A stretch of DNA of 64,000 nucleotides from Bacteroidota bacterium (GTDB taxonomy: Bacteria; Bacteroidota; Bacteroidia; J057; JADKCL01). Below, in pieces: positions 1-64,000 of the stretch (position 1 is the first letter of the stretch; the number at the start of each line of letters is the position of its first letter). The stretch is taken from the NCBI GenBank assembly GCA_016718825.1, contig JADKCL010000006.1, positions 57,568-121,567 on the forward strand. The letters are read 5' to 3'. A program made the position numbers and the translations under genes. The notes beneath the pieces were generated by a model, which saw nothing but the letters and a program-made list of their open reading frames with translations, was not told where the DNA came from and made no database searches.

Positions 1-355
1 TGCGACCGTGGCCACCAACCTGCTGTTCTTCGACAAGGGCACGCCGACCCAAGAAGTTTGGTACTACGAGCACCGCCTACCCGAGGGCCAGAAGTCATAC
101 AGCAAGACCAAAACCATTCAGCGCAAGGAATTTGCACCGATCGAGGCATGGTGGGGAAATCGTGCCGAAAGCGAGGTCGCGTGGCGGGTCCCCATCCAAA
201 CCATCATCGACCGGGGCTACGACCTCGACATCAAAAACCCCAACAAAGCCGAAGAATCCCGCGAACATTCAAGCGCGGAACTGATGGAAATGCTGGCGAA
301 AAGCTTCGAAAAGAGCAATGGATTGTTGAATGCTTTGAAGGAGGCGGTGAGATGA
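1..355 (+). CDS. hsdM: Type I restriction-modification DNA methyltransferase subunit M, C-terminal end (5' part lies outside the window)
   Basis: The frame is open to the window start. The tail NLLFFDKGTPT..VWYYE...GYDLDIKNPN matches the conserved C-terminus of HsdM-type N6-adenine methyltransferases. Its stop overlaps the ATG of the downstream hsdS remnant (ATGA at 352-355). Confidence 0.8.
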   Translation, partial: ATVATNLLFFDKGTPTQEVWYYEHRLPEGQKSYSKTKTIQRKEFAPIEAWWGNRAESEVAWRVPIQTIIDRGYDLDIKNPNKAEESREHSSAELMEMLAKSFEKSNGLLNALKEAVR

Positions 356-1722
356 GCTTGGATATCAAGTTCAGAGACTTTTGAAGCGGCCAAGTTTCCC
401 ATCGACATTTGAGGATCAAGTTCGAAAGTCACAGAATAACAAGTGGTGTGACCCACTCTGAAATCAACCACAATGGAGGCGTTATCTCTGCAGACTCAAC
501 GAAGGCTTGATTGTCGGCTACTAAGAAGCAATTTATATTGAGGAAGCCTGGTAATTCATTCTGCCAAAGATTGATCCCGTTATGGGCATAATTGCATCGC
601 ACCGATTGAAGTTGACGGGAATCATCACAGGAAATTTCGGCCTTACAACGTTGACCACGCGTGAGAATAATATCAAAGGCCGAATCAGTTCCGACTTGTC
701 GGTTTCGCAGGACTCTGTGATCGAGCAAGTTCAGCATTACCATAGGAAATATCAAATACCCATTCTTCTTGAATTATGAAATTGACCTTCCAGATGTCAA
801 AGACCAGTTGCGTATTATCGAGGAGGTGAAAGTCAAAAAGGGGGCATTCGCGAAACTCACCACCGAACTCACCCACCAACAAACCCTAGTCAAGCAACTG
901 CGTCAACAATTGTTGCAGGAGGCAGTGCAGGGAAAGCTCTCCACGGATCAGCCGATCCCCGCCGAATCCGACTTGGCAAAACAATACGGCAAACTCTGGC
1001 ATGCAAGCGGCGCAGAACTCCTCGCCCACATCCGCACCGAAAAAGCCAAACTCATCAAGGAAAAGAAAATCAAAGCCGACAAACCCTTGCCGCCGATCAC
1101 GGAGGAAGAGATGCCGTTTGAGTTGCCCGAGGGCTGGGTTTGGGCGCGGCTGGGGGAGGTAGGAGTATATTATGGAGGGGAACCCAATGGCCAACATGTG
1201 CAAGCGGTGTAATCAATGGAGTATTCCGATAAAGAAAGTGCGATTGAGGAATTGACTGGTTCTTGAACATGAAAATAATTGTGTTTCCTCCAAGTATAAA
1301 GAGGCGGTTAGTGACAACATAAGTTGCAAAGCGGAACTTTGATATCTCACGATAGCTGGGCAAAACCAGTTGGGATCCTCAATTTGTGTTGACACTACAA
1401 GTTTTAATTTATCGAAAGACGTTTTTGACACTCATTCAAAGTGACTGGAATACCTCATTTTACTTTTGAAGATGCAAATCCATAAGTGGTATCTCGAGAC
1501 TAAGATTCCCGGAATTAAATGGTCAACCGAATATTATGGCAAGATAATATCAAAGGTTTCCCAATTCCCCTTCCCCCGCTGCAAACGCAACACCGCATCG
1601 TAGCGTTATTGGCGGCCTATCAAGGGTTGTGTGCGTCGTTGGAGGCGCAGATACAGGAGAGCCTGACTTTGAATGGGGCTTTGTTGCAGGAGGTTTTGAG
1701 AGAAGCTTTAAGTGAAAAGTGA
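352..1722 (+). pseudogene. hsdS: hsdS (type I specificity subunit) remnant. The conserved coiled-coil regions are readable, but both target-recognition domains are broken by stops and frameshifts.
   Basis: The ATG at 352 gives only MSLDIKFRDF before a stop. ORF 769-1212 carries the central conserved region (LPDVKDQLRIIEEV...LLQEAVQGKL) and the linker ending PFELPEGWVWARLGEV, which normally opens TRD2. ORF 1519-1722 carries the C-terminal conserved region (PLPPLQTQHRIVALL...LLQEVLREAL). Stops occur in all plus frames across 385-768 and 1213-1518. Confidence 0.6.
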
Positions 1723-1746
1723 AAAACTAAAAGTGAAAAGTCTAGG

Positions 1747-2409
1747 ATGAAACTAGAAAATCCAAATCTCGCTTTTGTAGCTTCAATGCTGCAAGACAAG
1801 GGTGTTCAACTCACTACTTTTGTGGAAGAAAACAAGTTTCGCAAGGATCGGATGAAATTTGAATTCAAACTTTCAGAAGAACGGGAAATGGGCATTTATG
1901 CTTTTTGGTGGAATGGTCCCCTGAAGAAATCGAAACCCATTCCTTCAATTGAAGTAACCGCCCCTGGAGGTGAGGCTATCAAGTTACAATGGCGAGAGTC
2001 AGACTTCCCAGAGGAGTGCCATGCTCCGCCAAAGTATCCTCTCTATATTGGTAAAACCACAACCTTTGTAAATCGAATCCATGATCACCTTCACATTACA
2101 AAGAACTGGAAGGATCCGATTTACAAGCCCAAAAAGGTTGGCGAGGTAAATCGTACCGAGATATTTCCCAATGAGCATCGTCTGCGAAAGCACTCTACTT
2201 CTTGCCAATTCCGAAGTGGCTTGGAACACCTTCTGGGCTATCCCCAAAAGAAGGTACTGATCAAGGAACTTGAAAACGTGACGTTGTCTTTTTTCTCCTT
2301 TCCAAAAGTGTTGCAAGATATTCGTACAGATGCCTCAGAGCGTTTCTACCTTGAAGACCTGGCCATCGGCTACTACCGCCCTTGGTTCAACGTGGATAGC
2401 GAACGATAA
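1747..2409 (+). CDS. Hypothetical protein with GIY-YIG-like nuclease motifs
   Basis: This is a 220-aa ORF. It has GIYAFWW (GIY), then PLYIGKTTTFVNRIHDH (YIG plus Arg), then ERFYLEDLAIGYYRPWFN (Glu/Asn end of the GIY-YIG fold). It lies immediately after the hsdS remnant. Confidence 0.55.
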   Translation: MKLENPNLAFVASMLQDKGVQLTTFVEENKFRKDRMKFEFKLSEEREMGIYAFWWNGPLKKSKPIPSIEVTAPGGEAIKLQWRESDFPEECHAPPKYPLYIGKTTTFVNRIHDHLHITKNWKDPIYKPKKVGEVNRTEIFPNEHRLRKHSTSCQFRSGLEHLLGYPQKKVLIKELENVTLSFFSFPKVLQDIRTDASERFYLEDLAIGYYRPWFNVDSER

Positions 2410-2476
2410 AGGGAAATGATGCGACCATAGTGAAGATTGTCGGAAACCTCCCAAACTCAAATTACCCACCCCCAAA

Positions 2477-2632
2477 ATGCTGAAACTCCGCCACCTCAGC
2501 CTGCTCGTTTTCCTCCTCCTCACCACCGCCAGCGGCGCCTTTGGCATCTCCACGACGATCTTCGTGATCATGGCGGCCTTGATGGTCCCAAGCACCATTC
2601 TGGCACTGCAGTTTTTGCGGAGGAATGTTTGA
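2477..2632 (+). CDS. Possible small membrane protein (51 aa), too short for the ORF track
   Basis: My translation is MLKLRHLSLLVFLLLTTASGAFGISTTIFVIMAALMVPSTILALQFLRRNV, which has two hydrophobic segments. There is no other support. Confidence 0.25.
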   Translation: MLKLRHLSLLVFLLLTTASGAFGISTTIFVIMAALMVPSTILALQFLRRNV

Positions 2633-2723
2633 GGGGCGATTACCTCTCCAAACTCGACAAGATCAAGCTGCTCAATACCAAGATCAAACTCCTGCAGCAG
2701 TTCCTCGCCCATCCAACCGCAAA

Positions 2724-2760
2724 GGGCCGCAAAGTCGTAGTTCATTTGACTTTGCGGCCC
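2724..2760. terminator. Perfect 13-bp hairpin between convergent gene ends; likely a bidirectional terminator. Member of the GCCGCAAAGTC word family.
   Basis: The arms are GGGCCGCAAAGTC (2724-2736) and GACTTTGCGGCCC (2748-2760) with an 11-nt loop. T-runs flank it on both strands. It lies 54 nt downstream of the TolC-like gene stop. Confidence 0.6.
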
Positions 2761-2813
2761 TTTGCTGCTCGACGTGCTTCCTCAAACGGAAACTGAAACT
2801 CAAAATCCCATCC

Positions 2814-3998
2814 TCACAAACGATGCTTCAGCAGGTCTGCCAACACGAGTTGGTATTCCCGTTCCATTGACAGCAGGGTGTTGTGGGCGTCGTAGTAATA
2901 GCTCAGCTCCATGAAATATTCGATGACGGAAATTTGGCCGAGGGCAAGGGCTTTGGTGAGCAGGGTCTCGCTGTTGAGGTCGGTCAGCAAGGCCCGATAG
3001 GTTTCCATTGCTGATTCGATGGATTTGAAACGTCCATACAACTCTTTGATTTCGAAGTAATGCGCGTTCAGATGGTCTTGCAACTCCAACCCGGCAACGG
3101 CAATTTCGACTTGACGGAGTTCGGTGGTATTGCGATGCTCCCAAAGCGGCACGGAAACTCCCGTGTGAACTCCATTGTAGGATTGCCCGAGGATTCCTTG
3201 GTAGTGATAACCCACCTCCAAGCGTGGCAGTTTCAATGCCTTGCTCACCTCCAATTCCTTCTGGGCGATGGTAACCTCCTGCGCCAAAAGATTGCGCATC
3301 GGGTCGGCGGATTCGATTTCCTTTTCAAGACTCTCGAACGAACCGATGTTGGTCGCAAGGGGATAGATGGAATCGGTGAATTCCAGTGCAGTTCCGCCGT
3401 TAAGTGCCACAAGTTGACTTTCGAGCACGCTGATCGCCAACCGGTTTTCCTGACTTTCTTGTTGGATGGCGACCCATTGCAGGCGTGCCTTGTTCAAATC
3501 AAGGACATTGCCGTCGCCTTTGTCCATTTTCCGTTGAAAGTCGTCCCGCAATTGTTCCGCACGGGCCAATCTGCGTGCCAATGCCGTCTGCAATTGCCGG
3601 TGGTACACCAAGTTGAGGCAAACCTTTTTGGTCTCCAAGAGCAAATCACGTCGGGCGGCCTGCACTTGCCATTGTGCTTGGCCGGTTTGGGCTTCGGACA
3701 ATTGCTGTTTTTTGGCATAGGCAGTCGGGAAATCCAGGAGCTGCGTCACCGTCAAGTCTGTCTGATTTCCCGCCGTGGCGGGGCTGCCGATCATGTAATC
3801 AAAACCGACGACCGGATCGGTGGGGGACAGGCCCGTCTTGTAGCTCGCCTTTTGTGCCTCCCAGTACTGTGATTGTGCTTTGAAGGTCTTGTTGTTGGTG
3901 GCGACGGTCGAGAGCACGTTGTCCAAATTGGATTGCGCGTGCAAGCCGGTCTTGCCCAGGATCGTGGCCATTGCAAGAAGGATGAGGCAGTATTTCAT
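2814..3998 (-). CDS. TolC-family outer-membrane efflux protein (CzcC-like), last gene of the efflux operon
   Basis: This is a 394-aa ORF with signal peptide MKYCLILLAMATILGKTGLHAQ. The two-repeat, coiled-coil-rich sequence is typical of OEP/TolC proteins. Its start overlaps the stop of the upstream RND pump gene. Confidence 0.85.
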   Translation of the reverse strand: MKYCLILLAMATILGKTGLHAQSNLDNVLSTVATNNKTFKAQSQYWEAQKASYKTGLSPTDPVVGFDYMIGSPATAGNQTDLTVTQLLDFPTAYAKKQQLSEAQTGQAQWQVQAARRDLLLETKKVCLNLVYHRQLQTALARRLARAEQLRDDFQRKMDKGDGNVLDLNKARLQWVAIQQESQENRLAISVLESQLVALNGGTALEFTDSIYPLATNIGSFESLEKEIESADPMRNLLAQEVTIAQKELEVSKALKLPRLEVGYHYQGILGQSYNGVHTGVSVPLWEHRNTTELRQVEIAVAGLELQDHLNAHYFEIKELYGRFKSIESAMETYRALLTDLNSETLLTKALALGQISVIEYFMELSYYYDAHNTLLSMEREYQLVLADLLKHRL

Positions 3999-6900
3999 TT
4001 GGATGCGGATTTTGCGTTGGACATATAATAAACCACGGGCACAATGAAGATATTGAGGAGGGTGGAGGTGAGGAGCCCGCCCAGAATGACCTTGGCCATT
4101 GGACTTTGAATCTCGTTGCCAGGAAGGTCGCCTGCGATGGCAAGCGGAATCAGCGCCAACCCGGCCGTGAGTGCCGTCATGAGAATCGGACTCAACCGGT
4201 CCTTCGAACCTTGAATGATGGTCTCATACAAGCCGAGACCCTCCGCACTGAGCGTTTTGTAATGCGAGACAAGCAGGATGCCGTTGCGCGTCGCCACGCC
4301 AAAAAGCGTGATGAACCCGATGATCGCGGGGATGCTCATGATGCCGGAAGTCAGGTAGATGCTGAATACCCCGCCGATCAGGGCGAGCGGCAGGTTGATC
4401 AAGATGATCGAAGCCGTTTTGACTTCCTTGAATTCCTGAAACAGCAGGAGGAAGATGATCAGCAACGACAGCAAGGAGGTGAAAAGCAAGGTCTTCGAGG
4501 CTTCCGCCTCCGCCTCGAATTGGCCTCCGTACTCAATATGGTACCCTTCGGGCAACGCAATCTTTTCATTGACGATCTTTTGAATCTCTTCCACCACGCT
4601 TTTTTGGTCCCGTCCAGCGACGTTGGCGGAGACAACCGTTTTGCGTTGAACTTTTTCACGGTTGATGGTATTCGGCCCCGTGGTGCTCACCACGTCTGCG
4701 ACAGCATAAAGCGGTATCTTTTGACCATCGTGGGTATCGATCATCGCGTTGCGGATGTTTTCGATTTTGCCTTTGTTGGCGTCGTCAAATCGCAGCATCA
4801 AGTCAAAGGTTTTGTTGCCCTCATAAATTTCGGAGACCTTTTCCCCGGCAAAGGCGACATCCACAAATTCCTTGAATTGCCCGATGGTAATGCCATAATG
4901 ATTGAGCAGTGCGCGCTTTGCCCTGATCTGAACCTGAGGAATTTCCACCTGCTGTTCGACGCTGAGGTCCACGAGCCCTTCGATACCTTGAATTTGGTCT
5001 TTGATCTCGTTGGATAGCGTAAACAGGCGGTTCAAATCCGTGCCGAAAATCTTCACCGCAATATTGGCGCGCGTTCCGGAGAGCATGTGGTCGATGCGGT
5101 GCCCGATGGGCTGCCCGATCGTAATGTTGGCGCCCGATACACCCGCAAGCTTTTCCCGTAGCTCCGTCATAAATTCCTCGCGGCTCCGGTCTGTCAATAC
5201 GAAAGGCGCATCGATTTCCGCTGCATTCACCCCTTGCGCATGTTCGTCAAGTTCGGCCCGGCCGGTACGTCTTGTGGTGATCTTGATTTCCGGGATGGAG
5301 AGCAATGCCATTTCGACGCGTGTCCCGATTTTGTTGCTTTCTTCGAGGGAAATGCCCGGAAGGCTTACGGCACTGATCACGAGCGAACCTTCGTTAAATT
5401 CTGGCAAGAAGCTTCTGCCGAGTTGCGTCGCGAGTGCAAGCGCAACCGCGAGCAGCAAGGAAGAGGTTCCGATGACGGTCTTGCGGTAACGCATCACGAA
5501 GATGAGCAGCAAGGAATAGCCGCGTTGCAACCGCGCGACGAGCCAGGTTTCCTTGTGTTGGCGTTGCAGCATCTTTTCATTCGTGAGCAGGTAGCTTCCC
5601 AAAACGGGTGTCAGGGTGATCGATACAATCAGCGATGCAAACAGCGAGACAATGAAGGCGATCCCCAATGGCGCAAGCAACTTCCCTTCCATGCCGGACA
5701 GGAAAAAAAGCGGCACAAAGGCGACGATGATGATGAAGGTCGCATTGATGATGGAGGTCCGGATTTCGACGGAGGCATCAAAGATTACTTTGAGTTTGTC
5801 CCGCCGCTCCCCGACGGGTTTGAGGGCATCTTCCTTGAGCCTTCGAAATACGTTTTCGACATCGATGATCGCATCGTCGACCAAGGCCCCGATCGCAATG
5901 GCCATTCCGCCAAGGCTCATGGTATTGATCGTGAAGCCGAGCCACTTGAGGGTGAGAATGGCTACGATCAAGGAAATCGGAATGGCCAGCAATGAAATAA
6001 GTGTAGCCCGCCAATTCATCAGAAACAGCAGGAGGATGATGACCACAAAAATGCTGCCTTCCAACAGGGTTTTTTTGATGTTGCCGATGGAGGCGTTGAT
6101 GAAGTCGGCTTGTCTGAAAATTTTGGTGTTAATCTCGACGTCTTTGGGCAAGGTCGCTTGCAATTCGGTGATGGCGTCGTCGATTGTGGCGGTGAGGGCG
6201 AGTGTATTGGTAGCGGGCTGCTTCATTACGGTCAAAATGACGGCAGGCTTTCCTTTGAGGGAGCCGTCCCCGATTTTGGGGGATGCGCCAATTTTGACCT
6301 CGGCCACATCCTCGATTCTGACCGGTTTCCCGTCGACCATCTTGACAAAGGCACTCCCGATTTCGTTGACTTCGCTCGTCCTGCCGATTCCCTTGACGAT
6401 GTATTCATTGGAATATTCATTCATGAATCCGCCGGAGGAGTTGCCATTGGCTTCCGTGCTTGCTTTGAGCAGTTCGGTAAGGGATACGCCAAAGGAATTC
6501 ATTTTTTGGGGTGAGGCGAGGATCTGATATTGTTTGTAATCGCCGCCGATGACAATGACTTGGGAGACGCCGCCGGTGGCAAGCAACCGCGGGCGCAAGG
6601 TCCAATCGGCGATGGTACGCAAATCCATTTGGGAGGTGCTGTCGGCGGTCAGGCCGATGAGCATGATCTCCCCCATGATTGAGGACTGCGGCCCCATGGT
6701 CGGCGTGCCCACGCCCGCAGGCAGTTTTTCGGCGACTGCGCTGATCTTTTCGTTGACAATTTGCCGTGCCTTGAAGATGTCGGTGTTCCATTCAAATTCG
6801 ATCCAAACGATGGAAATGCCCGCCGAGGACGAGGAGCGCACCCTGCGCACATTGGTTGCCCCGTTCACAGACGTTTCAATCGGGAAGGTCACGAGCTTTT

Positions 6901-7084
6901 CCACCTCTTCCGGTGCCATCCCATGCGCCTCGGTAAGCACGACGACGGTCGGCGCTGTGAGGTCTGGAAAGACATCCACCTCCATCCGGGATGCCACAAA
7001 TGTTCCGAATATCAGCAGCAGCACGGAGGCGACCACGAGCAGCAATCGGTTGTGCAGCGAAAAATTGATGATCTTGTTGAGCAT
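3995..7084 (-). CDS. Heavy-metal efflux RND transporter, CzcA/CusA family
   Basis: The 1029-aa ORF has a 12-TM RND layout with two large periplasmic loops. The N-terminus MLNKIINFSLHNRLLLVVASVLLL and its overall sequence are characteristic of HME-RND pumps. Adaptor and OMP genes flank it. Confidence 0.95.
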   Translation of the reverse strand: MLNKIINFSLHNRLLLVVASVLLLIFGTFVASRMEVDVFPDLTAPTVVVLTEAHGMAPEEVEKLVTFPIETSVNGATNVRRVRSSSSAGISIVWIEFEWNTDIFKARQIVNEKISAVAEKLPAGVGTPTMGPQSSIMGEIMLIGLTADSTSQMDLRTIADWTLRPRLLATGGVSQVIVIGGDYKQYQILASPQKMNSFGVSLTELLKASTEANGNSSGGFMNEYSNEYIVKGIGRTSEVNEIGSAFVKMVDGKPVRIEDVAEVKIGASPKIGDGSLKGKPAVILTVMKQPATNTLALTATIDDAITELQATLPKDVEINTKIFRQADFINASIGNIKKTLLEGSIFVVIILLLFLMNWRATLISLLAIPISLIVAILTLKWLGFTINTMSLGGMAIAIGALVDDAIIDVENVFRRLKEDALKPVGERRDKLKVIFDASVEIRTSIINATFIIIVAFVPLFFLSGMEGKLLAPLGIAFIVSLFASLIVSITLTPVLGSYLLTNEKMLQRQHKETWLVARLQRGYSLLLIFVMRYRKTVIGTSSLLLAVALALATQLGRSFLPEFNEGSLVISAVSLPGISLEESNKIGTRVEMALLSIPEIKITTRRTGRAELDEHAQGVNAAEIDAPFVLTDRSREEFMTELREKLAGVSGANITIGQPIGHRIDHMLSGTRANIAVKIFGTDLNRLFTLSNEIKDQIQGIEGLVDLSVEQQVEIPQVQIRAKRALLNHYGITIGQFKEFVDVAFAGEKVSEIYEGNKTFDLMLRFDDANKGKIENIRNAMIDTHDGQKIPLYAVADVVSTTGPNTINREKVQRKTVVSANVAGRDQKSVVEEIQKIVNEKIALPEGYHIEYGGQFEAEAEASKTLLFTSLLSLLIIFLLLFQEFKEVKTASIILINLPLALIGGVFSIYLTSGIMSIPAIIGFITLFGVATRNGILLVSHYKTLSAEGLGLYETIIQGSKDRLSPILMTALTAGLALIPLAIAGDLPGNEIQSPMAKVILGGLLTSTLLNIFIVPVVYYMSNAKSASK

Positions 7085-7169
7085 GACGTTAATTCAAGGG
7101 TTACACGACAGTGACATACCGCAATGCTGCTTTCCCGGTTTTGCCAGGCCAATGCGGGGCGGATTGCTT

Positions 7170-7544
7170 TTATTCGACCACCGGTAAGGTCACTTCCAAG
7201 GTGGCGTTTTTCTTCAAGTTGACTGGAATTCCGCCAAAAACGGCTTGAGAAATGGCGCTGTCATAGCCTACCCCATATAGGTAATAGTCACCCGCTACCA
7301 ATTCTTCAAATTCAAAATGGCCATCTCCTGCACTTGCGATGGTGCTGGCATCATAAACATCGGTGCTAGCTCCGGGGAACTCTTTGGCCCCGTATTTCAG
7401 ATAAACGGTGGCATTGGGGATGTTCACCGCATGATGCATCACATGCCCTGAAAGGGTAGCATTACCGCCAATTCCTTCCTTTTTGCAGGAGCCCAGGAAT
7501 ACGATCAGGAAAATCAACGAAAGAAGTTTTACTGCGTTTTTCAT
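7170..7544 (-). CDS. Lipoprotein with a carboxypeptidase-regulatory-like (CarboxypepD_reg) beta-sandwich
   Basis: It has a lipobox (LGSC). The pattern GHVMHH..IPNATVYLKYG...GDGHFEFEELVAGDYYLYGVG fits that fold. It sits between the adaptor and pump genes. Confidence 0.6.
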   Translation of the reverse strand: MKNAVKLLSLIFLIVFLGSCKKEGIGGNATLSGHVMHHAVNIPNATVYLKYGAKEFPGASTDVYDASTIASAGDGHFEFEELVAGDYYLYGVGYDSAISQAVFGGIPVNLKKNATLEVTLPVVE

Positions 7545-7582
7545 ATACTTTTTGGATCAATCGTGAATCAAAATGGGAAGAA

Positions 7583-9085
7583 TCAATGCTCGTGGCCATG
7601 CGCGGGCAAGGTTCCCGAGGCTTGCGACAACTTGATCTGATAGGCACCTTGGGTCACGACGCGTTCGCCCTCGCTGATGCCGCCAAGCACCTGAACCTGA
7701 ATTCCGTCATTGGCGCCCAGCTTCACCTCACGTTTTTGAAAGCTCTCCCCTTCGGTTTGGACATAGACAAAGAAGGCTCCTTGTTCCTCGACCAAAGCCG
7801 AAACCGGAATCACCAACGCGTCAGGAATCGGATCGGATTTGAGAAATACTTCGACCACCGAACCCGGAATGATGTTGCCGGTATTGTCGATTTCAAAGGA
7901 AATCGGTACAAACGGCGCATTGGCAGTTGTGCTTTTGCCATACGAAACCAATTGCGCATGCAGGCTGTCGGTGCTGATGGCATTTCCTTCCGTCGCTTTG
8001 ATGTTGGCAGATCGGATCGAATTGAGCAGGTGGAAATATTTCTGGGAAAGGTTGGCTTGCAAGATCAGCTTCTTGTTTTTGGAAATCGTTGCCAAGGCGG
8101 TGCCAGGCTCTACCCGCTGTCCTTCGGTAACAAGTATGTTCTTGACAAAGCCTCCCATCTGCGTCGTGATCGTTTGCCCGGATCCGGAATAATTCTTTCC
8201 AAGGGTATTGAAGGCGATCAGGGCGAGGTCGTATTTGAGCTTCGTGTCTTGGAACTCCTTCTGGGAAATGAGTTTGTCCTGCACCAAGTCTGTAGCCCTG
8301 TCCAAATCGACCTTGGCCTTGTCCAGATTGGTTTTGGCCTCCCGGTGGCTCGCATCGAGGTTGCCAACAGCAAGATCGCCGCCCGAGATCGTGAAAAGCG
8401 CTGCGCCCGCCGCGACTTCGGATCCAATGATGGCGTTGGCACCGAGGAAATGGACGATACCTCCTGCCTTCGCGGTAACGAGGGATTCGTCGCCGGGTGC
8501 TGAGAGAATTTGGCCGCTGGTCTTGATCACATTGGTAAAGGGCTGCCTTTTGACCGGTTCGTTGGCAAACTCAACCTTCCAAGCCTGTTCCTTGAGGTAG
8601 CTGATGTCGCCGCCGCCGCCGCCCGCTTCCGAAGCCTGAACGGCAAGCGCCGCCTTTTCGTCGGGATAGACCGTGACGCTGTCGATCGTGATCTTGTCGG
8701 TGAATTCCTTGGTTTGAATGTCAAAGACGAGACTGCCTACCCCGGCGATTTCCGGTTTCAAGGCAAGTCTGAAAATCCCTGGATTGGAAGGTTCGGTGGC
8801 CTTTACTCTGGATGTTTTTCCGCTCACAGTCAGCGAAAGCGAAATCGTACCCTCGGTAAAGGCGGTAAACAAGGGCCCCAGCTTCGTAAAGTGGGCTGCA
8901 AATTTGCTTTCCATTCCCACCACAAGCGGCTTGAATTCGACAAACAGCTCCGTCTTGTCTGTATAAAGCGTGTAGGCCAATGCTTCCAAGCCTTGCTCCT
9001 CCTCCGCGTGGGAATGACCATGTTCTGTATTGCAACCGAACAAGAGTGCCGCGATCATTGCCAAAGGCAATAGAATTTTTTTCAT
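7583..9085 (-). CDS. Efflux RND periplasmic adaptor (MFP/HlyD family, CzcB/CusB-like)
   Basis: The ORF is 7583-9118. The preferred start is M12 (MKKILLPLAMIAALLFGC, a lipoprotein signal). His-rich ends (HGHSHAEEE and AHGHEH) are typical of metal-efflux adaptors, and barrel-sandwich/beta-barrel sequence lies between them. Confidence 0.9.
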   Translation of the reverse strand: MKKILLPLAMIAALLFGCNTEHGHSHAEEEQGLEALAYTLYTDKTELFVEFKPLVVGMESKFAAHFTKLGPLFTAFTEGTISLSLTVSGKTSRVKATEPSNPGIFRLALKPEIAGVGSLVFDIQTKEFTDKITIDSVTVYPDEKAALAVQASEAGGGGGDISYLKEQAWKVEFANEPVKRQPFTNVIKTSGQILSAPGDESLVTAKAGGIVHFLGANAIIGSEVAAGAALFTISGGDLAVGNLDASHREAKTNLDKAKVDLDRATDLVQDKLISQKEFQDTKLKYDLALIAFNTLGKNYSGSGQTITTQMGGFVKNILVTEGQRVEPGTALATISKNKKLILQANLSQKYFHLLNSIRSANIKATEGNAISTDSLHAQLVSYGKSTTANAPFVPISFEIDNTGNIIPGSVVEVFLKSDPIPDALVIPVSALVEEQGAFFVYVQTEGESFQKREVKLGANDGIQVQVLGGISEGERVVTQGAYQIKLSQASGTLPAHGHEH

Positions 9086-9173
9086 CGTATTGAAGTTTGA
9101 AATTGAACAAACGGGCATTGTCTGTCACATCACAGCGATGCAACAGTTACCCATTTTCCGAATTGGAAATTGG

Positions 9174-9638
9174 TCAAACCATCAAATACGGTGGGGCACG
9201 CAATCCTGAACACAGCGCATGCGGGGAAAGGTAGGTTTTCGGTTCGGAAGGAGGCTTGTCGTATGCGAAAACTAAACTACTGTCCGAAGTTTGAAGGCTT
9301 GGAGCCAAACAGCATACATCCAGCGTCGGCAATGGATCGCGATCGGCATTGTCACCACTGGTGATATAAACTTGGGATTCATGGACGTTGTGAGCGAAAT
9401 CATGATGGGATTGTTCAGGAAAGTCCGTCTGGGATTCGCCCTGATGATCAGCATGCTGATTCGAATCTTCCTGTTGACCCGCATGATAATGGTCGTGGTG
9501 GTGATCCCCGTGTTCATCATGTTCCTGCAGGGCAATCGCCAGTTGCGCGTCATGATGGTAATGCGGCACAAGGTTGTGTCCTAGCATCACCATATAGGCG
9601 AGCAGCAGAAAAAACAACGATGTGTATCTCTTGAGCAT
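9174..9638 (-). CDS. Histidine-rich small secreted or membrane-anchored protein, first gene of the efflux operon
   Basis: The preferred start is MLKRYTSLFFLLLAYMVMLG. It then has HNLVPHYHHD..HDEHGDHHHDHYH..HADHQGE. The C-terminal motifs DVCCLAP and GLRAPPYL resemble, from memory, the Bacteroidota HYC_CC_PP small-protein family. That resemblance is unverified. Confidence 0.6.
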   Translation of the reverse strand: MLKRYTSLFFLLLAYMVMLGHNLVPHYHHDAQLAIALQEHDEHGDHHHDHYHAGQQEDSNQHADHQGESQTDFPEQSHHDFAHNVHESQVYITSGDNADRDPLPTLDVCCLAPSLQTSDSSLVFAYDKPPSEPKTYLSPHALCSGLRAPPYLMV

Positions 9639-9827
9639 GATCGATTGCGAAGTTAGCGATTTACTTGAGAATTGGCACACGTAATTCCAGAATCTTTTCA
9701 TCAACCAATCAAATGGCCGGAATTCTTACAACGAGCAATTGACTTGAATCGGAAGGATGGTGTTGGACGGAAGGCTTCCGACTTACCCGCATGGCCCCCC
9801 GGTTCCAACCGCCAAGAACGCCAAGCG

Positions 9828-9858
9828 CCGCAAGGTCTGGTTTCTTTTGACTTTGCGG
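9828..9858. repeat. Hairpin copy of the GCCGCAAAGTC word
   Basis: The arms are CCGCAAGGTC (9828-9837) and GACTTTGCGG (9849-9858), with one G-U position. It is followed by ATCTTTT. Confidence 0.5.
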
Positions 9859-9967
9859 ATCTTTTACGTGCGAGCTGTTTCCGTCTTCCCCGTTTTATTT
9901 CCCTCTTGTCAATGCCTAAAAAACATTGACCGTATTGTCTCCATTCGATCTTCGTGACTTCTCGCTT

Positions 9968-10017
9968 CCCGTTCCGTTGTTGGGGCTCAAAATTTTGAGC
10001 CCCAACAACGGAACGGG
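9968..10017. terminator. Perfect 50-nt palindrome (25-bp arms) downstream of the SBBP gene: terminator or REP-like element
   Basis: The sequence is CCCGTTCCGTTGTTGGGGCTCAAAA|TTTTGAGCCCCAACAACGGAACGGG. I checked base by base that it is its own reverse complement. It lies 51 nt past the stop of the 10068-13748 gene. Confidence 0.7.
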
Positions 10018-10067
10018 ACAACCCCAAAATCACAATTCCCCTGAGAAGCGATCGCAGCCCAAGACCC

Positions 10068-13000
10068 TCACCGAATGACCAGCTTTTTCACAACCACCCC
10101 CTCGGCATCTGCGATCTTGACAAAATAGACGCCGGTGGCGGCAGGATCGAGGGAAATGTCGAGCCGCAATTTGCCCACGTCCAGGGTGGGGCTCCAAAAC
10201 GCGAGGATTTGGTCATGCACATTTGTGATTTCCACGGATGCTTGCCAGCCCGAAAGGCCGCTTGCTTCCAGGTGGAAATCGCCATGGTTGGGATTCGGGA
10301 AGAGCGCAATATGCCGATCAAGCATCGCCGACCAACCGACCACGACGATGCTCTGTGCGATGGTGTCGCTGCCACAAGAATTGGCGACGATCAACTGCAC
10401 GACGTAGTTGCCGGAGGCCGCATACGTATGGGTTGGGTTTTGCAGGTTGCTCGTGTTCCCATCCCCAAAATCCCATGCCCAAGTCGTGGGCGTACCCGTG
10501 GAAACATCGGTAAAGGTATAATCCAGGCCGTTGCCGGGGTTTTGCACAAAGTTGAAGTTCGCGATCGCGGTTGGCAAGGTGGCGACGGTAATCGTTGTGC
10601 TGCCATTGCAACCGTTGCCACTCGTGACCGTGACCATATACGCGCCTGCCATCGCCGCAGCGACGTTGCCCAAGATGGGATTTTGCAGTGTCGAACTGAA
10701 GCCATTCGGCCCGGTCCAGGCGTAGGTATTGCCGCCATTCGCCATGAGAAAAAGGGTGTCGCCCTCGCATACGGGCGTATTGCTGCTCGCGGCGGCGCTC
10801 GGCGATGGCATCAATGTGAGCGTGACCGGCGTGCGTGCGGTGCTGATGCAGCCGGCACTCGTGACCCAGGCTTCGGCATAATAGGTGGCGGTGGCGCCGC
10901 TCGTCGGCCGGAAATTGTTTCCCCTGATGCCTGACACCGTGCCACTCGCAACCGCGCCGCCGGTGGGCGCTGTAAACCAATAGATCATTTGCCCCACAGG
11001 CGGAGCGTTTACGGCAAGGATGGGGATGGGTGTTCCCGCGCAATAGCTCGCATTGACCGGTGCCGAAGGTGTGGCGGGCGTGGCCAAGAAAGCCACCGTG
11101 ACGGAGCTTGTCGCGGTGCATCCGTTGACACTGGTCACCGTGACGGCATAATTGCCGGCTTGGGTCGGTGCAAAGTTGGAGATCGATGGAAATTGAATGT
11201 TGGAAGTGAAGCCCGCCGGCCCCGACCAACTGTAGGCAATGTTGGGGGTCGCAGCCAAGGTGAGCGTGCCCCCTTGGCAGACGGGACTGTTGGAGGAGGC
11301 CACCACCGTGGGGCTCGTAAGCTGGGTCAGGGTGACGGGAAGGCGCGTACCCGTGGAACAGGGTAAGCTTGTCCTGTTGGTTTCTGCATAATAGGTAAAT
11401 GTAGCAGGGTTGCTGGGCAGGAAGGAATTGCCACGCGTGCCCAGGACGGTGCCGGTGGCGATGCTGCCGCCGACAGCGGCTGTGTACCAGAGGATGGTGT
11501 CACCCACCGCAGGAATGGCCACAGATATCGGCGGGATGGGCGTGCCAGCGCAATGACTGGCATGGACAGCGCCTGTAGCCGGGGCCGGTGGCGTGCACGC
11601 GCCTTGCGTGATTTTGGCGAGGAATGCATCGTATGTGCCTCCCCCGAAGACCGTTTGATGCGGGCCCGTCATCCCTCCAACGATGGTTGTATTGCCGAGG
11701 ATGAAGATGGAATAGTTGTTGATCGCATGCAACCCGTAAATGTAGGTATTGTAGGGAAACCCCAAATAGGTTCCCCAAATCCTGTTTCCTGCGGGATCAA
11801 ATTTGACGATGTAGGAATCCCTATAATTCGTGAGGACATTTTGATAGCCGCCCGAGGCAATGAATCTGGTAGATTGGGTGAAGCCTCCCAAATAGACATT
11901 GGAAGCGGCATCGGTGCAGACGGCGGTACCATAATCCCGCATCGTATCACCGTAATAGGTGCCCCACAATCTGATCCCCGCCGAATTGAACTTCACCAAA
12001 ATGGCATCCCATCGTCCGCCGATTTGATTTTGATGGCCTCCGAATGCAATATTCGTGGGGCTTCTGGTTTGGCCTGCCAGATAGACATTGGCATTTTGGT
12101 CCAGGGCGAGATCGGGGTAGTCTTCAAGGGAGGTGTCGCCATAATATGTGGACCATAGCAAAGCGCCCAAGTCATTGAATTTTGCTACGAAGAGATCCGT
12201 ATTGCCGCCATAGACGGTTTGGTGGCCACCGGTCGCAATACCACTCGCACTTTCGGTGAAGCCAGCAGCGTAAATATTTCCGGCAGCATCGGATTCTAGC
12301 CTTGTGATACCATCATATTGCGACCCGCCAAAATAAGTGCCCCAGATTCGTACACCTGCAGCATTGAATTTGACGAGGTAGGCATCGGTTCCTCCCGCCA
12401 ATGTGTTTTGATAGCCCCCAGCGGCGATCCCGCTCGTGCTGTTGCCGCCGCCGGAAAGATACACGTTGCCAAGGGCATCCGTTGCAACCTCTTGACCGCC
12501 ATCCAGATCCGTTCCGCCATAATAAGTACCCCAGACCCTTATCCCAGCTGCATTGAATTTGACCAAGTAGGCGTCATGGTTGCCAGCCATCGTATTTTGA
12601 TGCCCCCCCGATGCAATGCCAAATGAGCTGCCTGAGATGCCGGAGAGATATACATTGCCGAGCAGGTCGGTGGCCACGCCACTGCCGCTTTCGAAATCAA
12701 ACCCACCATAATAGGTTGCCCAGATTCGGTTTCCATTCGTGTCAAATTTTGCAACAAAGCCGTCCCAATATCCTCCCATGGTGTTTTGATGTCCTCCCAT
12801 GGAAATGCCGTTGGTACTCGACGTCATACCAGCAAGGTAGAGGACGGAATTGCCAAATGAAGTGATCCGATAACCATTTTCCTCGGCTGCGCCGCCATAG
12901 TACGACGCCCAAGCCAGTGCGGGATCGATCACCAGCGTCTGCATGCTGTCGTAGGGCCCAAGCTCAAAGGTCAGCTCCCCGTCCAAGAGCTTGAATTGCG

Positions 13001-13748
13001 TGCCCACGGGTGCGCCATCCGCTGAGAACGAAACAGGTGCGTCCTCCGTGATTTCACCCATCGGCGTAGCCAACTTGAGCTTGCCATCCTCCAGGAGCGT
13101 GCTGGCTGTTGCACCTTTGTATTGCATTCGAATGCGATGGGGATCAGCCCCGGGATGTACGATGAAGTCGTATTTCAAGCCGCCTTCATGGCTGTAAATC
13201 ACCCAGTCGATGCCGGGATAAACATCCATCAGCGTGATTTTACTGTAGGCCTGCACCTCCAAAATTCCATCTGGCGCATCGGGGGTATTGTAGTAGTTTT
13301 CATAATAGCCCGTGGCAGTCCCTCGCATGATTTGCGGCGTTGCATTGCTCCCGACCAGATCAAGATCCAGGCGGTAGGTCTCCTTGAGCGTCGGCTCGGG
13401 CTTCTCAAAATCCTTCAAGACCGCAGGGCGCCCCGGGTCCATCGCGGGTGCAGCCTCCTGCTTTTCAAACTGAAAGGAAATACCTGTAGGACGCACCGCG
13501 ACTTTCATGCCGCCATTTTGCCCCAAAAAGAGCACGTCCGGCCGCGGGTTGCCCTCCAAATCGGTCACTTGCCCCTTGTTTTCCATCAGGCGCATCGTCG
13601 GGGAGGACATCTGCGGATTGATTCCCGCTGCGGGGGATTCGTTGCCAGCGCGCTGAATGGCAAAATCAAGCAAAGGAGCATCAGGGATTTGAGCCAAGGC
13701 CGCGATTTCAGCCGCGTGAAAGCAAAGCCAGAGGCATTCATTGCCCAA
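10068..13748 (-). CDS. Large secreted SBBP beta-propeller-repeat protein with duplicated Ig-like modules, a PKD domain and a T9SS C-terminal sorting domain
   Basis: This is a 1226-aa ORF with a TTG start. It has an N-terminal MENKGQ motif. About 8 repeats fit the pattern YGG..D.G..VATD..GNVYL.G (SBBP). Two ~165-aa modules follow (CAGTPIP...WY/WF.A..GG), then a PKD-like WDFGDGNTS region. The C-terminus LFPNPNHGDFHLE...YFVKI...LVIR is T9SS-CTD-like. Confidence 0.85.
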   Translation of the reverse strand: MGNECLWLCFHAAEIAALAQIPDAPLLDFAIQRAGNESPAAGINPQMSSPTMRLMENKGQVTDLEGNPRPDVLFLGQNGGMKVAVRPTGISFQFEKQEAAPAMDPGRPAVLKDFEKPEPTLKETYRLDLDLVGSNATPQIMRGTATGYYENYYNTPDAPDGILEVQAYSKITLMDVYPGIDWVIYSHEGGLKYDFIVHPGADPHRIRMQYKGATASTLLEDGKLKLATPMGEITEDAPVSFSADGAPVGTQFKLLDGELTFELGPYDSMQTLVIDPALAWASYYGGAAEENGYRITSFGNSVLYLAGMTSSTNGISMGGHQNTMGGYWDGFVAKFDTNGNRIWATYYGGFDFESGSGVATDLLGNVYLSGISGSSFGIASGGHQNTMAGNHDAYLVKFNAAGIRVWGTYYGGTDLDGGQEVATDALGNVYLSGGGNSTSGIAAGGYQNTLAGGTDAYLVKFNAAGVRIWGTYFGGSQYDGITRLESDAAGNIYAAGFTESASGIATGGHQTVYGGNTDLFVAKFNDLGALLWSTYYGDTSLEDYPDLALDQNANVYLAGQTRSPTNIAFGGHQNQIGGRWDAILVKFNSAGIRLWGTYYGDTMRDYGTAVCTDAASNVYLGGFTQSTRFIASGGYQNVLTNYRDSYIVKFDPAGNRIWGTYLGFPYNTYIYGLHAINNYSIFILGNTTIVGGMTGPHQTVFGGGTYDAFLAKITQGACTPPAPATGAVHASHCAGTPIPPISVAIPAVGDTILWYTAAVGGSIATGTVLGTRGNSFLPSNPATFTYYAETNRTSLPCSTGTRLPVTLTQLTSPTVVASSNSPVCQGGTLTLAATPNIAYSWSGPAGFTSNIQFPSISNFAPTQAGNYAVTVTSVNGCTATSSVTVAFLATPATPSAPVNASYCAGTPIPILAVNAPPVGQMIYWFTAPTGGAVASGTVSGIRGNNFRPTSGATATYYAEAWVTSAGCISTARTPVTLTLMPSPSAAASSNTPVCEGDTLFLMANGGNTYAWTGPNGFSSTLQNPILGNVAAAMAGAYMVTVTSGNGCNGSTTITVATLPTAIANFNFVQNPGNGLDYTFTDVSTGTPTTWAWDFGDGNTSNLQNPTHTYAASGNYVVQLIVANSCGSDTIAQSIVVVGWSAMLDRHIALFPNPNHGDFHLEASGLSGWQASVEITNVHDQILAFWSPTLDVGKLRLDISLDPAATGVYFVKIADAEGVVVKKLVIR

Positions 13749-13843
13749 GAGAAAACCCTGCCAAGGGTAGAAAAATCATTGTGTTGTTTCATGTCTAGTA
13801 AATTGAATGGTTCCAATTTAGTAAATAAAATGCGTATCGGGAA

Positions 13844-14520
13844 CTTTACCAGCAGCTTGGAAAAACCATTTGTCATTTCGACCGAAGTGGTCGAGGCAGC
13901 GAAGCGACGCGACCACGCAGCGGAGAAATCTAGCGCCTCTTGTAGCACCTCCTGTCTAACCATAAGACGGTTAGGTAGCACATTTCAGCGGTACTTCATC
14001 ACCAATCCGGTCATGCGGAGGTGTATCGTGAGGCGCCAGATTTGCTCATCAGCGCCTTTCTTTCAAAGGAATTCACGGGTGCTTCGCAATTCTCCGCTTC
14101 GTCTTTGGATATTTGCTGCGGCTCCTTCGGAGCCTTGCAAATACCCAAAGACTCCGGTCGAAATGACAAACGACTTGGCTTAGTGGCAATCTTCCAGATA
14201 AGTATATTTTACATTATTGTGCTTATCAGGAACTTTACCAGTGAATTTTTTAAGTAAAATCAAGGGGTCACCTATATAAGCTGTTCGAGGTACCAACCCC
14301 GAAGGGGTTGATCTGTGGATAGCCCACAGTGAAACTGGGGGTAGCGAGCATCCCCCAAAGTTTCAATCCGCCGCGGCGGAGTTGACAATTAAGGAGGATC
14401 GCCAACCCCGGACTTCATCCGGGGCTATCCACAGGTCAAGCCCTTCGGGCTTGGAAGGTAGAATCCTGCCCCATTCTGGTTTTACTGGTCAAGTTCCCGA
14501 TAGGCATTTACATTATTGTA
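13844..14520. repeat. Cluster of nested inverted and direct repeats (MITE/REP-like) in the divergent intergenic region
   Basis: An 18-mer TATC(G/A)GGAACTT(T/G)ACCAG occurs at 13844-13861 and 14224-14241 (direct) and at 14486-14503 (inverted). The 16-bp inverted repeat TTTGTCATTTCGACCG (13869-13884) / CGGTCGAAATGACAAA (14155-14170) brackets a ~300-bp imperfect palindrome. A 165-bp element at 14292-14456 has 34-nt terminal inverted repeats. Confidence 0.75.
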
Positions 14521-14709
14521 GTAGCCCAATCCCCCTGATTCAGCGGTCGTTTTGTGGCTGCACGTCGATCCCCCAATCAAGCATTTATGTAACAATCCCC
14601 CCCGCTGCGTGTAACGCGCTATCGCGATGCATGCCCCAACTTTGCAGTGGGAGAGTGGCTCTATTGGGCTGCTTATGTTTTTGACCCCTTCGGGTCCATC
14701 TGAATATAA

Positions 14710-16338
14710 ATGAAAATGATTATGAAATTTGTACAAAAGATAATGGCAGCGCCTTTTTTGCTGATGCCAATGCTTGCGCTTGCACAGGCCCCAACCTTGG
14801 GTTCGGCGGCTGACTTTGCGCTTTTTTCTACCGCAGGTGCGGTGACCAACTCCGGCATCTCACAGGTGACGGGCAATGTTGGCAGCAACAACGGCTCGAG
14901 TACGGGCTTTGGCAATGTCAACGGCGGCATGCATGACATGGATGGGGTTTCGGCGCTGTGTGCTGCGGACGTGCTCATCGCTTACAATCAACTGAACGGA
15001 ACCATCCCCACAGGCAATCTTGCGCCATTGTTGGGCAACGGTGTCACCTTGACAGCCGGGGTTTATGCCGTCTCAGGTGCAGCGACTTTGGGAGGAACAT
15101 TAACTTTGGATGGACTGAACAATCCGAATGCGGTTTTCATCTTTCAAATTCAAGGTTCGTTGTCTGCCGGTGCAGGCACACGTGTGATGCTGACCAATGG
15201 GGCATTGGCTTGCAATGTTTTCTGGAAAGTCGAAGGTTTGGTCAGTGTCGCCTCCGGATCGGTGATGCGTGGCACGATCATCGCCAACAATGCCGCGATC
15301 GAATTGAACACCGGCGACACCTTGGAAGGTCGCGCACTCTCTACTGCAGGGGCGGTGACCATTGACGGCGCCTTGGTTTATACGCCGATTGGTTGCGGTA
15401 GCCCCGTGCTGAACGGCCCGACGGCGCCTACCTTGGGTACCGTCGAATGTTATGCCATTTTCTCGGGTGACGGCAGTGTCACGAATTCGGGAATCACGAC
15501 CGTGTTGGGCGATGTCGGTTGCAATACCGGACCGACGACAGGTTTTGACAGCCTGCTTGTGAATGGCACAATCCATCCGCTACCTGACGGATCCACAGCC
15601 GCTTGCGCTGCCGATTTGTTGCTGATGTACCAACAAATGAACCTGATGGCCACCGACATCGAATTGCTCTATCCGATTCAGTTTGGCCGCAATTTGGTCT
15701 TGACGCCGCATGCTTACCTGTTGGATGCTGCGACGACCTTGACCGACAGCGTCTATTTGAATGCGCTGGGCAATCCCAATGCAGTGTTTGTGATGAAGAT
15801 CAACGGTGCGTTTACCGCAGCTGCCAATTCGAAGGTGCTGCTGATCAACGGTGCGGATGCCAAAAATGTCTATTGGTTGGTCGAAGGCGCAGCCGACATC
15901 AACAACTATTCCATCTTCAACGGCACGATTCTCTGCAACAATGGCGCTTTGGGTGCCTTTAATACAGGTGTAGTGATCAACGGCCGCGTGCTCACGACAG
16001 CCGGCGCCTTGACGACGACTGCAATTGACGCCAATCCGGTGATCACACCTGGAAATTGCGGTCCGGTCGGGATCCCTGCGGATGCGATGCATGCAGATGA
16101 CGAAGTGTTGGTCTATCCCAATCCATTCGTCGTAGGCCAAAGCCTGATGGTCGAGCAGCTTGCGCAAAGGCAAACCTCCATCAGGATGTACAATGCCATG
16201 GGGGCCGAAGTGCTGAATCAGACATTGACACAAGGAACGCAGTCCATTGCCACGCAAAACCTCGCGGCGGGAATCTACTTCTACAAGGTTTTGGAAAATG
16301 ATCGCCTGCTGCAATCAGGAAAGCTGATCGCGCGATAG
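14710..16338 (+). CDS. Ice-binding-family (DUF3494) protein with two tandem DUF3494 domains and a T9SS C-terminal domain
   Basis: It has a signal peptide. APTLGSAADFALFSTAGAVTNSG...TGNVG occurs once, then the second copy APTLGTVECYAIFSGDGSVTNSG...LGDVG. The C-terminus is LVYPNPF...GIYFYKV...LIAR. Confidence 0.85.
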   Translation: MKMIMKFVQKIMAAPFLLMPMLALAQAPTLGSAADFALFSTAGAVTNSGISQVTGNVGSNNGSSTGFGNVNGGMHDMDGVSALCAADVLIAYNQLNGTIPTGNLAPLLGNGVTLTAGVYAVSGAATLGGTLTLDGLNNPNAVFIFQIQGSLSAGAGTRVMLTNGALACNVFWKVEGLVSVASGSVMRGTIIANNAAIELNTGDTLEGRALSTAGAVTIDGALVYTPIGCGSPVLNGPTAPTLGTVECYAIFSGDGSVTNSGITTVLGDVGCNTGPTTGFDSLLVNGTIHPLPDGSTAACAADLLLMYQQMNLMATDIELLYPIQFGRNLVLTPHAYLLDAATTLTDSVYLNALGNPNAVFVMKINGAFTAAANSKVLLINGADAKNVYWLVEGAADINNYSIFNGTILCNNGALGAFNTGVVINGRVLTTAGALTTTAIDANPVITPGNCGPVGIPADAMHADDEVLVYPNPFVVGQSLMVEQLAQRQTSIRMYNAMGAEVLNQTLTQGTQSIATQNLAAGIYFYKVLENDRLLQSGKLIAR

Positions 16339-16667
16339 GTTTTTCAGGCCTGCCTAACGATGTCCGGTAACCTTGACGGGTTGTCGGACATTGTTGGGTT
16401 GGTTGGCTTGGCCCCAGTAAAGGAGAAGGAAACGGGAAATTTCGGGAACCCCAGAACCACAAATTGTATCGGCATCGCATGGCCCTCCCGTCCGAAGTCA
16501 TTGATTTTCACTGCAAATCCTCTCATTTGGCCAATGGAGGGCATTCGCTAGGATACCACGCTTGAATAGTCGACCTTTAGAAGAAATCGTGATTTTTCGC
16601 GGATCCTGGAGCAGTTGGCAATCTCTTCGGACGTTGGATTTGATGGTATAGTTTAATCGAAGGAGAA

Positions 16668-17873
16668 TTGAAATTTATGAGTAATGAGCAGGATCCATCT
16701 AAAATTCTCAGAAGGCGATACATCCCGACTGCCGAATTTTACAGCCAAATTATCGACAGCCTTCAGGACTATTCGATCTTCACGCTGGATTTGGATTATA
16801 CGATCAACAGTTGGAGCAGCGGCTCGGTGAAAATCTTTGGCTACGAAACCGATGAGGTGATCGGCTTGCCATTTAATTTGATCTTCACCGAGGAAGACAT
16901 TCAAAGCGGGATTCCTCAGGGCGAAATAGAGACAGCCTTGCGCGACGGTCGTGCGACCGACAACCGATGGCACATCGCCAAGGACCGCAGCCTGTTTTAT
17001 GCTTACGGGTTGGTATTTCCACTGACGGGAATCGATGGTGAGCTGTTGGGCTACGTCAAAATTTTGCGGGACTTGACGGATCGTAAAATGTCTGAGGATG
17101 CGATCAAAAAGTATGTCAAGGAACTGGAGGACCTCAATACGCACAAGGAGAGCGTGTTGGCCATTCTTTCCCACGATTTGCGTTCGCCACTCTCTGCCAT
17201 CATCGGCACGGCAAAGTATCTGAAGGACAACTTTGAAAAGATGGATCCGGAGGTCGTCAAAGAGATGCTGGAGCTACTGTACAAGTCTTCGGTAGACGAA
17301 TTGGACATGCTGGATTATTTGGTCGAATGGGCGCGGATCAAATATGCGACCGATACGTTTTCGCCCACCAAGATCAAACTGACGAGTTATATCAACCGCG
17401 TATTTGAGACGCTCAACGAGTCAGCAGCCATCAATGCCGTCAATCTTCACCAAGAAGTGGAGGAAAATGTTTCTGTTTTTGCAGACGGGAAAATGTTGAT
17501 TTCGATCATCCAAAACATTGTTTCCAATGCCATCAAGCATACAAAACAAGGTGGATCGATCACTGTGTCGGCCTTGGAAAAAGACGGACGGATCATTGTA
17601 AGGATCAAAGACACGGGCATAGGAATGTCCAGTGAAATCCAGAAAAAGCTGTTTAGCCCGCAGATTAAGTCCCTTTCGGCAGCAAGAAAGGAAAACAAAG
17701 GCGCAGGCATCGGATTGTTGTTGGTAAAAGGCTTTCTGGAAAAAAACGGGGGCGAAATCTGGGTGGAAAGCATCGAAGGAGAGGGGTCTTCCTTCTACTT
17801 TACGTTACCCATCGACAAGCCGGAGTTTAAAATTGAAAGTGTAGAGGATATTGCATTTGATGAAAACGCTTGA
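16668..17873 (+). CDS. PAS-domain sensor histidine kinase
   Basis: A PAS region (SIFTLDLDYTINSWSSGSVKIFGY) is followed by the H-box LSHDLRSPLSAIIG and HATPase motifs (DTGIGM, GAGIGLLLVKGFLEKNGG). Confidence 0.9.
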   Translation: MKFMSNEQDPSKILRRRYIPTAEFYSQIIDSLQDYSIFTLDLDYTINSWSSGSVKIFGYETDEVIGLPFNLIFTEEDIQSGIPQGEIETALRDGRATDNRWHIAKDRSLFYAYGLVFPLTGIDGELLGYVKILRDLTDRKMSEDAIKKYVKELEDLNTHKESVLAILSHDLRSPLSAIIGTAKYLKDNFEKMDPEVVKEMLELLYKSSVDELDMLDYLVEWARIKYATDTFSPTKIKLTSYINRVFETLNESAAINAVNLHQEVEENVSVFADGKMLISIIQNIVSNAIKHTKQGGSITVSALEKDGRIIVRIKDTGIGMSSEIQKKLFSPQIKSLSAARKENKGAGIGLLLVKGFLEKNGGEIWVESIEGEGSSFYFTLPIDKPEFKIESVEDIAFDENA

Positions 17874-17985
17874 GGCATGCCTCATTGCGATCTGTGAATA
17901 ATGCAACAATCTGCTTTTGGAGTATAAGCCCTCCACCATGGAATGGGCATAGATTTGAAATGAGGGGAACTAAAATTATCGCCGA

Positions 17986-18588
17986 TTGAAATTATACATC
18001 AAATACATGGTGAGCAACCGCTGCAAAATGGCGGTGAAGGAAGAGTTGAAGAAGCTGGGCCTGCACTTTGTGTTGGTCGAGCTGGGCGAAGTGGATACCA
18101 TGGAAGAGCTCACAAAAGAGCAACGCGATCAACTCAATGAAGGATTGCGTAGCTCCGGCTTGGAATTGATGGACAACAAACGGGCGGTGCTCATCGAACG
18201 CATCAACAATGTCATCACAGAGATGATCCACCATTCGGAGGAAATGCCCAAGGTCAATTATTCCGATTTCATTGCTGAAAAGCTCGGTTACGATTATACC
18301 TACCTCAGCAATACCTTCTCCGAAGTCAAAGGCATCACCATTCAACAATTCATCATCCTGCACAAAATTGAGCGCGTCAAGGAATTGTTGCTGTATGAAG
18401 AACTGAACCTCACCGAAATTTCCTATAAAATGCACTACAGCAGCGTAGCGCACCTTTCCAATCAATTCAAAAAGGTCACAGGACTTACGCCGTCGGCTTT
18501 TAAGCAACTTAAAGAGCACCGCCGCAGTCCGATTGAGGATGTAGGGAAAACCCTTCCCGCAATGAATTCAAACACAGAAAATGAGTAA
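17986..18588 (+). CDS. AraC-family transcriptional regulator
   Basis: The start is TTG. The N-terminus MKLYIKYMVSNRCKMAVKEELKKLG is typical of a Bacteroidota AraC subfamily. The C-terminal HTH_18 region reads LNLTEISYKMHYSSVAHLSNQFKKVTGLTPSAF. Confidence 0.85.
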   Translation: MKLYIKYMVSNRCKMAVKEELKKLGLHFVLVELGEVDTMEELTKEQRDQLNEGLRSSGLELMDNKRAVLIERINNVITEMIHHSEEMPKVNYSDFIAEKLGYDYTYLSNTFSEVKGITIQQFIILHKIERVKELLLYEELNLTEISYKMHYSSVAHLSNQFKKVTGLTPSAFKQLKEHRRSPIEDVGKTLPAMNSNTENE

Positions 18589-21470
18589 ATGATGGAAAGG
18601 GAAGGTGCAAAAGCGGCAAAATATATCAGTGGCCTCCTCGAAGCGAGCTTGGATCCGTTGGTGATCATCAGCGCGCTCGGAAAGATTACGCAGGTCAACG
18701 AAGCCTCTGTCAAAGTGACTGGCGTACCCCGGGAAAAATTGATTGGAACGGACTTTTCCAATTATTTTACCGAACCGGAAAAGGCCGAAGCAGGCTATCA
18801 AAAGGTTTTTCTTGAAGGGTTTGTGGCTGATTTTCCGCTGACCATCAAGCACCTGGATGGGAGACTTACGCACGTCATGTACAACGCCTCCGTGTACAAA
18901 GATGCGGAAGGTGGCGTATTGGGTGTGTTTGCAGCAGCACGTGAATTCAATGAGCAAAATTGGGCCATTGACCTACGCGCAGCCAATACCGAGCTCGCCT
19001 TCCAAAACGACGAAAAGGAAAAGCGTGCCGCCGAGCTGAGCATCGCCAACACGGAACTCGCCTTCCAAAACGACGAAAAGGAAAAACGCGCCGCCGAGCT
19101 GAGCATCGCCAACACGGAACTCGCCTTCCAAAACGACGAAAAGGAAAAACGCGCCGCCGAGCTGAGCATCGCCAACACGGAACTCGCCTTCCAAAACGAC
19201 GAAAAGGAAAAACGTGCCGCCGAGCTGAGCATCGCCAACACGGAACTCGCCTTCCAAAACGACGAAAAGGAAAAGCGCGCCGCCGCGCCGCCGAGCTCGT
19301 CATTGCCAATGAAGAATTGGCTTTTCAGAATCAAGTCAAGGAAAATCGCGCTGCAGAATTGGTCATCGCCAATATGGAACTCGCCTTCCAAAACGACGAA
19401 AAAGAAAAGCGCGCCGTTGAGCTTTCCCTGGCCAACGAAGAAATTGCGGTACAAAACTTGGAACGCGAGAAACGCGTTGCGGAGTTAAGCATTGCAAATT
19501 ATTCGAGAAGTTTGATCGAGGCGATTTTGGATCCCTTGTTTACGATCAGTCCGGCGGGAAAAATCACGGATGTCAACAAGGCCTCCGTTGACTTTACCGG
19601 TGTGCAACGCGAGTTGTTGATTGGAAGCGACTTTTTTGACTATTTCACGGATGCCGCGCAGGCGCGCCAAGCGTATGCGCAAGTATTTTCCGAAGGTTTT
19701 GTGGTTGATTTTCCGCTGACCATCAAAGATCACCGCTTCACCGATGTATTGTTTAACGGATCCATTTACAGGGACGAATCGGGAAGGGTAGTGGGCGCGG
19801 TCGTCGTCGGACGCGATATTACGGATCAGAAGAAGATTGGAACCGAATTGCTCGAGGCAAAGGTCGTCGCCGAAATGGCGGCGATGATTGCCGAAGAGGC
19901 GCAAGGAGAGGCCGAAACTGCGACCATCAAGGCCAATGACGCAGTGAAGGCAAAGCAGCAGTTTCTTTCCAACATGAGCCACGAGATCCGCACACCGATG
20001 AATGCGATTATCGGGTTTACAAAAGTGGTATTGAAAACCGATTTGTCCTTGAGACAGAGAGAATATTTGAATGCCATCAAACTCAGCGGCGATGCCCTCA
20101 TTGTGCTCATCAATGATATTTTGGACCTCGCCAAGGTCGATGCGGGCAAAATGACCTTTGAAAAAACACCATTTAGGCTGGCGGCATCCATTTCGGCGAT
20201 GTTGCACCTGTTTGAAACCAAAATCCATGAGAAGAATTTAGACCTTGAATTGGACTACGACGTCAGTATTCCCGAGGTATTGGAAGGTGATCCCGTGCGT
20301 TTGCATCAGATTATACTCAATCTTGTGAGCAACGCCGTCAAGTTTACCAATGAAGGCAAAATCAAGGTTTCGGTACGTTTGGTCGATGCCGACGACACCA
20401 TGGTCAAAATATCTTTTGCAATCTCCGATACGGGTATTGGGATTTCAGAAGATAAAATTGAAAGTATTTTCGAGAATTTTCAGCAGGCTACAAGTAGCAC
20501 CTCGCGCTTGTATGGCGGCACGGGCCTTGGACTCGCGATTGTCAAGCAATTGGTGGAACAACAAGGCGGAACCATTGCCGTCACAAGTCAGGCAGGTGTT
20601 GGCGCATCCTTTGTATTTGAACTTTACTTCGCAAAAACGGCGCTCATTGCTGATGTATTGGAGGAAGTGACGGAGGTGAATGCGGAATACCGAAACATCA
20701 AGGTCTTGGTGGTCGAAGACATTCCACTCAATCAGCTCCTGATGAAAACCTTGCTGGATGACTTTGGCTTTGAACGCGAGATTGCGGGGAACGGAAGAAT
20801 TGCCATTGAAAAATTGCAGGCACAGTCCTTTGATATTGTGTTGATGGACCTGCAAATGCCGGAAATGAATGGTTTCGAAGCGACCGAATACATTCGTAAG
20901 ACGATGAATAGCAAGATTCCGATCATTGCCTTGACGGCGGATGTCACTACTGTCGATGTCGCCAAATGCAGAGCCGTCGGCATGAATGATTATATTGCAA
21001 AACCCGTGGATGAGCGTTTGTTGTACAGCAAAATTGTTGGGCTCGTGCGCAAACCCAAAATTCAAGTGAAGGCGCAAGTCGATACCGTTGAAGGTGAGGA
21101 AAGGCTTGTGAAATGCATCGACATGGCCTACCTGAATCGCCGGACAAAGTCGAATCCGGACTTGATGATGGAAATGATCACGCTTTACCTTCAGCAAACC
21201 CCGCCTTTGATTTCAGCCATGAAACAAAGTATGCAATCCAAAGATTGGGAAACCTTACATTCTGCCGTGCACAAAATGATCCCTTCGTTTTCCATCATGG
21301 GAATCGATGCCGTCTTTGAAGTCATGGCTAAAAAAGTACAGGAATTCGCCAAGGCACAAGAAGAAGTTGATGTGATGCAGGAATTGGTTTTGAAGTTGGA
21401 AAGCGTTTGTTTGCAAGCATGTGAGGAGCTGGAAGAGGAGTACAAGAAGTTAAGGAGCAGTAATTTATGA
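18589..21470 (+). pseudogene. Hybrid sensor histidine kinase (PAS - 21-aa repeat array - PAS - HisKA - HATPase - REC - HPt), split into two ORFs by an 8-bp tandem duplication
   Basis: ORFs 18589-19488 and 19317-21470 carry consecutive parts of one architecture. GCGCCGCC is duplicated at 19277-19284 and 19285-19292. Removing one copy restores ...EKEKRAAELVIANEELAFQNQ.... Downstream motifs are the H-box SHEIRTPMNAIIGF, GTGLGLAIVKQLVEQQGG, the REC segment VLVVEDIPLNQ..DLQMPEMNG, and an HPt-like tail. Confidence 0.85.
18982..19493 (+). repeat. Eight tandem 63-bp units (21 aa, ANTELAFQNDEKEKRAAELSI) inside the hybrid kinase gene
   Basis: Units begin at 18982, 19045, 19108, 19171 and 19234. Units 2-5 are nearly identical at the DNA level. 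The last three units (from 19305, offset by the 8-bp duplication) are diverged. Confidence 0.9.
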
Positions 21471-21901
21471 AAGTGGAAGATAAAATAAAACTATTTTTGG
21501 TCGATGACGACGCCTTGTTTTTGAAGTCGTTGGAGATCGAGTTTTTAAATCACGCGGATTTTGAAATTGAAACCTTTGCGACGGGTGAATTGTGTATTGC
21601 CAAGCTCTCCAACAATCCGGATGTGATCATTTTGGATTATCAGCTTGACGGCTTGGACAAAACTGCAATGAATGGGATCGAAGCCCTGGACAAAATCAAA
21701 GCATTCAATCCGGATATTCCAGTCGTGATGCTCTCTTCGCAAGACAAAATCGAAGTTGCGGTCAATTGCATGCACCACAGGGCATTTGACTATGTCGTCA
21801 AAAGTGAGACCGCATTCATGCGTCTGCAAAAAATCATCACGACGATTTTCACCTACAAAAAAATGGAGAAGGCGCTGAAGTGGTACATGGACCGCATGTA
21901 A
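21467..21901 (+). CDS. Single-domain response regulator (REC only)
   Basis: The 144-aa ORF reads KLFLVDDDALFLKSL...VIILDYQLDG...VVMLSSQDK. Its start overlaps the kinase stop (ATGA). Confidence 0.9.
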   Translation: MKVEDKIKLFLVDDDALFLKSLEIEFLNHADFEIETFATGELCIAKLSNNPDVIILDYQLDGLDKTAMNGIEALDKIKAFNPDIPVVMLSSQDKIEVAVNCMHHRAFDYVVKSETAFMRLQKIITTIFTYKKMEKALKWYMDRM

Positions 21902-22025
21902 TTCTGCACCTGTGATACTTGCAATTTCAATGCTTGAAACTGCAATGGTGCAAGGTAAATCCGGGGTTAAGTTTGTGTTGTTGTGAAAATTCATTCACGG
22001 CAAATCCCAAAAACGGAAATTTACC

Positions 22026-22274
22026 ATGAGTACTCCAGAAAAGAAATTGCCATTGACTGCCGAGCAAATTGCCGCCAATGACCACGCTGCCCAACTTCAA
22101 GCGGCAGCCGACAAGCGTCACCAAGAAAGTGAAAAACGCAAGGAATTGGCCGCAAATGAAAAGGCCGAAACCGCAAGGGAACATGCTGAAGACGAAGCTG
22201 CCCAGGCCCACAAACATTCCATCATTGCGCCTACTTACCCCAAAGGCGATCACACTGAGCATCCTGCAAACTAA
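22026..22274 (+). CDS. Small hydrophilic protein (82 aa), hypothetical
   Basis: The ORF is charged and rich in Ala, Glu, Lys and His. A hairpin terminator follows it. Confidence 0.5.
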   Translation: MSTPEKKLPLTAEQIAANDHAAQLQAAADKRHQESEKRKELAANEKAETAREHAEDEAAQAHKHSIIAPTYPKGDHTEHPAN

Positions 22275-22293
22275 GTCACCCACTGATACTGAG

Positions 22294-22328
22294 GCGCACT
22301 TTCATTCAAAAATGGGAGTGCGCTTTTG
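22294..22328 (+). terminator. Intrinsic terminator after the 22026-22274 ORF
   Basis: The stem is GCGCACT (22294-22300) / AGTGCGC (22317-22323), followed by TTTTG. Confidence 0.6.
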
Positions 22329-22442
22329 ATTTCCGGGAACTGCGATTCATGCAACTTTAATTGCGGTACGTGTAAGACCTTGGGCAAGCAATCTAGCGAC
22401 CTTTACCATGTGAAAATGATTTCACACTTAAGACCTGGGAAT

Positions 22443-22631
22443 ATGAAAAACGTAACTGAAATGAAGGGCGATTGGAACGAACTGAAAGGTCGCCTAAAGC
22501 AGAAATTTGCCATCCTTACCGATGATGATGTACTGCTCCAGGAAGGCAAACAAGACGAACTTTATGGCCGCCTCCAAAACAAACTTGGAAAGACAAAAGC
22601 AGAGATTCATCAATTGATCGAGTCGCTTTAA
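22443..22631 (+). CDS. CsbD-family stress-response protein (copy 1)
   Basis: The sequence is [55 protein letters not shown]. This is the canonical CsbD pattern (G.W...KG..K.K...LTDDD......G....L.G.LQ...G). Confidence 0.85.
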
Positions 22632-22794
22632 AGAGATCAATCACCGCAGGAAAAGGTCAGGTTCAACACTAGCAGTCACCAAGCTTGCCCACCCAGTTCT
22701 CTATTGAATCGGGTTCTGAGCGGATCGTCAATTGGCAGTCGATCGAGAGCCTGACCTTGGAATGCAAATCGGAAATAATTCAATATAAAATCAA

Positions 22795-23238
22795 ATGAAA
22801 AGAAGACTTTTTACAATCGCAATGTTCAGCCTGGTGTTGGGTGGTATTTTGACCAGCTGCAACAGCCCTCAAGAAAAGGCCACCGATGCCAGGGAAGATT
22901 TTGTGCAAGCACAAGCCAACCTCGAGCAACACAAGGCCGATTCGATGCATGAAGTGGATTGGCAAGCCTTTAAGACGGCTTCCATCAACCGCATTGCCGC
23001 CAACAAGGTAGAAATTACCGCATTGAGGGATAAAAAGGCCGCAAAAGGCAATATCATGGATCCGGTCTATGCCCAACAGATTGTCGATTTGGAGCACAAG
23101 AATACCGCGATGCAAAACCGCATCGACGACTACGAAAAATACAATAGCAGTTGGGAAGAGTTCAAGCGTGACTTTACCCGCGAAATGGATGAACTCGGCG
23201 AGTCTTTGAAAGGCGTCGGGTCAGACAATTCCAAATAA
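22795..23238 (+). CDS. Coiled-coil lipoprotein, paralog family member 1
   Basis: The lipobox is LTSC. It shares its layout and the C-terminal motif W.EFKRDF.REMDELGESLK with the ORFs at 24160 and 25760. Confidence 0.7.
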   Translation: MKRRLFTIAMFSLVLGGILTSCNSPQEKATDAREDFVQAQANLEQHKADSMHEVDWQAFKTASINRIAANKVEITALRDKKAAKGNIMDPVYAQQIVDLEHKNTAMQNRIDDYEKYNSSWEEFKRDFTREMDELGESLKGVGSDNSK

Positions 23239-23287
23239 GGAAAGCGCATTCCCAAATTTAATTTACTCTGAAATTTATCAATTCATT

Positions 23288-23686
23288 ATGAAAACAAGTA
23301 CTTATCTTTTGATGTTTGTGATGCTGCTGAGCGTCGGTGCGATGTCAAGCTGTAAAAAAAGCGGCTGTGTCAATGTCAATGCCTGCAACTACGATCCTGA
23401 TGCCAAAAAAGATGACGGTACCTGCATCGACAAAGGTCAGGTCACGTTTTGGACCAATTCCAATGGTTCCAATTACGACATTGATGTCACGATCAACGCT
23501 GCACAAAGCTCAACCACGGTTGAGTTGGTAGATGCCCCGATTTGTGATGCTTCAGGCTGTGCGACTTTTTCGCTGTGCCCAGGCTCACATAGCTATACTG
23601 CACGCGAAGCTTCCCCAGGTACCGGTACTTGGACTGGAAACGTGGTGTCAGTCGAATCAGGCTGCACCGTCATCCTGCTCGAATAA
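23288..23686 (+). CDS. Cys-rich lipoprotein, hypothetical
   Basis: The signal plus lipobox is MSSC. The 132-aa ORF contains 10 Cys. A terminator hairpin follows. Confidence 0.65.
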   Translation: MKTSTYLLMFVMLLSVGAMSSCKKSGCVNVNACNYDPDAKKDDGTCIDKGQVTFWTNSNGSNYDIDVTINAAQSSTTVELVDAPICDASGCATFSLCPGSHSYTAREASPGTGTWTGNVVSVESGCTVILLE

Positions 23687-23715
23687 TCGTTCGCGATTCC
23701 CCGAGAACTACAATT

Positions 23716-23743
23716 GCCCTTGCCTTTTTGGCAGGGGCTTTTG
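23716..23743 (+). terminator. Intrinsic terminator
   Basis: The stem is GCCCTTGCC (23716-23724) / GGCAGGGGC (23730-23738) with loop TTTTT, followed by TTTTG. Confidence 0.6.
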
Positions 23744-23877
23744 TATGATGGGGAATTTTGATTGGGACCTCAATCCGTGAATTTTGCAACACTCATTCGG
23801 CATAATGTAATGCCCTCCCTGCCATTCTTTTTCACCTTTGTGACGTGCCAATCATGGCGCAATTAAACGACAAGATT

Positions 23878-24063
23878 ATGAATACGACAACGATGAAGGG
23901 CGATTGGTCCGAGCTGAAAGGCAAACTCAAGCAGAAGTTTGCAATCCTGACCGATGACGATGTATTGCTGCAGGAAGGCAAAGAAGACGAGCTGTATGGC
24001 CGCCTTCAGCAGAAGCTTGGCAAGACCAAGGAAGAACTGCATACCCTCATTTCTGAATTGTAA
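23878..24063 (+). CDS. CsbD-family stress-response protein (copy 2)
   Basis: The sequence is [54 protein letters not shown]. By eye it is ~80% identical at the DNA level to copy 1. Confidence 0.85.
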
Positions 24064-24159
24064 ATCGTAGCTCACCCGCTATTGGATGCCCTGCCAAGAT
24101 TAGTCCATGTAAAAGTGGTTTAGTCGGGCAAGGCGTTTCAATGCACAATCGTTTCTAAA

Positions 24160-24600
24160 ATGAAAAAGCACCTTCTCAAATCGATGTTAGTTCTTGCCCT
24201 CTTTGGTTTTGCTTTGCAAAGCTGTGACACTCCCGCCCAAAAGGTGGAGAATGCCGAAGAAGACGTCATCCGCGCCAACGAAAACCTCGACAAAGCCAAT
24301 GCAGCTTACCGCTTGGAAATGATCGAATACCGCGCCAAAAATGCAGAGCGTATTGCGGCCAACAAAAAAAGCATGGCCGAATTCCAGGAGCGCATCGCTG
24401 CCGATAAATCCGAAGCCAAGGCTGATTACCTCGCCAAAATCGAAGCCCTTGATCGCAAAAACAGCGACATGGAAAAGAAAATGGATGACTTTAAAACCGA
24501 TAGCGAATCGGAATGGGGAGATTTCAAACGCGAATTCTCCAGGGATATGGATGTATTAAGGGACTCGTTGGAGAGCCTGTTTGGTAAGGATGCAAGATAA
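24160..24600 (+). CDS. Coiled-coil lipoprotein, paralog family member 2
   Basis: The lipobox is LQSC. The C-terminus reads EWGDFKREFSRDMDVLRDSLESL, as in 22795-23238. Confidence 0.7.
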   Translation: MKKHLLKSMLVLALFGFALQSCDTPAQKVENAEEDVIRANENLDKANAAYRLEMIEYRAKNAERIAANKKSMAEFQERIAADKSEAKADYLAKIEALDRKNSDMEKKMDDFKTDSESEWGDFKREFSRDMDVLRDSLESLFGKDAR

Positions 24601-24612
24601 CTTCAAATCAAA

Positions 24613-24837
24613 ATGGGAATGAGAAAGACAATCGCAATCGCCATGATCGTCGTTGGCGGCGCTATGATGGCTTACACGGGATTTACCTTTGTCACACGCG
24701 AAAAGGTCGTGGACGTTGGCCCGGTACAAATTACCAAAGACAAGAATCACCTCGTGATTTGGTCGCCAATTTTGGGTGGGGTGATCCTTTTCGCTGGGCT
24801 CATTGTGCTCTTTGCGGAAAAGAAGGGTAAAGCCTGA
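24613..24837 (+). CDS. Small two-TM membrane protein
   Basis: The 74-aa ORF has two hydrophobic helices (IAIAMIVVGGAMMAY and ILGGVILFAGLIVLF). Confidence 0.65.
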   Translation: MGMRKTIAIAMIVVGGAMMAYTGFTFVTREKVVDVGPVQITKDKNHLVIWSPILGGVILFAGLIVLFAEKKGKA

Positions 24838-24890
24838 TCTGCCTCCTACAATAATTATTGCATTTTCATTCACCTGAGCGTAGTCAATAT

Positions 24891-25718
24891 ATGGCGATTA
24901 CTTATTACATGTTGCAAATTTCCCCGGTGCTGTTTTTCCTGCTGATCGTAGGTGGATGTGCCTTGGTGGCTGGATTGGGAACCCTTTTGTTCCGGAAGCT
25001 TGTGAAGATCAAGGTGCAACGTTCGCACAATGAGGTGACAGGCTTTTTGTTTCTTGCAATTGCGAGTTTTTATGCATTGTTGTTGAGCTTCATTGTATTG
25101 GTTGTTTGGGAGCAGCTCAATGAGACCATTGGTATTGTGAGCAAGGAAGGCAGTACTGCCATGACCTTGTACCGCGATATCAAATACTATCCCGATACCG
25201 TGCGGAGCAAGCCGCTTAAAACCGCCTATTTGAATTTTGTTTTTGACGTTGTCGATGACGAATTTCCAGAGATGGCACGTATGGAGCGTGCACGTGGGAC
25301 CTCCGAAAGTTTCGATTTGGTCTTCGTGCGCATGGCGCAGTTGGATCCCAAAACCCCCATGGAAAGCATGCTCGTCGCCGAAATGATGACACAGTTGAAT
25401 ACTCTCGCTGCTGACCGTGGACAAAGGATGACGACCATGGACGTCGAAATCAGACCTCCTTTATGGATGCCGATCATCTTGGGGGCTTTGATTACTTTGC
25501 TCTGTGCAATGTACCTTGATATCGAGCGCCTCCGAATGCACTTTATTTTGACGGCGTTGCTGGGCGCTTTTATCGGAATGTTCCTTTTTGTGATCGTTGT
25601 TTTGGATCATCCTTACTCGGGTGTGTTTGGGTTGAAGCCCGACAGTTACATGCAGATCTTTACCAGTGAAAAGTGGTCCAAAGAACTGCACGACAGGACA
25701 ACCATCCAACTCAAATAG
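24891..25718 (+). CDS. Membrane protein, DUF4239-like
   Basis: The preferred start is MAITYYMLQISPVLFFLLIVGG. The TM - soluble - TM layout and HNEVTGFLFLAIASFYALLLSFIVLVVWEQ are typical of DUF4239 from memory. Confidence 0.65.
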   Translation: MAITYYMLQISPVLFFLLIVGGCALVAGLGTLLFRKLVKIKVQRSHNEVTGFLFLAIASFYALLLSFIVLVVWEQLNETIGIVSKEGSTAMTLYRDIKYYPDTVRSKPLKTAYLNFVFDVVDDEFPEMARMERARGTSESFDLVFVRMAQLDPKTPMESMLVAEMMTQLNTLAADRGQRMTTMDVEIRPPLWMPIILGALITLLCAMYLDIERLRMHFILTALLGAFIGMFLFVIVVLDHPYSGVFGLKPDSYMQIFTSEKWSKELHDRTTIQLK

Positions 25719-25759
25719 TCACAAGATTGAAATTCAAATTAAGAATGGGAATGATAAAA

Positions 25760-26236
25760 ATGAAAAATTATAGCAGATATTTTTTGCTGGTATTCGGTTT
25801 GTTTGCGACGCTTGTTGCTTGCGAATCCAATGAAAATAAGGCAGAAGAAGCGTTTGAGCAAGTCCGGGACAGCATGACGGCAAAAGGAGACAGCACTGCC
25901 TACGCTGATTCCAATGTCGAATTGCCCAAACAGAAGGCAAAACCAGCGATCACGCATGTCGTTTTGTCGGAGGAAGCCCGATTTGCAAAGGAAACAGAAG
26001 CAACGATCAATTCGAATGAAGTTTTGATCAAGGAATTGAAAGGAACCCCGGACAACGCCAAATTGCTCAAAAAGATCTCTCAGGTGGAAAAGGACAATGC
26101 GGCATTGCGCCTTGAAATGGCAGCCTATCTGGCGGAAGTAAAATTGCGCTGGGAGACCCACAAGGCCACGACGCTGGAGGAGCTTTCAAAAATTGAAGCC
26201 GAATTGAAGACCTTGAAAGAAGGCCTTTCGAAGTAA
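25760..26236 (+). CDS. Coiled-coil lipoprotein, paralog family member 3 (more diverged)
   Basis: The start and lipobox are MKNYSRYFLLVFGLFATLVAC. The sequence is coiled-coil-rich with the same length class as the other two paralogs. Confidence 0.6.
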   Translation: MKNYSRYFLLVFGLFATLVACESNENKAEEAFEQVRDSMTAKGDSTAYADSNVELPKQKAKPAITHVVLSEEARFAKETEATINSNEVLIKELKGTPDNAKLLKKISQVEKDNAALRLEMAAYLAEVKLRWETHKATTLEELSKIEAELKTLKEGLSK

Positions 26237-26361
26237 TTGCCACAGGGTTTCCACCAATCTGTAAGTCTTGCAATTCTTTGCATTGTCTTTGTAACACTTC
26301 CCGATGCCGCAGATCCGAGCTTTGTATTGTGATAAATGATTCACAAAGAAAATTGAAGAAT

Positions 26362-26991
26362 ATGAAAAAGTACTTAATCATCACGGCATTGTTTTTGTCA
26401 ATTGGCGTTACGCTCAAAGCACAAGACGATCCACGTGAGAAGTTTTCTGCTGGTGTCAAAGCTGGTCTCAACATTGCCAATGTTTGGGACTCAGAAGGTC
26501 AAGACTTTGATGCTGACCCAAAAGCAGGCTTTGCCGGCGGTGTGTTTGGGTCTATCCCGATTGGGAAAGTCTTAGGTTTCCAGCCCGAAGTTTTGCTTTC
26601 GCAAAAAGGCTTTCGCGCCTCAGGCACTTTGTTGGGCACTGATTATTCCTTTGCCCGCACGAGCACCTACATTGACGTGCCTTTGCAAATTCAGATCAAG
26701 CCTGCTCAATTCCTCACCATTGTTGCTGGACCTCAATATTCTTTTTTGATGCATCAGAAGAACGTTTTTACCGTGGGTCAGAGTAATGTCGTGCAAGAAT
26801 TTGACAATGAAAACGATCAGATCCGCAAGAACATCTTTGGTGCAGTTGGTGGCCTGGATGTGAATATTTCCCACGTCGTCATCTCTGGAAGAATGGGATT
26901 CGATTTGCTGAACAACAACGGCGATGGCACGTCGACCACCCCAAGATACAAGAATCGGTGGATCCAATTGACCGCCGGTGTCAAGATTTAA
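26362..26991 (+). CDS. Outer-membrane beta-barrel (porin-family, OMP_b-brl_2-like) protein
   Basis: The signal is MKKYLIITALFLSIGVTLKAQ. Alternating beta-strand patterns run through it. The C-terminus RWIQLTAGVKI ends in an aromatic/hydrophobic pattern. Confidence 0.8.
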   Translation: MKKYLIITALFLSIGVTLKAQDDPREKFSAGVKAGLNIANVWDSEGQDFDADPKAGFAGGVFGSIPIGKVLGFQPEVLLSQKGFRASGTLLGTDYSFARTSTYIDVPLQIQIKPAQFLTIVAGPQYSFLMHQKNVFTVGQSNVVQEFDNENDQIRKNIFGAVGGLDVNISHVVISGRMGFDLLNNNGDGTSTTPRYKNRWIQLTAGVKI

Positions 26992-27130
26992 TACCGAAAG
27001 GCGAAGCCATGGCTTGCATCAACCTACACTTAGAACCCGCAACTCGGCAGCAGAACCCACCCGCTTAGGCGGGTGGGTAGCTCCAACGGAGTAGGCCCAT
27101 TTATTCATTAAGATTTCAACCCTTCAACGT

Positions 27131-27685
27131 ATGAAAATATTTCTCTACACGATCTTGTTTGTCCTTCTGTTCTCCTGTGGGAACGTGTCTGCACAAACAA
27201 CAGCCCCATCCTCCGAGTCTTTTGGGAACACCCTGAATTTGGGTGTGGGGATTGGCTATTATGGTTACGTCGGCCGTGCTATGCCTGCCTTGTCTGCAAA
27301 TTACGAGTTCAATGTTGCGCGTAATTTCACATTGGCTCCGTTTGTGACCTTTATCACCTATCGTAATTACAGGCGCTGGGACGGGTACAATTATGCCTAT
27401 CGCCAATCCGTCGTTCCGATGGGCCTCAAGGGCACATATTATTTTGACAGATTGCTCCATGCTGGCTCACGCTGGGACTTTTATCTGGCTGGTTCCCTTG
27501 GATTTGCCCTACGCACGACCCGCTGGGAAACAGGCTATTACGGTGATCCGGTGGTCGAGCGTGGCACAAGCGGCCTCTACCTCGATGGACACATTGGAGC
27601 TGAATACCATGCAAGCCAAAATCTCGGACTTTTCCTCGATCTCTCCACTGGCATTTCGCTTTTTGGACTTGCCATTCACCTTTAA
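27131..27685 (+). CDS. Putative small outer-membrane beta-barrel protein
   Basis: It has a signal peptide and is rich in Gly, Tyr and aromatic residues with alternating strands. The C-terminus is SLFGLAIHL. Confidence 0.6.
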   Translation: MKIFLYTILFVLLFSCGNVSAQTTAPSSESFGNTLNLGVGIGYYGYVGRAMPALSANYEFNVARNFTLAPFVTFITYRNYRRWDGYNYAYRQSVVPMGLKGTYYFDRLLHAGSRWDFYLAGSLGFALRTTRWETGYYGDPVVERGTSGLYLDGHIGAEYHASQNLGLFLDLSTGISLFGLAIHL

Positions 27686-27697
27686 TTCAAGAAGACT

Positions 27698-27850
27698 ATG
27701 AATAATTTGCTCTACATCATCGCTGTAATCTTAGTGATTGCCTGGGCCGTTGGCTACATCGGATTCGGAACCTCCAACCTCATCCACATCCTATTGGTCA
27801 TTGCCATCATCTCCGTCCTCTTTCAAGTAATTTCTGGCCGCAGGAATTGA
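27698..27850 (+). CDS. lmo0937-like small membrane protein (50 aa), too short for the ORF track
   Basis: My translation is MNNLLYIIAVILVIAWAVGYIGFGTSNLIHILLVIAIISVLFQVISGRRN. It matches the widespread ~50-aa family pattern (IL.I.W..G........IH.LLVIA...). Confidence 0.6.
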   Translation: MNNLLYIIAVILVIAWAVGYIGFGTSNLIHILLVIAIISVLFQVISGRRN

Positions 27851-28080
27851 TCCAAGGCACCTGAAACGAATATTTGGTCAAAAATTCTGCTATGATTTTG
27901 CCAAGAATGCACAAAACTGGTTTACCCCGGTTTTGTGTTTTTCGTTTTTCACCGTTCACTTCTCTGATCGTATCGCCTTTTGCGCAGTAAGCCGATTTGA
28001 AAATTGGACTTTGACGCCTTATCTTGGCATGGTCCTCCCACAAGGCGTCTGTTTTCAGTGTTTTTAAGGCGAGATAGCGT

Positions 28081-30273
28081 ATGAAAGGTCTGTTTACATT
28101 GATCCTCATGCTCCTGTTCGGGGCAGCAATTTATTCACAGGTGAATACCGTCACCTATGCGGGAAGCACCGGCAAGGAAACCTTCTATGACGTGCTGCAG
28201 ATCACGGGCGGTTCCGTGTTGGTGTGCGGCTATGCCGAAGACATGAGCTGGATTCCGGGCGGCGTGCCGGTTTCTCAGTTGACTTACACAGGCAATATTC
28301 CCAATTCCTTGGGGACCAACCGTTTTGGATTTATCCTGCAGCTTTCGGAGGATTTGCAGACGATCTTGAGTGTCGCGCACTTTCCGCAAGGCGCAGTAGA
28401 AGACATCCGGTTCATGAAAACCAATACGCTTCCCTACCAAGGCACCGGCGACCTGTACATTTCGGCCAATACTGCCGACACCTACGCCAATGACGGCGGC
28501 TATATCATCGCCAAACTGGACAACAACTTTGTGAACGGCGTGCCGACCGCACTTTCCTGGTTCAAGATCGCCTGGGCGGAGGCCGGCCCCAAAGATTATC
28601 ACCCTTGGGATGTCACAAGCGACGGTGAAGTCTACCACGTCACCGGCCAAAACCATGCCTACGATTGGAGCGCGATGTATTGCCTCGATGCCAATGGCCA
28701 ACGCAAAATCGTCCCCAACTGGCGCACGCACTGGCTCACAAGCGGATCCGAATGGAAGGGTACGCCCGCGAGCGCGGCCCCGGGTGGCCTGCCTGCTGTC
28801 AATTACAGTGGCATCGCCTTCAAAATCGGTGGCCGCTGCGAATTGCGTTCCTGGACGCAACAAGATTTCGATGCCATTGAGCCCGATGGCAATGGCGGCA
28901 CGCGCAAAGGCAGCTGGCCCGCAGATTTCCTCTTCAGCGGACCTTGCGACCCCAATGCACCGACTGCCAACGGCGGAGGTTACAATGGCTATTCCCCCGA
29001 AAGTTGCTGCCCCGTTTGGGGTGCCACGTGTGTAGCCGTCGACAAACGCAACAATTGGATGTACCTGGGAATGAACTTCAAGAGTTATTCCAATCCGGCG
29101 AATTCCCCTGACTTTGAGCCCGCTGTGATTTGCTTTGACGAAACGGGAAACATGGTTTGGTGGAGCCGCCTCTACCATGAAATTACGCCCGCCGGCGATA
29201 CCGTCTACAGCTTGCCCGATCAATATGTCGATGCCTTGGCGATCGACTATGCCAATGACAAACTCGTGATCGGTGCGCGCGCCCACGGCAACAACACCGA
29301 AAACCTTTGGGAAGGAAATACCATCGCGGGCAATCCCAATGCCAAGGGATTCCAAAATCAATTCACCGGAACAAACGGCAATATCCACGAAAGTTGGATC
29401 GGCAAATTGCGCCTTGCGGATGGCAGCCTGACCAACAGTACCTACATGGCCGAGCTGTTTGAGGGCACGGGAAGCCTTGGGACGCAACATCCCGATCCCA
29501 ATCTCGCAGGTTGGCCCGACCCCAATACCGGTTGGCCCAACGTCAACACCACAAGGATCACTAAAAACAATATGAAGGTGAGTTCGACCGGCGAATTGAT
29601 TGTGCTCGGCGTCGGCCGCAGGACCATCACCACCGTCAATGCCTATCAGCGCAATGTTTCGCCTTGGTCCACCGGCGTCGGTTGCTGGAACAGCTTCGTA
29701 CGCATGTACGACGAAAGCCTTGGGGTCCCCAAATACAGTTCGTTGATTGTCGGGGTTTGGGACACGCTGACGCAGCAAGGCGGGGACAATGCCGAGATGT
29801 TTGGCGTGTACAAAACCGACAAAGGTGTGATCGCCGTAGGCCGACAAAAGGCGACGAATGGCGTTCCCAATGGCAACAATTTGCCCGTGACCAACGTCCC
29901 AGCCTGGGGAACTTCGACGCCTTCGAATGAGACTGCCTTGCTGGTTTATTATCAGAGTGACAGCCTCATGAACCCGACGGATGTGATTACGGGCGTCGCG
30001 AATGGACCAGGCTTGGCAGCGCATTACGAGGGCAGGGCCTTCCCCAATCCGACAACGGGTATTGTGGAGGTGATGTTGCCCGATGATCTGCCTGAATTCG
30101 AATTTGTGGTGACCAATGTTTTGGGTCAAACGATGGCAACAGGACAACGCGAACGGGGTGGAAGCTACAAGCAATTCGATTTGTCGCAGCAGGTGGATGG
30201 GGTGTATTTCATCAGCATTCGCAGCGCAGACAAAACTTGGAAATACAAAGTGGTCAAGGGGAGAATAGAATAA
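28081..30273 (+). CDS. Secreted hypothetical protein with a T9SS C-terminal sorting domain
   Basis: The 730-aa ORF has signal MKGLFTLILMLLFGAAIYSQ. The C-terminus is FPNPTTGIVEVML...GVYFISIRS...KVVKG. Confidence 0.8.
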   Translation: MKGLFTLILMLLFGAAIYSQVNTVTYAGSTGKETFYDVLQITGGSVLVCGYAEDMSWIPGGVPVSQLTYTGNIPNSLGTNRFGFILQLSEDLQTILSVAHFPQGAVEDIRFMKTNTLPYQGTGDLYISANTADTYANDGGYIIAKLDNNFVNGVPTALSWFKIAWAEAGPKDYHPWDVTSDGEVYHVTGQNHAYDWSAMYCLDANGQRKIVPNWRTHWLTSGSEWKGTPASAAPGGLPAVNYSGIAFKIGGRCELRSWTQQDFDAIEPDGNGGTRKGSWPADFLFSGPCDPNAPTANGGGYNGYSPESCCPVWGATCVAVDKRNNWMYLGMNFKSYSNPANSPDFEPAVICFDETGNMVWWSRLYHEITPAGDTVYSLPDQYVDALAIDYANDKLVIGARAHGNNTENLWEGNTIAGNPNAKGFQNQFTGTNGNIHESWIGKLRLADGSLTNSTYMAELFEGTGSLGTQHPDPNLAGWPDPNTGWPNVNTTRITKNNMKVSSTGELIVLGVGRRTITTVNAYQRNVSPWSTGVGCWNSFVRMYDESLGVPKYSSLIVGVWDTLTQQGGDNAEMFGVYKTDKGVIAVGRQKATNGVPNGNNLPVTNVPAWGTSTPSNETALLVYYQSDSLMNPTDVITGVANGPGLAAHYEGRAFPNPTTGIVEVMLPDDLPEFEFVVTNVLGQTMATGQRERGGSYKQFDLSQQVDGVYFISIRSADKTWKYKVVKGRIE

Positions 30274-30420
30274 AAACGGGACGAATGGGTTTGAAATTTT
30301 CGACGAACTGAAATGCGGCAATAGCCCAGTTTCAGTGGATTCGATTACCGTCTCTTTGCCCAAGAATGTTTGCCACGGTCGGCGGAAATTTTGTATGTTG
30401 CATTGAGTCAATGTACTACA

Positions 30421-31728
30421 ATGAAGCGTTTTCTATTTCTTGGTTTGCTCTTGTTTGCTTTTTTCAATGGGAAAACCCAAAATTTCGCAATCGGAATCCC
30501 CGACAGCGTGGAGAATGTTGCTTTTCCCGGTTCGACCGGTGCCTACACCATTTCCAATCCGCTGAATCACAACGGGACTTCCTTTACCAACGCCCCGATC
30601 GCTGGCAATTGCTTTATGAATTGCAAAAGTGATTGGCTCTATTTTCACGATTTTGACTTGAATATTCCTGCCAACGCTACGATTCTGGGATTCGAAGTGA
30701 TTCATAGCCGGGGTGGTTGCAATCAAGGTTCATTTGTCATCGATACATTGCAATTGACGCTCAATGGTTCGCCTCTTGGAACGCCAAAGCGGGACAGCGC
30801 TTCCACGACAGAAACCGATACCCTCGGCGGAAGTGTCGATGATTGGGGAATTGGATTCGTTCCACCTTTGCTTGTCACTGACCCTGATTTCGGTGTGATG
30901 ATTCGCAGTACCGGAACGGGTATTTGCACCTTCGGGCAATTTGATCTGCGCCTGAAAGTATATTACTGCGAGTTTGGTACGCCCAATCAAGGCATCCCCG
31001 ACAGTGTCATCAATGTGGCCTTTTCGGGATCCTCAGGCACGTATTCGGTGACCAATCCCTTGGTACACAATGGAACACAATTCACCAATCCTCCGGTTAC
31101 CGTCAATTGTGTGATGAACTGCAAAAGTGATTGGCTGTATTTTCACAACTTCGGATTCAATGTGCCAAGCGGTCAAACGATCAATGGCATCGAGGTGATT
31201 CATTCCCGCGGGGGCTGCAATTCCGGTTCGTATGTGATCGACACCCTTTCCCTCGCTTATGGTGGCTTGCCCATCGGGAATTTGAAGCGGGATTCGACCT
31301 CCAACATGACCACGGACACGCTCGGGGATTTGGCGGATGTCTGGGGAAATGCGGGCTTGAACGGGGCGATGGTGAGCGATCCGAGTTTTGGCGTGATGGT
31401 ACGCAGCTCAGGAACGGGAATCTGCACATTCGGGCAGTTTGACCTCCGCGTAAATGTCTATTTCTGTGGGGAGAATGTGCTTGCATCCGAGCCCGAATTG
31501 AACTCCAGCATTGTTTTCTACCCCAATCCAGCGTCGGATCGGATCCATTGGACCCATCCTGAAACGGTTGCACGTGTGGTGTGCCTGAATGCCATGGGGC
31601 AAATCGTCGATGCGCCGCAGATGGGAGATGATTTGGATGTTTCACGGCTGCCGAATGGGATTTATTTTATGCGGGTGACGACGGCTTTGGGAACGCAGTT
31701 TACCCAAAAGGTTTGCGTTCGACATTGA
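30421..31728 (+). CDS. Secreted protein with two tandem ~165-aa duplicated Cys-containing domains and a T9SS C-terminal domain
   Basis: The preferred start is MKRFLFLGLLLFAFFNG. The two domains begin IPDSVENVAFPGSTGAYTISNPL and IPDSVINVAFSGSSGTYSVTNPL, and both end GTGICTFGQFDLR..VY.C. The C-terminus is FYPNPASDRIHW...GIYFMRV. Confidence 0.8.
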   Translation: MKRFLFLGLLLFAFFNGKTQNFAIGIPDSVENVAFPGSTGAYTISNPLNHNGTSFTNAPIAGNCFMNCKSDWLYFHDFDLNIPANATILGFEVIHSRGGCNQGSFVIDTLQLTLNGSPLGTPKRDSASTTETDTLGGSVDDWGIGFVPPLLVTDPDFGVMIRSTGTGICTFGQFDLRLKVYYCEFGTPNQGIPDSVINVAFSGSSGTYSVTNPLVHNGTQFTNPPVTVNCVMNCKSDWLYFHNFGFNVPSGQTINGIEVIHSRGGCNSGSYVIDTLSLAYGGLPIGNLKRDSTSNMTTDTLGDLADVWGNAGLNGAMVSDPSFGVMVRSSGTGICTFGQFDLRVNVYFCGENVLASEPELNSSIVFYPNPASDRIHWTHPETVARVVCLNAMGQIVDAPQMGDDLDVSRLPNGIYFMRVTTALGTQFTQKVCVRH

Positions 31729-31815
31729 CGTAGTGCAAATAGCTGTACACCTGTTGATTCCGAGTTTCCTCCTCGCGATATTGCAAAGTATTGCGTTCAA
31801 CCAACGATCACCAAC

Positions 31816-33888
31816 ATGAAACGATATTCCATTTTTGTCTGGTTTTGCCTACTGTTCTCCAATACATTTGCGCAATGGATCCCTACGAATGGGCCCCGTA
31901 TGGCGCATCCGACAACCGAAATTTTTGCCTTGGGGCCAATTCTGATGGCCTCTTCACAGTGTGCGCCATTTTACAGCACAGATCAAGGAGATTCTTGGAA
32001 AGTGATAGGTGTGTCCGGTGCTCCCTCGGACTTTGAGCGAAATTTTGAATTTCTGGGCAATCACTATGTTAGCTCTGGATGGTATTACCGTCGCGTAATT
32101 GTCAATGGAAATGCCGTTTCGTTGGATACCTTGCAGCAGATGCCGAGCAGTCCAGAGGACGTGGCTGCGGATTCGTCAGGGATTTATGCAGTGGGCTACG
32201 AAGCTGGGTTGATGTGGAGCGGAACGGGCAATAATTTCAGCTTGCACGCTACCGGATTGCCAAGGGACACGACTTTTTATCCCGGTGGAATGATCATCCG
32301 GTTGTATGCGTTTTCGGTCGCGTTGAATTCTACGTCGGTATTCGTCGGCACGAGCAAAGGAGTTTATCGTGCTCCAAAGGGCCAACTCACCTTTACTCCT
32401 CTGAATAACGGTTTGCCCACCGAGGATGTGTATGCGCTTTATTGCGAAGATTCGATGATGGTAGCCAGCGTAGACAGCAGCCTTTATCGCTCGACAGACT
32501 CAGGGAATTCTTGGACCCTTGTTCCAACCCCCATTCAGAGAAATTGCAGACGTTTGCAGCAGGTCGGAGATACATTGTTTGCCGCACTTTTCCATAGAGG
32601 GGCGATGTTCTCAACAGATGATGGCGTAAGTTGGACTATGGTCAATGCGACGCTTCAGAATGAGACTGTGACAGGATTTGAAAGGATCGGAGGGGAGCTT
32701 TTCTGCGCCACTTATGGAGGGCTTTTCAAGGGGGTTGCGAGTTCCACTTTGGTTGAATACAATGGTTGTGGTGTAGGAATCTATTCGATGACGAAGACCG
32801 ACAATTGTATCGCTGCTGCCACACGCGATGACACTTATGTTTCTTCAGACTTGGGAGACCATTGGCGCAAGATTGAGAATCCAAACAATCAAGGCCCGGC
32901 ACCGATGGTCGTAGAATTAAACAATCAGCTTGTTTGGGGGACCAAGTATACTGGATTTAACACCCCACTTGCACTTTTTTCCTCCGGGGATTGTGCAACT
33001 ACGCTGGATACCACAATTATTGGATCGGGTTCAGAACTTACCTTCCTTTCTTGTGATGGGGATCAAGCAATTCTCAACATTAATTTCACTGACTATTGGC
33101 TTGTTTCCGATTCAGGCGCAACGTTTACAGCAATACAACGTCCAACACCCATTGATTGCCAAACAGATCCCATCTTGATTCTTGTCGACAGCACGATTTA
33201 TGCCACCTCCTGCGACAATGTTGGCTTATTGCGCAGCAAGGATCTCGGAACTACTTGGGCAGATGTCAGCAACGGTCTTTCTTCAAACCGCGTTTGTTAC
33301 ATGGAACGTGTAGGCGGTAGGCTGTTTGCCACTTTTCCCGATGAAATTTATCAAGCTGTAAGTGGGGACAGCGTTTGGATTCCCAGTCAAACGGGTATCC
33401 CCAATAACAGCGGTCCCTTTTTTGATCTGGAATGGGATGGGCAGCGCTATTATGTCTGCAACGGGCGCAAAGTTTGGGCATCCGTGGATGGGATTCATTG
33501 GGTGGATGTTTCGCAGGGGCTGCCTTCAGGGCTAAATGGCCATATCACCTATTCCGGAATGGCACTCAAAGACGGGATACTGTTTGTCGGCACGTGGGGG
33601 CAAGGCGTTTGGAAACGTCCAATCTCCGAAATTACGGTAGCCAATGAGCCGATTTCTCCGAGCGTCGATTTGCGTCTTTTTCCAAATCCGACAAGCGAAC
33701 GGCTGTATTGGTCGACCCCGGAATCCGTAAAGGCTTTCCGCTGTTTCAATTTGTTTGGTCAAGCAGTGGAGGCAGTAATGATCGACGGTTATTTGGACGT
33801 CTCGCGATGGCCTGCGGGTGTGTATGTCGTTCAAGCAACTACCCGCACAGGCGCTGTCCTCAGCGGCAAGGTTCTGATTCAACGATAA
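31816..33888 (+). CDS. Secreted BNR/Asp-box repeat (beta-propeller-like) protein with a T9SS C-terminal domain
   Basis: It has at least 6 Asp-box-like motifs: STDQGDSW, STDSGNSW, STDDGVSW, SSDLGDHW, SKDLGTTW, SVDGIHW. The C-terminus is LFPNPTSERLYW...GVYVVQA. Confidence 0.8.
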   Translation: MKRYSIFVWFCLLFSNTFAQWIPTNGPRMAHPTTEIFALGPILMASSQCAPFYSTDQGDSWKVIGVSGAPSDFERNFEFLGNHYVSSGWYYRRVIVNGNAVSLDTLQQMPSSPEDVAADSSGIYAVGYEAGLMWSGTGNNFSLHATGLPRDTTFYPGGMIIRLYAFSVALNSTSVFVGTSKGVYRAPKGQLTFTPLNNGLPTEDVYALYCEDSMMVASVDSSLYRSTDSGNSWTLVPTPIQRNCRRLQQVGDTLFAALFHRGAMFSTDDGVSWTMVNATLQNETVTGFERIGGELFCATYGGLFKGVASSTLVEYNGCGVGIYSMTKTDNCIAAATRDDTYVSSDLGDHWRKIENPNNQGPAPMVVELNNQLVWGTKYTGFNTPLALFSSGDCATTLDTTIIGSGSELTFLSCDGDQAILNINFTDYWLVSDSGATFTAIQRPTPIDCQTDPILILVDSTIYATSCDNVGLLRSKDLGTTWADVSNGLSSNRVCYMERVGGRLFATFPDEIYQAVSGDSVWIPSQTGIPNNSGPFFDLEWDGQRYYVCNGRKVWASVDGIHWVDVSQGLPSGLNGHITYSGMALKDGILFVGTWGQGVWKRPISEITVANEPISPSVDLRLFPNPTSERLYWSTPESVKAFRCFNLFGQAVEAVMIDGYLDVSRWPAGVYVVQATTRTGAVLSGKVLIQR

Positions 33889-33942
33889 TTTCAATCCGCT
33901 TCAAATGCGAATTTGACTTATCTTTCCTGAAAATCTCAGCCC

Positions 33943-34581
33943 ATGTCCACCCAAAAAGCGTACGACCAATGGTCGTCCATCTACGACACCAACGAAAATA
34001 AAACCCGTGACCTTGAGGCCGTTGCTGTGCGCAAGATGCTCGAACCGGTCCTCTTTCGCTACGTCCTCGAAATCGGCGCTGGCACCGGAAAAAATACCGT
34101 TTGGTACCTCGGATTTGCCAACCGCATTTTGGCAGTTGACCTCAGTGCCGAAATGCTCGCCAAGGCCAAGGAAAAAATCGACGCGCTCGGTAATCCCGAG
34201 TGCATCTCAGAATTTGCCCAAGCCGATGTCACGCAGCCCTGGACATTTGGCGAAGCTTGTTTTGACCTCGTGACTTTCAGCCTGATGTTGGAGCACATCG
34301 AGCATTTGGATCCGATTTTTGCCGAGGCATCGCGCGCACTGATGGTGGGCGGGCATGTGTACGTAGGGGAATTGCACCCCTTCAAACAATACCTCGGCAG
34401 CAAGGCCAAATTCGAAGGGGAAACGGGCGAAGTGATCGTTCAATGCTTCAACCATCATGTGAGCGACTTCGTCAGCGCCGCCCAAAAGCACGGCCTTCAG
34501 TTGGTGGATTTGCAGGAATTTTTTGATGTCCCTGGCGAAGGTGTGCCTAGGGTGTTAGGGTTGTTGTTTCGGAAGGGGTGA
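33943..34581 (+). CDS. Class I SAM-dependent methyltransferase
   Basis: Motif I reads VLEIGAGTGKNT. The post-I acidic residue is in AVDLS, and LMLEHI matches the Methyltransf_11/25 pattern. Confidence 0.85.
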   Translation: MSTQKAYDQWSSIYDTNENKTRDLEAVAVRKMLEPVLFRYVLEIGAGTGKNTVWYLGFANRILAVDLSAEMLAKAKEKIDALGNPECISEFAQADVTQPWTFGEACFDLVTFSLMLEHIEHLDPIFAEASRALMVGGHVYVGELHPFKQYLGSKAKFEGETGEVIVQCFNHHVSDFVSAAQKHGLQLVDLQEFFDVPGEGVPRVLGLLFRKG

Positions 34582-34660
34582 ATTAAGGCCTCACCTCGTC
34601 AATTCCAAATTCGTCCCCTCTTGCCCTGGTCCCGAAATTGCCTTACCTTCATCCTTGGTA

Positions 34661-35824
34661 ATGCGTTATCGGTGGATCATATTCGGATGTTGGATGCTGG
34701 CATCGTTGGGCCTGTGGAGCCAAAACGGCTTCCATGATAGGCTCGATGCCCGCGATTTGCCCGATTCGGCAAAGATCGACCTCCTCAATGACCACGCATG
34801 GACCCTTACCAAAACCGCTCCCGACAGCGCTGAATTTTACGCCCGCGAGGCCATCAGCCGTTCGCAGAAAGCTGGTGACTATGCCAAAGGGCTGATCAAT
34901 GCCAACATCCTCCTCGGAATTCTGAACAAGGACCGTGGCTACTACGGCCTCTCCGTGGAGCATTACCTGCAGGCCTTGCAACGCGCGGAAAGTATCGGCG
35001 ATTCACTCCGCGTCTCCGGCTGTCTCAACAACCTCGGTTCCGTCTACTACGAGCAAGGCAATTTCCTCAAGTCCCTGAGCTACTTTCAGCGGTCATTGGC
35101 CATCGAAAACAAGCTTGGAAAGGACAAGGGGCAGCAATCCATCCGCTTGGTGAACATCGGCGACGCCTATTTCAAGCTCGACAGCCTCGACAAGGCCGCT
35201 GCTTTTTACTACAATTCGCTGCTCATCGAGGAGGATTTGAAAAACGAGGACGGCATGTTTTATGCACGTCTCGGCATCGGGCGCGTCGACACGCGCAAAG
35301 GCAATTTTGTCAATGCCAAGTCCGAACTCACCCGCGCCCTCGACTACGCGCAGCGCCTGGGTAACAATCCCGGAATTTGTGAAACGCAGATCGCATTCGG
35401 CGAACTATTCCTTGCCCAAGGACTGCTCGCGCAGGCAGAGGCCGCATTGGACAGCGCCCTTGCTAAGGCTAGGAAATTCGAATTTCAAGGGCTTGAAATA
35501 CAGTCGCTTGGCGCGATTTACAAAATGCAAAAGCAGCAGGGCAACCTTGCAGCCGCCAACGAAACATTGGAACAATATTATGCCCTCCGTGAAAAAGTCA
35601 ACAGCACCGAGGTCAATAGCCGTATCGGCGAATTGCAGATGCGCTACGAACTCGATAAAAAGGAACAGGAAATCGCCCTTTTTCGCAAAAATGAGGAGTT
35701 GCAGGATGCAGAAATGAAATATGAGCGCAAGCTGCGCAACTATTTACTGTTCAGTGTGTTTGTGACTTTGGCTTTGATCCTGTTCAACCTCTACCGCGCG
35801 AGATCCAGAAACGATGGCCAATAG
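34661..35824 (+). CDS. Tetratricopeptide-repeat protein with a C-terminal TM helix
   Basis: There are several TPR units (for example LNNLGSVYYEQGNFLKSLSYFQRSLAI), a coiled coil, then the TM segment LLFSVFVTLALILFNLY. Its stop overlaps the start of the LytTR gene. Confidence 0.8.
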   Translation: MRYRWIIFGCWMLASLGLWSQNGFHDRLDARDLPDSAKIDLLNDHAWTLTKTAPDSAEFYAREAISRSQKAGDYAKGLINANILLGILNKDRGYYGLSVEHYLQALQRAESIGDSLRVSGCLNNLGSVYYEQGNFLKSLSYFQRSLAIENKLGKDKGQQSIRLVNIGDAYFKLDSLDKAAAFYYNSLLIEEDLKNEDGMFYARLGIGRVDTRKGNFVNAKSELTRALDYAQRLGNNPGICETQIAFGELFLAQGLLAQAEAALDSALAKARKFEFQGLEIQSLGAIYKMQKQQGNLAAANETLEQYYALREKVNSTEVNSRIGELQMRYELDKKEQEIALFRKNEELQDAEMKYERKLRNYLLFSVFVTLALILFNLYRARSRNDGQ

Positions 35825-36689
35825 GCAATCTCCATATCCCAAAACGTGGCTGTTCGCAGGAGGTGCGGCATTCGGGCTGTACTTCACTGCCGGATTAGCC
35901 TATTTCGAGACCTTCCGCAAATGGCACGAATTTACGGGCATTCACTACCTCGCGGTGGCCATGATTTTGGTGCCGACGTCGATCGTCCTGGCCTTCAGTT
36001 TATTTGGTGCACCCTCGGCTAAATTGCCTAATTCGCCGCTAGTACGCTGGTTTTTGCTGCCAAGTATGGCCTTTTTACTCGCGGGATTTCTGATTTACCT
36101 GTACTTCGGAATGTGGGATCCGATGAATTTTCGCACGGACATTCTGCTGCCCTCGATTGTCCGGAACATGGTCCTGCTGGGCCTGCTGCCGGTACAGGTG
36201 GCGCTTGTGCTTGTTCCGCAGCCCGCAGTCGTCAAGGCGGTTGTGATCGCGCAACCAGTTGAGAGGACATCACCTCCCGATTCAGATCCGCAGCTATCCC
36301 TTCAATCCGACAATTCTGCGCTCGCGCAATCGGTTGCACCGGTGATGTTCGCTGTGGAAGCCTCCGCAGGGGAGTCCCAATTCAAGATTCCGCTTGCGGA
36401 TCTCTTGATGGTCGAGGCCGCAGACAATTACTGCAAATTTTATTACCTCAAAGACGGTTTGCCTAAAACGCGTCTGCTGCGCATGAAAATGAAGGAGGCC
36501 GAGGAGGCCTTGCAAGGTGCTGCAGATTTCCACCGTTGCCACCGCTCCTTTTTGGTCAATGGCAGCATGGTCTCTGAGGTCTTGGGTAATTCTCAAGCTT
36601 ACAGGCTGAAAATGAAGCATCTCGAGGAGCAAGTTCCGGTGTCGAGGACGTTTGATGTGGGGGTGTTGCGGGCTGTGTTTAAGGACTAG
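35814..36689 (+). CDS. Membrane-bound LytTR-domain DNA-binding protein
   Basis: The N-terminus has about 4 TM helices. The C-terminal LytTR signature reads IPLADLLMVEAADNYCKFYY...HRCHRSFLVN. Confidence 0.8.
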   Translation: MANRQSPYPKTWLFAGGAAFGLYFTAGLAYFETFRKWHEFTGIHYLAVAMILVPTSIVLAFSLFGAPSAKLPNSPLVRWFLLPSMAFLLAGFLIYLYFGMWDPMNFRTDILLPSIVRNMVLLGLLPVQVALVLVPQPAVVKAVVIAQPVERTSPPDSDPQLSLQSDNSALAQSVAPVMFAVEASAGESQFKIPLADLLMVEAADNYCKFYYLKDGLPKTRLLRMKMKEAEEALQGAADFHRCHRSFLVNGSMVSEVLGNSQAYRLKMKHLEEQVPVSRTFDVGVLRAVFKD

Positions 36690-37143
36690 CCTTGACGATT
36701 CTCAGCATCTTGTCCGCTGAACAAGTTCGTTGACAGGGCCCCAATTGGTGATCGATGAGGAGGAAATTGGCTTTAGAGGGAAGAAGGAACTCCATCTTGC
36801 CTTGTTTCCCCAAGCAACAAAAATAATCCTCAGTGTTCTATTCGGGATTTTCCAACACAACTTATTGGAGGCGATGCCTGTCGGTCAAATCTGAGTACCA
36901 AACCGGCATGAGAGAGACGATTTCAAATCTAAATGGATGGAACCTCGCCCTATTCAGCAGCACCGTTGAGCCAATGAAACGCGATTTTTTCTGGCAACCT
37001 TCCCAATTCTTTGTCAGAATCCACGGCAAATCGAAGTTGTCTTCAAAATCGAATTACCTTGTCTAATGCCTGGCAACCAGGAATGCAAACGAGCAGCATC
37101 GTACAATGCTGCTCTTTTGAGTGAATCGGGAAATTTGTGGAAA

Positions 37144-37434
37144 TCAGAAGGTAGCCATCCCATAAAAATACTTTCCATACTCCTTGGCATACATCAGCAT
37201 TTGCTTTGAATTTTCGATGGTGGCTTGGACGACGACACCATTGGAATTGGCCATTTCATACTTGCCGGTTGCTTCCTCCAGTCCCTTGTCCACATTTTCT
37301 TTGGCATCGTTGAAAATCAAAATGACTTGGTTTTCGCTACGCATTACACCGAATGAGCAGTACCATTTGAAATCCTTGCAAATCTGCCTTTTGGGAATCT
37401 TTTTTGCCCAGAGGAGTTCTCCTTTTTCATCCAC
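37144..37434 (-). pseudogene. Probable C-terminal gene fragment (96 codons, GTG start), in frame with the upstream gene across its TGA
   Basis: The fragment has no N-terminal features. The sequence reads like the tail of a larger protein (..LLWAKKIPKRQ...ILIFNDAKEN..). It lies 24 nt downstream of, and in frame with, the stop of the 37459-39039 gene. Confidence 0.35.
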
Positions 37435-37458
37435 CTTGGTGGCGGCAGCTTTTACCCT

Positions 37459-39039
37459 TCACTCCCCATTCACCGCAATCCCCATATTCGGTTTTGGCGC
37501 ACCTGCGCCCGAGGGATTCATGAACCAACAAAGGGCAGGCACGTTGGGTGCAACCTCAAACTGAAATCCCGGTATCTGTAATGGCGTCAGCGAATAGTTT
37601 TGGGCGATTGTGTGAACCATCGGATAGTTGCATTCCAGGAAAAGGCTCATGAATGCGGACTTGATTTCGCTTGGACCCTGCGGCTCCCTTCCTAGAAAAT
37701 CGATCACATAACCGGCGTCCGCACTGATGAGAATGCCGCTTCCCTTCGAATAGAAAATTGCAATGGATTCATTGACGGGGTAGTCCGTGAGCTTGGGTAG
37801 ATTGACTTCCTCGGGCTCCCGACCCTTTTTGCGCGCCAAAACGGCTTCGAGCTCCGAATAAAATTCCTGCAAGGCATCTTCCGCTTCGGACCTGGAGGCG
37901 CAGAATTTCAAAGGCCCTCCGAACTTAGAAATGAAGCATTGGTACTCAACCTCCAGCATTTCCAGTATCTCAGCGACTTCTTCGTCGGTCCCCAAAGTGA
38001 GCGGCAGCGAGGCCTCTGGTTTGGATTTCGGTGCGATTCCAAAATCTTGTGTAGAAACCCCTCCGATCCAAAAATCGCCGCGCCATTTGATCAAGCTCGT
38101 TTGCACGATACGGCCATTTTCCGCCTTCAAATTTGCAGATTCGCGAACCACCCTGAATGTGCGACCCGATTCCTTCTCCTTTAGATAATGACATTCTGCA
38201 TCACTTCCTTCCAGCCAAAACGTGCCGAGTACCTTTTCTGAACACGCCGCGACGCTTGCCAACACCTCAGGCTCGCCGCGAAGAATGCGTGATGCCATGA
38301 CGGGGAGCCTTTCGCCACCAAACTGGGTCACAAAATTAAACAGCACCTCGAGCTTGATGTCATAGCCAACATTTTTGAGGTACGGTTCGCTTTGGCCAAC
38401 GGCTTCCTTTCTGAGCTTTTGTTGGATCTCGGCGTCTCTGCCAACGAAATCAAGTTGGCCATACAAATACGACTTCAACCCGATCCACATCAACTTGCCA
38501 CGCATTTCCTTGAAGCCATCCGTTGGTTTCAATTGAAGGAAATCGTCCCAGTCCGTGGAAGCGGGCGCTATGTCGATCGTCGACTCCAGCATAGCAGTCA
38601 ACACAGTTGCTTGCAACCTAATTGCCGCCGACATCGGATCAGAAAATTTCTTCGACTTCACTTTACGCTCCCAAGTCCACAGCAACATCGCCATGTCCTG
38701 CCAATTCAAGTATTCAGCGTCATAATCATCGAGGTCCCAAAAAGGCAAAGCCCTTCCACTCACTGCTTGATGCCGATCTGTGAATGCCTTCCAGAGTCCG
38801 GCTTCGTTGATGAAGTCCTCATACCAAGCCGCAATCCATACAGAAAAGTCCGCAAGGTCGTGCTCGGAAGCCTCGGGAACGATCAGCGGCATCAGCGTCG
38901 AGGTACTCAGCGTACTGAAAATGCCTTTGGCCAAATCAATGTAAAACAGGTCATATTCACCGATACGCTCATAAAACCGTGTCGCCTTCCATTTGTCAAG
39001 GACATGAGAATGAAGCCAAGAAGGAAATTTTGATGCCAT
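37459..39039 (-). CDS. Hypothetical cytoplasmic protein (526 aa)
   Basis: This is a long ORF of normal composition with no signal peptide. I recognise no family. Confidence 0.7.
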   Translation of the reverse strand: MASKFPSWLHSHVLDKWKATRFYERIGEYDLFYIDLAKGIFSTLSTSTLMPLIVPEASEHDLADFSVWIAAWYEDFINEAGLWKAFTDRHQAVSGRALPFWDLDDYDAEYLNWQDMAMLLWTWERKVKSKKFSDPMSAAIRLQATVLTAMLESTIDIAPASTDWDDFLQLKPTDGFKEMRGKLMWIGLKSYLYGQLDFVGRDAEIQQKLRKEAVGQSEPYLKNVGYDIKLEVLFNFVTQFGGERLPVMASRILRGEPEVLASVAACSEKVLGTFWLEGSDAECHYLKEKESGRTFRVVRESANLKAENGRIVQTSLIKWRGDFWIGGVSTQDFGIAPKSKPEASLPLTLGTDEEVAEILEMLEVEYQCFISKFGGPLKFCASRSEAEDALQEFYSELEAVLARKKGREPEEVNLPKLTDYPVNESIAIFYSKGSGILISADAGYVIDFLGREPQGPSEIKSAFMSLFLECNYPMVHTIAQNYSLTPLQIPGFQFEVAPNVPALCWFMNPSGAGAPKPNMGIAVNGE

Positions 39040-39326
39040 ACCGCAAATTTGGGTCGATGGGCCGTATCAAACAAATGGGAGAGGGCGCACGGGGCCAGAT
39101 TCACCAAGGGAATTGGAAACAGGCTGACATTTATGGCTTGGTGATGCCAATGGCTTTGCCTCATCGTAAAATGACCAAGCGTGGGGTGATGAACTTCCCA
39201 ACCCCTCCAACGCGTTTCCCATACCGAAACTGTCGTATTGACACCACTTTCTTTGAATTTTCCTTGCTTTTCAACGCAGAATTGCCCATCTTTACAGCCT
39301 GAATGAAGAATTCCGTCTTAAACGGC

Positions 39327-39677
39327 ATGAAAAAGTTTCTCGTTTTCCTTTCTTTGGCACTTTTGCTTTCGCTTCCCAGCCTCGTCGTAGGGCAAAATTT
39401 GGGAAGTAAGGCCGCCATTTTGGGACTGCCAGGACAAACCTCCGTTGGAATTCCAAATGAGGTAATCAATGAAATTCTGACTTTGGCTGCGCCACAGTTC
39501 GGGTTTCCGGCAGCAGAATTCATGCTCATGTATGATACCTGCGGCTGCATTACCATTACCGAGATAGGCCCGGGAACCTATTTGGTTGTGTACGGCGGAA
39601 TCGGCATCCAAATCGTCATCGACGGTTGCCGCATTAACACGCCGTTGACTACGAATAGTTTCGGCGCCCGAAAATAA
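39327..39677 (+). CDS. Small secreted hypothetical protein
   Basis: The signal peptide is MKKFLVFLSLALLLSLPSLVVGQ. The ORF track start at 39303 is also possible. A hairpin terminator follows. Confidence 0.6.
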   Translation: MKKFLVFLSLALLLSLPSLVVGQNLGSKAAILGLPGQTSVGIPNEVINEILTLAAPQFGFPAAEFMLMYDTCGCITITEIGPGTYLVVYGGIGIQIVIDGCRINTPLTTNSFGARK

Positions 39678-39703
39678 AAGTGATACTCAAAAATTCAAAT
39701 CTG

Positions 39704-39736
39704 AGAGCCATCCGCAAGGTGGCTCTTACGTTTTTA
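39704..39736 (+). terminator. Intrinsic terminator after the 39327-39677 gene
   Basis: AGAGCCATC and GGTGGCTCT form the stem (one G-U pair) around loop CGCAA. It is followed by TACGTTTTT. End coordinates are approximate. Confidence 0.55.
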
Positions 39737-39851
39737 TGGGCCCGGCCGGTCTAGGGAATGCTGATTGCCATTCCCATTGCAAATGGGGGAATACCGATCA
39801 TGATTGACGTGCCCCTCCAGTGATTGAATTGGAAGGAATTCAGCGAATTCG

Positions 39852-39903
39852 CCCTCCTTTGCGGGGGTTCAAAATTTTGAGCAACAACGAAGGGGAAGGA
39901 GGG
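39852..39903. repeat. Degenerate copy of the CTCAAAATTTTGAG palindromic element seen at 9968-10017
   Basis: The sequence is CCCTCCTTTGCGGGGGTTCAAAATTTTGAGCAACAACGAAGGGGAAGGAGGG. It shares the core TCAAAATTTTGAGC and the CAACAACG(A/G)A arm with the 9968-10017 copy. Confidence 0.6.
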
Positions 39904-39972
39904 ACTCAAAACCACAAATTATGTGGACAGCCAGAAATTACAGATCGAATGCAAGCACTGAAGCAACCGAAA

Positions 39973-41439
39973 CTACTTGCTCACGCTGTCGATCCATTTC
40001 AGGATATCAAAGTAGGCAAGAATGTTGGCTTCGAGCGGATCTTGGAAAATGACCTCCAATTCGGCACGCAGCCCACGAAGTGAATCACGTAGTTGCGCAT
40101 CTTTGAAGGAAAACGAATGTTTCTCCAAAAACCGGAGGATGCAGCGTTCGAATTGGTAAAGGGCATCGCGGCGTTGCAGGAACTTGCGCGTAGCCTTGGT
40201 TTGAGATTCGGTAAGGTCGGCTTCGCCGGTTTCGAAGTAAATGAAAATCAGCATGATCCGCGCCAGCGAATGGATGTCCTCACGCTGTCCGCGATGTGGA
40301 TGGTCCAAGATTTCGTTGAGCCAAGCTTTCGCTTCCTTGAATTGACGCTGCTCAAAATGCAGACGCGCCAACCAAAGCAACAGCATCGCTTGCGAAGTCC
40401 ATGGAATGGAAGCACGATGAATTTCCAAACCCGCCTTGATCGAAGGCAGTTCAGCATTTACCAACGCATAGTTTTGCGTTTGCAGGGCATATCCCAACAA
40501 CAATCTTTGGTACTTTTCAAAAATATCGGAGGCATGAATGCCCTTCAATTCGCTGAAGTCCTTGATTTCCTTGAGTAAATTTTCCACGGCAGCAAAATCT
40601 CCGAAATGGAGCTTCATGCCGCCAAGGCGCCACAAGTCGTTAAGATAGCCTTCGGGATAATCATCGCGCAAAAAGGCCACCGACCGATAGAGGTCCACCA
40701 AGGCTTGCAAATCGTCCTGCGCCTGCGCGTAGGAACCCGAAAAGGCGTGGATCATCGACTTGCAGAGCAAATACATTCTTTGAAGCCTTGCCGAACCAAG
40801 GGTCTCCTGCCCCTGCAAAAGTGGATGCGCACTGAATGCCTGAATCGATGCCAAATCCCATTCGTTGCGGGCACTTTGTTTGTGCTTGACGATCGGGCGA
40901 TAGCTATAATACAGGTCTTCGAATTCGCCGAGTTTGTTGAGTGCTGCCCGGGCAGTGCTGCGTTCGGCATTCAAGGCATTGATCTGATCCAAGGTTTCCG
41001 CCATGTCCGTGCCATTGCGGAGCAACAGGCTCATCTGCAAGCCTGATAGCTGGAGAAACTCATGGAAACGTTCTTCTCCGAGGGTCTTGGCTCTTGCCTT
41101 CTCGACCATCTTTTCGGCAAGATCAAATACGCGGCGGCGCATCAGGATGTCGATCTCATGCACAAGCTGATTGCCGACATTGGGCCCTGTCACCTCATTT
41201 TCTCGGATGACGCGGAGGATCTGTTTGGTCAAATAATGCTTGGCGTAGGCGAAGTTGATGTCAAACCCAAGTGAGATCAGCTTCTTTTTTGCCTTGCGTT
41301 CGTCGAAGTCTTTTTGTCGGCTAAGGATGTCAAACAGTGCGAGGTAGCCCGCTGATCCCTTTTCTGCTGAGCGCAAAAGCGCCTTCTCCCCGTTGTCCAG
41401 GGATTTGATCAGCAAAAAAAGTGCTTCTGGCTGGGCCAT
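39973..41439 (-). CDS. Hypothetical all-helical (TPR-like) protein, 488 aa
   Basis: This is a long ORF with helical-repeat-like composition. I recognise no family. Confidence 0.7.
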   Translation of the reverse strand: MAQPEALFLLIKSLDNGEKALLRSAEKGSAGYLALFDILSRQKDFDERKAKKKLISLGFDINFAYAKHYLTKQILRVIRENEVTGPNVGNQLVHEIDILMRRRVFDLAEKMVEKARAKTLGEERFHEFLQLSGLQMSLLLRNGTDMAETLDQINALNAERSTARAALNKLGEFEDLYYSYRPIVKHKQSARNEWDLASIQAFSAHPLLQGQETLGSARLQRMYLLCKSMIHAFSGSYAQAQDDLQALVDLYRSVAFLRDDYPEGYLNDLWRLGGMKLHFGDFAAVENLLKEIKDFSELKGIHASDIFEKYQRLLLGYALQTQNYALVNAELPSIKAGLEIHRASIPWTSQAMLLLWLARLHFEQRQFKEAKAWLNEILDHPHRGQREDIHSLARIMLIFIYFETGEADLTESQTKATRKFLQRRDALYQFERCILRFLEKHSFSFKDAQLRDSLRGLRAELEVIFQDPLEANILAYFDILKWIDSVSK

Positions 41440-41946
41440 TCTTTTGTGACGAACCTTTTATTATTACAAGCTGAAAGCCAATTGATTAAGTCAAAATTTT
41501 ACAAAACTGCACCCAAAAACGTCAAGAATTTGGGGTGGACGGAGCCCAAAAAAACATATCATCTTTAAACCATGCAAGCGCAGCAATGCATTTGCAGCCT
41601 GAATGAACGTTGAAATACGGCCCCGGCCGAAACGCTTTGAAAGCCCGCTTCCGAGAATGGTCTAACAAAGGCAATCGCCAAGTTAAGCAATTCGAAGATG
41701 GAAAACAAAGCTTCGTACTTTGATAATGAAGACGCGTCTCTGAGGAAATCAGCATTGCCTCAAAGCCGTCAAACGATATAGCCGGATCAGCAATTGACTT
41801 TGGTATTTGACACACCCGCACCAGGTGTCTATGTTCAGTTTGCGATCCGATTACCTACACCAAAATTGATCTTGATAAAACCAGGGTCAAGTTGATGGTC
41901 CGGCTACGATTTCTAGTTCCAATCCTATATCTGCTGATTGATTCTG

Positions 41947-41979
41947 CGCCCACCCGGTCTTAAGGTGGGCGTTTTTTTT
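41947..41979 (+). terminator. Strong orphan Rho-independent terminator on the plus strand
   Basis: The stem is CGCCCACC (41947-41954) / GGTGGGCG (41964-41971) with a 9-nt loop, followed by T8 (41972-41979). No plus-strand ORF of 60 aa or more lies in the preceding ~540 nt. Confidence 0.75.
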
Positions 41980-42133
41980 GTTCATAGAATCAGGAGTTAG
42001 GAGGGATACATAAATTGTAGAATTCTTGCCTGCCTTACAAACACTTTCGCCCTCCAACTCGCTCAATTCTGCATTCAATTTCGGTATGTTGGGGTTTTTG
42101 CCGCAGCGGGGCCAACGTCTCGGTAGCGCATCC

Positions 42134-42304
42134 ATGCGAAACGTTTTTTGTTCCGTTGTCTGTTTTCGGCAAAGCCGAAAACGGACAAACACGCGGTATT
42201 TGCCTCGGGCTACCAAGACGGCGCCTCTCCGAGGCAAAACGCAACGGTTAACTTTAGCGGCCGTGGTTTCACCATTCTCCATCGCTTGCGCGAACGTTTC
42301 GCAT
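42134..42304. repeat. 171-bp palindromic nested-hairpin element (MITE/REP-like) upstream of pheT
   Basis: A perfect 12-bp terminal inverted repeat, ATGCGAAACGTT (42134-42145) / AACGTTTCGCAT (42293-42304), brackets it. Internal hairpins are at 42158-42186 (GTCTGTTTTCGGC/GCCGAAAACGGAC) and 42199-42238 (TTTGCCTCGG/CCGAGGCAAA). Confidence 0.7.
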
Positions 42305-42307
42305 TTT

Positions 42308-42335
42308 CCATTCTCCATTCTCCATTTTCCATTCT
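42308..42335. repeat. Four tandem 7-bp units, CCATT(C/T)T
   Basis: The sequence CCATTCT CCATTCT CCATTTT CCATTCT lies directly upstream of the putative pheT -7 box. Confidence 0.8.
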
Positions 42336-42343
42336 CAATTGCG

Positions 42344-42351
42344 TAGTTTTG
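42344..42351 (+). promoter_or_regulatory. Candidate Bacteroidota -7 promoter box for pheT
   Basis: TAGTTTTG fits TAnnTTTG and lies 16 nt before the pheT ATG. No good -33 TTG was found. Confidence 0.3.
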
Positions 42352-42367
42352 CGCCAAATTTGATTCA

Positions 42368-44776
42368 ATGAAAATCTCTTACAACTGGCTTCGGCAGTAT
42401 ATCGACTTCGAATGGACCCCCGAAGAATTGGGCAACAAGCTCACCATGGCCGGACTCGAAGTGGAGGGCATTGAGCGCTATGACCTCCATCCCGGCGGAT
42501 TGGAAGGTGTTGTGACGGGCGAAGTTGTCACCTGTATCAAACATCCGGGTGCCGACAAGTTGCACATAACAACCGTGGATGTCGGTGGTGCTGAGCTTCT
42601 ACCCATCGTTTGCGGGGCCCCCAACGTCGCTGCTGGACAAAAGGTGGTCGTCGCTTTGGTCGGTGCTAAATTGTACCCCGTGGAAGGCGAACCCTTCGAA
42701 ATCAAAAAGGCAAAGATTCGCAGCGCCGACAGCATGGGCATGATCTGCGCGGAAGATGAAATCGGCCTAGGACATAGCCATGCCGGCATTATTCTTCTGC
42801 CCGATGCAACGCCCGTCGGACTTCCCGCCGCAAGCGTCTTCAAATTGGAAAGCGACCATACCCTTGAAATTGGGCTTACACCCAACCGCGTGGATGCCGC
42901 TTCGCATTATGGCGTGGCCCGAGACGTTGCCGCGCTGCTCGGGAAAAAAGCCCGCATGCCCCAAATTTCGCCGCTTCCCAGCGAATTGATCAGCAATCCC
43001 ATCAGCGTTTCCTTGCCCGAACAGGACCGTTGTCCGCGGTATGTCGGCATCTACATTGAAGGCGTGACCATCGGCGAAAGTCCGGAATGGCTCCAACATC
43101 GCCTCAAGGCCGTTGGCTTGCGTCCTATCAACAACGTCGTGGACGTCACCAACTACGTCCTCCACGAACTTTGTCAACCCTTGCATGCCTTTGACGCTGA
43201 CAAAATTGCGGGAAAGGCTATCACAGTGCGCACCTTGGCCGAGGACAGCACTTTCAAAACCCTTGACGGTCAGGAACGCAAGATTTTGGCCGGACAGGAC
43301 TTGATGATCTGCGACGGCAGCGGCCCGGTGGCCATTGCCGGCATCATGGGTGGAGAAAACTCCGAAGTCAGCGCCACGACCACCAATATTTTCCTCGAAT
43401 CGGCTTATTTCGAGCCCTCCGGCATCCGTCGCACGGGTGCGCGCTTGGGCATGAAGACGGATGCAAGCTTCCGTTTCGAGCGGGGCATCGACCCGAATAT
43501 CACCGAATTGGCAGCTTTGCGGGCAGCTTACCTGATTCAGGACGTGGCTGGCGGCAAACTTTCGCGTTTGAAGGACGAAGGCACGCAAGAATTTCAGCCG
43601 CGGGAAATTACATTCGACCTTGCCCGTGCCAACCGTTTGATGGGAACAACGTTTTCTGTCGACGAAGTGATTCAAATCCTGAGCTTGCTCGACATTTTGG
43701 TCGCCAAATCGGGTGGGAGCGAGGTGCTGCAATTGGCCGTGCCGCTCTACCGTGTCGATGTCACACGTCCGCAGGACGTCATGGAGGAGATTTTGCGCAT
43801 TTACGGCTACAACAACGTGCCGTTCCCCGCGCAAAACCGCATGGCGCTCAACCTGAAAATGGAAATTGATCCCGTTGCCTTGCGGCAGCGTTACTTCGAC
43901 GGCCTCGCAGCTTCCGGATGGAATGAATTGGTGACCAATCCATTGGTTTCCAATCGCTACCGCCTGGAGACGACGGCCAATTTGATCAACAACCTGAGCG
44001 AGGACCTTGCCTTGCTGCGCGACAGCATGGTCTATACCGGCTTGGATGTGATTGAATACAACCACAACCGCAAAAATACCGACCTGCGCTTGTTCGAATT
44101 TGGCAAAACCTACGGTTATCAGGGTGCCGATGGTGGCGGCAAATACCATGAGAAAGAATGGATCGCCTATTTCCTGACGGGAAATGCAACGCCCACGCAT
44201 TGGTCGGGCAAGCAACCGCGGGCAGGATTTTTCACGATCACCCGTGAAATGGAGCGTTTGGCATCGGCATTCGGCTTTGCAGCTGACCTCCGCGAATTGG
44301 AAGGCCATCCAACCTTTGACTACGGACTCGAAATGGTCAAAGGGGAGAAGGTCATCGCCCGTTTTGGTGCGCTCCATGGCAACTTGCTCAAAGGACGCGA
44401 CATCAAGGGCGACGTATTCTATGCCGAAGTCGATTGGGATCAGCTGTTGCGCCAATACAAAAAGGCAAAAGTCGCCTATCAACCGCTGTCCAAGTTTCCG
44501 TCGGTGAGCCGCGACATCAGCGCGATTGTTCCTGAAAATGTGCGGTTTGCGACCATCGCAGCTGCCATTCGCAGTACCAATCCCAAGCTGATCAAAACGG
44601 TGGGAATCAGTGATGTGTACAAAGGCGACAGCATCGGGCAAGGCAAAAAGAGCTATTTGCTCAACCTTACCATTCTCGACGACACCAAAACCCTCGAAGA
44701 CGCGCAGGTCGACAAGATCATGGCCAAGGTTTTTGAGAAGCTGGAAAAGGATTTCGCATTGGAAATCAGGAAGTAA
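42368..44776 (+). CDS. pheT: Phenylalanine--tRNA ligase beta subunit
   Basis: The 802-aa ORF begins MKISYNWLRQYI, the canonical PheT N-terminus. It continues through tRNA-binding, B3/4, B5 and FDX-ACB regions, with the FPSVSRDIS motif near the C-terminus. Confidence 0.97.
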   Translation: MKISYNWLRQYIDFEWTPEELGNKLTMAGLEVEGIERYDLHPGGLEGVVTGEVVTCIKHPGADKLHITTVDVGGAELLPIVCGAPNVAAGQKVVVALVGAKLYPVEGEPFEIKKAKIRSADSMGMICAEDEIGLGHSHAGIILLPDATPVGLPAASVFKLESDHTLEIGLTPNRVDAASHYGVARDVAALLGKKARMPQISPLPSELISNPISVSLPEQDRCPRYVGIYIEGVTIGESPEWLQHRLKAVGLRPINNVVDVTNYVLHELCQPLHAFDADKIAGKAITVRTLAEDSTFKTLDGQERKILAGQDLMICDGSGPVAIAGIMGGENSEVSATTTNIFLESAYFEPSGIRRTGARLGMKTDASFRFERGIDPNITELAALRAAYLIQDVAGGKLSRLKDEGTQEFQPREITFDLARANRLMGTTFSVDEVIQILSLLDILVAKSGGSEVLQLAVPLYRVDVTRPQDVMEEILRIYGYNNVPFPAQNRMALNLKMEIDPVALRQRYFDGLAASGWNELVTNPLVSNRYRLETTANLINNLSEDLALLRDSMVYTGLDVIEYNHNRKNTDLRLFEFGKTYGYQGADGGGKYHEKEWIAYFLTGNATPTHWSGKQPRAGFFTITREMERLASAFGFAADLRELEGHPTFDYGLEMVKGEKVIARFGALHGNLLKGRDIKGDVFYAEVDWDQLLRQYKKAKVAYQPLSKFPSVSRDISAIVPENVRFATIAAAIRSTNPKLIKTVGISDVYKGDSIGQGKKSYLLNLTILDDTKTLEDAQVDKIMAKVFEKLEKDFALEIRK

Positions 44777-44791
44777 GTCTGGATGTGGCCC

Positions 44792-44833
44792 GTTTGTCAG
44801 CCCTCGGTGAAGTTTTCCGCTGGGCTGACAAAA
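44792..44833 (+). terminator. Hairpin after pheT; member of the GTTTGTCAGCCC/GGGCTGACAAAC family
   Basis: The arms are GTTTGTCAGCCC (44792-44803) and GGGCTGACAAAA (44822-44833), pairing at 11 of 12 positions. It is followed by GGCATTTTTGGG. Confidence 0.6.
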
Positions 44834-44919
44834 GGCATTTTTGGGTACGTGTTGGGTCCATCCTTCTACACCGGAAATGAGTGCCCATACCCAAACTTTT
44901 CCGCCCCGTTCAAACTCTT

Positions 44920-44948
44920 TTGCGGTCTTGGATAATTTCGTAGCTTTG
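44920..44948 (+). promoter_or_regulatory. Candidate Bacteroidota promoter (-33 TTG, -7 TAGCTTTG) for the coiled-coil/zapA/rny genes
   Basis: TTG is at 44920-44922 and TAGCTTTG at 44941-44948, an 18-nt spacing. The motif lies 26 nt upstream of the GTG start at 44975. Confidence 0.45.
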
Positions 44949-44974
44949 TCTCTTTAGTAAAAAACGCGGTTTTT

Positions 44975-45268
44975 GTGGAGAATTTGCTCACAAGGCTTGC
45001 CGAGATCGGCGAAAAGGCGGACTACCTCAATCAGAAGTCTCAGGCTCTGGTGGAGGAAAATCGAGCCCTTCGCATTCGTATCCAGCATCTGGAAGGCAGG
45101 ATCACACAACAGCAGAATGAGCTGAAAGACATGGCAGAGCAGCAGGAATTGGTGCGATTGGCCCGGTCTGTGGAGCATAGAGACGATGCCGCGACGGAAG
45201 AACTTAAGAAAAAGATTAATGAGTATATTCGAGAGATAGATCAATGCCTCAAACTGATTGGCGATTGA
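44975..45268 (+). CDS. Coiled-coil protein upstream of zapA (ZapB-like position), hypothetical
   Basis: The 97-aa ORF has a GTG start and heptad-rich sequence (LVEENRALRIRIQHLEGRITQQQNELKDM). Confidence 0.6.
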   Translation: MENLLTRLAEIGEKADYLNQKSQALVEENRALRIRIQHLEGRITQQQNELKDMAEQQELVRLARSVEHRDDAATEELKKKINEYIREIDQCLKLIGD

Positions 45269-45300
45269 TGAGCCGGATAGGAGAGAAAAGAACCTGAGCT

Positions 45301-45624
45301 TTGGAAAAGTATTCAATCAAAGTCAATATAATGAATCGTCCCTACCCGCTGCTGGTAAAAGCAGACGAGGAAGAGGCGGTTCGGAACGCTGCCAAGTTGA
45401 TCAATGACCGGATCAAAGCATATAAAGATCGTTTTTCCGTACAGGACGATCTGGATTTGGTCATCATGTGCTGTCTTGAACTCGCTACCGACAACCTCAA
45501 CCAAGGTTTGAGGCTACGCGGCAGCCTGCGCAGTGCCAACGAAGGCATCGACTTGATCGATGAAGCCCTCAATGGCGCGATATTGAATTTGGAGGAAGTC
45601 AGCACCACGGTGCAGCCCTCCTGA
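45301..45624 (+). CDS. zapA: Cell division protein ZapA
   Basis: The start is TTG. IKVNIMNRPYPLLVKADEEEAVRNAAKLINDRIKAYKDRF fits the ZapA family pattern. It sits in the conserved position before rny. Confidence 0.85.
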   Translation: MEKYSIKVNIMNRPYPLLVKADEEEAVRNAAKLINDRIKAYKDRFSVQDDLDLVIMCCLELATDNLNQGLRLRGSLRSANEGIDLIDEALNGAILNLEEVSTTVQPS

Positions 45625-45709
45625 TACCAGGTTTTTTCGACCCGTCAGTTTGCATTTTGTCTGTCTCTTCCTTTCTATAAAGCGTTAACACATAAAGGAA
45701 GATGAACAC

Positions 45710-47308
45710 ATGGTTAGTACAATAGTTGCAGTGATCATAGGGGTAATTGCGCTTGCAGCCGGCTTTGGAGTCGGCTACATGATCAAAAGCGCAAATACCG
45801 CCAAAGAGATCGAGTCTGCCAATGTCAAGGCAGAATCCACGATCAACCAAGCCAAACTTCGTGCCGAAGGCATCTTGAAGGAGGCCGAACTCAAAGCCGA
45901 CAATCTCAGCAAGGACCGCATGATGCAGGCCCGCGAGAAGGTCAATCAAATGACCAATGCTGCCGAAATCGAGCAAAAGAAAAAGTCCGAGCGATTGGAT
46001 CAAGGTGAGCAGAGAGTCAAGCAAAAAGAGGCGCAGCTCAACCAGAAAACCGAGCAGATCAAAAAGGATCAGCAGCGTGTCGACAGCCTTTCTACCGAAC
46101 TCACCCGCCAACGCGAGGTGCTCAACGGCCGTCAGGAAGAACTCGAGCGTTTGATCCATTCCCAAGTGATCGAATTGGAAAAAGTTGCCAACCTGAGCGC
46201 CGAAGACGCCCGCAACAAGCTCATGGAAGCTGTGCGCGACGAAGCACGCACCATGGCAAGCGCACAGATGAAGGAAATCATCGAGGAAGCCAAGCTCAGC
46301 GCCAACAAGGAAGCCAAGAAGATCATCATCCAGACGATCCAACGCACCGCTTCCGAGCACGCCATCGAAAACACGGTTTCCGTGTTCCAACTTGAAAACG
46401 ACGACATCAAAGGCCGCATCATCGGTCGCGAAGGCCGTAACATCCGTGCACTCGAAGCTGCAACCGGCATCGAAGTCATCGTGGACGATACCCCTGAGGC
46501 CATCATCCTCTCCGGATTTGACCCCGTGCGCCGCGAAATCGCACGCCTTTCCTTGCACAAACTCGTGCAGGACGGACGTATCCACCCGGCCCGTATCGAG
46601 GAAGTCGTGAAGAAAGTCACCAAGCAGATCAACGAAGAAATCGTCGAAACCGGCGAACGCACCGTGATCGACTTGGGCATCCACGGTCTGCACCCCGAAC
46701 TCGTGCGCATGATCGGCCGCATGAAATACCGTTCCAGCTACGGTCAGAACTTGTTGCAGCACAGCCGCGAGGTCGCCAACCTCTGCGCGACCATGGCTTC
46801 GGAGCTTGGCCTGAATGCCAAAGCCGCCAAGCGCGCTGGACTTTTGCATGACATTGGCAAGGTGCCGGAAGATGCCCCAGAACTGCCACACGCAATCTTG
46901 GGCATGGAAATCGCCAAGAAATACGGCGAAAAAGACGATATCCTCAACGCCATCGGCGCCCACCACGACGAAATCGAGATGACCTGCAACATTGCGCCGA
47001 TCATCCAGGCTTGTGACGCCATCAGCGGTTCACGTCCCGGCGCTCGCCGCGAGATCGTCGAGGGCTACATTCAGCGTCTCAAAGACCTCGAAAACCTTGC
47101 CTTGGCTTATCCCGGCGTCTCCAAAAGCTACGCCATCCAGGCCGGCCGCGAGCTGCGCGTGATCGTCGAAAGCGAGCAGGTGACCGACGAGCAAGCAGAT
47201 TTGCTTGCCTTCGACATCAGCGAGAAGATCATGAAGGAAATGCAATACCCCGGCCAAATCAAAGTGGCTGTGATTCGCGAAAAGCGCGCCATCGCCTACG
47301 CGAAGTAA
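45710..47308 (+). CDS. rny: Ribonuclease Y
   Basis: An N-terminal TM helix and long coiled coil are followed by a KH domain ([16 protein letters not shown]) and an HD domain (LLHDIGK...GAHH). The length is 532 aa. Confidence 0.97.
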
Positions 47309-47321
47309 GTGAACAGTGAGA

Positions 47322-47375
47322 AGTGAACAGTGAAAAGTGTCCAACCGGGCGCCATTCACTGTTCATTTTCGTTTT
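47322..47375 (+). terminator. Hairpin terminator after rny, built from GTGAACAGTGAAAAGTG word repeats
   Basis: The stem is GAACAGTGAA (47325-47334) / TTCACTGTTC (47355-47364), followed by ATTTTCGTTTTT. Confidence 0.6.
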
Positions 47376-47435
47376 TGCAAACAACAACTTTTAACTTTTA
47401 GTTTTTCACTTTTCACTTTTCGCTAACTTGGTCCA

Positions 47436-48062
47436 ATGCAGCAGTACAACTGCCCCAATTGCGGCGCTCCACTTGTGTTTCATTCATCCGTTTCGGTACA
47501 TACGACCTGCGCGTTTTGCCGGTCGATGGTCGTGCGGCATGACATGAACCTCGAGACGATCGGGCAGGTGGCCGAATTGCTGGATGACATGTCGCCCTTC
47601 CAAGTGGGCACCCGCGGGACCTACAAAGGACAGAATTTTACGCTCGTAGGTCGGATCAAAGTACTTTACGACAAAGGTACTTGGAGCGAATGGTACGCCT
47701 ATTTCGATGACGGACGCGAAGGTTGGCTCGCCGAGGCGCAGGGCAATTACATGATGACCTACGCGGCAGATGCCTCGCGCATCCAATTCGAAGGGGCCAT
47801 CAAACCGCTTGCCGAGGCCAAGATTGATCAGACTTTGTTTTTTGTCGAGGATGTCAAGGAAGTGACCTATGCAGCAAGCGAAGGCGAACTTCCTCAAATT
47901 TTTAAACCCAAGGAACAAGTGACAAGCGTGGACTTGCGGTCAGAAAACGGCGTTTTTGCCTCCATGACCATCAAAGGAGACGGCCGCCACCTTTTTATCG
48001 GCGAATATGTCGAATTCGATACTTTTGACTTTCAATACTTGAGGACGCTCGATGGCTGGTGA
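47436..48062 (+). CDS. DUF4178-domain protein with an N-terminal zinc ribbon
   Basis: The zinc-ribbon cysteines are in CPNCGAP...CAFC. The segment FQVGTRGTYKGQNFTLVGRI...WSEWYAYFDDGREGWLAEAQG is typical of DUF4178. Confidence 0.8.
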   Translation: MQQYNCPNCGAPLVFHSSVSVHTTCAFCRSMVVRHDMNLETIGQVAELLDDMSPFQVGTRGTYKGQNFTLVGRIKVLYDKGTWSEWYAYFDDGREGWLAEAQGNYMMTYAADASRIQFEGAIKPLAEAKIDQTLFFVEDVKEVTYAASEGELPQIFKPKEQVTSVDLRSENGVFASMTIKGDGRHLFIGEYVEFDTFDFQYLRTLDGW

Positions 48063-49298
48063 ACCGACTTCCAAGACTCCGATGGGAGGTGTCAAGGCCT
48101 TCAACTGTCGTAGCTGCGGCGGACAGGTAAACCTGCTTGCGCCGGGACAAACACTTTCCGCAGTCTGTACCCATTGTGGAGCGGTTGCTGATTTGACCGA
48201 TGACAACTTCAAGGTCATCAGCAAGTACAAGGATGCCATGACACGGAAGCCGCTCATCGACATCGGCACCAAGGTCAAGTTTGAAGGCAAAGATTGGCAA
48301 GTTGTCGGATACATGTTGCGCATGGTCCGCGAATTTGACTTCTATTGGGAAGAATACCTGCTGTTTAATCCCTACTACGGATTCCGATTCCTCGCTTGCG
48401 CCTATGGGCATTGGTCATGGATCAAAATGGTGACCGATCTGCCGATTTCGGAGTACAAAAAGACGCATTTCAATTATCAGGGAAATGCATTTCGGCCCTT
48501 GACGCAGGGAAAAGCAGAGGTGATGTTTGTCCTCGGCGAATTCTATTGGAAGGTGCATTTGGGAGATGTTGCCTTTACCTCGGATTTTGTTGCACCACCC
48601 TTCATGCTGTCCATGGAGGCGGAATCCGGCGGCGTCATCTGGTCGCTCGGCCAATATGTCGAGCCCAAAATTGTCGCGGATGCAGTGGGTTTGGACATCG
48701 CGCAAATGCCCAATCGCGCAGGTGTGGGGGCCAATCAGGTCAATCGTCATCAACAAAATCTGAAGCGCCTTACACCCATTTGGCTCCTCAGCATGGTGCT
48801 GACGGTAGCTTTGGGGCTGTTTTTACCGCGCGTGCTCCGAAACAGGTGGCATTGGAGCTGAACTATCCTTATCCGATTGTCGAGGATACCCTTTCCAAGG
48901 AATTCCTGATCGGCGGTGGGATCGACAATGTGGAGATTGAAGTGGCGGCATCCAACGACTTTTCCAACCATTGGCTGGAGTTTGGCGGCATTTTGCACAA
49001 TGTCACCACCAACCAAAACTACGAATTGCTCATTCCCGTCGAGTTCTACGAAGGCAACGACGATGGACACTGGACCGAAGGCTCCAAATCCGCAAGCGTA
49101 GTCCTCAACCAAGTACCGGAAGGCAAGTATGAATTGGTCAGTTCGGTCGCTTCCGATACCACTGGCATGGTCAACATCAAAGTTTGGCGGGGGGTGCCGA
49201 TCTACAGCAATTGGATCTTCGTTTTGATCCTGCTGACGATTTTCCCGGTGGTGTTGTTCATCAAAAGCGCTGGATTTGAGAAGAAACGCAACGAATAA
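48052..49298 (+). pseudogene. Second DUF4178 / zinc-ribbon protein with a C-terminal TM and extracytoplasmic domain, split by a 1-nt frameshift near 48813-48824
   Basis: ORF 48052-48861 (CRSCGG...CTHCG, then WEEYLLFNPYYGFRFL) ends just after a TM helix. ORF 48396-49298 continues sensibly from ...FTARAPKQVALELNYPYP. The frames switch at the G4/T5 runs, consistent with 1 nt missing. Confidence 0.75.
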
Positions 49299-49310
49299 AA
49301 GACAAGGAGC

Positions 49311-49466
49311 ATGAAAAATCGCGTCAATGGCATTCAATTGGTTTATATCGTCATCGCCTTGGTTTCCCTGGGCAGTCTCGCTTATACGCAATCACGCGGC
49401 ATGCGCCTGCTCAATGTCTTTTCCAGCGGATTGAAGGCCCATTCCGGTCGGGAAGCATCAACATAA
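49311..49466 (+). CDS. Possible small membrane protein (51 aa), too short for the ORF track
   Basis: My translation is MKNRVNGIQLVYIVIALVSLGSLAYTQSRGMRLLNVFSSGLKAHSGREAST. AAGGAG lies 4 nt upstream of the ATG. Confidence 0.4.
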   Translation: MKNRVNGIQLVYIVIALVSLGSLAYTQSRGMRLLNVFSSGLKAHSGREAST

Positions 49467-49489
49467 ATAAGATCTCATCGCAAAAGAAT

Positions 49490-49702
49490 ATGGATTTCAT
49501 CGATTTCAAAGTCCTCGCCAATGCAGCCGTATTTTCGGCTGTGGGCATCGTCATTTTCATCCTTGCTGCTTTCATCTTTGAATGGGTCACCCCGTTTAAA
49601 CTCTGGAAGGAGATCGTGGACAATAAAAACATCGCCGTAGCGATTGTGACGGCAGGTGCATTCCTTGGTTTGGCGATCATTGTCGCTTCGGCGCATGGTT
49701 GA
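49490..49702 (+). CDS. DUF350 (YjfL/UPF0719-like) small membrane protein
   Basis: The 70-aa ORF has two TM helices joined by the conserved linker EIVDNKNIAVAIVTAGAFLGLAIIV. Confidence 0.8.
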   Translation: MDFIDFKVLANAAVFSAVGIVIFILAAFIFEWVTPFKLWKEIVDNKNIAVAIVTAGAFLGLAIIVASAHG

Positions 49703-49724
49703 TTGCTTACCAGCGAAAATTGCC

Positions 49725-49767
49725 GTTTGTCAGCCCTTCAGATTGATTCTGGGATGGGCTGACAAAC
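49725..49767. repeat. Second copy of the GTTTGTCAGCCC/GGGCTGACAAAC hairpin
   Basis: The perfect 12-bp arms are at 49725-49736 and 49756-49767. The arm sequence is the same as at 44792-44833. Confidence 0.7.
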
Positions 49768-49796
49768 AGAACACTACACCATTCACCTAGCCCTGG

Positions 49797-51295
49797 ATGT
49801 CCAGATTGCTCCTGCTTTCGGTCTTTGTCATTGCCACCTGCGGACTCATCTATGAGTTGGTCGCAGGCGCCTTGGCGAGCTACCTGCTGGGGGACAGCAT
49901 TACGCAATTTTCGACGGTGATCGGGGCTTACCTGTTCTCGATGGGCATCGGCTCCTTCCTGTCCAAGTACATTCAACGCAACCTCATTCCGACATTCATC
50001 CGCGTCGAAATCCTGATTGGCCTCGTCGGTGGCTTTAGTGCGGCTTTTCTTTTTGTCGTCTTCGAATTCGTCACGGCCTTCAAGTTGCTGCTTTACGGAG
50101 AAGTCGCCATCACCGGTATCTTGGTGGGCCTTGAAATTCCGCTGCTGATGCGCATCCTCAAGGATGAATTCGAATTCAAGGACCTCGTCAGCCACATTTT
50201 CACCTTTGACTACATCGGCGCCTTGCTCGCCTCCATTTTGTTTCCGATCGTGTTGGTACCTCACCTCGGATTGATCCGCACTGCCATGCTGTTCGGCATC
50301 CTGAATGTCGTCGTGGCACTTTGGTCGGTGCATGTTTTCCGCGAAAAAATCAAATCCCCGGGGTCGCTCCGCGCCGCAGGATTGACAGTTTTGCTTGCCC
50401 TCGGAATCGGATTCGGCTACGGGGAAAACATCCTGTCCTTCGCAGAGAGCCAAACCTATCCCGGCAAGGTCGTTTATGCCAAATCCTCTCCCTATCAGCG
50501 GATTGTGCTCAGCCGCGGCCGGGACCACTTCCGGCTGTACCTCAATGGAAACCTGCAATTCGATTCCCGCGACGAGTACCGCTACCACGAAGCCCTCGTG
50601 CATCCCGGACTTTCCGCCGTCAAGAATCCCAAAAAATGTGCTCGTTCTCGGTGGCGGCGACGGCCTCGCTGTCCGCGAAATCTTGAAATATCCATCCGTC
50701 GAGCACATCACGCTGGTGGATTTGGACGCCGAGGTGACCGTGCTGTTCAAAAGCCGCCCCGAACTCGCCGAGATGAATGGCCATGCTTTTTCCAACCCCA
50801 AAGTCGAGGTCATTCATGCCGATGCCTTCACTTGGCTGCGCGATTGCAAGACCAAATTCGACTTCGTGACCGTCGATTTTCCCGATCCGGTCAATTATTC
50901 CGTCGGGAAACTCTATTCGCTGAGCCTGTATGAGGAACTCGACAAAGTGATGGGGGAGGGGGCGATTGCCGCGATACAAAGCACTTCGCCCTATGTCGCG
51001 CCGATGAGTTATTGGTGCGTCGACCGGACCTTGCGTGAGACAGGTTTTTTACACGGTGCCTTACCATGCTTATGTGCCTTCTTTCGGCGAATGGGGCTAT
51101 ATCATGGCCATGCACCGTCCTTGGGCCATACCAGAAAAGTACCCCGAGGGTCTGCGTTTTGTCGATCCCGAAACCGTAGCGCAGATGCTGCACTTCCCGA
51201 CCGACATGATTCGCACCAACGTGGAGGTCAACCGGCTCAACAATCAGGCGCTCGTGCAATATTTCGAGTCGGAATGGGCGAAATATGAAGAATGA
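49797..51295 (+). pseudogene. Polyamine aminopropyltransferase-like protein with an N-terminal multi-TM domain (COG4262 type), interrupted by two +1 homopolymer frameshifts
   Basis: Three consecutive ORFs (49797-, 50395-, 51035-51295) carry successive parts. Deleting one A from A6 (50631-50636) restores ...AVKNPKNVLVLGGGDGLAVREIL, the spermidine-synthase motif. Deleting one T from T6 (51045-51050) restores ...RETGFYTVPYHAYVPSFGEWGY.... Confidence 0.85.
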
Positions 51296-52913
51296 CCCGC
51301 TTTCCCGAAGGCAATTCCTGACCCGCGCCGGATTGGCAGGTTTGGGAATTTTGGCTTTGGGCGGAGGCGCTTGGTCCTGCAAAAACGAGGCGAATGCAAT
51401 CCCCGGCAGCCTTTTGGGGCCGGATGTTGAAAATGGACACCGTTTGCGGGAGGCCATGGCCCGTCCCAAGGTCGTCCAAACGATTAAAACGGACATACTG
51501 ATCGTCGGAGGCGGCGTTGCCGGACTCGCTGCTGCCTGGCAATTGCGCCAAAGGGGCATCCACGATTTTGTTTTGCTGGAAATGGAGGGCGAATGCGGCG
51601 GAAATTCCCGTGGCGGAACGCAAAACAGCTTGCGTCACCCTTGGGGAGCGCATTATTTGCCCGTTCCCGATGGCAACAACCTGCCTTTGATGCAGTTTTT
51701 GCAGGAAAACGCCGTCGTCAAAGGCTTTGATCTTGCAAATCGTCCCATTTTCAACGAATTGTACCTTTGCCATTCCCCGCAGGAGCGCCTGCTCATTCAT
51801 GGCACTTGGCAAAAGGGACTCGTTCCCAATCTTGGCGTTCCCGATGCCGAAAAGGCGCAAATCCAGCGGTTTTTTGCCGAAATAGACGCTTGGAAGCAAC
51901 GCATCGGCAACGATGGTAAGCCCGCTTTTGCGATTCCCGCCGATGAGAGTTCGCAGGATCCGGATTTCCTGCAACTGGATCTCCAAACGATGGCCGCTTG
52001 GTTGCTGGAAAAGGGACTGAATTCGGAGCATTTGCGCTGGTACGTCGACTATTGTTGCCGCGACGACTTCGGTTTGGGCGTGGACGAATGTTCGGCATGG
52101 GCGGGAATGCACTATTTCGCGGCGCGGACAGGTGGGGGAGCGAATGCAGAAAGCGGGGCGGTTTTGACGTGGCCGCAAGGCAACGGTTGGCTGACCGAAC
52201 GCTTGCGGGATGGACTTTCGAACGGAAAGCAGGTATTGCAGCGGAAAATGGTTTTCTCCTTGGAGAATATGCCGGAGGGTGTCGAAGCCTTGGCGCTCGA
52301 CCTCGACCGCGCGGGCGAATGTGTACGCGTGCAAGCGCGCGCGGCCGTGTTCGCGGGTCCGCAATACGTGGCAGCGCATGTGGTGCGCGGGCATTCGGGC
52401 CTGAATCCTGCCTTCACGTATGCGCCATGGATGGTCGCCAACGCACGTGTGAAACTCAGAGGAAATTCCGCGCTCAGCGACATCCATTGGGACAATGTCG
52501 CCTACGGCCGCCCGTCGCTCGGATATGTTTATGCCGGGCAGCAAGGTCTGCAAGGCAATATTCCCGAGGAGGCGATGCTCACTTGGTACGAACCACTGAC
52601 CGGAATGGCGCCCGTTGCGGCCCGCAAGCAGGCTTTGGAAAAGGACTACGCCCATTGGCAGGCGTATGTGATGGCAGATTTGGAGTTTATGCACCCCGGT
52701 TTGGTCGCGGATGTCAAGCAGCTCGATGTCTGGCGCTGGGGCCACGGCATGGTGCGGCCCGTTCCGGGAATGCTTACCGGCAAGCCGATCGCAGCTGCAC
52801 GATTGCCGATCGGGAACATCCACTTCGCCCACAGCGATCTCAGCGGCATTTCGATTTTTGAAGAGGCCTTTCACCGAGGGGTTTTGGCTGCAAATGCGGT
52901 TATTGCGTTGTGA
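51285..52913 (+). CDS. Tat-signal FAD/NAD(P)-binding oxidoreductase (amine-oxidase-like)
   Basis: The twin-arginine signal is SRRQFLTRAGLAGLGILALGGGAWSC. The Rossmann motif is DILIVGGGVAGLAAAWQL. Its start overlaps the end of the SpeE-like gene by 11 nt. Confidence 0.85.
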   Translation: MKNDPLSRRQFLTRAGLAGLGILALGGGAWSCKNEANAIPGSLLGPDVENGHRLREAMARPKVVQTIKTDILIVGGGVAGLAAAWQLRQRGIHDFVLLEMEGECGGNSRGGTQNSLRHPWGAHYLPVPDGNNLPLMQFLQENAVVKGFDLANRPIFNELYLCHSPQERLLIHGTWQKGLVPNLGVPDAEKAQIQRFFAEIDAWKQRIGNDGKPAFAIPADESSQDPDFLQLDLQTMAAWLLEKGLNSEHLRWYVDYCCRDDFGLGVDECSAWAGMHYFAARTGGGANAESGAVLTWPQGNGWLTERLRDGLSNGKQVLQRKMVFSLENMPEGVEALALDLDRAGECVRVQARAAVFAGPQYVAAHVVRGHSGLNPAFTYAPWMVANARVKLRGNSALSDIHWDNVAYGRPSLGYVYAGQQGLQGNIPEEAMLTWYEPLTGMAPVAARKQALEKDYAHWQAYVMADLEFMHPGLVADVKQLDVWRWGHGMVRPVPGMLTGKPIAAARLPIGNIHFAHSDLSGISIFEEAFHRGVLAANAVIAL

Positions 52914-52935
52914 TTTGGCCACAAAGACACGAAGA

Positions 52936-54400
52936 TTTCTATGATCAAATCCTAATTTAGACGCAAAAGATTATTTGGTGGACCTTTTTTCGTTTTATTT
53001 ATGACTTGCAGCTCAAAGCGCACGGCTACGCCATCCATCTGTGCCAACACAGCGGTCAATGGGATCTTTGAACCCCTCCCCCGAGGTTTGTTTGTTATGG
53101 TGTAATCAGGCTCTTTTTGATTCTGGATTCCAGTCAACCTGGAATCGCTCCTGCCTGCGAATGACGGAAAATGCCCTGCCTAACAGCTTATTCCTGATTA
53201 TGTTGATTGAAGCCATGGGTTCGACCCCTTCGGCTACTCTTCGTTGGTGATAGGTCTTCAACTCAAGGTCAAATCGTGATGCTGACCATGCGGCAGTGGT
53301 CAAGAGTGCCTTTGCAATCCGGTTGCCCATTCTTGAGATCTTGGTCTTCCCCTTGACACTTGTTCCCGAACTGTGTGGAAATGGTGCTACGCCACAGAAA
53401 CATGCAAATTGCTTGGCGTTGGCAAACAGGGTGAAGTTCTGTGTGAAAACGATGAGCATTACCGCTGTCTCGCGTCCGATCCCTTTAATGGACTTCAGGA
53501 GCTCCATATTTTGCTGGATTTCAGGCACCTCTGCTACAATTTCTGCGATCCTCTCCTCGATACTCACCTTGGATGCAACGAGTTCCTTCACCGCCTTTTC
53601 GGAAAATTTGCCTGTTCCTGCGGCAACCTTGTTTCCCATCTGGGCCGCCTCCCTGATGGGTACGGTCAAAATGCCGATGACCTTGACAAGTCGGTTGCGT
53701 TCTGAAAACAATGCCCGCAACTCGGCGATTTCGTGCGGTGGCCTTTTCCAAAGCTTGGCCTTGTCAATGAAACGACAAGCATAAACCGCAATCTGTCGTG
53801 CGTCAGCTTGGTCGCTTTTCCCACGGACGATCCCCAAACTCCGCTTTATGGCGGTAGGGTTTTCCATCCAAGTATTGAGACTTTTGGCATCACTCGCTTC
53901 CAAGAAAGGGGTGCAGTAATTGCCGGTATGTTCCAAGCAGAAAATCGTGTTTTTCACGTCAAACCCCTTGATTTTCTTCAGTTTCACCAACATCGACTTG
54001 ATTGCCGGTACAAGATTTTCAATCTCATACTCCTCAAGGATTTGGCGAGAGGAATCGCAGATCGCGATGTTCAACGTCAGTTTTGAGACGTCAATTCCCA
54101 CATAATGCGTAAATTGCTCTTGCATAATTATTTTGTTGTGTAGTCCAGCACTGACGGCGACCTCCAAGTCCTTTAATGGATCCGGCAAGATCCAAGTTTC
54201 TATCAGGAGCGTTCCGCAGTTTGGGGGGAGCGTCTAAATCTTCGTATAGGTCATACCTTTGGCACAAGAAGCCGCAGCTCCCCCCTGGACTACGATGAAT
54301 AAAACCAAGGATACAGAAGAATCTTCGGTATCACTTGGAAGAAACGTTATGGGAGCAAACTAAAGGACACAAAGTCCAAAAGCAGCTTTTTCTTCGTGCC
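52936..54400 (-). mobile_element. IS110-family insertion sequence (ends approximate)
   Basis: It contains the transposase CDS below plus about 165 nt of 3' and up to 275 nt of 5' non-coding sequence. Inverted copies of a CACGAAG/CACAAAG word repeat flank it (52918-52934 versus 54392-54416). TTTCTAT occurs at 52936-52942 and 54197-54203. Confidence 0.6.
53106..54125 (-). CDS. IS110-family transposase (DEDD-type recombinase)
   Basis: The preferred start is MQEQFTHYVGIDVSK, which carries the first Asp of the DEDD motif. LEHTGNY follows. The C-terminal Transposase_20-type segment reads LLKSIKGIGRETAVMLI...FCGVAPFPHSSG. Confidence 0.9.
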   Translation of the reverse strand: MQEQFTHYVGIDVSKLTLNIAICDSSRQILEEYEIENLVPAIKSMLVKLKKIKGFDVKNTIFCLEHTGNYCTPFLEASDAKSLNTWMENPTAIKRSLGIVRGKSDQADARQIAVYACRFIDKAKLWKRPPHEIAELRALFSERNRLVKVIGILTVPIREAAQMGNKVAAGTGKFSEKAVKELVASKVSIEERIAEIVAEVPEIQQNMELLKSIKGIGRETAVMLIVFTQNFTLFANAKQFACFCGVAPFPHSSGTSVKGKTKISRMGNRIAKALLTTAAWSASRFDLELKTYHQRRVAEGVEPMASINIIRNKLLGRAFSVIRRQERFQVDWNPESKRA

Positions 54401-54437
54401 TTAGTGTCTTCGTGGCAAGAAATAGAATAAAAATACC

Positions 54438-55546
54438 TTGACCCAAAGTTCAAATTCAATGCAACATAGGCAGCCCTGGATCTACAAATCCTGGGTAGAC
54501 CTGCTGTTCATTGTTGCGCCGGCGTTTCTGGCGACGTTGGTCGTTTTGCTGTTTCCGGGTTGGTTCGAAGATTCGGAGGCGATGCCACCATTGGCTTGGC
54601 TGCTATTGATCGTCGGTGTCGATGTCGCCCATGTTTACAGCACGCTTTGGCGCACCTATTTGGATCCGACGGAGTTTGACCGTCACCGCAACTTGCTCAC
54701 CTACACGCCCATTGCAGTTTGGGTCGGCGGAATTTTGCTGTATTCGATGGGGCCGATGGTTTTTTGGAGAGTATTGGCTTACCTCGCTGTTTTCCATTTT
54801 GTGCGGCAGCAATACGGCTTATGTCGGTCTACGCAAGACAGCAAAACCGACCAAAATGGGAGCGGTGGATCGATGCAACGACAATTTACGGACTCACGTT
54901 GTATCCGATTCTTTATTGGCATACCCACCTCCCACGGAATTTCAGCTGGTTTGTCGAAGGCGATTTTTTGGCTTTGAATGCCCCATGGCTGGCCGAGGTC
55001 GGATTCTGGCTGTATGGGTTGATCGCATTCGCCTATGTCGGCAAGGAATTGAAAATGAGCCTTCAACGGGGATTCAACCTTCCGAAGAACCTGATCGTTT
55101 TGGGCACGGGCTTGAGTTGGTATTGCGGAATCGTCTTGCGCAATGGCGACATGGCCTTCACCGCAACGAACGTCATCGCCCATGGTTTGCCCTATATCGC
55201 AATGATTTGGATCTATGGTCGCAAGAAGCATCCGCCCGAGGCAGCTGCCAAAGCCCCGAATGTCTGGATGAAATGGGGTTTCCGATTGGCATTTTTGCCA
55301 GCTTTTTTAGGCGTTTTGTTGGTTTTGGCCTATTTGGAGGAGGGGCTGTGGGAAGGGCTCGTTTGGCGTGACCATGCTGCGCTGTTTCCTTGGGCCGATA
55401 TTTTGCCATTCGTCAGCGAATCAGCCACCCTTGCGATCATCGTGCCTTTGTTGTCGTTGCCGCAAGTGACGCATTACATTGTGGATGGCTTTATTTGGAA
55501 GCTCCGGAAAAAGGATGCGGACTTGCGGGTGATTGATGAGAAGTGA
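54438..55546 (+). pseudogene. Polytopic membrane protein of unknown function, interrupted by a 1-nt frameshift near 54820
   Basis: ORF 54438-54977 is membrane-like up to ...LAVFHFVRQQYG. ORF 54719-55546 is sensible from ...MSVYARQQNRPKWERWIDATTIYGLTLYPILYWH onward. The frame change is -1. Confidence 0.6.
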
Positions 55547-55560
55547 ATGTTCTTTGTGTT

Positions 55561-55640
55561 GAAAAGCCGCAAAGGCCGCAAAGTCAAACAATCGCCGACT
55601 TTTCACTTATAACTTATCACTTTTCACTTATAACTGAAAG
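55561..55640. repeat. Word-repeat block between convergent gene ends (GCCGCAAAG x2, then GTTATAAGTGAAAAGT x2 on the minus strand)
   Basis: The plus strand reads AAGCCGCAAAGGCCGCAAAGTCAAAC...GACTTTTCACTTATAACTTATCACTTTTCACTTATAAC. The minus-strand gene ends ...VISEK-TGA-TAA inside the repeat. Confidence 0.75.
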
Positions 55641-56749
55641 CGCTTGATCCACAAAATTAAATGGGTAGCGGTGCAGGTTGTCCGTGTTGACCGTGAGGAT
55701 GACTGCGTCGACGTTGGTGATGGTCTGCAGCAGGTCAAATTGGTCGATGAAACGGGCGCCTTGCCATTGGTCGCTGAAGACTTCGTAGTTATAATAGCGG
55801 TATTGGGAGCCGGATGCGAAGCAATTTTTGTGAATGCCTTGGTTGTAGACCTTCCACCAAAAGCTGTCGCCAATCACCAAAACCCGCGGCCGGAGACGGC
55901 CTTCGGTGGCATATTGCAATTCCGGATAGTCGATCGGGGCCGGTTCCAAGTCCCATATCAAGTTGAGGAGATCCCCGGCATCGGCATCGGTATCCCGCAT
56001 TTCCAGCGAGGTCTTGAAGCCTTTGATTTGTGGTCGAACAAAAGACTTGCCGTGGAGGCGTTCGAGTGTATGAATGATCGAATCAGCCGCCAAGGCGGCG
56101 CCGTAATCCGTCCAATGCGTGCCCGTACGCGGATAAATGCGGTGCGGTTTTTTGGTCGCCATCCATTCCTTCAATGGCCCGGCAAAGTCGATCATGTAGG
56201 CATTCGCCTCCTGTAGCGATTTGGCATAGGCGGGGTAATTGGAATTCCCGGGGAATTGCAGGTTTTCGTCCGGCAAATATTCCGGCATCAGCTGCAATTT
56301 GCTGGGCGTGAGCACTGTGAGTAAGGCAATCTGCCGTTGTGCAAGCCAATTTTGTAGGATCAAGGTATGTTCCGTATGGTACTTGACCATGTCCCATCCG
56401 GCGAAATCCTTCCCTTGAATCGTCGCCACGGAGCCGCGGCCGAACAATTCGTTGTCCTTGCCGATCATGACGGAACGGTAGGGCTCGTTGAAGACGGAAT
56501 AGTCGATTTGGTTGCGCAGACGCACCATACTTGCACGCAAACCCATCCAATTGTACATCCGCACGACGTAATTCGTCTGAAAATTCCCATTCAACCACGT
56601 ACTGTCCTTCAGCGGAATCGAATCCACGACTTCCTCGACCCTGCCAGCGGCTTTTCATCGAAAATCTCGGTCTTTTCCTGCACCAAGGGCAAAAAAAGCA
56701 CCGTCAGGATCACCGAAAAACAAATCGTATGCAGGGTTTTCGCTTTCAT
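55617..56749 (-). pseudogene. AlgJ/AlgX-like (SGNH-like) polysaccharide O-acetylation protein, with its N-terminal signal-anchor exon out of frame (1-nt indel near 56639-56655)
   Basis: The ATG at 56749 gives MKAKTLHTICFSVILTVLFLPLVQEKTEIFDEKPLAG and then runs into a stop. The main ORF continues VEEVVDSIPLKDSTWLNGNFQ. The GTHWTDYGA motif is typical of AlgJ-type proteins. The gene is adjacent to the MBOAT gene. Confidence 0.7.
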
Positions 56750-56751
56750 GG

Positions 56752-58187
56752 TCAGAACATGTAGTAGATAAATGGCCGAAATCCCATGGTGGCGATCTCA
56801 CTGATGCTCAAAACCAGTAGAATCAAAGCAATGACAGACAAACTCACCGTTTGCCAGCCCTTTTCGGGGAGGGAAAATCCCTTGTCTTGCCATTTTCCGA
56901 TGGCTGGAATGGCCGCGAGGAATGAAAATACCGCTGCGATTGCCAACATGAACCAGAATTTGTTGCCAAGGTACAGGTTCAAGTCCTCCCAAGGTGTTTT
57001 GGCAATCTGGAATTTGAACATTTCCTTGAAGAATGCCCATGCGGTACCCACATTCGGAGCCTTGAAGAAGACACAACCCAGCACAAACAGGAAGAATGTC
57101 CAAGGAATCGTGAGCGCTTTGGGCAGTTTCTCAAGCCTGCGGAGCAGGAACATACGTTCCAAGACCACCCAAGTCCCGTGCCAGATACCAAAGAGGATGA
57201 ATGTCCATCCGGCACCGTGCCAAAATCCGACAGCGAAGAATACGATCCAGAGATTGAGGTAGGTCCGCCAAGGTTTGGCTTCCCGATTGCCGCCCAGCGG
57301 GATGTACAGGTAGTTGCGCATCCATTCGCCAAGGGTGATATGCCAACGCCGCCAAAACTCGGTGATGCTCGCGGAGCGAAAGGGTGTTTTGAAGTTTTCC
57401 GGAAAGCGGAAGCCCATCATCCGCGCCAAGCCAATCGCCATGTCGCTGTAGCCTGCAAAGTCATGGTAAACGACAAAGGCAAATCCGATGGCGCCGATCC
57501 AACAAAGCAAAAAGTCCAATTGGGCATGCGGAAGGGCAAAAATCTTGTTGACCTGTCCGGAAAGTGTATCGGCGATCAGGACTTTGCGGCCAAGGCCGAC
57601 GGCAAACCTGATCATCCCTTCGAGCCGGTAGCTGATGTTTTCGTTGGCCTTGCGGTCGAGCAATTGATCGGCCATGTCGCGGTACCTCAGAATCGGACCG
57701 GCAATCAGATGCGGAAACATCATCACGAGCAGCAAGTAATCGAATGGGTTCTTGAGCGGTGGTTTTCGCCGCGGCGCACGTCGATCAGGTAACTCAGCTG
57801 CTGAAAAGTGAAAAAGGAGATGCCCAGCGGCAAAGCCACTTGTGTCCAACCGATCGCCTCGACCCCGATTCCTTTCAAAAAGACGTTGGTATTCTCGACA
57901 AAAAAGTTGGCGTATTTGAAATAAAGCAGGGTTCCCAGGTTGTAGACCACAGCGAAAGCCAGCCATTTGCCTGCGTTTTTGTCCCGCTTGCCGATTTGCA
58001 GGGCGACCCAATAATCTGCGAATGCCAGCCCGATCAGGACAAAGACAAATTTTGGAGCTCCCCAGGCGTAAAAAACGAGGCTGCCCAGCAGGGCGACGTA
58101 GTTGCGGAGCTTCTGTGGCGTCGCCAAGTACACCGCCAAAAACACCGGGAGAAAGTACAGCAGGAAAAGATTGCTGGCGAAAATCAT
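56752..58187 (-). pseudogene. MBOAT-family O-acyltransferase (AlgI/DltB-like), interrupted by a 1-nt homopolymer frameshift at 57763-57766
   Basis: ORF 57723-58265 (preferred start MIFASNLFLLYFLPVF) reads ...GISFFTFQQLSYLIDVRRGE and then goes out of frame. ORF 56752-58224 continues KPPLKNPFDYLLLVMMFPHLIAGPI...YHDFAGYSDMAIG...FWRRWHITL (MBOAT His motif). An A5 instead of the observed A4 on the coding strand restores the frame. Confidence 0.9.
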
Positions 58188-58373
58188 CGTTCTCCAAGAT
58201 AGCGGGTTTCTCGCGGATGGCCAAAGTCCGTTGTAAATCCGCCGATCCTCGATCGACACCTGCATTTGCCGGAAATCGCCTCGAATGTGGATTTCAGGCT
58301 GAATTTGGTTCGTTGAGAAACTGATTCACTTCCTCCGAATCCATTCCTATATTGCATTCAGATCGAGCGTCTC

Positions 58374-60179
58374 ATGAGAATCCACCAACTGTTTTTATTG
58401 CTTAGCCTGACTGTGTCGGGTTTGTCCTTGAAATCGCAAACGTTGCCTCCGAATATCTATGCAGACAGTGCACACGCGCCGTTTTTGCATGGCGTGGCAT
58501 CGTTTGATCCGACCGCAACAAAGGTGATTCTCTGGACCAAAGTCGATCCGGAGATCAACAGTGGACCCATCACCTTGACTTGGGAAACGTTTGCCGACGC
58601 CAATTTGACGCAGCAATTGGCGACCGGAACTGCAACTGCCTCCGTGACGAGCAACTGGACCGCACAGGCGGATGTTGATTTTCCCGACCCCGAGCGGTTT
58701 TATTGGTACCGTTGGAAAGACAGTCAAAGCCGTTTCAGCGTCGTAGGCCGCACCAAAACGGCTTCGCAGGGCGCGGATGCACAGGCAAGGCTTGCGATCA
58801 TGTCCTGCAGCAGTGTTTATTCGGGGTATTTTAATGCCTATCAGCGCATTGCGACGCGCAACGACATCGACCTCGTCGTGCATCTGGGTGACTATATCTA
58901 CGATTTTGTCGATGCCGACGAGCAGGTGCGCGTGCCCTCGCCTGCGCCCGTGGATCCGCAGACGCTTGCCGAATGGCGCGACCGTCACAGCTATTATTTG
59001 CTCGATCCCGACTTGCGCGCAGCCCGCCAAAATCATCCTTGGGCCGTGATTTGGGACAATCACGATGTCGATGGGGATTCGCCGCAACATGTCGCAGATG
59101 CCATTCAGGCGTTTCAGGAATATGTCCCGATGCGCCTCACCGACGCGATTTTGCCGCATCTGATCTACCGTCGCTTGGCCTATGGCGACCTGCTCGACAT
59201 TTTGCTCGTGGATGCAACGACCCTGCGGGACATCGACACCCTTCCCAATGGCGAATTTTCCATGCTCGGCAATGCCCAATGGAATTGGTTGTCACAGGAA
59301 TTGTCCAGTTCGACGGCGCTGTGGCGGGTGATCGGGCAGGAGCGGATGATGGCCGAATTTTCCACGGCGGGCCTTGGCTCGCTGATCAATTATGGGGACG
59401 GACCCGTGGCGGATTCCGGCGCTTGGGATGGCTACAATGGCGAACGCGTACGCTTGCTCAACCACTTGGACCAGAATGGGATCGACAACAACGTGATCTT
59501 GAGCGGTGACATCCACACTTCGTTTCTTTGCGACTTGCCGATCGACTACGGCAGCTATGACGATCAAACAGGAGCGGGTTCGGTGGCCGTTGAATTCCTC
59601 CCGACGAGCATTACCCGAGGGAATTTTGACGAGCAGGGCGTTACCGGATTCCTTGCACAATTGGTCCAAGGTGCGATTGCATTGGCCAATGCTCACCATG
59701 TTTATTCCGAACTCACGAGCCATGGATATGGAATTCTGGACATCCGACCTGATGTTGTCACCGCTGAGTATTGGTATTCCCCTATCTTGCAAGCATCTAA
59801 TTCAGAATCGTTTGCAACGGGCTACGAATGCCGGACGGGCGAAAATCATTGGCGGAGAGCGGCACTCAGCAACCCTACAACAGTCTTGGTCGCCTCGGAG
59901 GATGCCACACTGCAGAATGTCACCACATCATTGTTTCCAAATCCGGCGGGTGAATCGGCAACTTTGCGGCTAAACGCTGCACGCACTGAAACTGTGAACA
60001 TTCTGGTAATGGATCCTGCCTCGGGAAAGCAGGTTTTGCCGTCAAAAAGGTTGAAATTGAAGGCCAATCAGCCAGCGGAAATGCGGATAGACCTCACCGA
60101 TTTGCCATCCGGCCACTATCAAATCCTGCTTGAAAACGGAACCGTCAGGCAGGCAATTCCATTGGTGCATTTTCGGTGA
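58374..60179 (+). CDS. phoD: PhoD-family alkaline phosphatase with a T9SS C-terminal sorting domain
   Basis: It has a signal peptide. Motifs GVASFDP, FYWYRW, VVHLGDYIYD, WDNHD and the remaining metallophosphatase/PhoD residues are present. The C-terminus is LFPNPAGESATLRL...GHYQILL. Confidence 0.9.
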   Translation: MRIHQLFLLLSLTVSGLSLKSQTLPPNIYADSAHAPFLHGVASFDPTATKVILWTKVDPEINSGPITLTWETFADANLTQQLATGTATASVTSNWTAQADVDFPDPERFYWYRWKDSQSRFSVVGRTKTASQGADAQARLAIMSCSSVYSGYFNAYQRIATRNDIDLVVHLGDYIYDFVDADEQVRVPSPAPVDPQTLAEWRDRHSYYLLDPDLRAARQNHPWAVIWDNHDVDGDSPQHVADAIQAFQEYVPMRLTDAILPHLIYRRLAYGDLLDILLVDATTLRDIDTLPNGEFSMLGNAQWNWLSQELSSSTALWRVIGQERMMAEFSTAGLGSLINYGDGPVADSGAWDGYNGERVRLLNHLDQNGIDNNVILSGDIHTSFLCDLPIDYGSYDDQTGAGSVAVEFLPTSITRGNFDEQGVTGFLAQLVQGAIALANAHHVYSELTSHGYGILDIRPDVVTAEYWYSPILQASNSESFATGYECRTGENHWRRAALSNPTTVLVASEDATLQNVTTSLFPNPAGESATLRLNAARTETVNILVMDPASGKQVLPSKRLKLKANQPAEMRIDLTDLPSGHYQILLENGTVRQAIPLVHFR

Positions 60180-60213
60180 TAATCCTTAGATTTGAAGGGA
60201 TTGACGTTGACAA

Positions 60214-61422
60214 ATGGTATTTGGAATGATGATCACAGGTGTCGTAGCAGGAATTTTCTCCATGTGGGCGACAAGCAAATTGCTCGGAAACACACCCAAT
60301 TCCTGGATCAAGCGGCTATTGCATCCACAAGGACAAAATGCGGAATCGGCTTATTTGCAACGTGCTGAATCAGCGATCAATCAGCGGTTTCATAAAACAC
60401 TGGCGCTGCCAATGTTGCCGGTATTGTTCACGCTAGCAGGACTGTTGGCCTATTTTTCAGGAATCGGGATTGCAACCGGGACATGGAACTATGAACTTTT
60501 ACTTGGATTTGCCTTGTCGGTCGTCTGCTGTTATCCTTTTTTGATGCACTTGCAGCTCATCGATTTCCGCAAAAAAGTCTCCGGATTTGCAGCAAAGCAA
60601 TTGGCGCGAAGCGCAAGACCTGAAGCCGCCGGAAAAATTCTGATTGCTGCGGCTGTTCATTCAGATGCGATTGTACGCCTTGCCGCTGTTGCCGGCTTGC
60701 GCGAACTCGGTACGAATTCCGGGATTGAAGCCTTGAAAAAATTGGCGGATGACAAGCAGAATGAGGTGGCTTTGCAAGCCAAGGATGCCATGCGTGACCT
60801 TTTGCCCGTCCTGAGAGGCGAATCTGTCTTGAGCGTCCGTACGATGGATACCTATGTGGAGGAGCATCGATTCCTGCAAAAAAGTCTCAAATCGTCCAAT
60901 TCAGACAAAGTCAAGCGGGCCTTTGAGAAGTTGCACGAAATCTCCTTGCAAATCGACGAAATCGTTTATTCGCAGTTGGCCATCCGGCGAGCCTTTCCCG
61001 ATGTGTATTGCACCGCATGTTATGCCCGCGCAGAAAGTCAACACTACGAAGAGTGGGAATGGGTGCGCTGCAAGCAATGCAAAGAGGTACATGACCTCCG
61101 CTTGGGGGTCGAAAAAGTGTATGGCCAAATCGGAGGGGACCCGTTGCCAAATGAGGGAAGCCTGGTGAATGGCATTTTGCACGTTGGTCTCTGGGATGAA
61201 AAGACCCAAAAGGGTCGATACGGCGAAATCGAGGTGCTGGAAATCATCGGCGGGAATGCGATCAATTATGACTGGGCCATCAGCGCCGTCATCGAGAAGT
61301 TTCACAACCAACATCAAGGTCCTGCCAATATGCTGACGGTGAGGTTTGTAGCCAATCCGATCCTGGAAGCCAATACGATTCATTTGCTCCGTACCTTGGA
61401 TCCCGGGTTGATCAAATCCTGA
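60214..61422 (+). CDS. Uncharacterised membrane protein: N-terminal TM helices, HEAT_PBS-like repeats, CxxC..CxxC zinc ribbon and an unknown C-terminal domain (paralog A)
   Basis: The TM segments are MMITGVVAGIFSMW and LPVLFTLAGLLAYF...LLGFALSVVCCYPFL. The HEAT-like segment is DAIVRLAAVAGLRELGTNSGIEALKKLADDKQNEVALQAKDAM. The zinc-ribbon cysteines are in CTACYARAE..(17)..CKQCKEVHD. Confidence 0.65.
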   Translation: MVFGMMITGVVAGIFSMWATSKLLGNTPNSWIKRLLHPQGQNAESAYLQRAESAINQRFHKTLALPMLPVLFTLAGLLAYFSGIGIATGTWNYELLLGFALSVVCCYPFLMHLQLIDFRKKVSGFAAKQLARSARPEAAGKILIAAAVHSDAIVRLAAVAGLRELGTNSGIEALKKLADDKQNEVALQAKDAMRDLLPVLRGESVLSVRTMDTYVEEHRFLQKSLKSSNSDKVKRAFEKLHEISLQIDEIVYSQLAIRRAFPDVYCTACYARAESQHYEEWEWVRCKQCKEVHDLRLGVEKVYGQIGGDPLPNEGSLVNGILHVGLWDEKTQKGRYGEIEVLEIIGGNAINYDWAISAVIEKFHNQHQGPANMLTVRFVANPILEANTIHLLRTLDPGLIKS

Positions 61423-61469
61423 TCCAAATTGGCCTGCGTTTTCAAAATTTCCTTCCTTCGAATGCCATT

Positions 61470-62726
61470 TTGTTTCTGAATTCCGTAGAAAGGACAAATC
61501 CAACAAATGCGCTCATCGCCATGTTTTATTTTGGAGTTTGTCTAGGAATGGTTTCGGTGATGGTGGTCATGTACCTCTTTGAAGCCGTGGAGCACCGACT
61601 TACGGCGTTATGGTGCCGTCCGTGGTCCAAAAAAAGCAAACGTGGGTTTCGTTGGCGTATCCAAATGGCTTTGTCGCGCAACCGATTGCCAATGTACGCG
61701 CCTTGGTTTTTGGGTTTGCTGAATCCATTTTACTTGTTCGCCTTTGCACATGGCCCCTCTCAAGACGTCGCCTTGGGATGTTTGGCTGGTTATGTTGGAT
61801 TGTCGTTGATGCTTTATCCCGCCTATCTTGGCAAGCGCCTCCGTCAATTCAGGGAGCAATTCATGCTGTATGCAGCCGAAAAACTGGCTAAAACCGAGGA
61901 GCCTGCGTTTGCCGAGCCGATTCTGCTCCGTGCCGGCGGTTCGCGGCAGGAGGTATTGCGGCTCGCTGCTACCGTCGGACTTAAGGAAATTGGCACTGGT
62001 GCCGCCGAAGAGATGCTCGGAAGGCTCTGCGGCGACCGCAACACAAGAGTTTCCATCGCGGCAATGCAGGCCTACAAAGGATTGCTCAAAGTCTTGAAAG
62101 GGCAAAAGGTACTCAGCCTCGCCCCGCTTGCGCAGCTTTTGGTCGAATTTGAGCGTGAGAAAAAGTCTTCCCGTTACAGGCTTGGTTGGGATAACCTCAA
62201 GCGGTTTCCAAAGTTGGCTGCCATCAGCACAGAAATTGACCGGATCGTCTATTCGCAGTTGTGGCTGCGTCAAGGTTTTCCGCATGTTTTTTGTGAGAAA
62301 TGCCATGTTTTTGCCGAGCTCAAAGCATTTGATGACTGGCGATGGGTCACCTGTCCCGTTTGTCACGATGCCACTGACCTGAGATCCGGGATAGAAAAGG
62401 TCGTTGGGACGATCGGGGCAGCTCAGGATTGGGATCTCCGTGAAGGAGTTTTGTACATCAGCCTTTGGGACCGGAATGTCAATCGTGCGATCTATGCGGA
62501 AGTCGAAGGATTGGAAATTCACAATGACCCGACGATGGATCTTGACTGGGCCGTGAGCGCGGTGCTGGAAATGCTGCACAACAAGCATTTGCGTGGAAAA
62601 GGACGCATCAGCATTCGATTTATTGGAGTGCCGAAGCTGGGCATCAATGCAAGGCATATTCTTAAAAGATTTGCCGAGGAATTGCCCGAAGTTGCCGAAG
62701 CGGTTGTGCATTCAACCCCCAAATAG
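61470..62726 (+). CDS. Paralog B of the membrane-HEAT-zinc-ribbon protein
   Basis: It is collinear with 60214-61422. It has IVYSQLWLRQGFPHVFCEKCHVFAE...CPVCHDATDL and GVLYISLWD...AEVEGLEIHNDP..DLDWAVSAVLEMLHNKH. The ORF track uses a TTG start; the ATG at 61521 is an alternative. Confidence 0.65.
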   Translation: MFLNSVERTNPTNALIAMFYFGVCLGMVSVMVVMYLFEAVEHRLTALWCRPWSKKSKRGFRWRIQMALSRNRLPMYAPWFLGLLNPFYLFAFAHGPSQDVALGCLAGYVGLSLMLYPAYLGKRLRQFREQFMLYAAEKLAKTEEPAFAEPILLRAGGSRQEVLRLAATVGLKEIGTGAAEEMLGRLCGDRNTRVSIAAMQAYKGLLKVLKGQKVLSLAPLAQLLVEFEREKKSSRYRLGWDNLKRFPKLAAISTEIDRIVYSQLWLRQGFPHVFCEKCHVFAELKAFDDWRWVTCPVCHDATDLRSGIEKVVGTIGAAQDWDLREGVLYISLWDRNVNRAIYAEVEGLEIHNDPTMDLDWAVSAVLEMLHNKHLRGKGRISIRFIGVPKLGINARHILKRFAEELPEVAEAVVHSTPK

Positions 62727-64000
62727 GCGCTTGATCCGGTTCAGAATACCGGCTTTGCCTCCTGCCTCCTCAATTTCTGCCTTGAAAAATCCCATGTCCA
62801 TCAACTCGTCCATTTTCATCCCATGCACCTTTACCAAGGCTGAAATTAAGCCAAAGCGTCCTTTCCCCTTTCTTTCCAGCTCAAGCGGAAGTGAGGTGCC
62901 GAGTGCAAACGCGCGAATGTTGGGGTATTGGGTGAAATCCTCGGTTTTTCCGAGCCGCTTCGCGGCTTTCCAGCTTTCCTCGTTTCCGCCCGTCAATGCC
63001 AACCAACGGTTCAGATGCATCAACCAGTCAATTTCTCCGTCGGCAAGGCAATCATAATCAGCCAATTCAATCACCGTGGCAACCAAGCCGACCTTAAAGT
63101 CCAAATACTTGGCTGGAATTTTGGTTTGGATATAGTATCCGAGGTTTTCAACGATTTTCGGTTCGCGCGGAAGACTTGAGATGCTTTTTCGCATGGCTGC
63201 CAACGCGGGCAAAAAGGTCAGACTCTTGTGATCTCCATGCCTCAGAATCACGCCCAGTGCCTCAGACTGCTGTCCCTCGGGAATCTGAGACAGCATTTCT
63301 TCACTCGGAAATTTTTGCGTCCACATGCCCGCGAGCAATTGCAGGGTCGGGCTGCCTTGCCCCACGATTTTGGCATTGGGGGCATCGGCAATCATCTCCG
63401 GTGAGATTTCCTTGGACAAAATCGCCCATTGCAATCCCTCTGTGATCTCATGGATGGGATATCCGCGCATCCAACAAATCAATTGGTCGTGGTAATTGGT
63501 GGCATCCTTGAGTTGCGCGGTCCATTTCGCCCCGAGTTGTGGCAATAATCCCGACTCAAACAAGTTTCCAATGGCATCGCGATTGACCAATTCAAACAAC
63601 GGATCCGATTGCATGTCGGGTCCGGTTGGGGACTTGGAAACCATCGCTTGCGACAAGGCATACATTGCATTCAGGAGCTGTCGCGAAACGGGATTGACAC
63701 AAACCTCTAACAGCCAATTGGAAAAGGGATCCGAAGGCTGTCCAAAAGCAGCAATTTCAGCGTCAGGCCATTTTACTTTGGTCCCTCGCCCGGAAAACAT
63801 TGCCGGTCTTCCGGTTACCGGTGGTTGATCGGTATAACCAAAGATGCGCAGGGGAGAAAAGAATATTTTGCCACCGTCAAAGGCGTCGTCCCAAGCGACC
63901 GATGTGCGGAGGGAATCGGGCATGAACGTCGAACAAATCTCAAAGATTTCGCTGACCTCGGCAGGGGAGCCTTGGAGCACGATGGCCAATTCGCGGTTTT
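62712..64000 (-). CDS. Large hypothetical protein whose N-terminus lies beyond the window edge; C-terminal amphipathic tail
   Basis: The frame stays open to position 64000. More than 425 aa are visible and I recognise no family. It ends ...EIEEAGGKAGILNRIKRLFGG. Its stop overlaps the convergent paralog B by 15 nt. Confidence 0.6.
   Translation of the reverse strand, partial: NRELAIVLQGSPAEVSEIFEICSTFMPDSLRTSVAWDDAFDGGKIFFSPLRIFGYTDQPPVTGRPAMFSGRGTKVKWPDAEIAAFGQPSDPFSNWLLEVCVNPVSRQLLNAMYALSQAMVSKSPTGPDMQSDPLFELVNRDAIGNLFESGLLPQLGAKWTAQLKDATNYHDQLICWMRGYPIHEITEGLQWAILSKEISPEMIADAPNAKIVGQGSPTLQLLAGMWTQKFPSEEMLSQIPEGQQSEALGVILRHGDHKSLTFLPALAAMRKSISSLPREPKIVENLGYYIQTKIPAKYLDFKVGLVATVIELADYDCLADGEIDWLMHLNRWLALTGGNEESWKAAKRLGKTEDFTQYPNIRAFALGTSLPLELERKGKGRFGLISALVKVHGMKMDELMDMGFFKAEIEEAGGKAGILNRIKRLFGG

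What the first reader, a model, noticed from the sequence alone, without database searches (positions are those of the whole stretch)
52914..54437. IS110-family IS whose structured 5' leader carries guide-like matches to its own insertion flank (candidate bridge RNA), sitting in a word-repeat palindrome
The transposase (53106-54125, minus strand) has IS110 hallmarks (YVGIDVSK, IKGIG). Up to ~275 nt upstream of its ATG has no ORF and is highly structured. A perfect 9-bp stem, GGGGGGAGC (54223-54231) / GCTCCCCCC (54277-54285), encloses a 45-nt loop with a small inner hairpin (AGGT/ACCT). The segment 54230-54245, spanning the last two stem bases and the start of that loop (GCGTCTAAATCTTCGT), is the exact reverse complement of two half-sites at the opposite end of the element. 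Those half-sites are ACGAAGATTT (52929-52938) and TTTAGACGC (52956-52964), separated there by 17 nt. A second stem-loop (CCAAGGATAC 54305-54314 / GTATCACTTGG 54328-54338) has a loop whose complement again contains CGAAGATT, identical to 52930-52937. TTTCTAT is present at both 52936-52942 and 54197-54203. The outer flanks GCCACAAAGACACGAAG (52918-52934) and CTTCGTGCCTTAGTGTCTTCGTGGC (54392-54416) are inverted versions of one host word repeat. The IS therefore appears to have landed inside a palindromic REP-like element, a known habit of IS110 members. IS110 recombinases are known to be programmed by an IS-encoded non-coding RNA with target-binding and donor-binding internal loops, and this leader has that appearance. 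An exact 10-mer match between a 275-nt leader and a ~25-nt flank is unlikely by chance (roughly 1e-2). An alternative reading is that the IS ends at about 54203. In that case 54204-54437 is host DNA, the match is simply the second arm of the host palindrome, and any bridge RNA would lie in the ~165-nt 3' end as in IS1111-type elements.
Basis: partly seen in the sequence, partly recalled or inferred. Interest (0 to 1): 0.7.

Follow-up and report, generated by a model that had tools for sequence, protein, structure and literature searches.

The report
IS110 element with its bridge RNA
This is a 1.4-kb jumping gene of the IS110 family in a Bacteroidota genome whose upstream leader encodes a typical "bridge RNA" that reads both its own ends and the repeat it inserted into: a clear new example of a known mechanism.

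Summary
Window 52935-54366 (minus strand) is an IS110-group insertion sequence of 1,432 bp. Its recombinase (53106-54125) keeps the IS621 catalytic residues. It sits between two 8-nt words of a REP-like palindrome. Related strains carry the same intergenic site empty, and removing 52935-54366 restores their architecture of 3+3 words and a 17-nt loop. The 241-nt left end belongs to the IS, because identical copies at five or more other sites keep it.

The leader folds into a 5' hairpin plus a three-way junction carrying two internal-loop modules. A covariance model built from this copy and one 56%-identical orthologue finds the same structure upstream of the recombinase gene in about 55 of 76 orthologue loci.

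In orthologues the loop sequences track the flanks (permutation p<=1e-4 each):
- target loop 5' side = left target;
- target loop 3' side = complement of core C + 5 nt of right target;
- both handshake guides.

TTTCTAT is the left-donor guide. The second half-site and the first-hairpin loop match are not conserved and are at chance level. No RNA or activity was measured. This is a new member of a known kind.

The parts
52935..54366 (-). IS110-group insertion sequence, 1,432 bp counting one copy of the duplicated C. The core copies are at 54366 and 52934.
   Evidence: Identical copies with different flanks diverge outside these ends. Four short contigs start exactly at 54366. Empty orthologous sites L094-L097 match the window once 52935-54366 is removed.
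53106..54125 (-). Recombinase gene, 339 aa, DEDD RuvC-like domain plus Tnp domain.
   Evidence: Pfam PF01548 and PF02371. Matches IS621 8wt6 at E = 6e-23 and ISCro4 9t56. D12, E65, D105, D108 and S253 are invariant in alignment A1 and align to IS621 D11, E60, D102, D105 and S241.
54126..54366 (-). Left end (241 nt), which encodes the bridge RNA.
   Evidence: Conserved in all copies. The stretch 54126-54374 (left end plus 8 target bases) folds with z = -3.3.
54305..54338 (-). 5' hairpin (CCAAGUGAUAC...GUAUCCUUGG), followed by UUUUAUU.
   Evidence: Minimum-energy fold. The 56% orthologue L012 has a different hairpin at the same place. It lies outside the conserved model.
54140..54293 (-). [quoted passage not shown]
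   Evidence: Model R1 gives full-length hits upstream of the recombinase gene in about 55 of 76 orthologue loci. 92% of cells are paired, against 60% when shuffled and 50% or less when slid.
54223..54284 (-). Target-binding module: basal stem, internal loop and apical hairpin (54248-54258).
   Evidence: Helices 2 and 3. Variable loop sides are visible in alignment A4.
54261..54267 (-). Left-target guide UUGUGCC (5' side of the target loop). It has the same sense as the left target plus core, TTGTG(T/C)C.
   Evidence: 6/7 identical to 54372-54366, and 7/7 at site L007. Across the clade, the longest common substring is 6.74 for cognate pairs against 3.48 for non-cognate pairs, p<=1e-4.
54240..54245 (-). 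Right-target guide plus core pair, ACGAAG. It is complementary to CTTCGT (core C + TTCGT).
   Evidence: Exact match to 52929-52934 (I14). A compensatory A>G / T>C change is seen in L012. Across the clade, positions 1-5 match in 73-91% of cognate pairs against 26-42% of non-cognate pairs, p<=1e-4.
54236..54239 (-). Handshake guide of the target loop, AUUU. It is complementary to the last 4 nt of the left donor (AAAT, 52935-52938).
   Evidence: I14. It changes with the donor end in subclades: AUAU with ATAT, AAUU with AATT, CAUU with AATG. The geometry is as described for IS621 (PMC11208158).
54151..54219 (-). Donor-binding module: basal stems, internal loop and apical hairpin (54178-54193).
   Evidence: Helices 4-6 and alignment A4.
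54196..54203 (-). Left-donor guide AUAGAAAC. It has the same sense as the right terminus ATAGAAAT.
   Evidence: 7/8 identical to 52942-52935. The clade consensus AUAGAAAU is paired with CATAGAAAT termini. Subclades with AUAGAUAU or AUAGAAUG have ATAGATAT or ATAGAATG termini.
54168..54175 (-). Right-donor guide UAAAGG plus handshake guide AC. It is complementary to GT|CCTTTA (54368-54361).
   Evidence: 8-nt exact match. A compensatory A>U / T>A change is seen in L012. Handshake guide against the last 2 nt of the left target scores 1.43/2 for cognate pairs against 0.74 for non-cognate pairs, p<=1e-4.
52935..53105 (-). Right end (171 nt), terminating in the left-donor motif CATAGAAAT (52935-52943).
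   Evidence: Only the last ~59 nt are conserved with L012. It is not structured (z = -0.41). Most orthologues have the stop codon inside CATAGAAAT.
54367..54374 (-). Left target CTTTGTGT. This is host sequence: word 3 of the REP left arm, ACACAAAG on the + strand.
   Evidence: Empty-site comparison. Position 54367 is T or C among copies.
52927..52934 (-). Core C (52934) plus right target TTCGTGT. This is host sequence: word 2, ACACGAAG on the + strand.
   Evidence: At another site (L014) the right target reads TTTGTG, so this sequence is not part of the IS.
52918..54416 (.). Interrupted host REP-like palindrome. Left arm: GCCACAAAG ACACGAAG [IS] ACACAAAG. Loop: 54375-54391. Right arm: CTTCGTG CCTTAGTG TCTTCGTGGC (54392-54416).
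   Evidence: Inverted repeats I3 and I5. Uninterrupted homologues exist at the same intergenic position in L094-L097. The same words flank other IS copies.

Best explanation
Window 52935-54366 is an IS110-group insertion sequence. Its left end encodes a bridge RNA and its recombinase is of the IS621 type.

**RNA layout (read on the minus strand).** It has a 5' hairpin followed by a closing helix that holds two pseudo-symmetric modules.

**Target module.**
- The 5' side of the loop (UUGUGCC) has the sequence of the left target plus the crossover C. [quoted passage not shown] - The following AUUU pairs with the last four bases of the IS right end once strands are exchanged (handshake).

**Donor module.**
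- AUAGAAA(C) matches the right terminus ATAGAAAT.
- UAAAGG pairs with the left terminus CCTTTA.
- AC pairs with the last two bases of the left target.

**Outcome.** Recombination between the circularised IS junction (...CATAGAAAT-C-CTTTAG...) and the target (...CTTTGTGT-C-TTCGTG...) inserted the element between two 8-nt words of a host REP-like palindrome, duplicating a single C.

**Shown here:** boundaries, empty site, conserved structure, and guide/flank complementarity with covariation across orthologues.

**Inferred from IS621:** that the RNA is made, binds the recombinase, and directs strand exchange in this way.
For: **Boundaries and target**
- Copies at 99.7% identity or more occur at five or more distinct sites and share only 52935-54366 plus target-like words.
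- Related strains have the same intergenic REP without the IS. Deleting 52935-54366 restores the same 3+3 words and 17-nt loop.

**Protein**
- Both Pfam domains are present.
- It is homologous to the solved IS621 and ISCro4 recombinases, with the DEDD and Ser residues conserved.

**RNA structure**
- The leader fold has z = -3.3.
- A covariance model built from only two sequences finds full-length hits in the sense orientation. All but two lie directly upstream of the recombinase gene; the exceptions are second IS copies in L063 and L075. Hits occur in about 55 of 76 loci at 35-42% protein identity.
- All 38 pairs show double-sided changes, with 92% of cells paired.

**Guides**
- The geometry matches that published for IS621 (PMC11208160; PMC11208158).
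- Two compensatory guide/DNA changes are seen against the 56% orthologue.
- Clade-wide, cognate pairs beat non-cognate pairs for the left-target guide, the right-target guide and the donor-loop handshake guide, each with p<=1e-4.
- Donor guides follow the termini in subclades.
- A head-to-tail junction CATAGAAAT-C-CTTTAG is present in L075.
Against: - No transcript, promoter or activity was measured.
- Rfam 15 gave no hit in the region.
- No sigma-70-like promoter was found on the RNA strand.
- The Bacteroidota-type split promoter seen at orthologue junctions is degenerate in this element.
- The left-donor guide has a mismatch at its last position (C opposite T). The left-target guide has one mismatch at this site.
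- The crossover overlap is a single conserved C rather than the CT dinucleotide of IS621, so the cleavage positions are not established.
- The permutation tests ignore phylogenetic relatedness of the orthologues. Alignment A4 is fitted to the model.
Confidence: 0.9

Rival explanations
1. The IS ends near 54203, 54204-54437 is host DNA, and the leader/flank matches are just the second arm of the host palindrome.
For: The flanks do carry inverted word repeats (I3 and I5). The IS left-junction word CTTTGTG resembles the right-flank word CTTCGTG.
Against: Copies with unrelated flanks keep the sequence up to 54366. Empty sites show the host sequence resumes at 54367. The region 54140-54293 is conserved upstream of the recombinase genes in dozens of unrelated metagenomic loci.
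Confidence: 0.01
2. An IS1111-type arrangement, in which the guide RNA lies in the 171-nt right end downstream of the recombinase gene.
For: The right end is unusually long for this clade: 171 nt, against the usual ~4-35 nt after the stop codon.
Against: The right-end fold is no better than shuffles (z = -0.41). Only its last ~59 nt are conserved with L012. There is no model hit there. All four guide sets are accounted for in the left end.
Confidence: 0.02
3. The leader is a bridge-RNA-derived structure, but this lineage is impaired or expresses the RNA differently. Its junction promoter boxes and the last base of the left-donor guide have degenerated, so the copy in the window may be poorly mobile.
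For: In 27 of 30 orthologues plus L012 the RE-LE junction reads (T)TTG-N20-TAGAyTTG. Here the -33 reads TTAG and the -7 box is one base short. The left-donor guide is AUAGAAAC against the terminus ATAGAAAT. A truncated relic exists (L011).
Against: Five or more insertion sites carry nearly identical copies, which indicates recent transposition. The ORF is intact with all catalytic residues. L012 shares the same C in the left-donor guide.
Confidence: 0.1
4. The full 16-nt segment ACGAAGAUUUAGACGC is one functional guide that also pairs with the subterminal GCGTCTAAA (52956-52964), bringing the two right-end half-sites together.
For: Both matches are exact and contiguous in the RNA (I14 and I15).
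Against: The orthologue L012 keeps UUUAGAUGC in the RNA but has GCGCCTTTA in its right end. UUUAGAC recurs as the loop tail in several orthologues whose right ends are only a few nt long, for example L016 and L038. Ten-nt matches arise in 15% of non-cognate pairs.
Confidence: 0.04

Closest known systems
IS621 (E. coli) and its bridge RNA. IS110 group; Durrant et al. 2024 (PMC11208160) and Hiraizumi et al. 2024 (PMC11208158).
   Same: - DEDD + Ser recombinase (E = 6e-23 to 8wt6).
- RNA encoded in the left end, upstream of the gene.
- A 5' hairpin followed by a target module and a donor module, each made of stem, 5' guide, apical stem-loop and 3' guide.
- The 5' guides have top-strand sense and the 3' guides are complementary to the top strand.
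- Handshake guides follow the 3' guides.
- The donor apical hairpin is longer than the target one.
- It inserts into REP-type repeats.
   Different: - Protein similarity to IS621 is distant: phmmer E = 6e-23.
- The overlap is one conserved C rather than the CT dinucleotide.
- A 9-bp helix closes the two modules into a three-way junction, whereas IS621 has a flexible linker.
- The target-loop handshake guide reaches 4 nt.
- The host is Bacteroidota, and orthologue junctions carry a -33/-7 Bacteroidota-type split promoter instead of a sigma-70 one.
ISPpu9 / ISPpu10 of Pseudomonas putida. IS110 family, REP-targeting (listed: PMC12288879, bioRxiv 2026.03.19.712850).
   Same: IS110-family elements that insert at a fixed position in repetitive extragenic palindromes, guided by a bridge RNA.
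   Different: The host phylum, the REP sequence (here 8-nt words CACNAAGN) and the guide sequences all differ. I did not compare sequences directly.
IS1111 group / seekRNA elements.
   Same: Same recombinase family and the same principle of RNA-guided target choice.
   Different: Those carry the RNA in a long right end and have 7-17-bp subterminal inverted repeats (PMC11208160). Here the RNA is in the left end and the right end is unstructured.

Membership tests
IS110 family recombinase | N-terminal RuvC-like DEDD domain with the four acidic residues. | tested here: met
   PF01548 at 1e-14. D12, E65, D105 and D108 are invariant in 26 homologues and align to IS621 D11, E60, D102 and D105 (residues named in PMC11208158).
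IS110 family recombinase | C-terminal Tnp domain with the catalytic serine. | tested here: met
   PF02371 at 2e-24. S253 is invariant and aligns to IS621 S241.
IS110 family element | Site-specific insertion with no long terminal inverted repeats and only a short shared core instead of a multi-bp target duplication. | tested here: met
   The empty-site comparison shows that only one C is duplicated. The termini CCTTTAG... and ...ATAGAAAT are not inverted repeats.
IS110 group (as opposed to IS1111 group) | Left end longer than right end, with the guide RNA in the left end. | tested here: met
   Left end 241 nt against right end 171 nt. The conserved structure lies at 54140-54293, upstream of the gene. 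The right end is unstructured.
IS110 group (as opposed to IS1111 group) | No long (7-17 bp) subterminal inverted repeats. | tested here: inconclusive
   No inverted repeat of 7 bp or more lies next to the two termini. One 14-nt, 86% pair lies ~55-70 nt inside each end (I8) and was not followed up.
Bridge RNA | Two internal-loop modules (stem, 5' guide, apical stem-loop, 3' guide) after a 5' hairpin. | tested here: met
   Minimum-energy fold. Consensus with L012. Model hits in about 55 of 76 orthologue loci. Pair counts.
Bridge RNA | Target loop: the 5' side equals left target + core (top-strand sense) and the 3' side is complementary to core + right target. Both covary with insertion sites. 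| tested here: met
   In this element the matches are 6/7 and 6/6. Across the clade, p<=1e-4 for both.
Bridge RNA | Donor loop: the 5' side equals the end of the right end and the 3' side is complementary to the start of the left end. | tested here: met
   AUAGAAA(C) against ATAGAAAT. UAAAGG against CCTTTA, with a compensatory change in L012. Subclade co-changes are seen.
Bridge RNA | Handshake guides that pair with the non-cognate DNA after strand exchange. | tested here: met
   AUUU against AAAT of the donor. AC against GT of the target. Across the clade, 1.43/2 against 0.74, p<=1e-4.
Bridge RNA | Expressed as a ~150-250-nt RNA that binds the recombinase and is required for recombination. 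| not testable with these tools
   No expression or biochemical data are available. The promoter is not identified in this copy.
Bridge RNA | Match to a curated covariance model. | tested here: inconclusive
   There is no Rfam 15 hit in 52400-55000 at E<=10 apart from an unrelated weak ALIL match outside the IS. I could not establish whether Rfam holds a bridge-RNA family. The published IS110 models were not available.
CT-core IS110 elements (IS621-like) | A conserved CT core dinucleotide shared by donor and target. | tested here: not met
   The donor junction is AAAT-C-CTTTAG and the target is GTGT-C-TTCG. Across the clade only the C is constant.
REP-like host repeat (target) | An extragenic imperfect palindrome present in many copies in the genome. 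| tested here: inconclusive
   It is palindromic and intergenic, and is conserved at the orthologous site in other strains. The same words flank other IS copies. Only this one copy occurs in the 64-kb window, and the genome-wide count is not available.

The most novel reading that the evidence does not exclude
The Bacteroidota clade to which this element belongs may be a distinct structural subclass of bridge-RNA systems. Its distinguishing features would be:
- the two binding modules locked together by a closing helix (three-way junction);
- a one-nucleotide crossover overlap (C) instead of CT;
- a recombinase stop codon embedded in the donor site;
- a Bacteroidota -33/-7 promoter split across the circle junction.

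Within that clade, the window's lineage has acquired a ~165-nt right-end insert, lost the canonical promoter boxes and gained a 9-10-nt complementarity between the target-loop tail and the subterminal right end. Together these could form a lineage-specific regulatory pairing.
Probability: 0.12. Interest if true: 0.5.

Novelty: new member of a known kind. Interest (0 to 1): 0.33.

Why it matters
The finding shows that the IS621 guide grammar can be read directly from sequence in an uncultured Bacteroidota element: left and right guides for target and donor, plus handshake guides.

It supplies about 55 natural orthologues with paired guide/target data. These have a compact recombinase of ~330-345 aa, very short right ends, and a fixed donor (CATAGAAAT-C-CTTTAG).

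This widens the catalogue of candidate programmable recombinases. It also shows some variation on the IS621 plan: a single-base overlap, a closing helix, and a phylum-specific split promoter.

For genome annotation, it explains an intergenic insertion and defines a host REP family built from 8-nt words. It does not reveal a new mechanism.

Tried and rejected
- **Rfam scan of 52400-55000**. It returned only a weak ALIL match in the neighbouring gene, which is irrelevant.
- **Genome-contig scan with the protein**. It returned one distant locus and was of no use for boundaries.
- **Look-up of P0001**. Not on record.
- **First boundary model.** I placed a CT core with the IS starting at 54374 and ending at 52935. 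I abandoned it when orthologues showed left-end homology starting at CCTTTAG, and the left-target guides matched the bases just upstream. The empty sites settled it. An off-by-one error in my donor construct gave a spurious 10-nt match (ATAGAAACTT); I discarded it.
- **Three-bp mini-hairpin in the target-loop 5' side.** RNAalifold proposed it. I left it out of the model because that stretch is the variable guide.
- **Promoter searches.** The sigma-70 promoter and terminator scan found nothing on the RNA strand. A search for TAnnTTTG in this element's junction or integrated context also found nothing.
- **Right end as an RNA gene.** Rejected.
- **Second half-site and first-hairpin loop as guides.** Rejected as non-conserved or at chance level.
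- **L075 as a circular intermediate.** The two copies are only 94% identical, so it is a head-to-tail pair or a chimeric assembly, not proof of a circle.
Full report
**1. Observation**

- The minus-strand ORF 53106-54125 matches both IS110 Pfam domains.
- The ORF list shows an upstream TTG start. Homologues, however, begin at the ATG (MQEQFTHYVGIDVSK).
- The 249 nt upstream of the ATG (54126-54374) fold with z = -3.3.
- The 9-bp stem, the inner hairpin, the two exact 10-nt inverted matches to 52929-52938 and 52955-52964, the TTTCTAT pair and the inverted flank words are all real (I3, I5, I14, I15).
- Rfam has nothing here.

**2. Boundaries**

The exact protein occurs on 12 contigs.
- Aligned to the window, these contigs share 99.7-100% identity over a block that stops at about 54366/54374 on one side and about 52928-52936 on the other. 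Beyond the block, several contigs continue into unrelated sequence. A JGI copy adds one more site.
- Four short contigs start exactly at 54366.
- Because all sites carry similar words next to the IS, the copies alone could not fix the exact junction.

Two further lines fixed it.
- *Orthologues.* In them, left-end homology begins at CCTTTAG(A/T)(T/C)TTG, and the right end stops at CATAGAAAT followed by a C.
- *Empty sites.* The flanking FAD-oxidoreductase gene has close homologues in other Bacteroidota assemblies. There it is followed ~50-90 nt later by the next gene, with no IS. That intergenic stretch reads GCCACGAAG GCACTAAG NCACGAAG, a 17-nt loop, then CTTNGTG CCTTNGNG TCTTCGTGGC.
- Removing 52935-54366 from the window gives GCCACAAAG ACACGAAG ACACAAAG, a 17-nt loop, then CTTCGTG CCTTAGTG TCTTCGTGGC. 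That is the same 3+3 word palindrome.

The element is therefore 52935-54366. It lies between words 2 and 3 of the left arm, and a single G/C (52934 and 54366) is duplicated.

In IS orientation:
- target: ...GGA CTTTGTGT|C|TTCGTGT CTTTGTGGC
- predicted circle junction: ...GATCATAGAAAT|C|CTTTAGTTTGC...

**3. Protein**

The recombinase matches the solved IS621 (8wt6, E = 6e-23) and ISCro4 (9t56) proteins. D12, E65, D105, D108 and S253 are invariant among 26 homologues. They align with the IS621 catalytic D11, E60, D102, D105 and S241 named in PMC11208158.

**4. RNA structure**

In IS orientation, numbering nt 1 at window 54374, the minimum-energy fold has these parts:
- a hairpin at nt 37-70 (54305-54338);
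- a 9-bp helix (nt 82-90 with 227-235) that encloses two modules;
- module B (54151-54219): stems, an 11-12-nt loop side on each strand, and a GGAUC...GGAUCC hairpin.

The closest orthologue (56% protein identity; L012/L013) aligns over this region and shows compensatory pairs in the closing helix.

A covariance model built from just these two sequences found full-length sense-strand hits.
- Hits occurred in about 55 of the 76 other loci searched. These were fetched by protein similarity of 35-42%.
- All but two hits lie immediately upstream of the recombinase ATG. The two exceptions belong to second IS copies in L063 and L075.
- On the resulting alignment, 92% of cells are paired, against 60% after shuffling and 50% or less with slid partners. 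All 38 pairs show changes on both sides.
- The alignment is fitted to the model, so these numbers lean towards the structure. Full-length hits starting from a two-sequence model are nevertheless strong evidence on their own.

**5. Guides**

The published geometry is as follows. [quoted passage not shown] The 3' side is complementary to core + right on the top strand (PMC11208160). The 3' side is followed by handshake bases that pair the incoming non-cognate left half after strand exchange (PMC11208158).

In this element:

| Module | Segment | RNA | DNA partner | Match |
|---|---|---|---|---|
| A, 3' side | right-target guide + core | ACGAAG (54245-54240) | CTTCGT (52934-52929) | complementary, 6/6 |
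| A, 3' side | handshake guide | AUUU (54239-54236) | AAAT, last bases of the right end (52938-52935) | complementary, 4/4 |
| A, 5' side | left-target guide | UUGUGCC (54267-54261) | TTGTGTC (54372-54366) | 6/7; 7/7 at the L007 site, which has C at 54367 |
| B, 5' side | left-donor guide | AUAGAAAC (54203-54196) | right terminus ATAGAAAT (52942-52935) | 7/8 |
| B, 3' side | right-donor guide + handshake | UAAAGG + AC (54175-54168) | GT|CCTTTA (54368-54361) | complementary, 8/8 |

**6. Covariation of guides with DNA**

Against L012, two changes are compensated:
- ACGAAG/CTTCGT becomes GCGAAG/CTTCGC;
- UAAAGG/CCTTTA becomes UUAAGG/CCTTAA.

Across the clade:
- The longest leader/downstream complementarity sits at the same leader position (-120 to -137 from the ATG) in about 17 of 49 loci. 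Its sequence differs in each.
- With the register fixed by the CATAGAAAT anchor, the five bases after the core C match the right-target guide in 73-91% of cognate pairs, against 26-42% of non-cognate pairs. Positions 6-7 carry no signal. Permutation p<=1e-4, n = 44.
- The left-target guide shares on average 6.7 contiguous bases with the 16 nt upstream of the left end, and up to 11. Non-cognate pairs share 3.5 (p<=1e-4, n = 39).
- The two bases after the right-donor guide complement the last two bases of the left target: 1.43/2 against 0.74 (p<=1e-4, n = 37).
- Donor guides and termini are nearly constant (AUAGAAAU with CATAGAAAT). They change together in two subclades (ATAGATAT, ATAGAATG), and the target-loop handshake bases follow.

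These permutation tests do not correct for shared ancestry. Many distinct guide/target combinations contribute, however.

**7. What is not supported**

- *Second half-site.* The match TTTAGACGC 52956-52964 against loop UUUAGACGC is absent from L012. UUUAGAC recurs as the loop tail in several orthologues whose right ends are only a few bases long, such as L016 and L038. Ten-nt matches arise in 15% of non-cognate leader/downstream pairs.
- *First-hairpin loop.* The CGAAGAUU in the first hairpin's loop is also absent from L012, and that loop self-pairs in the fold.
- *Right end.* It is not structured (z = -0.41) and only its last ~59 nt are conserved. There is therefore no IS1111-type RNA there.

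**8. Differences from IS621**

- Only one base (C) is common to donor and target at the crossover, in this element and across the clade. I therefore do not file it with CT-core elements, and the cleavage stagger is unknown.
- The two modules are closed by a covarying 9-bp helix (helix 1). IS621 instead has a flexible linker, and modules from two RNA molecules can serve one complex.
- In most orthologues the recombinase stop codon is the TAG inside CATAGAAAT. The window's element and L012 carry 167-219 extra bases there.
- I cannot tell whether these variations are already described among the thousands of orthologues surveyed by Durrant et al.

**9. Promoter (inference only)**

The host is a Bacteroidota MAG.
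- Reconstructed RE-LE junctions of 27 of 30 orthologues, and of L012, read (T)TTG-20 nt-TAGAyTTG.
- This matches the Bacteroidetes -33 TTTG / -7 TAnnTTTG motifs (quoted in PMC2483708), split across the junction. It parallels the sigma-70 promoter that IS621 reconstitutes on circularisation.
- In the window's element both boxes are degenerate. No alternative was found.
- How this copy's RNA is transcribed is therefore open.

**10. Verdict**

This is an IS110-group element with a left-end bridge RNA, inserted in a REP-like palindrome. It is a new member of a known kind, with modest structural variations. Expression and activity remain untested.

Noticed in passing
Loci L015-L093 (reconstructed RE-LE junctions). 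Window 52944-52960 and 54355-54366.: In 27 of 30 orthologues and in L012, joining the right end to the left end creates (T)TTG-20 nt-TAGAyTTG. That is a Bacteroidota-type -33/-7 promoter split across the circle junction. In the window's element both boxes are degenerate: TTAG at the -33 position, and TAGTTTGC at the -7 position.
   Followed up: partly
Window 52944-53105. L012:1800-2018.: Most orthologues end the recombinase ORF with the TAG inside the donor motif CATAGAAAT. The window's IS and L012 have ~165-220 extra, poorly conserved, unstructured bases between the stop codon and that motif. Their origin and role are unknown.
   Followed up: partly
L075:1140-1300 (MWWC01002963.1): Two 94%-identical IS copies lie head to tail, joined as CATAGAAAT-C-CTTTAGATTTG. 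This is a donor-type junction. It could be a tandem insertion or an assembly of mixed circular forms.
   Followed up: partly
L063:1572-1640: Two copies of an orthologous IS are separated only by five tandem 8-nt words (CTTGCGGT and variants). These words are its target, which suggests repeated insertion into one word array.
   Followed up: no
L011:2293-2988 (GCA_964268625.1): A truncated relic of the window's IS, 97.6% identical and covering window 54347-53651 only. It lies next to a Por_Secre_tail gene, in the same assembly whose orthologous REP site (L097) is empty.
   Followed up: no
Window 54392-54416 (+ strand): The intact right arm of the palindrome contains TTAGTGT|C|TTCGTG on the + strand. 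This is a second near-match to the IS target (right target perfect, left target 5/8) and is unoccupied here.
   Followed up: no
Window 52989-53002 and 54295-54308: A 14-nt, 86% inverted repeat lies ~55-70 nt inside each IS end (I8). It is possibly chance. I did not check it in orthologues.
   Followed up: no
Window 54653-54695 (+): A weak, sub-threshold Rfam ALIL-pseudoknot match (18.7 bits against a gathering score of 50) inside the downstream host gene. It is almost certainly chance.
   Followed up: no
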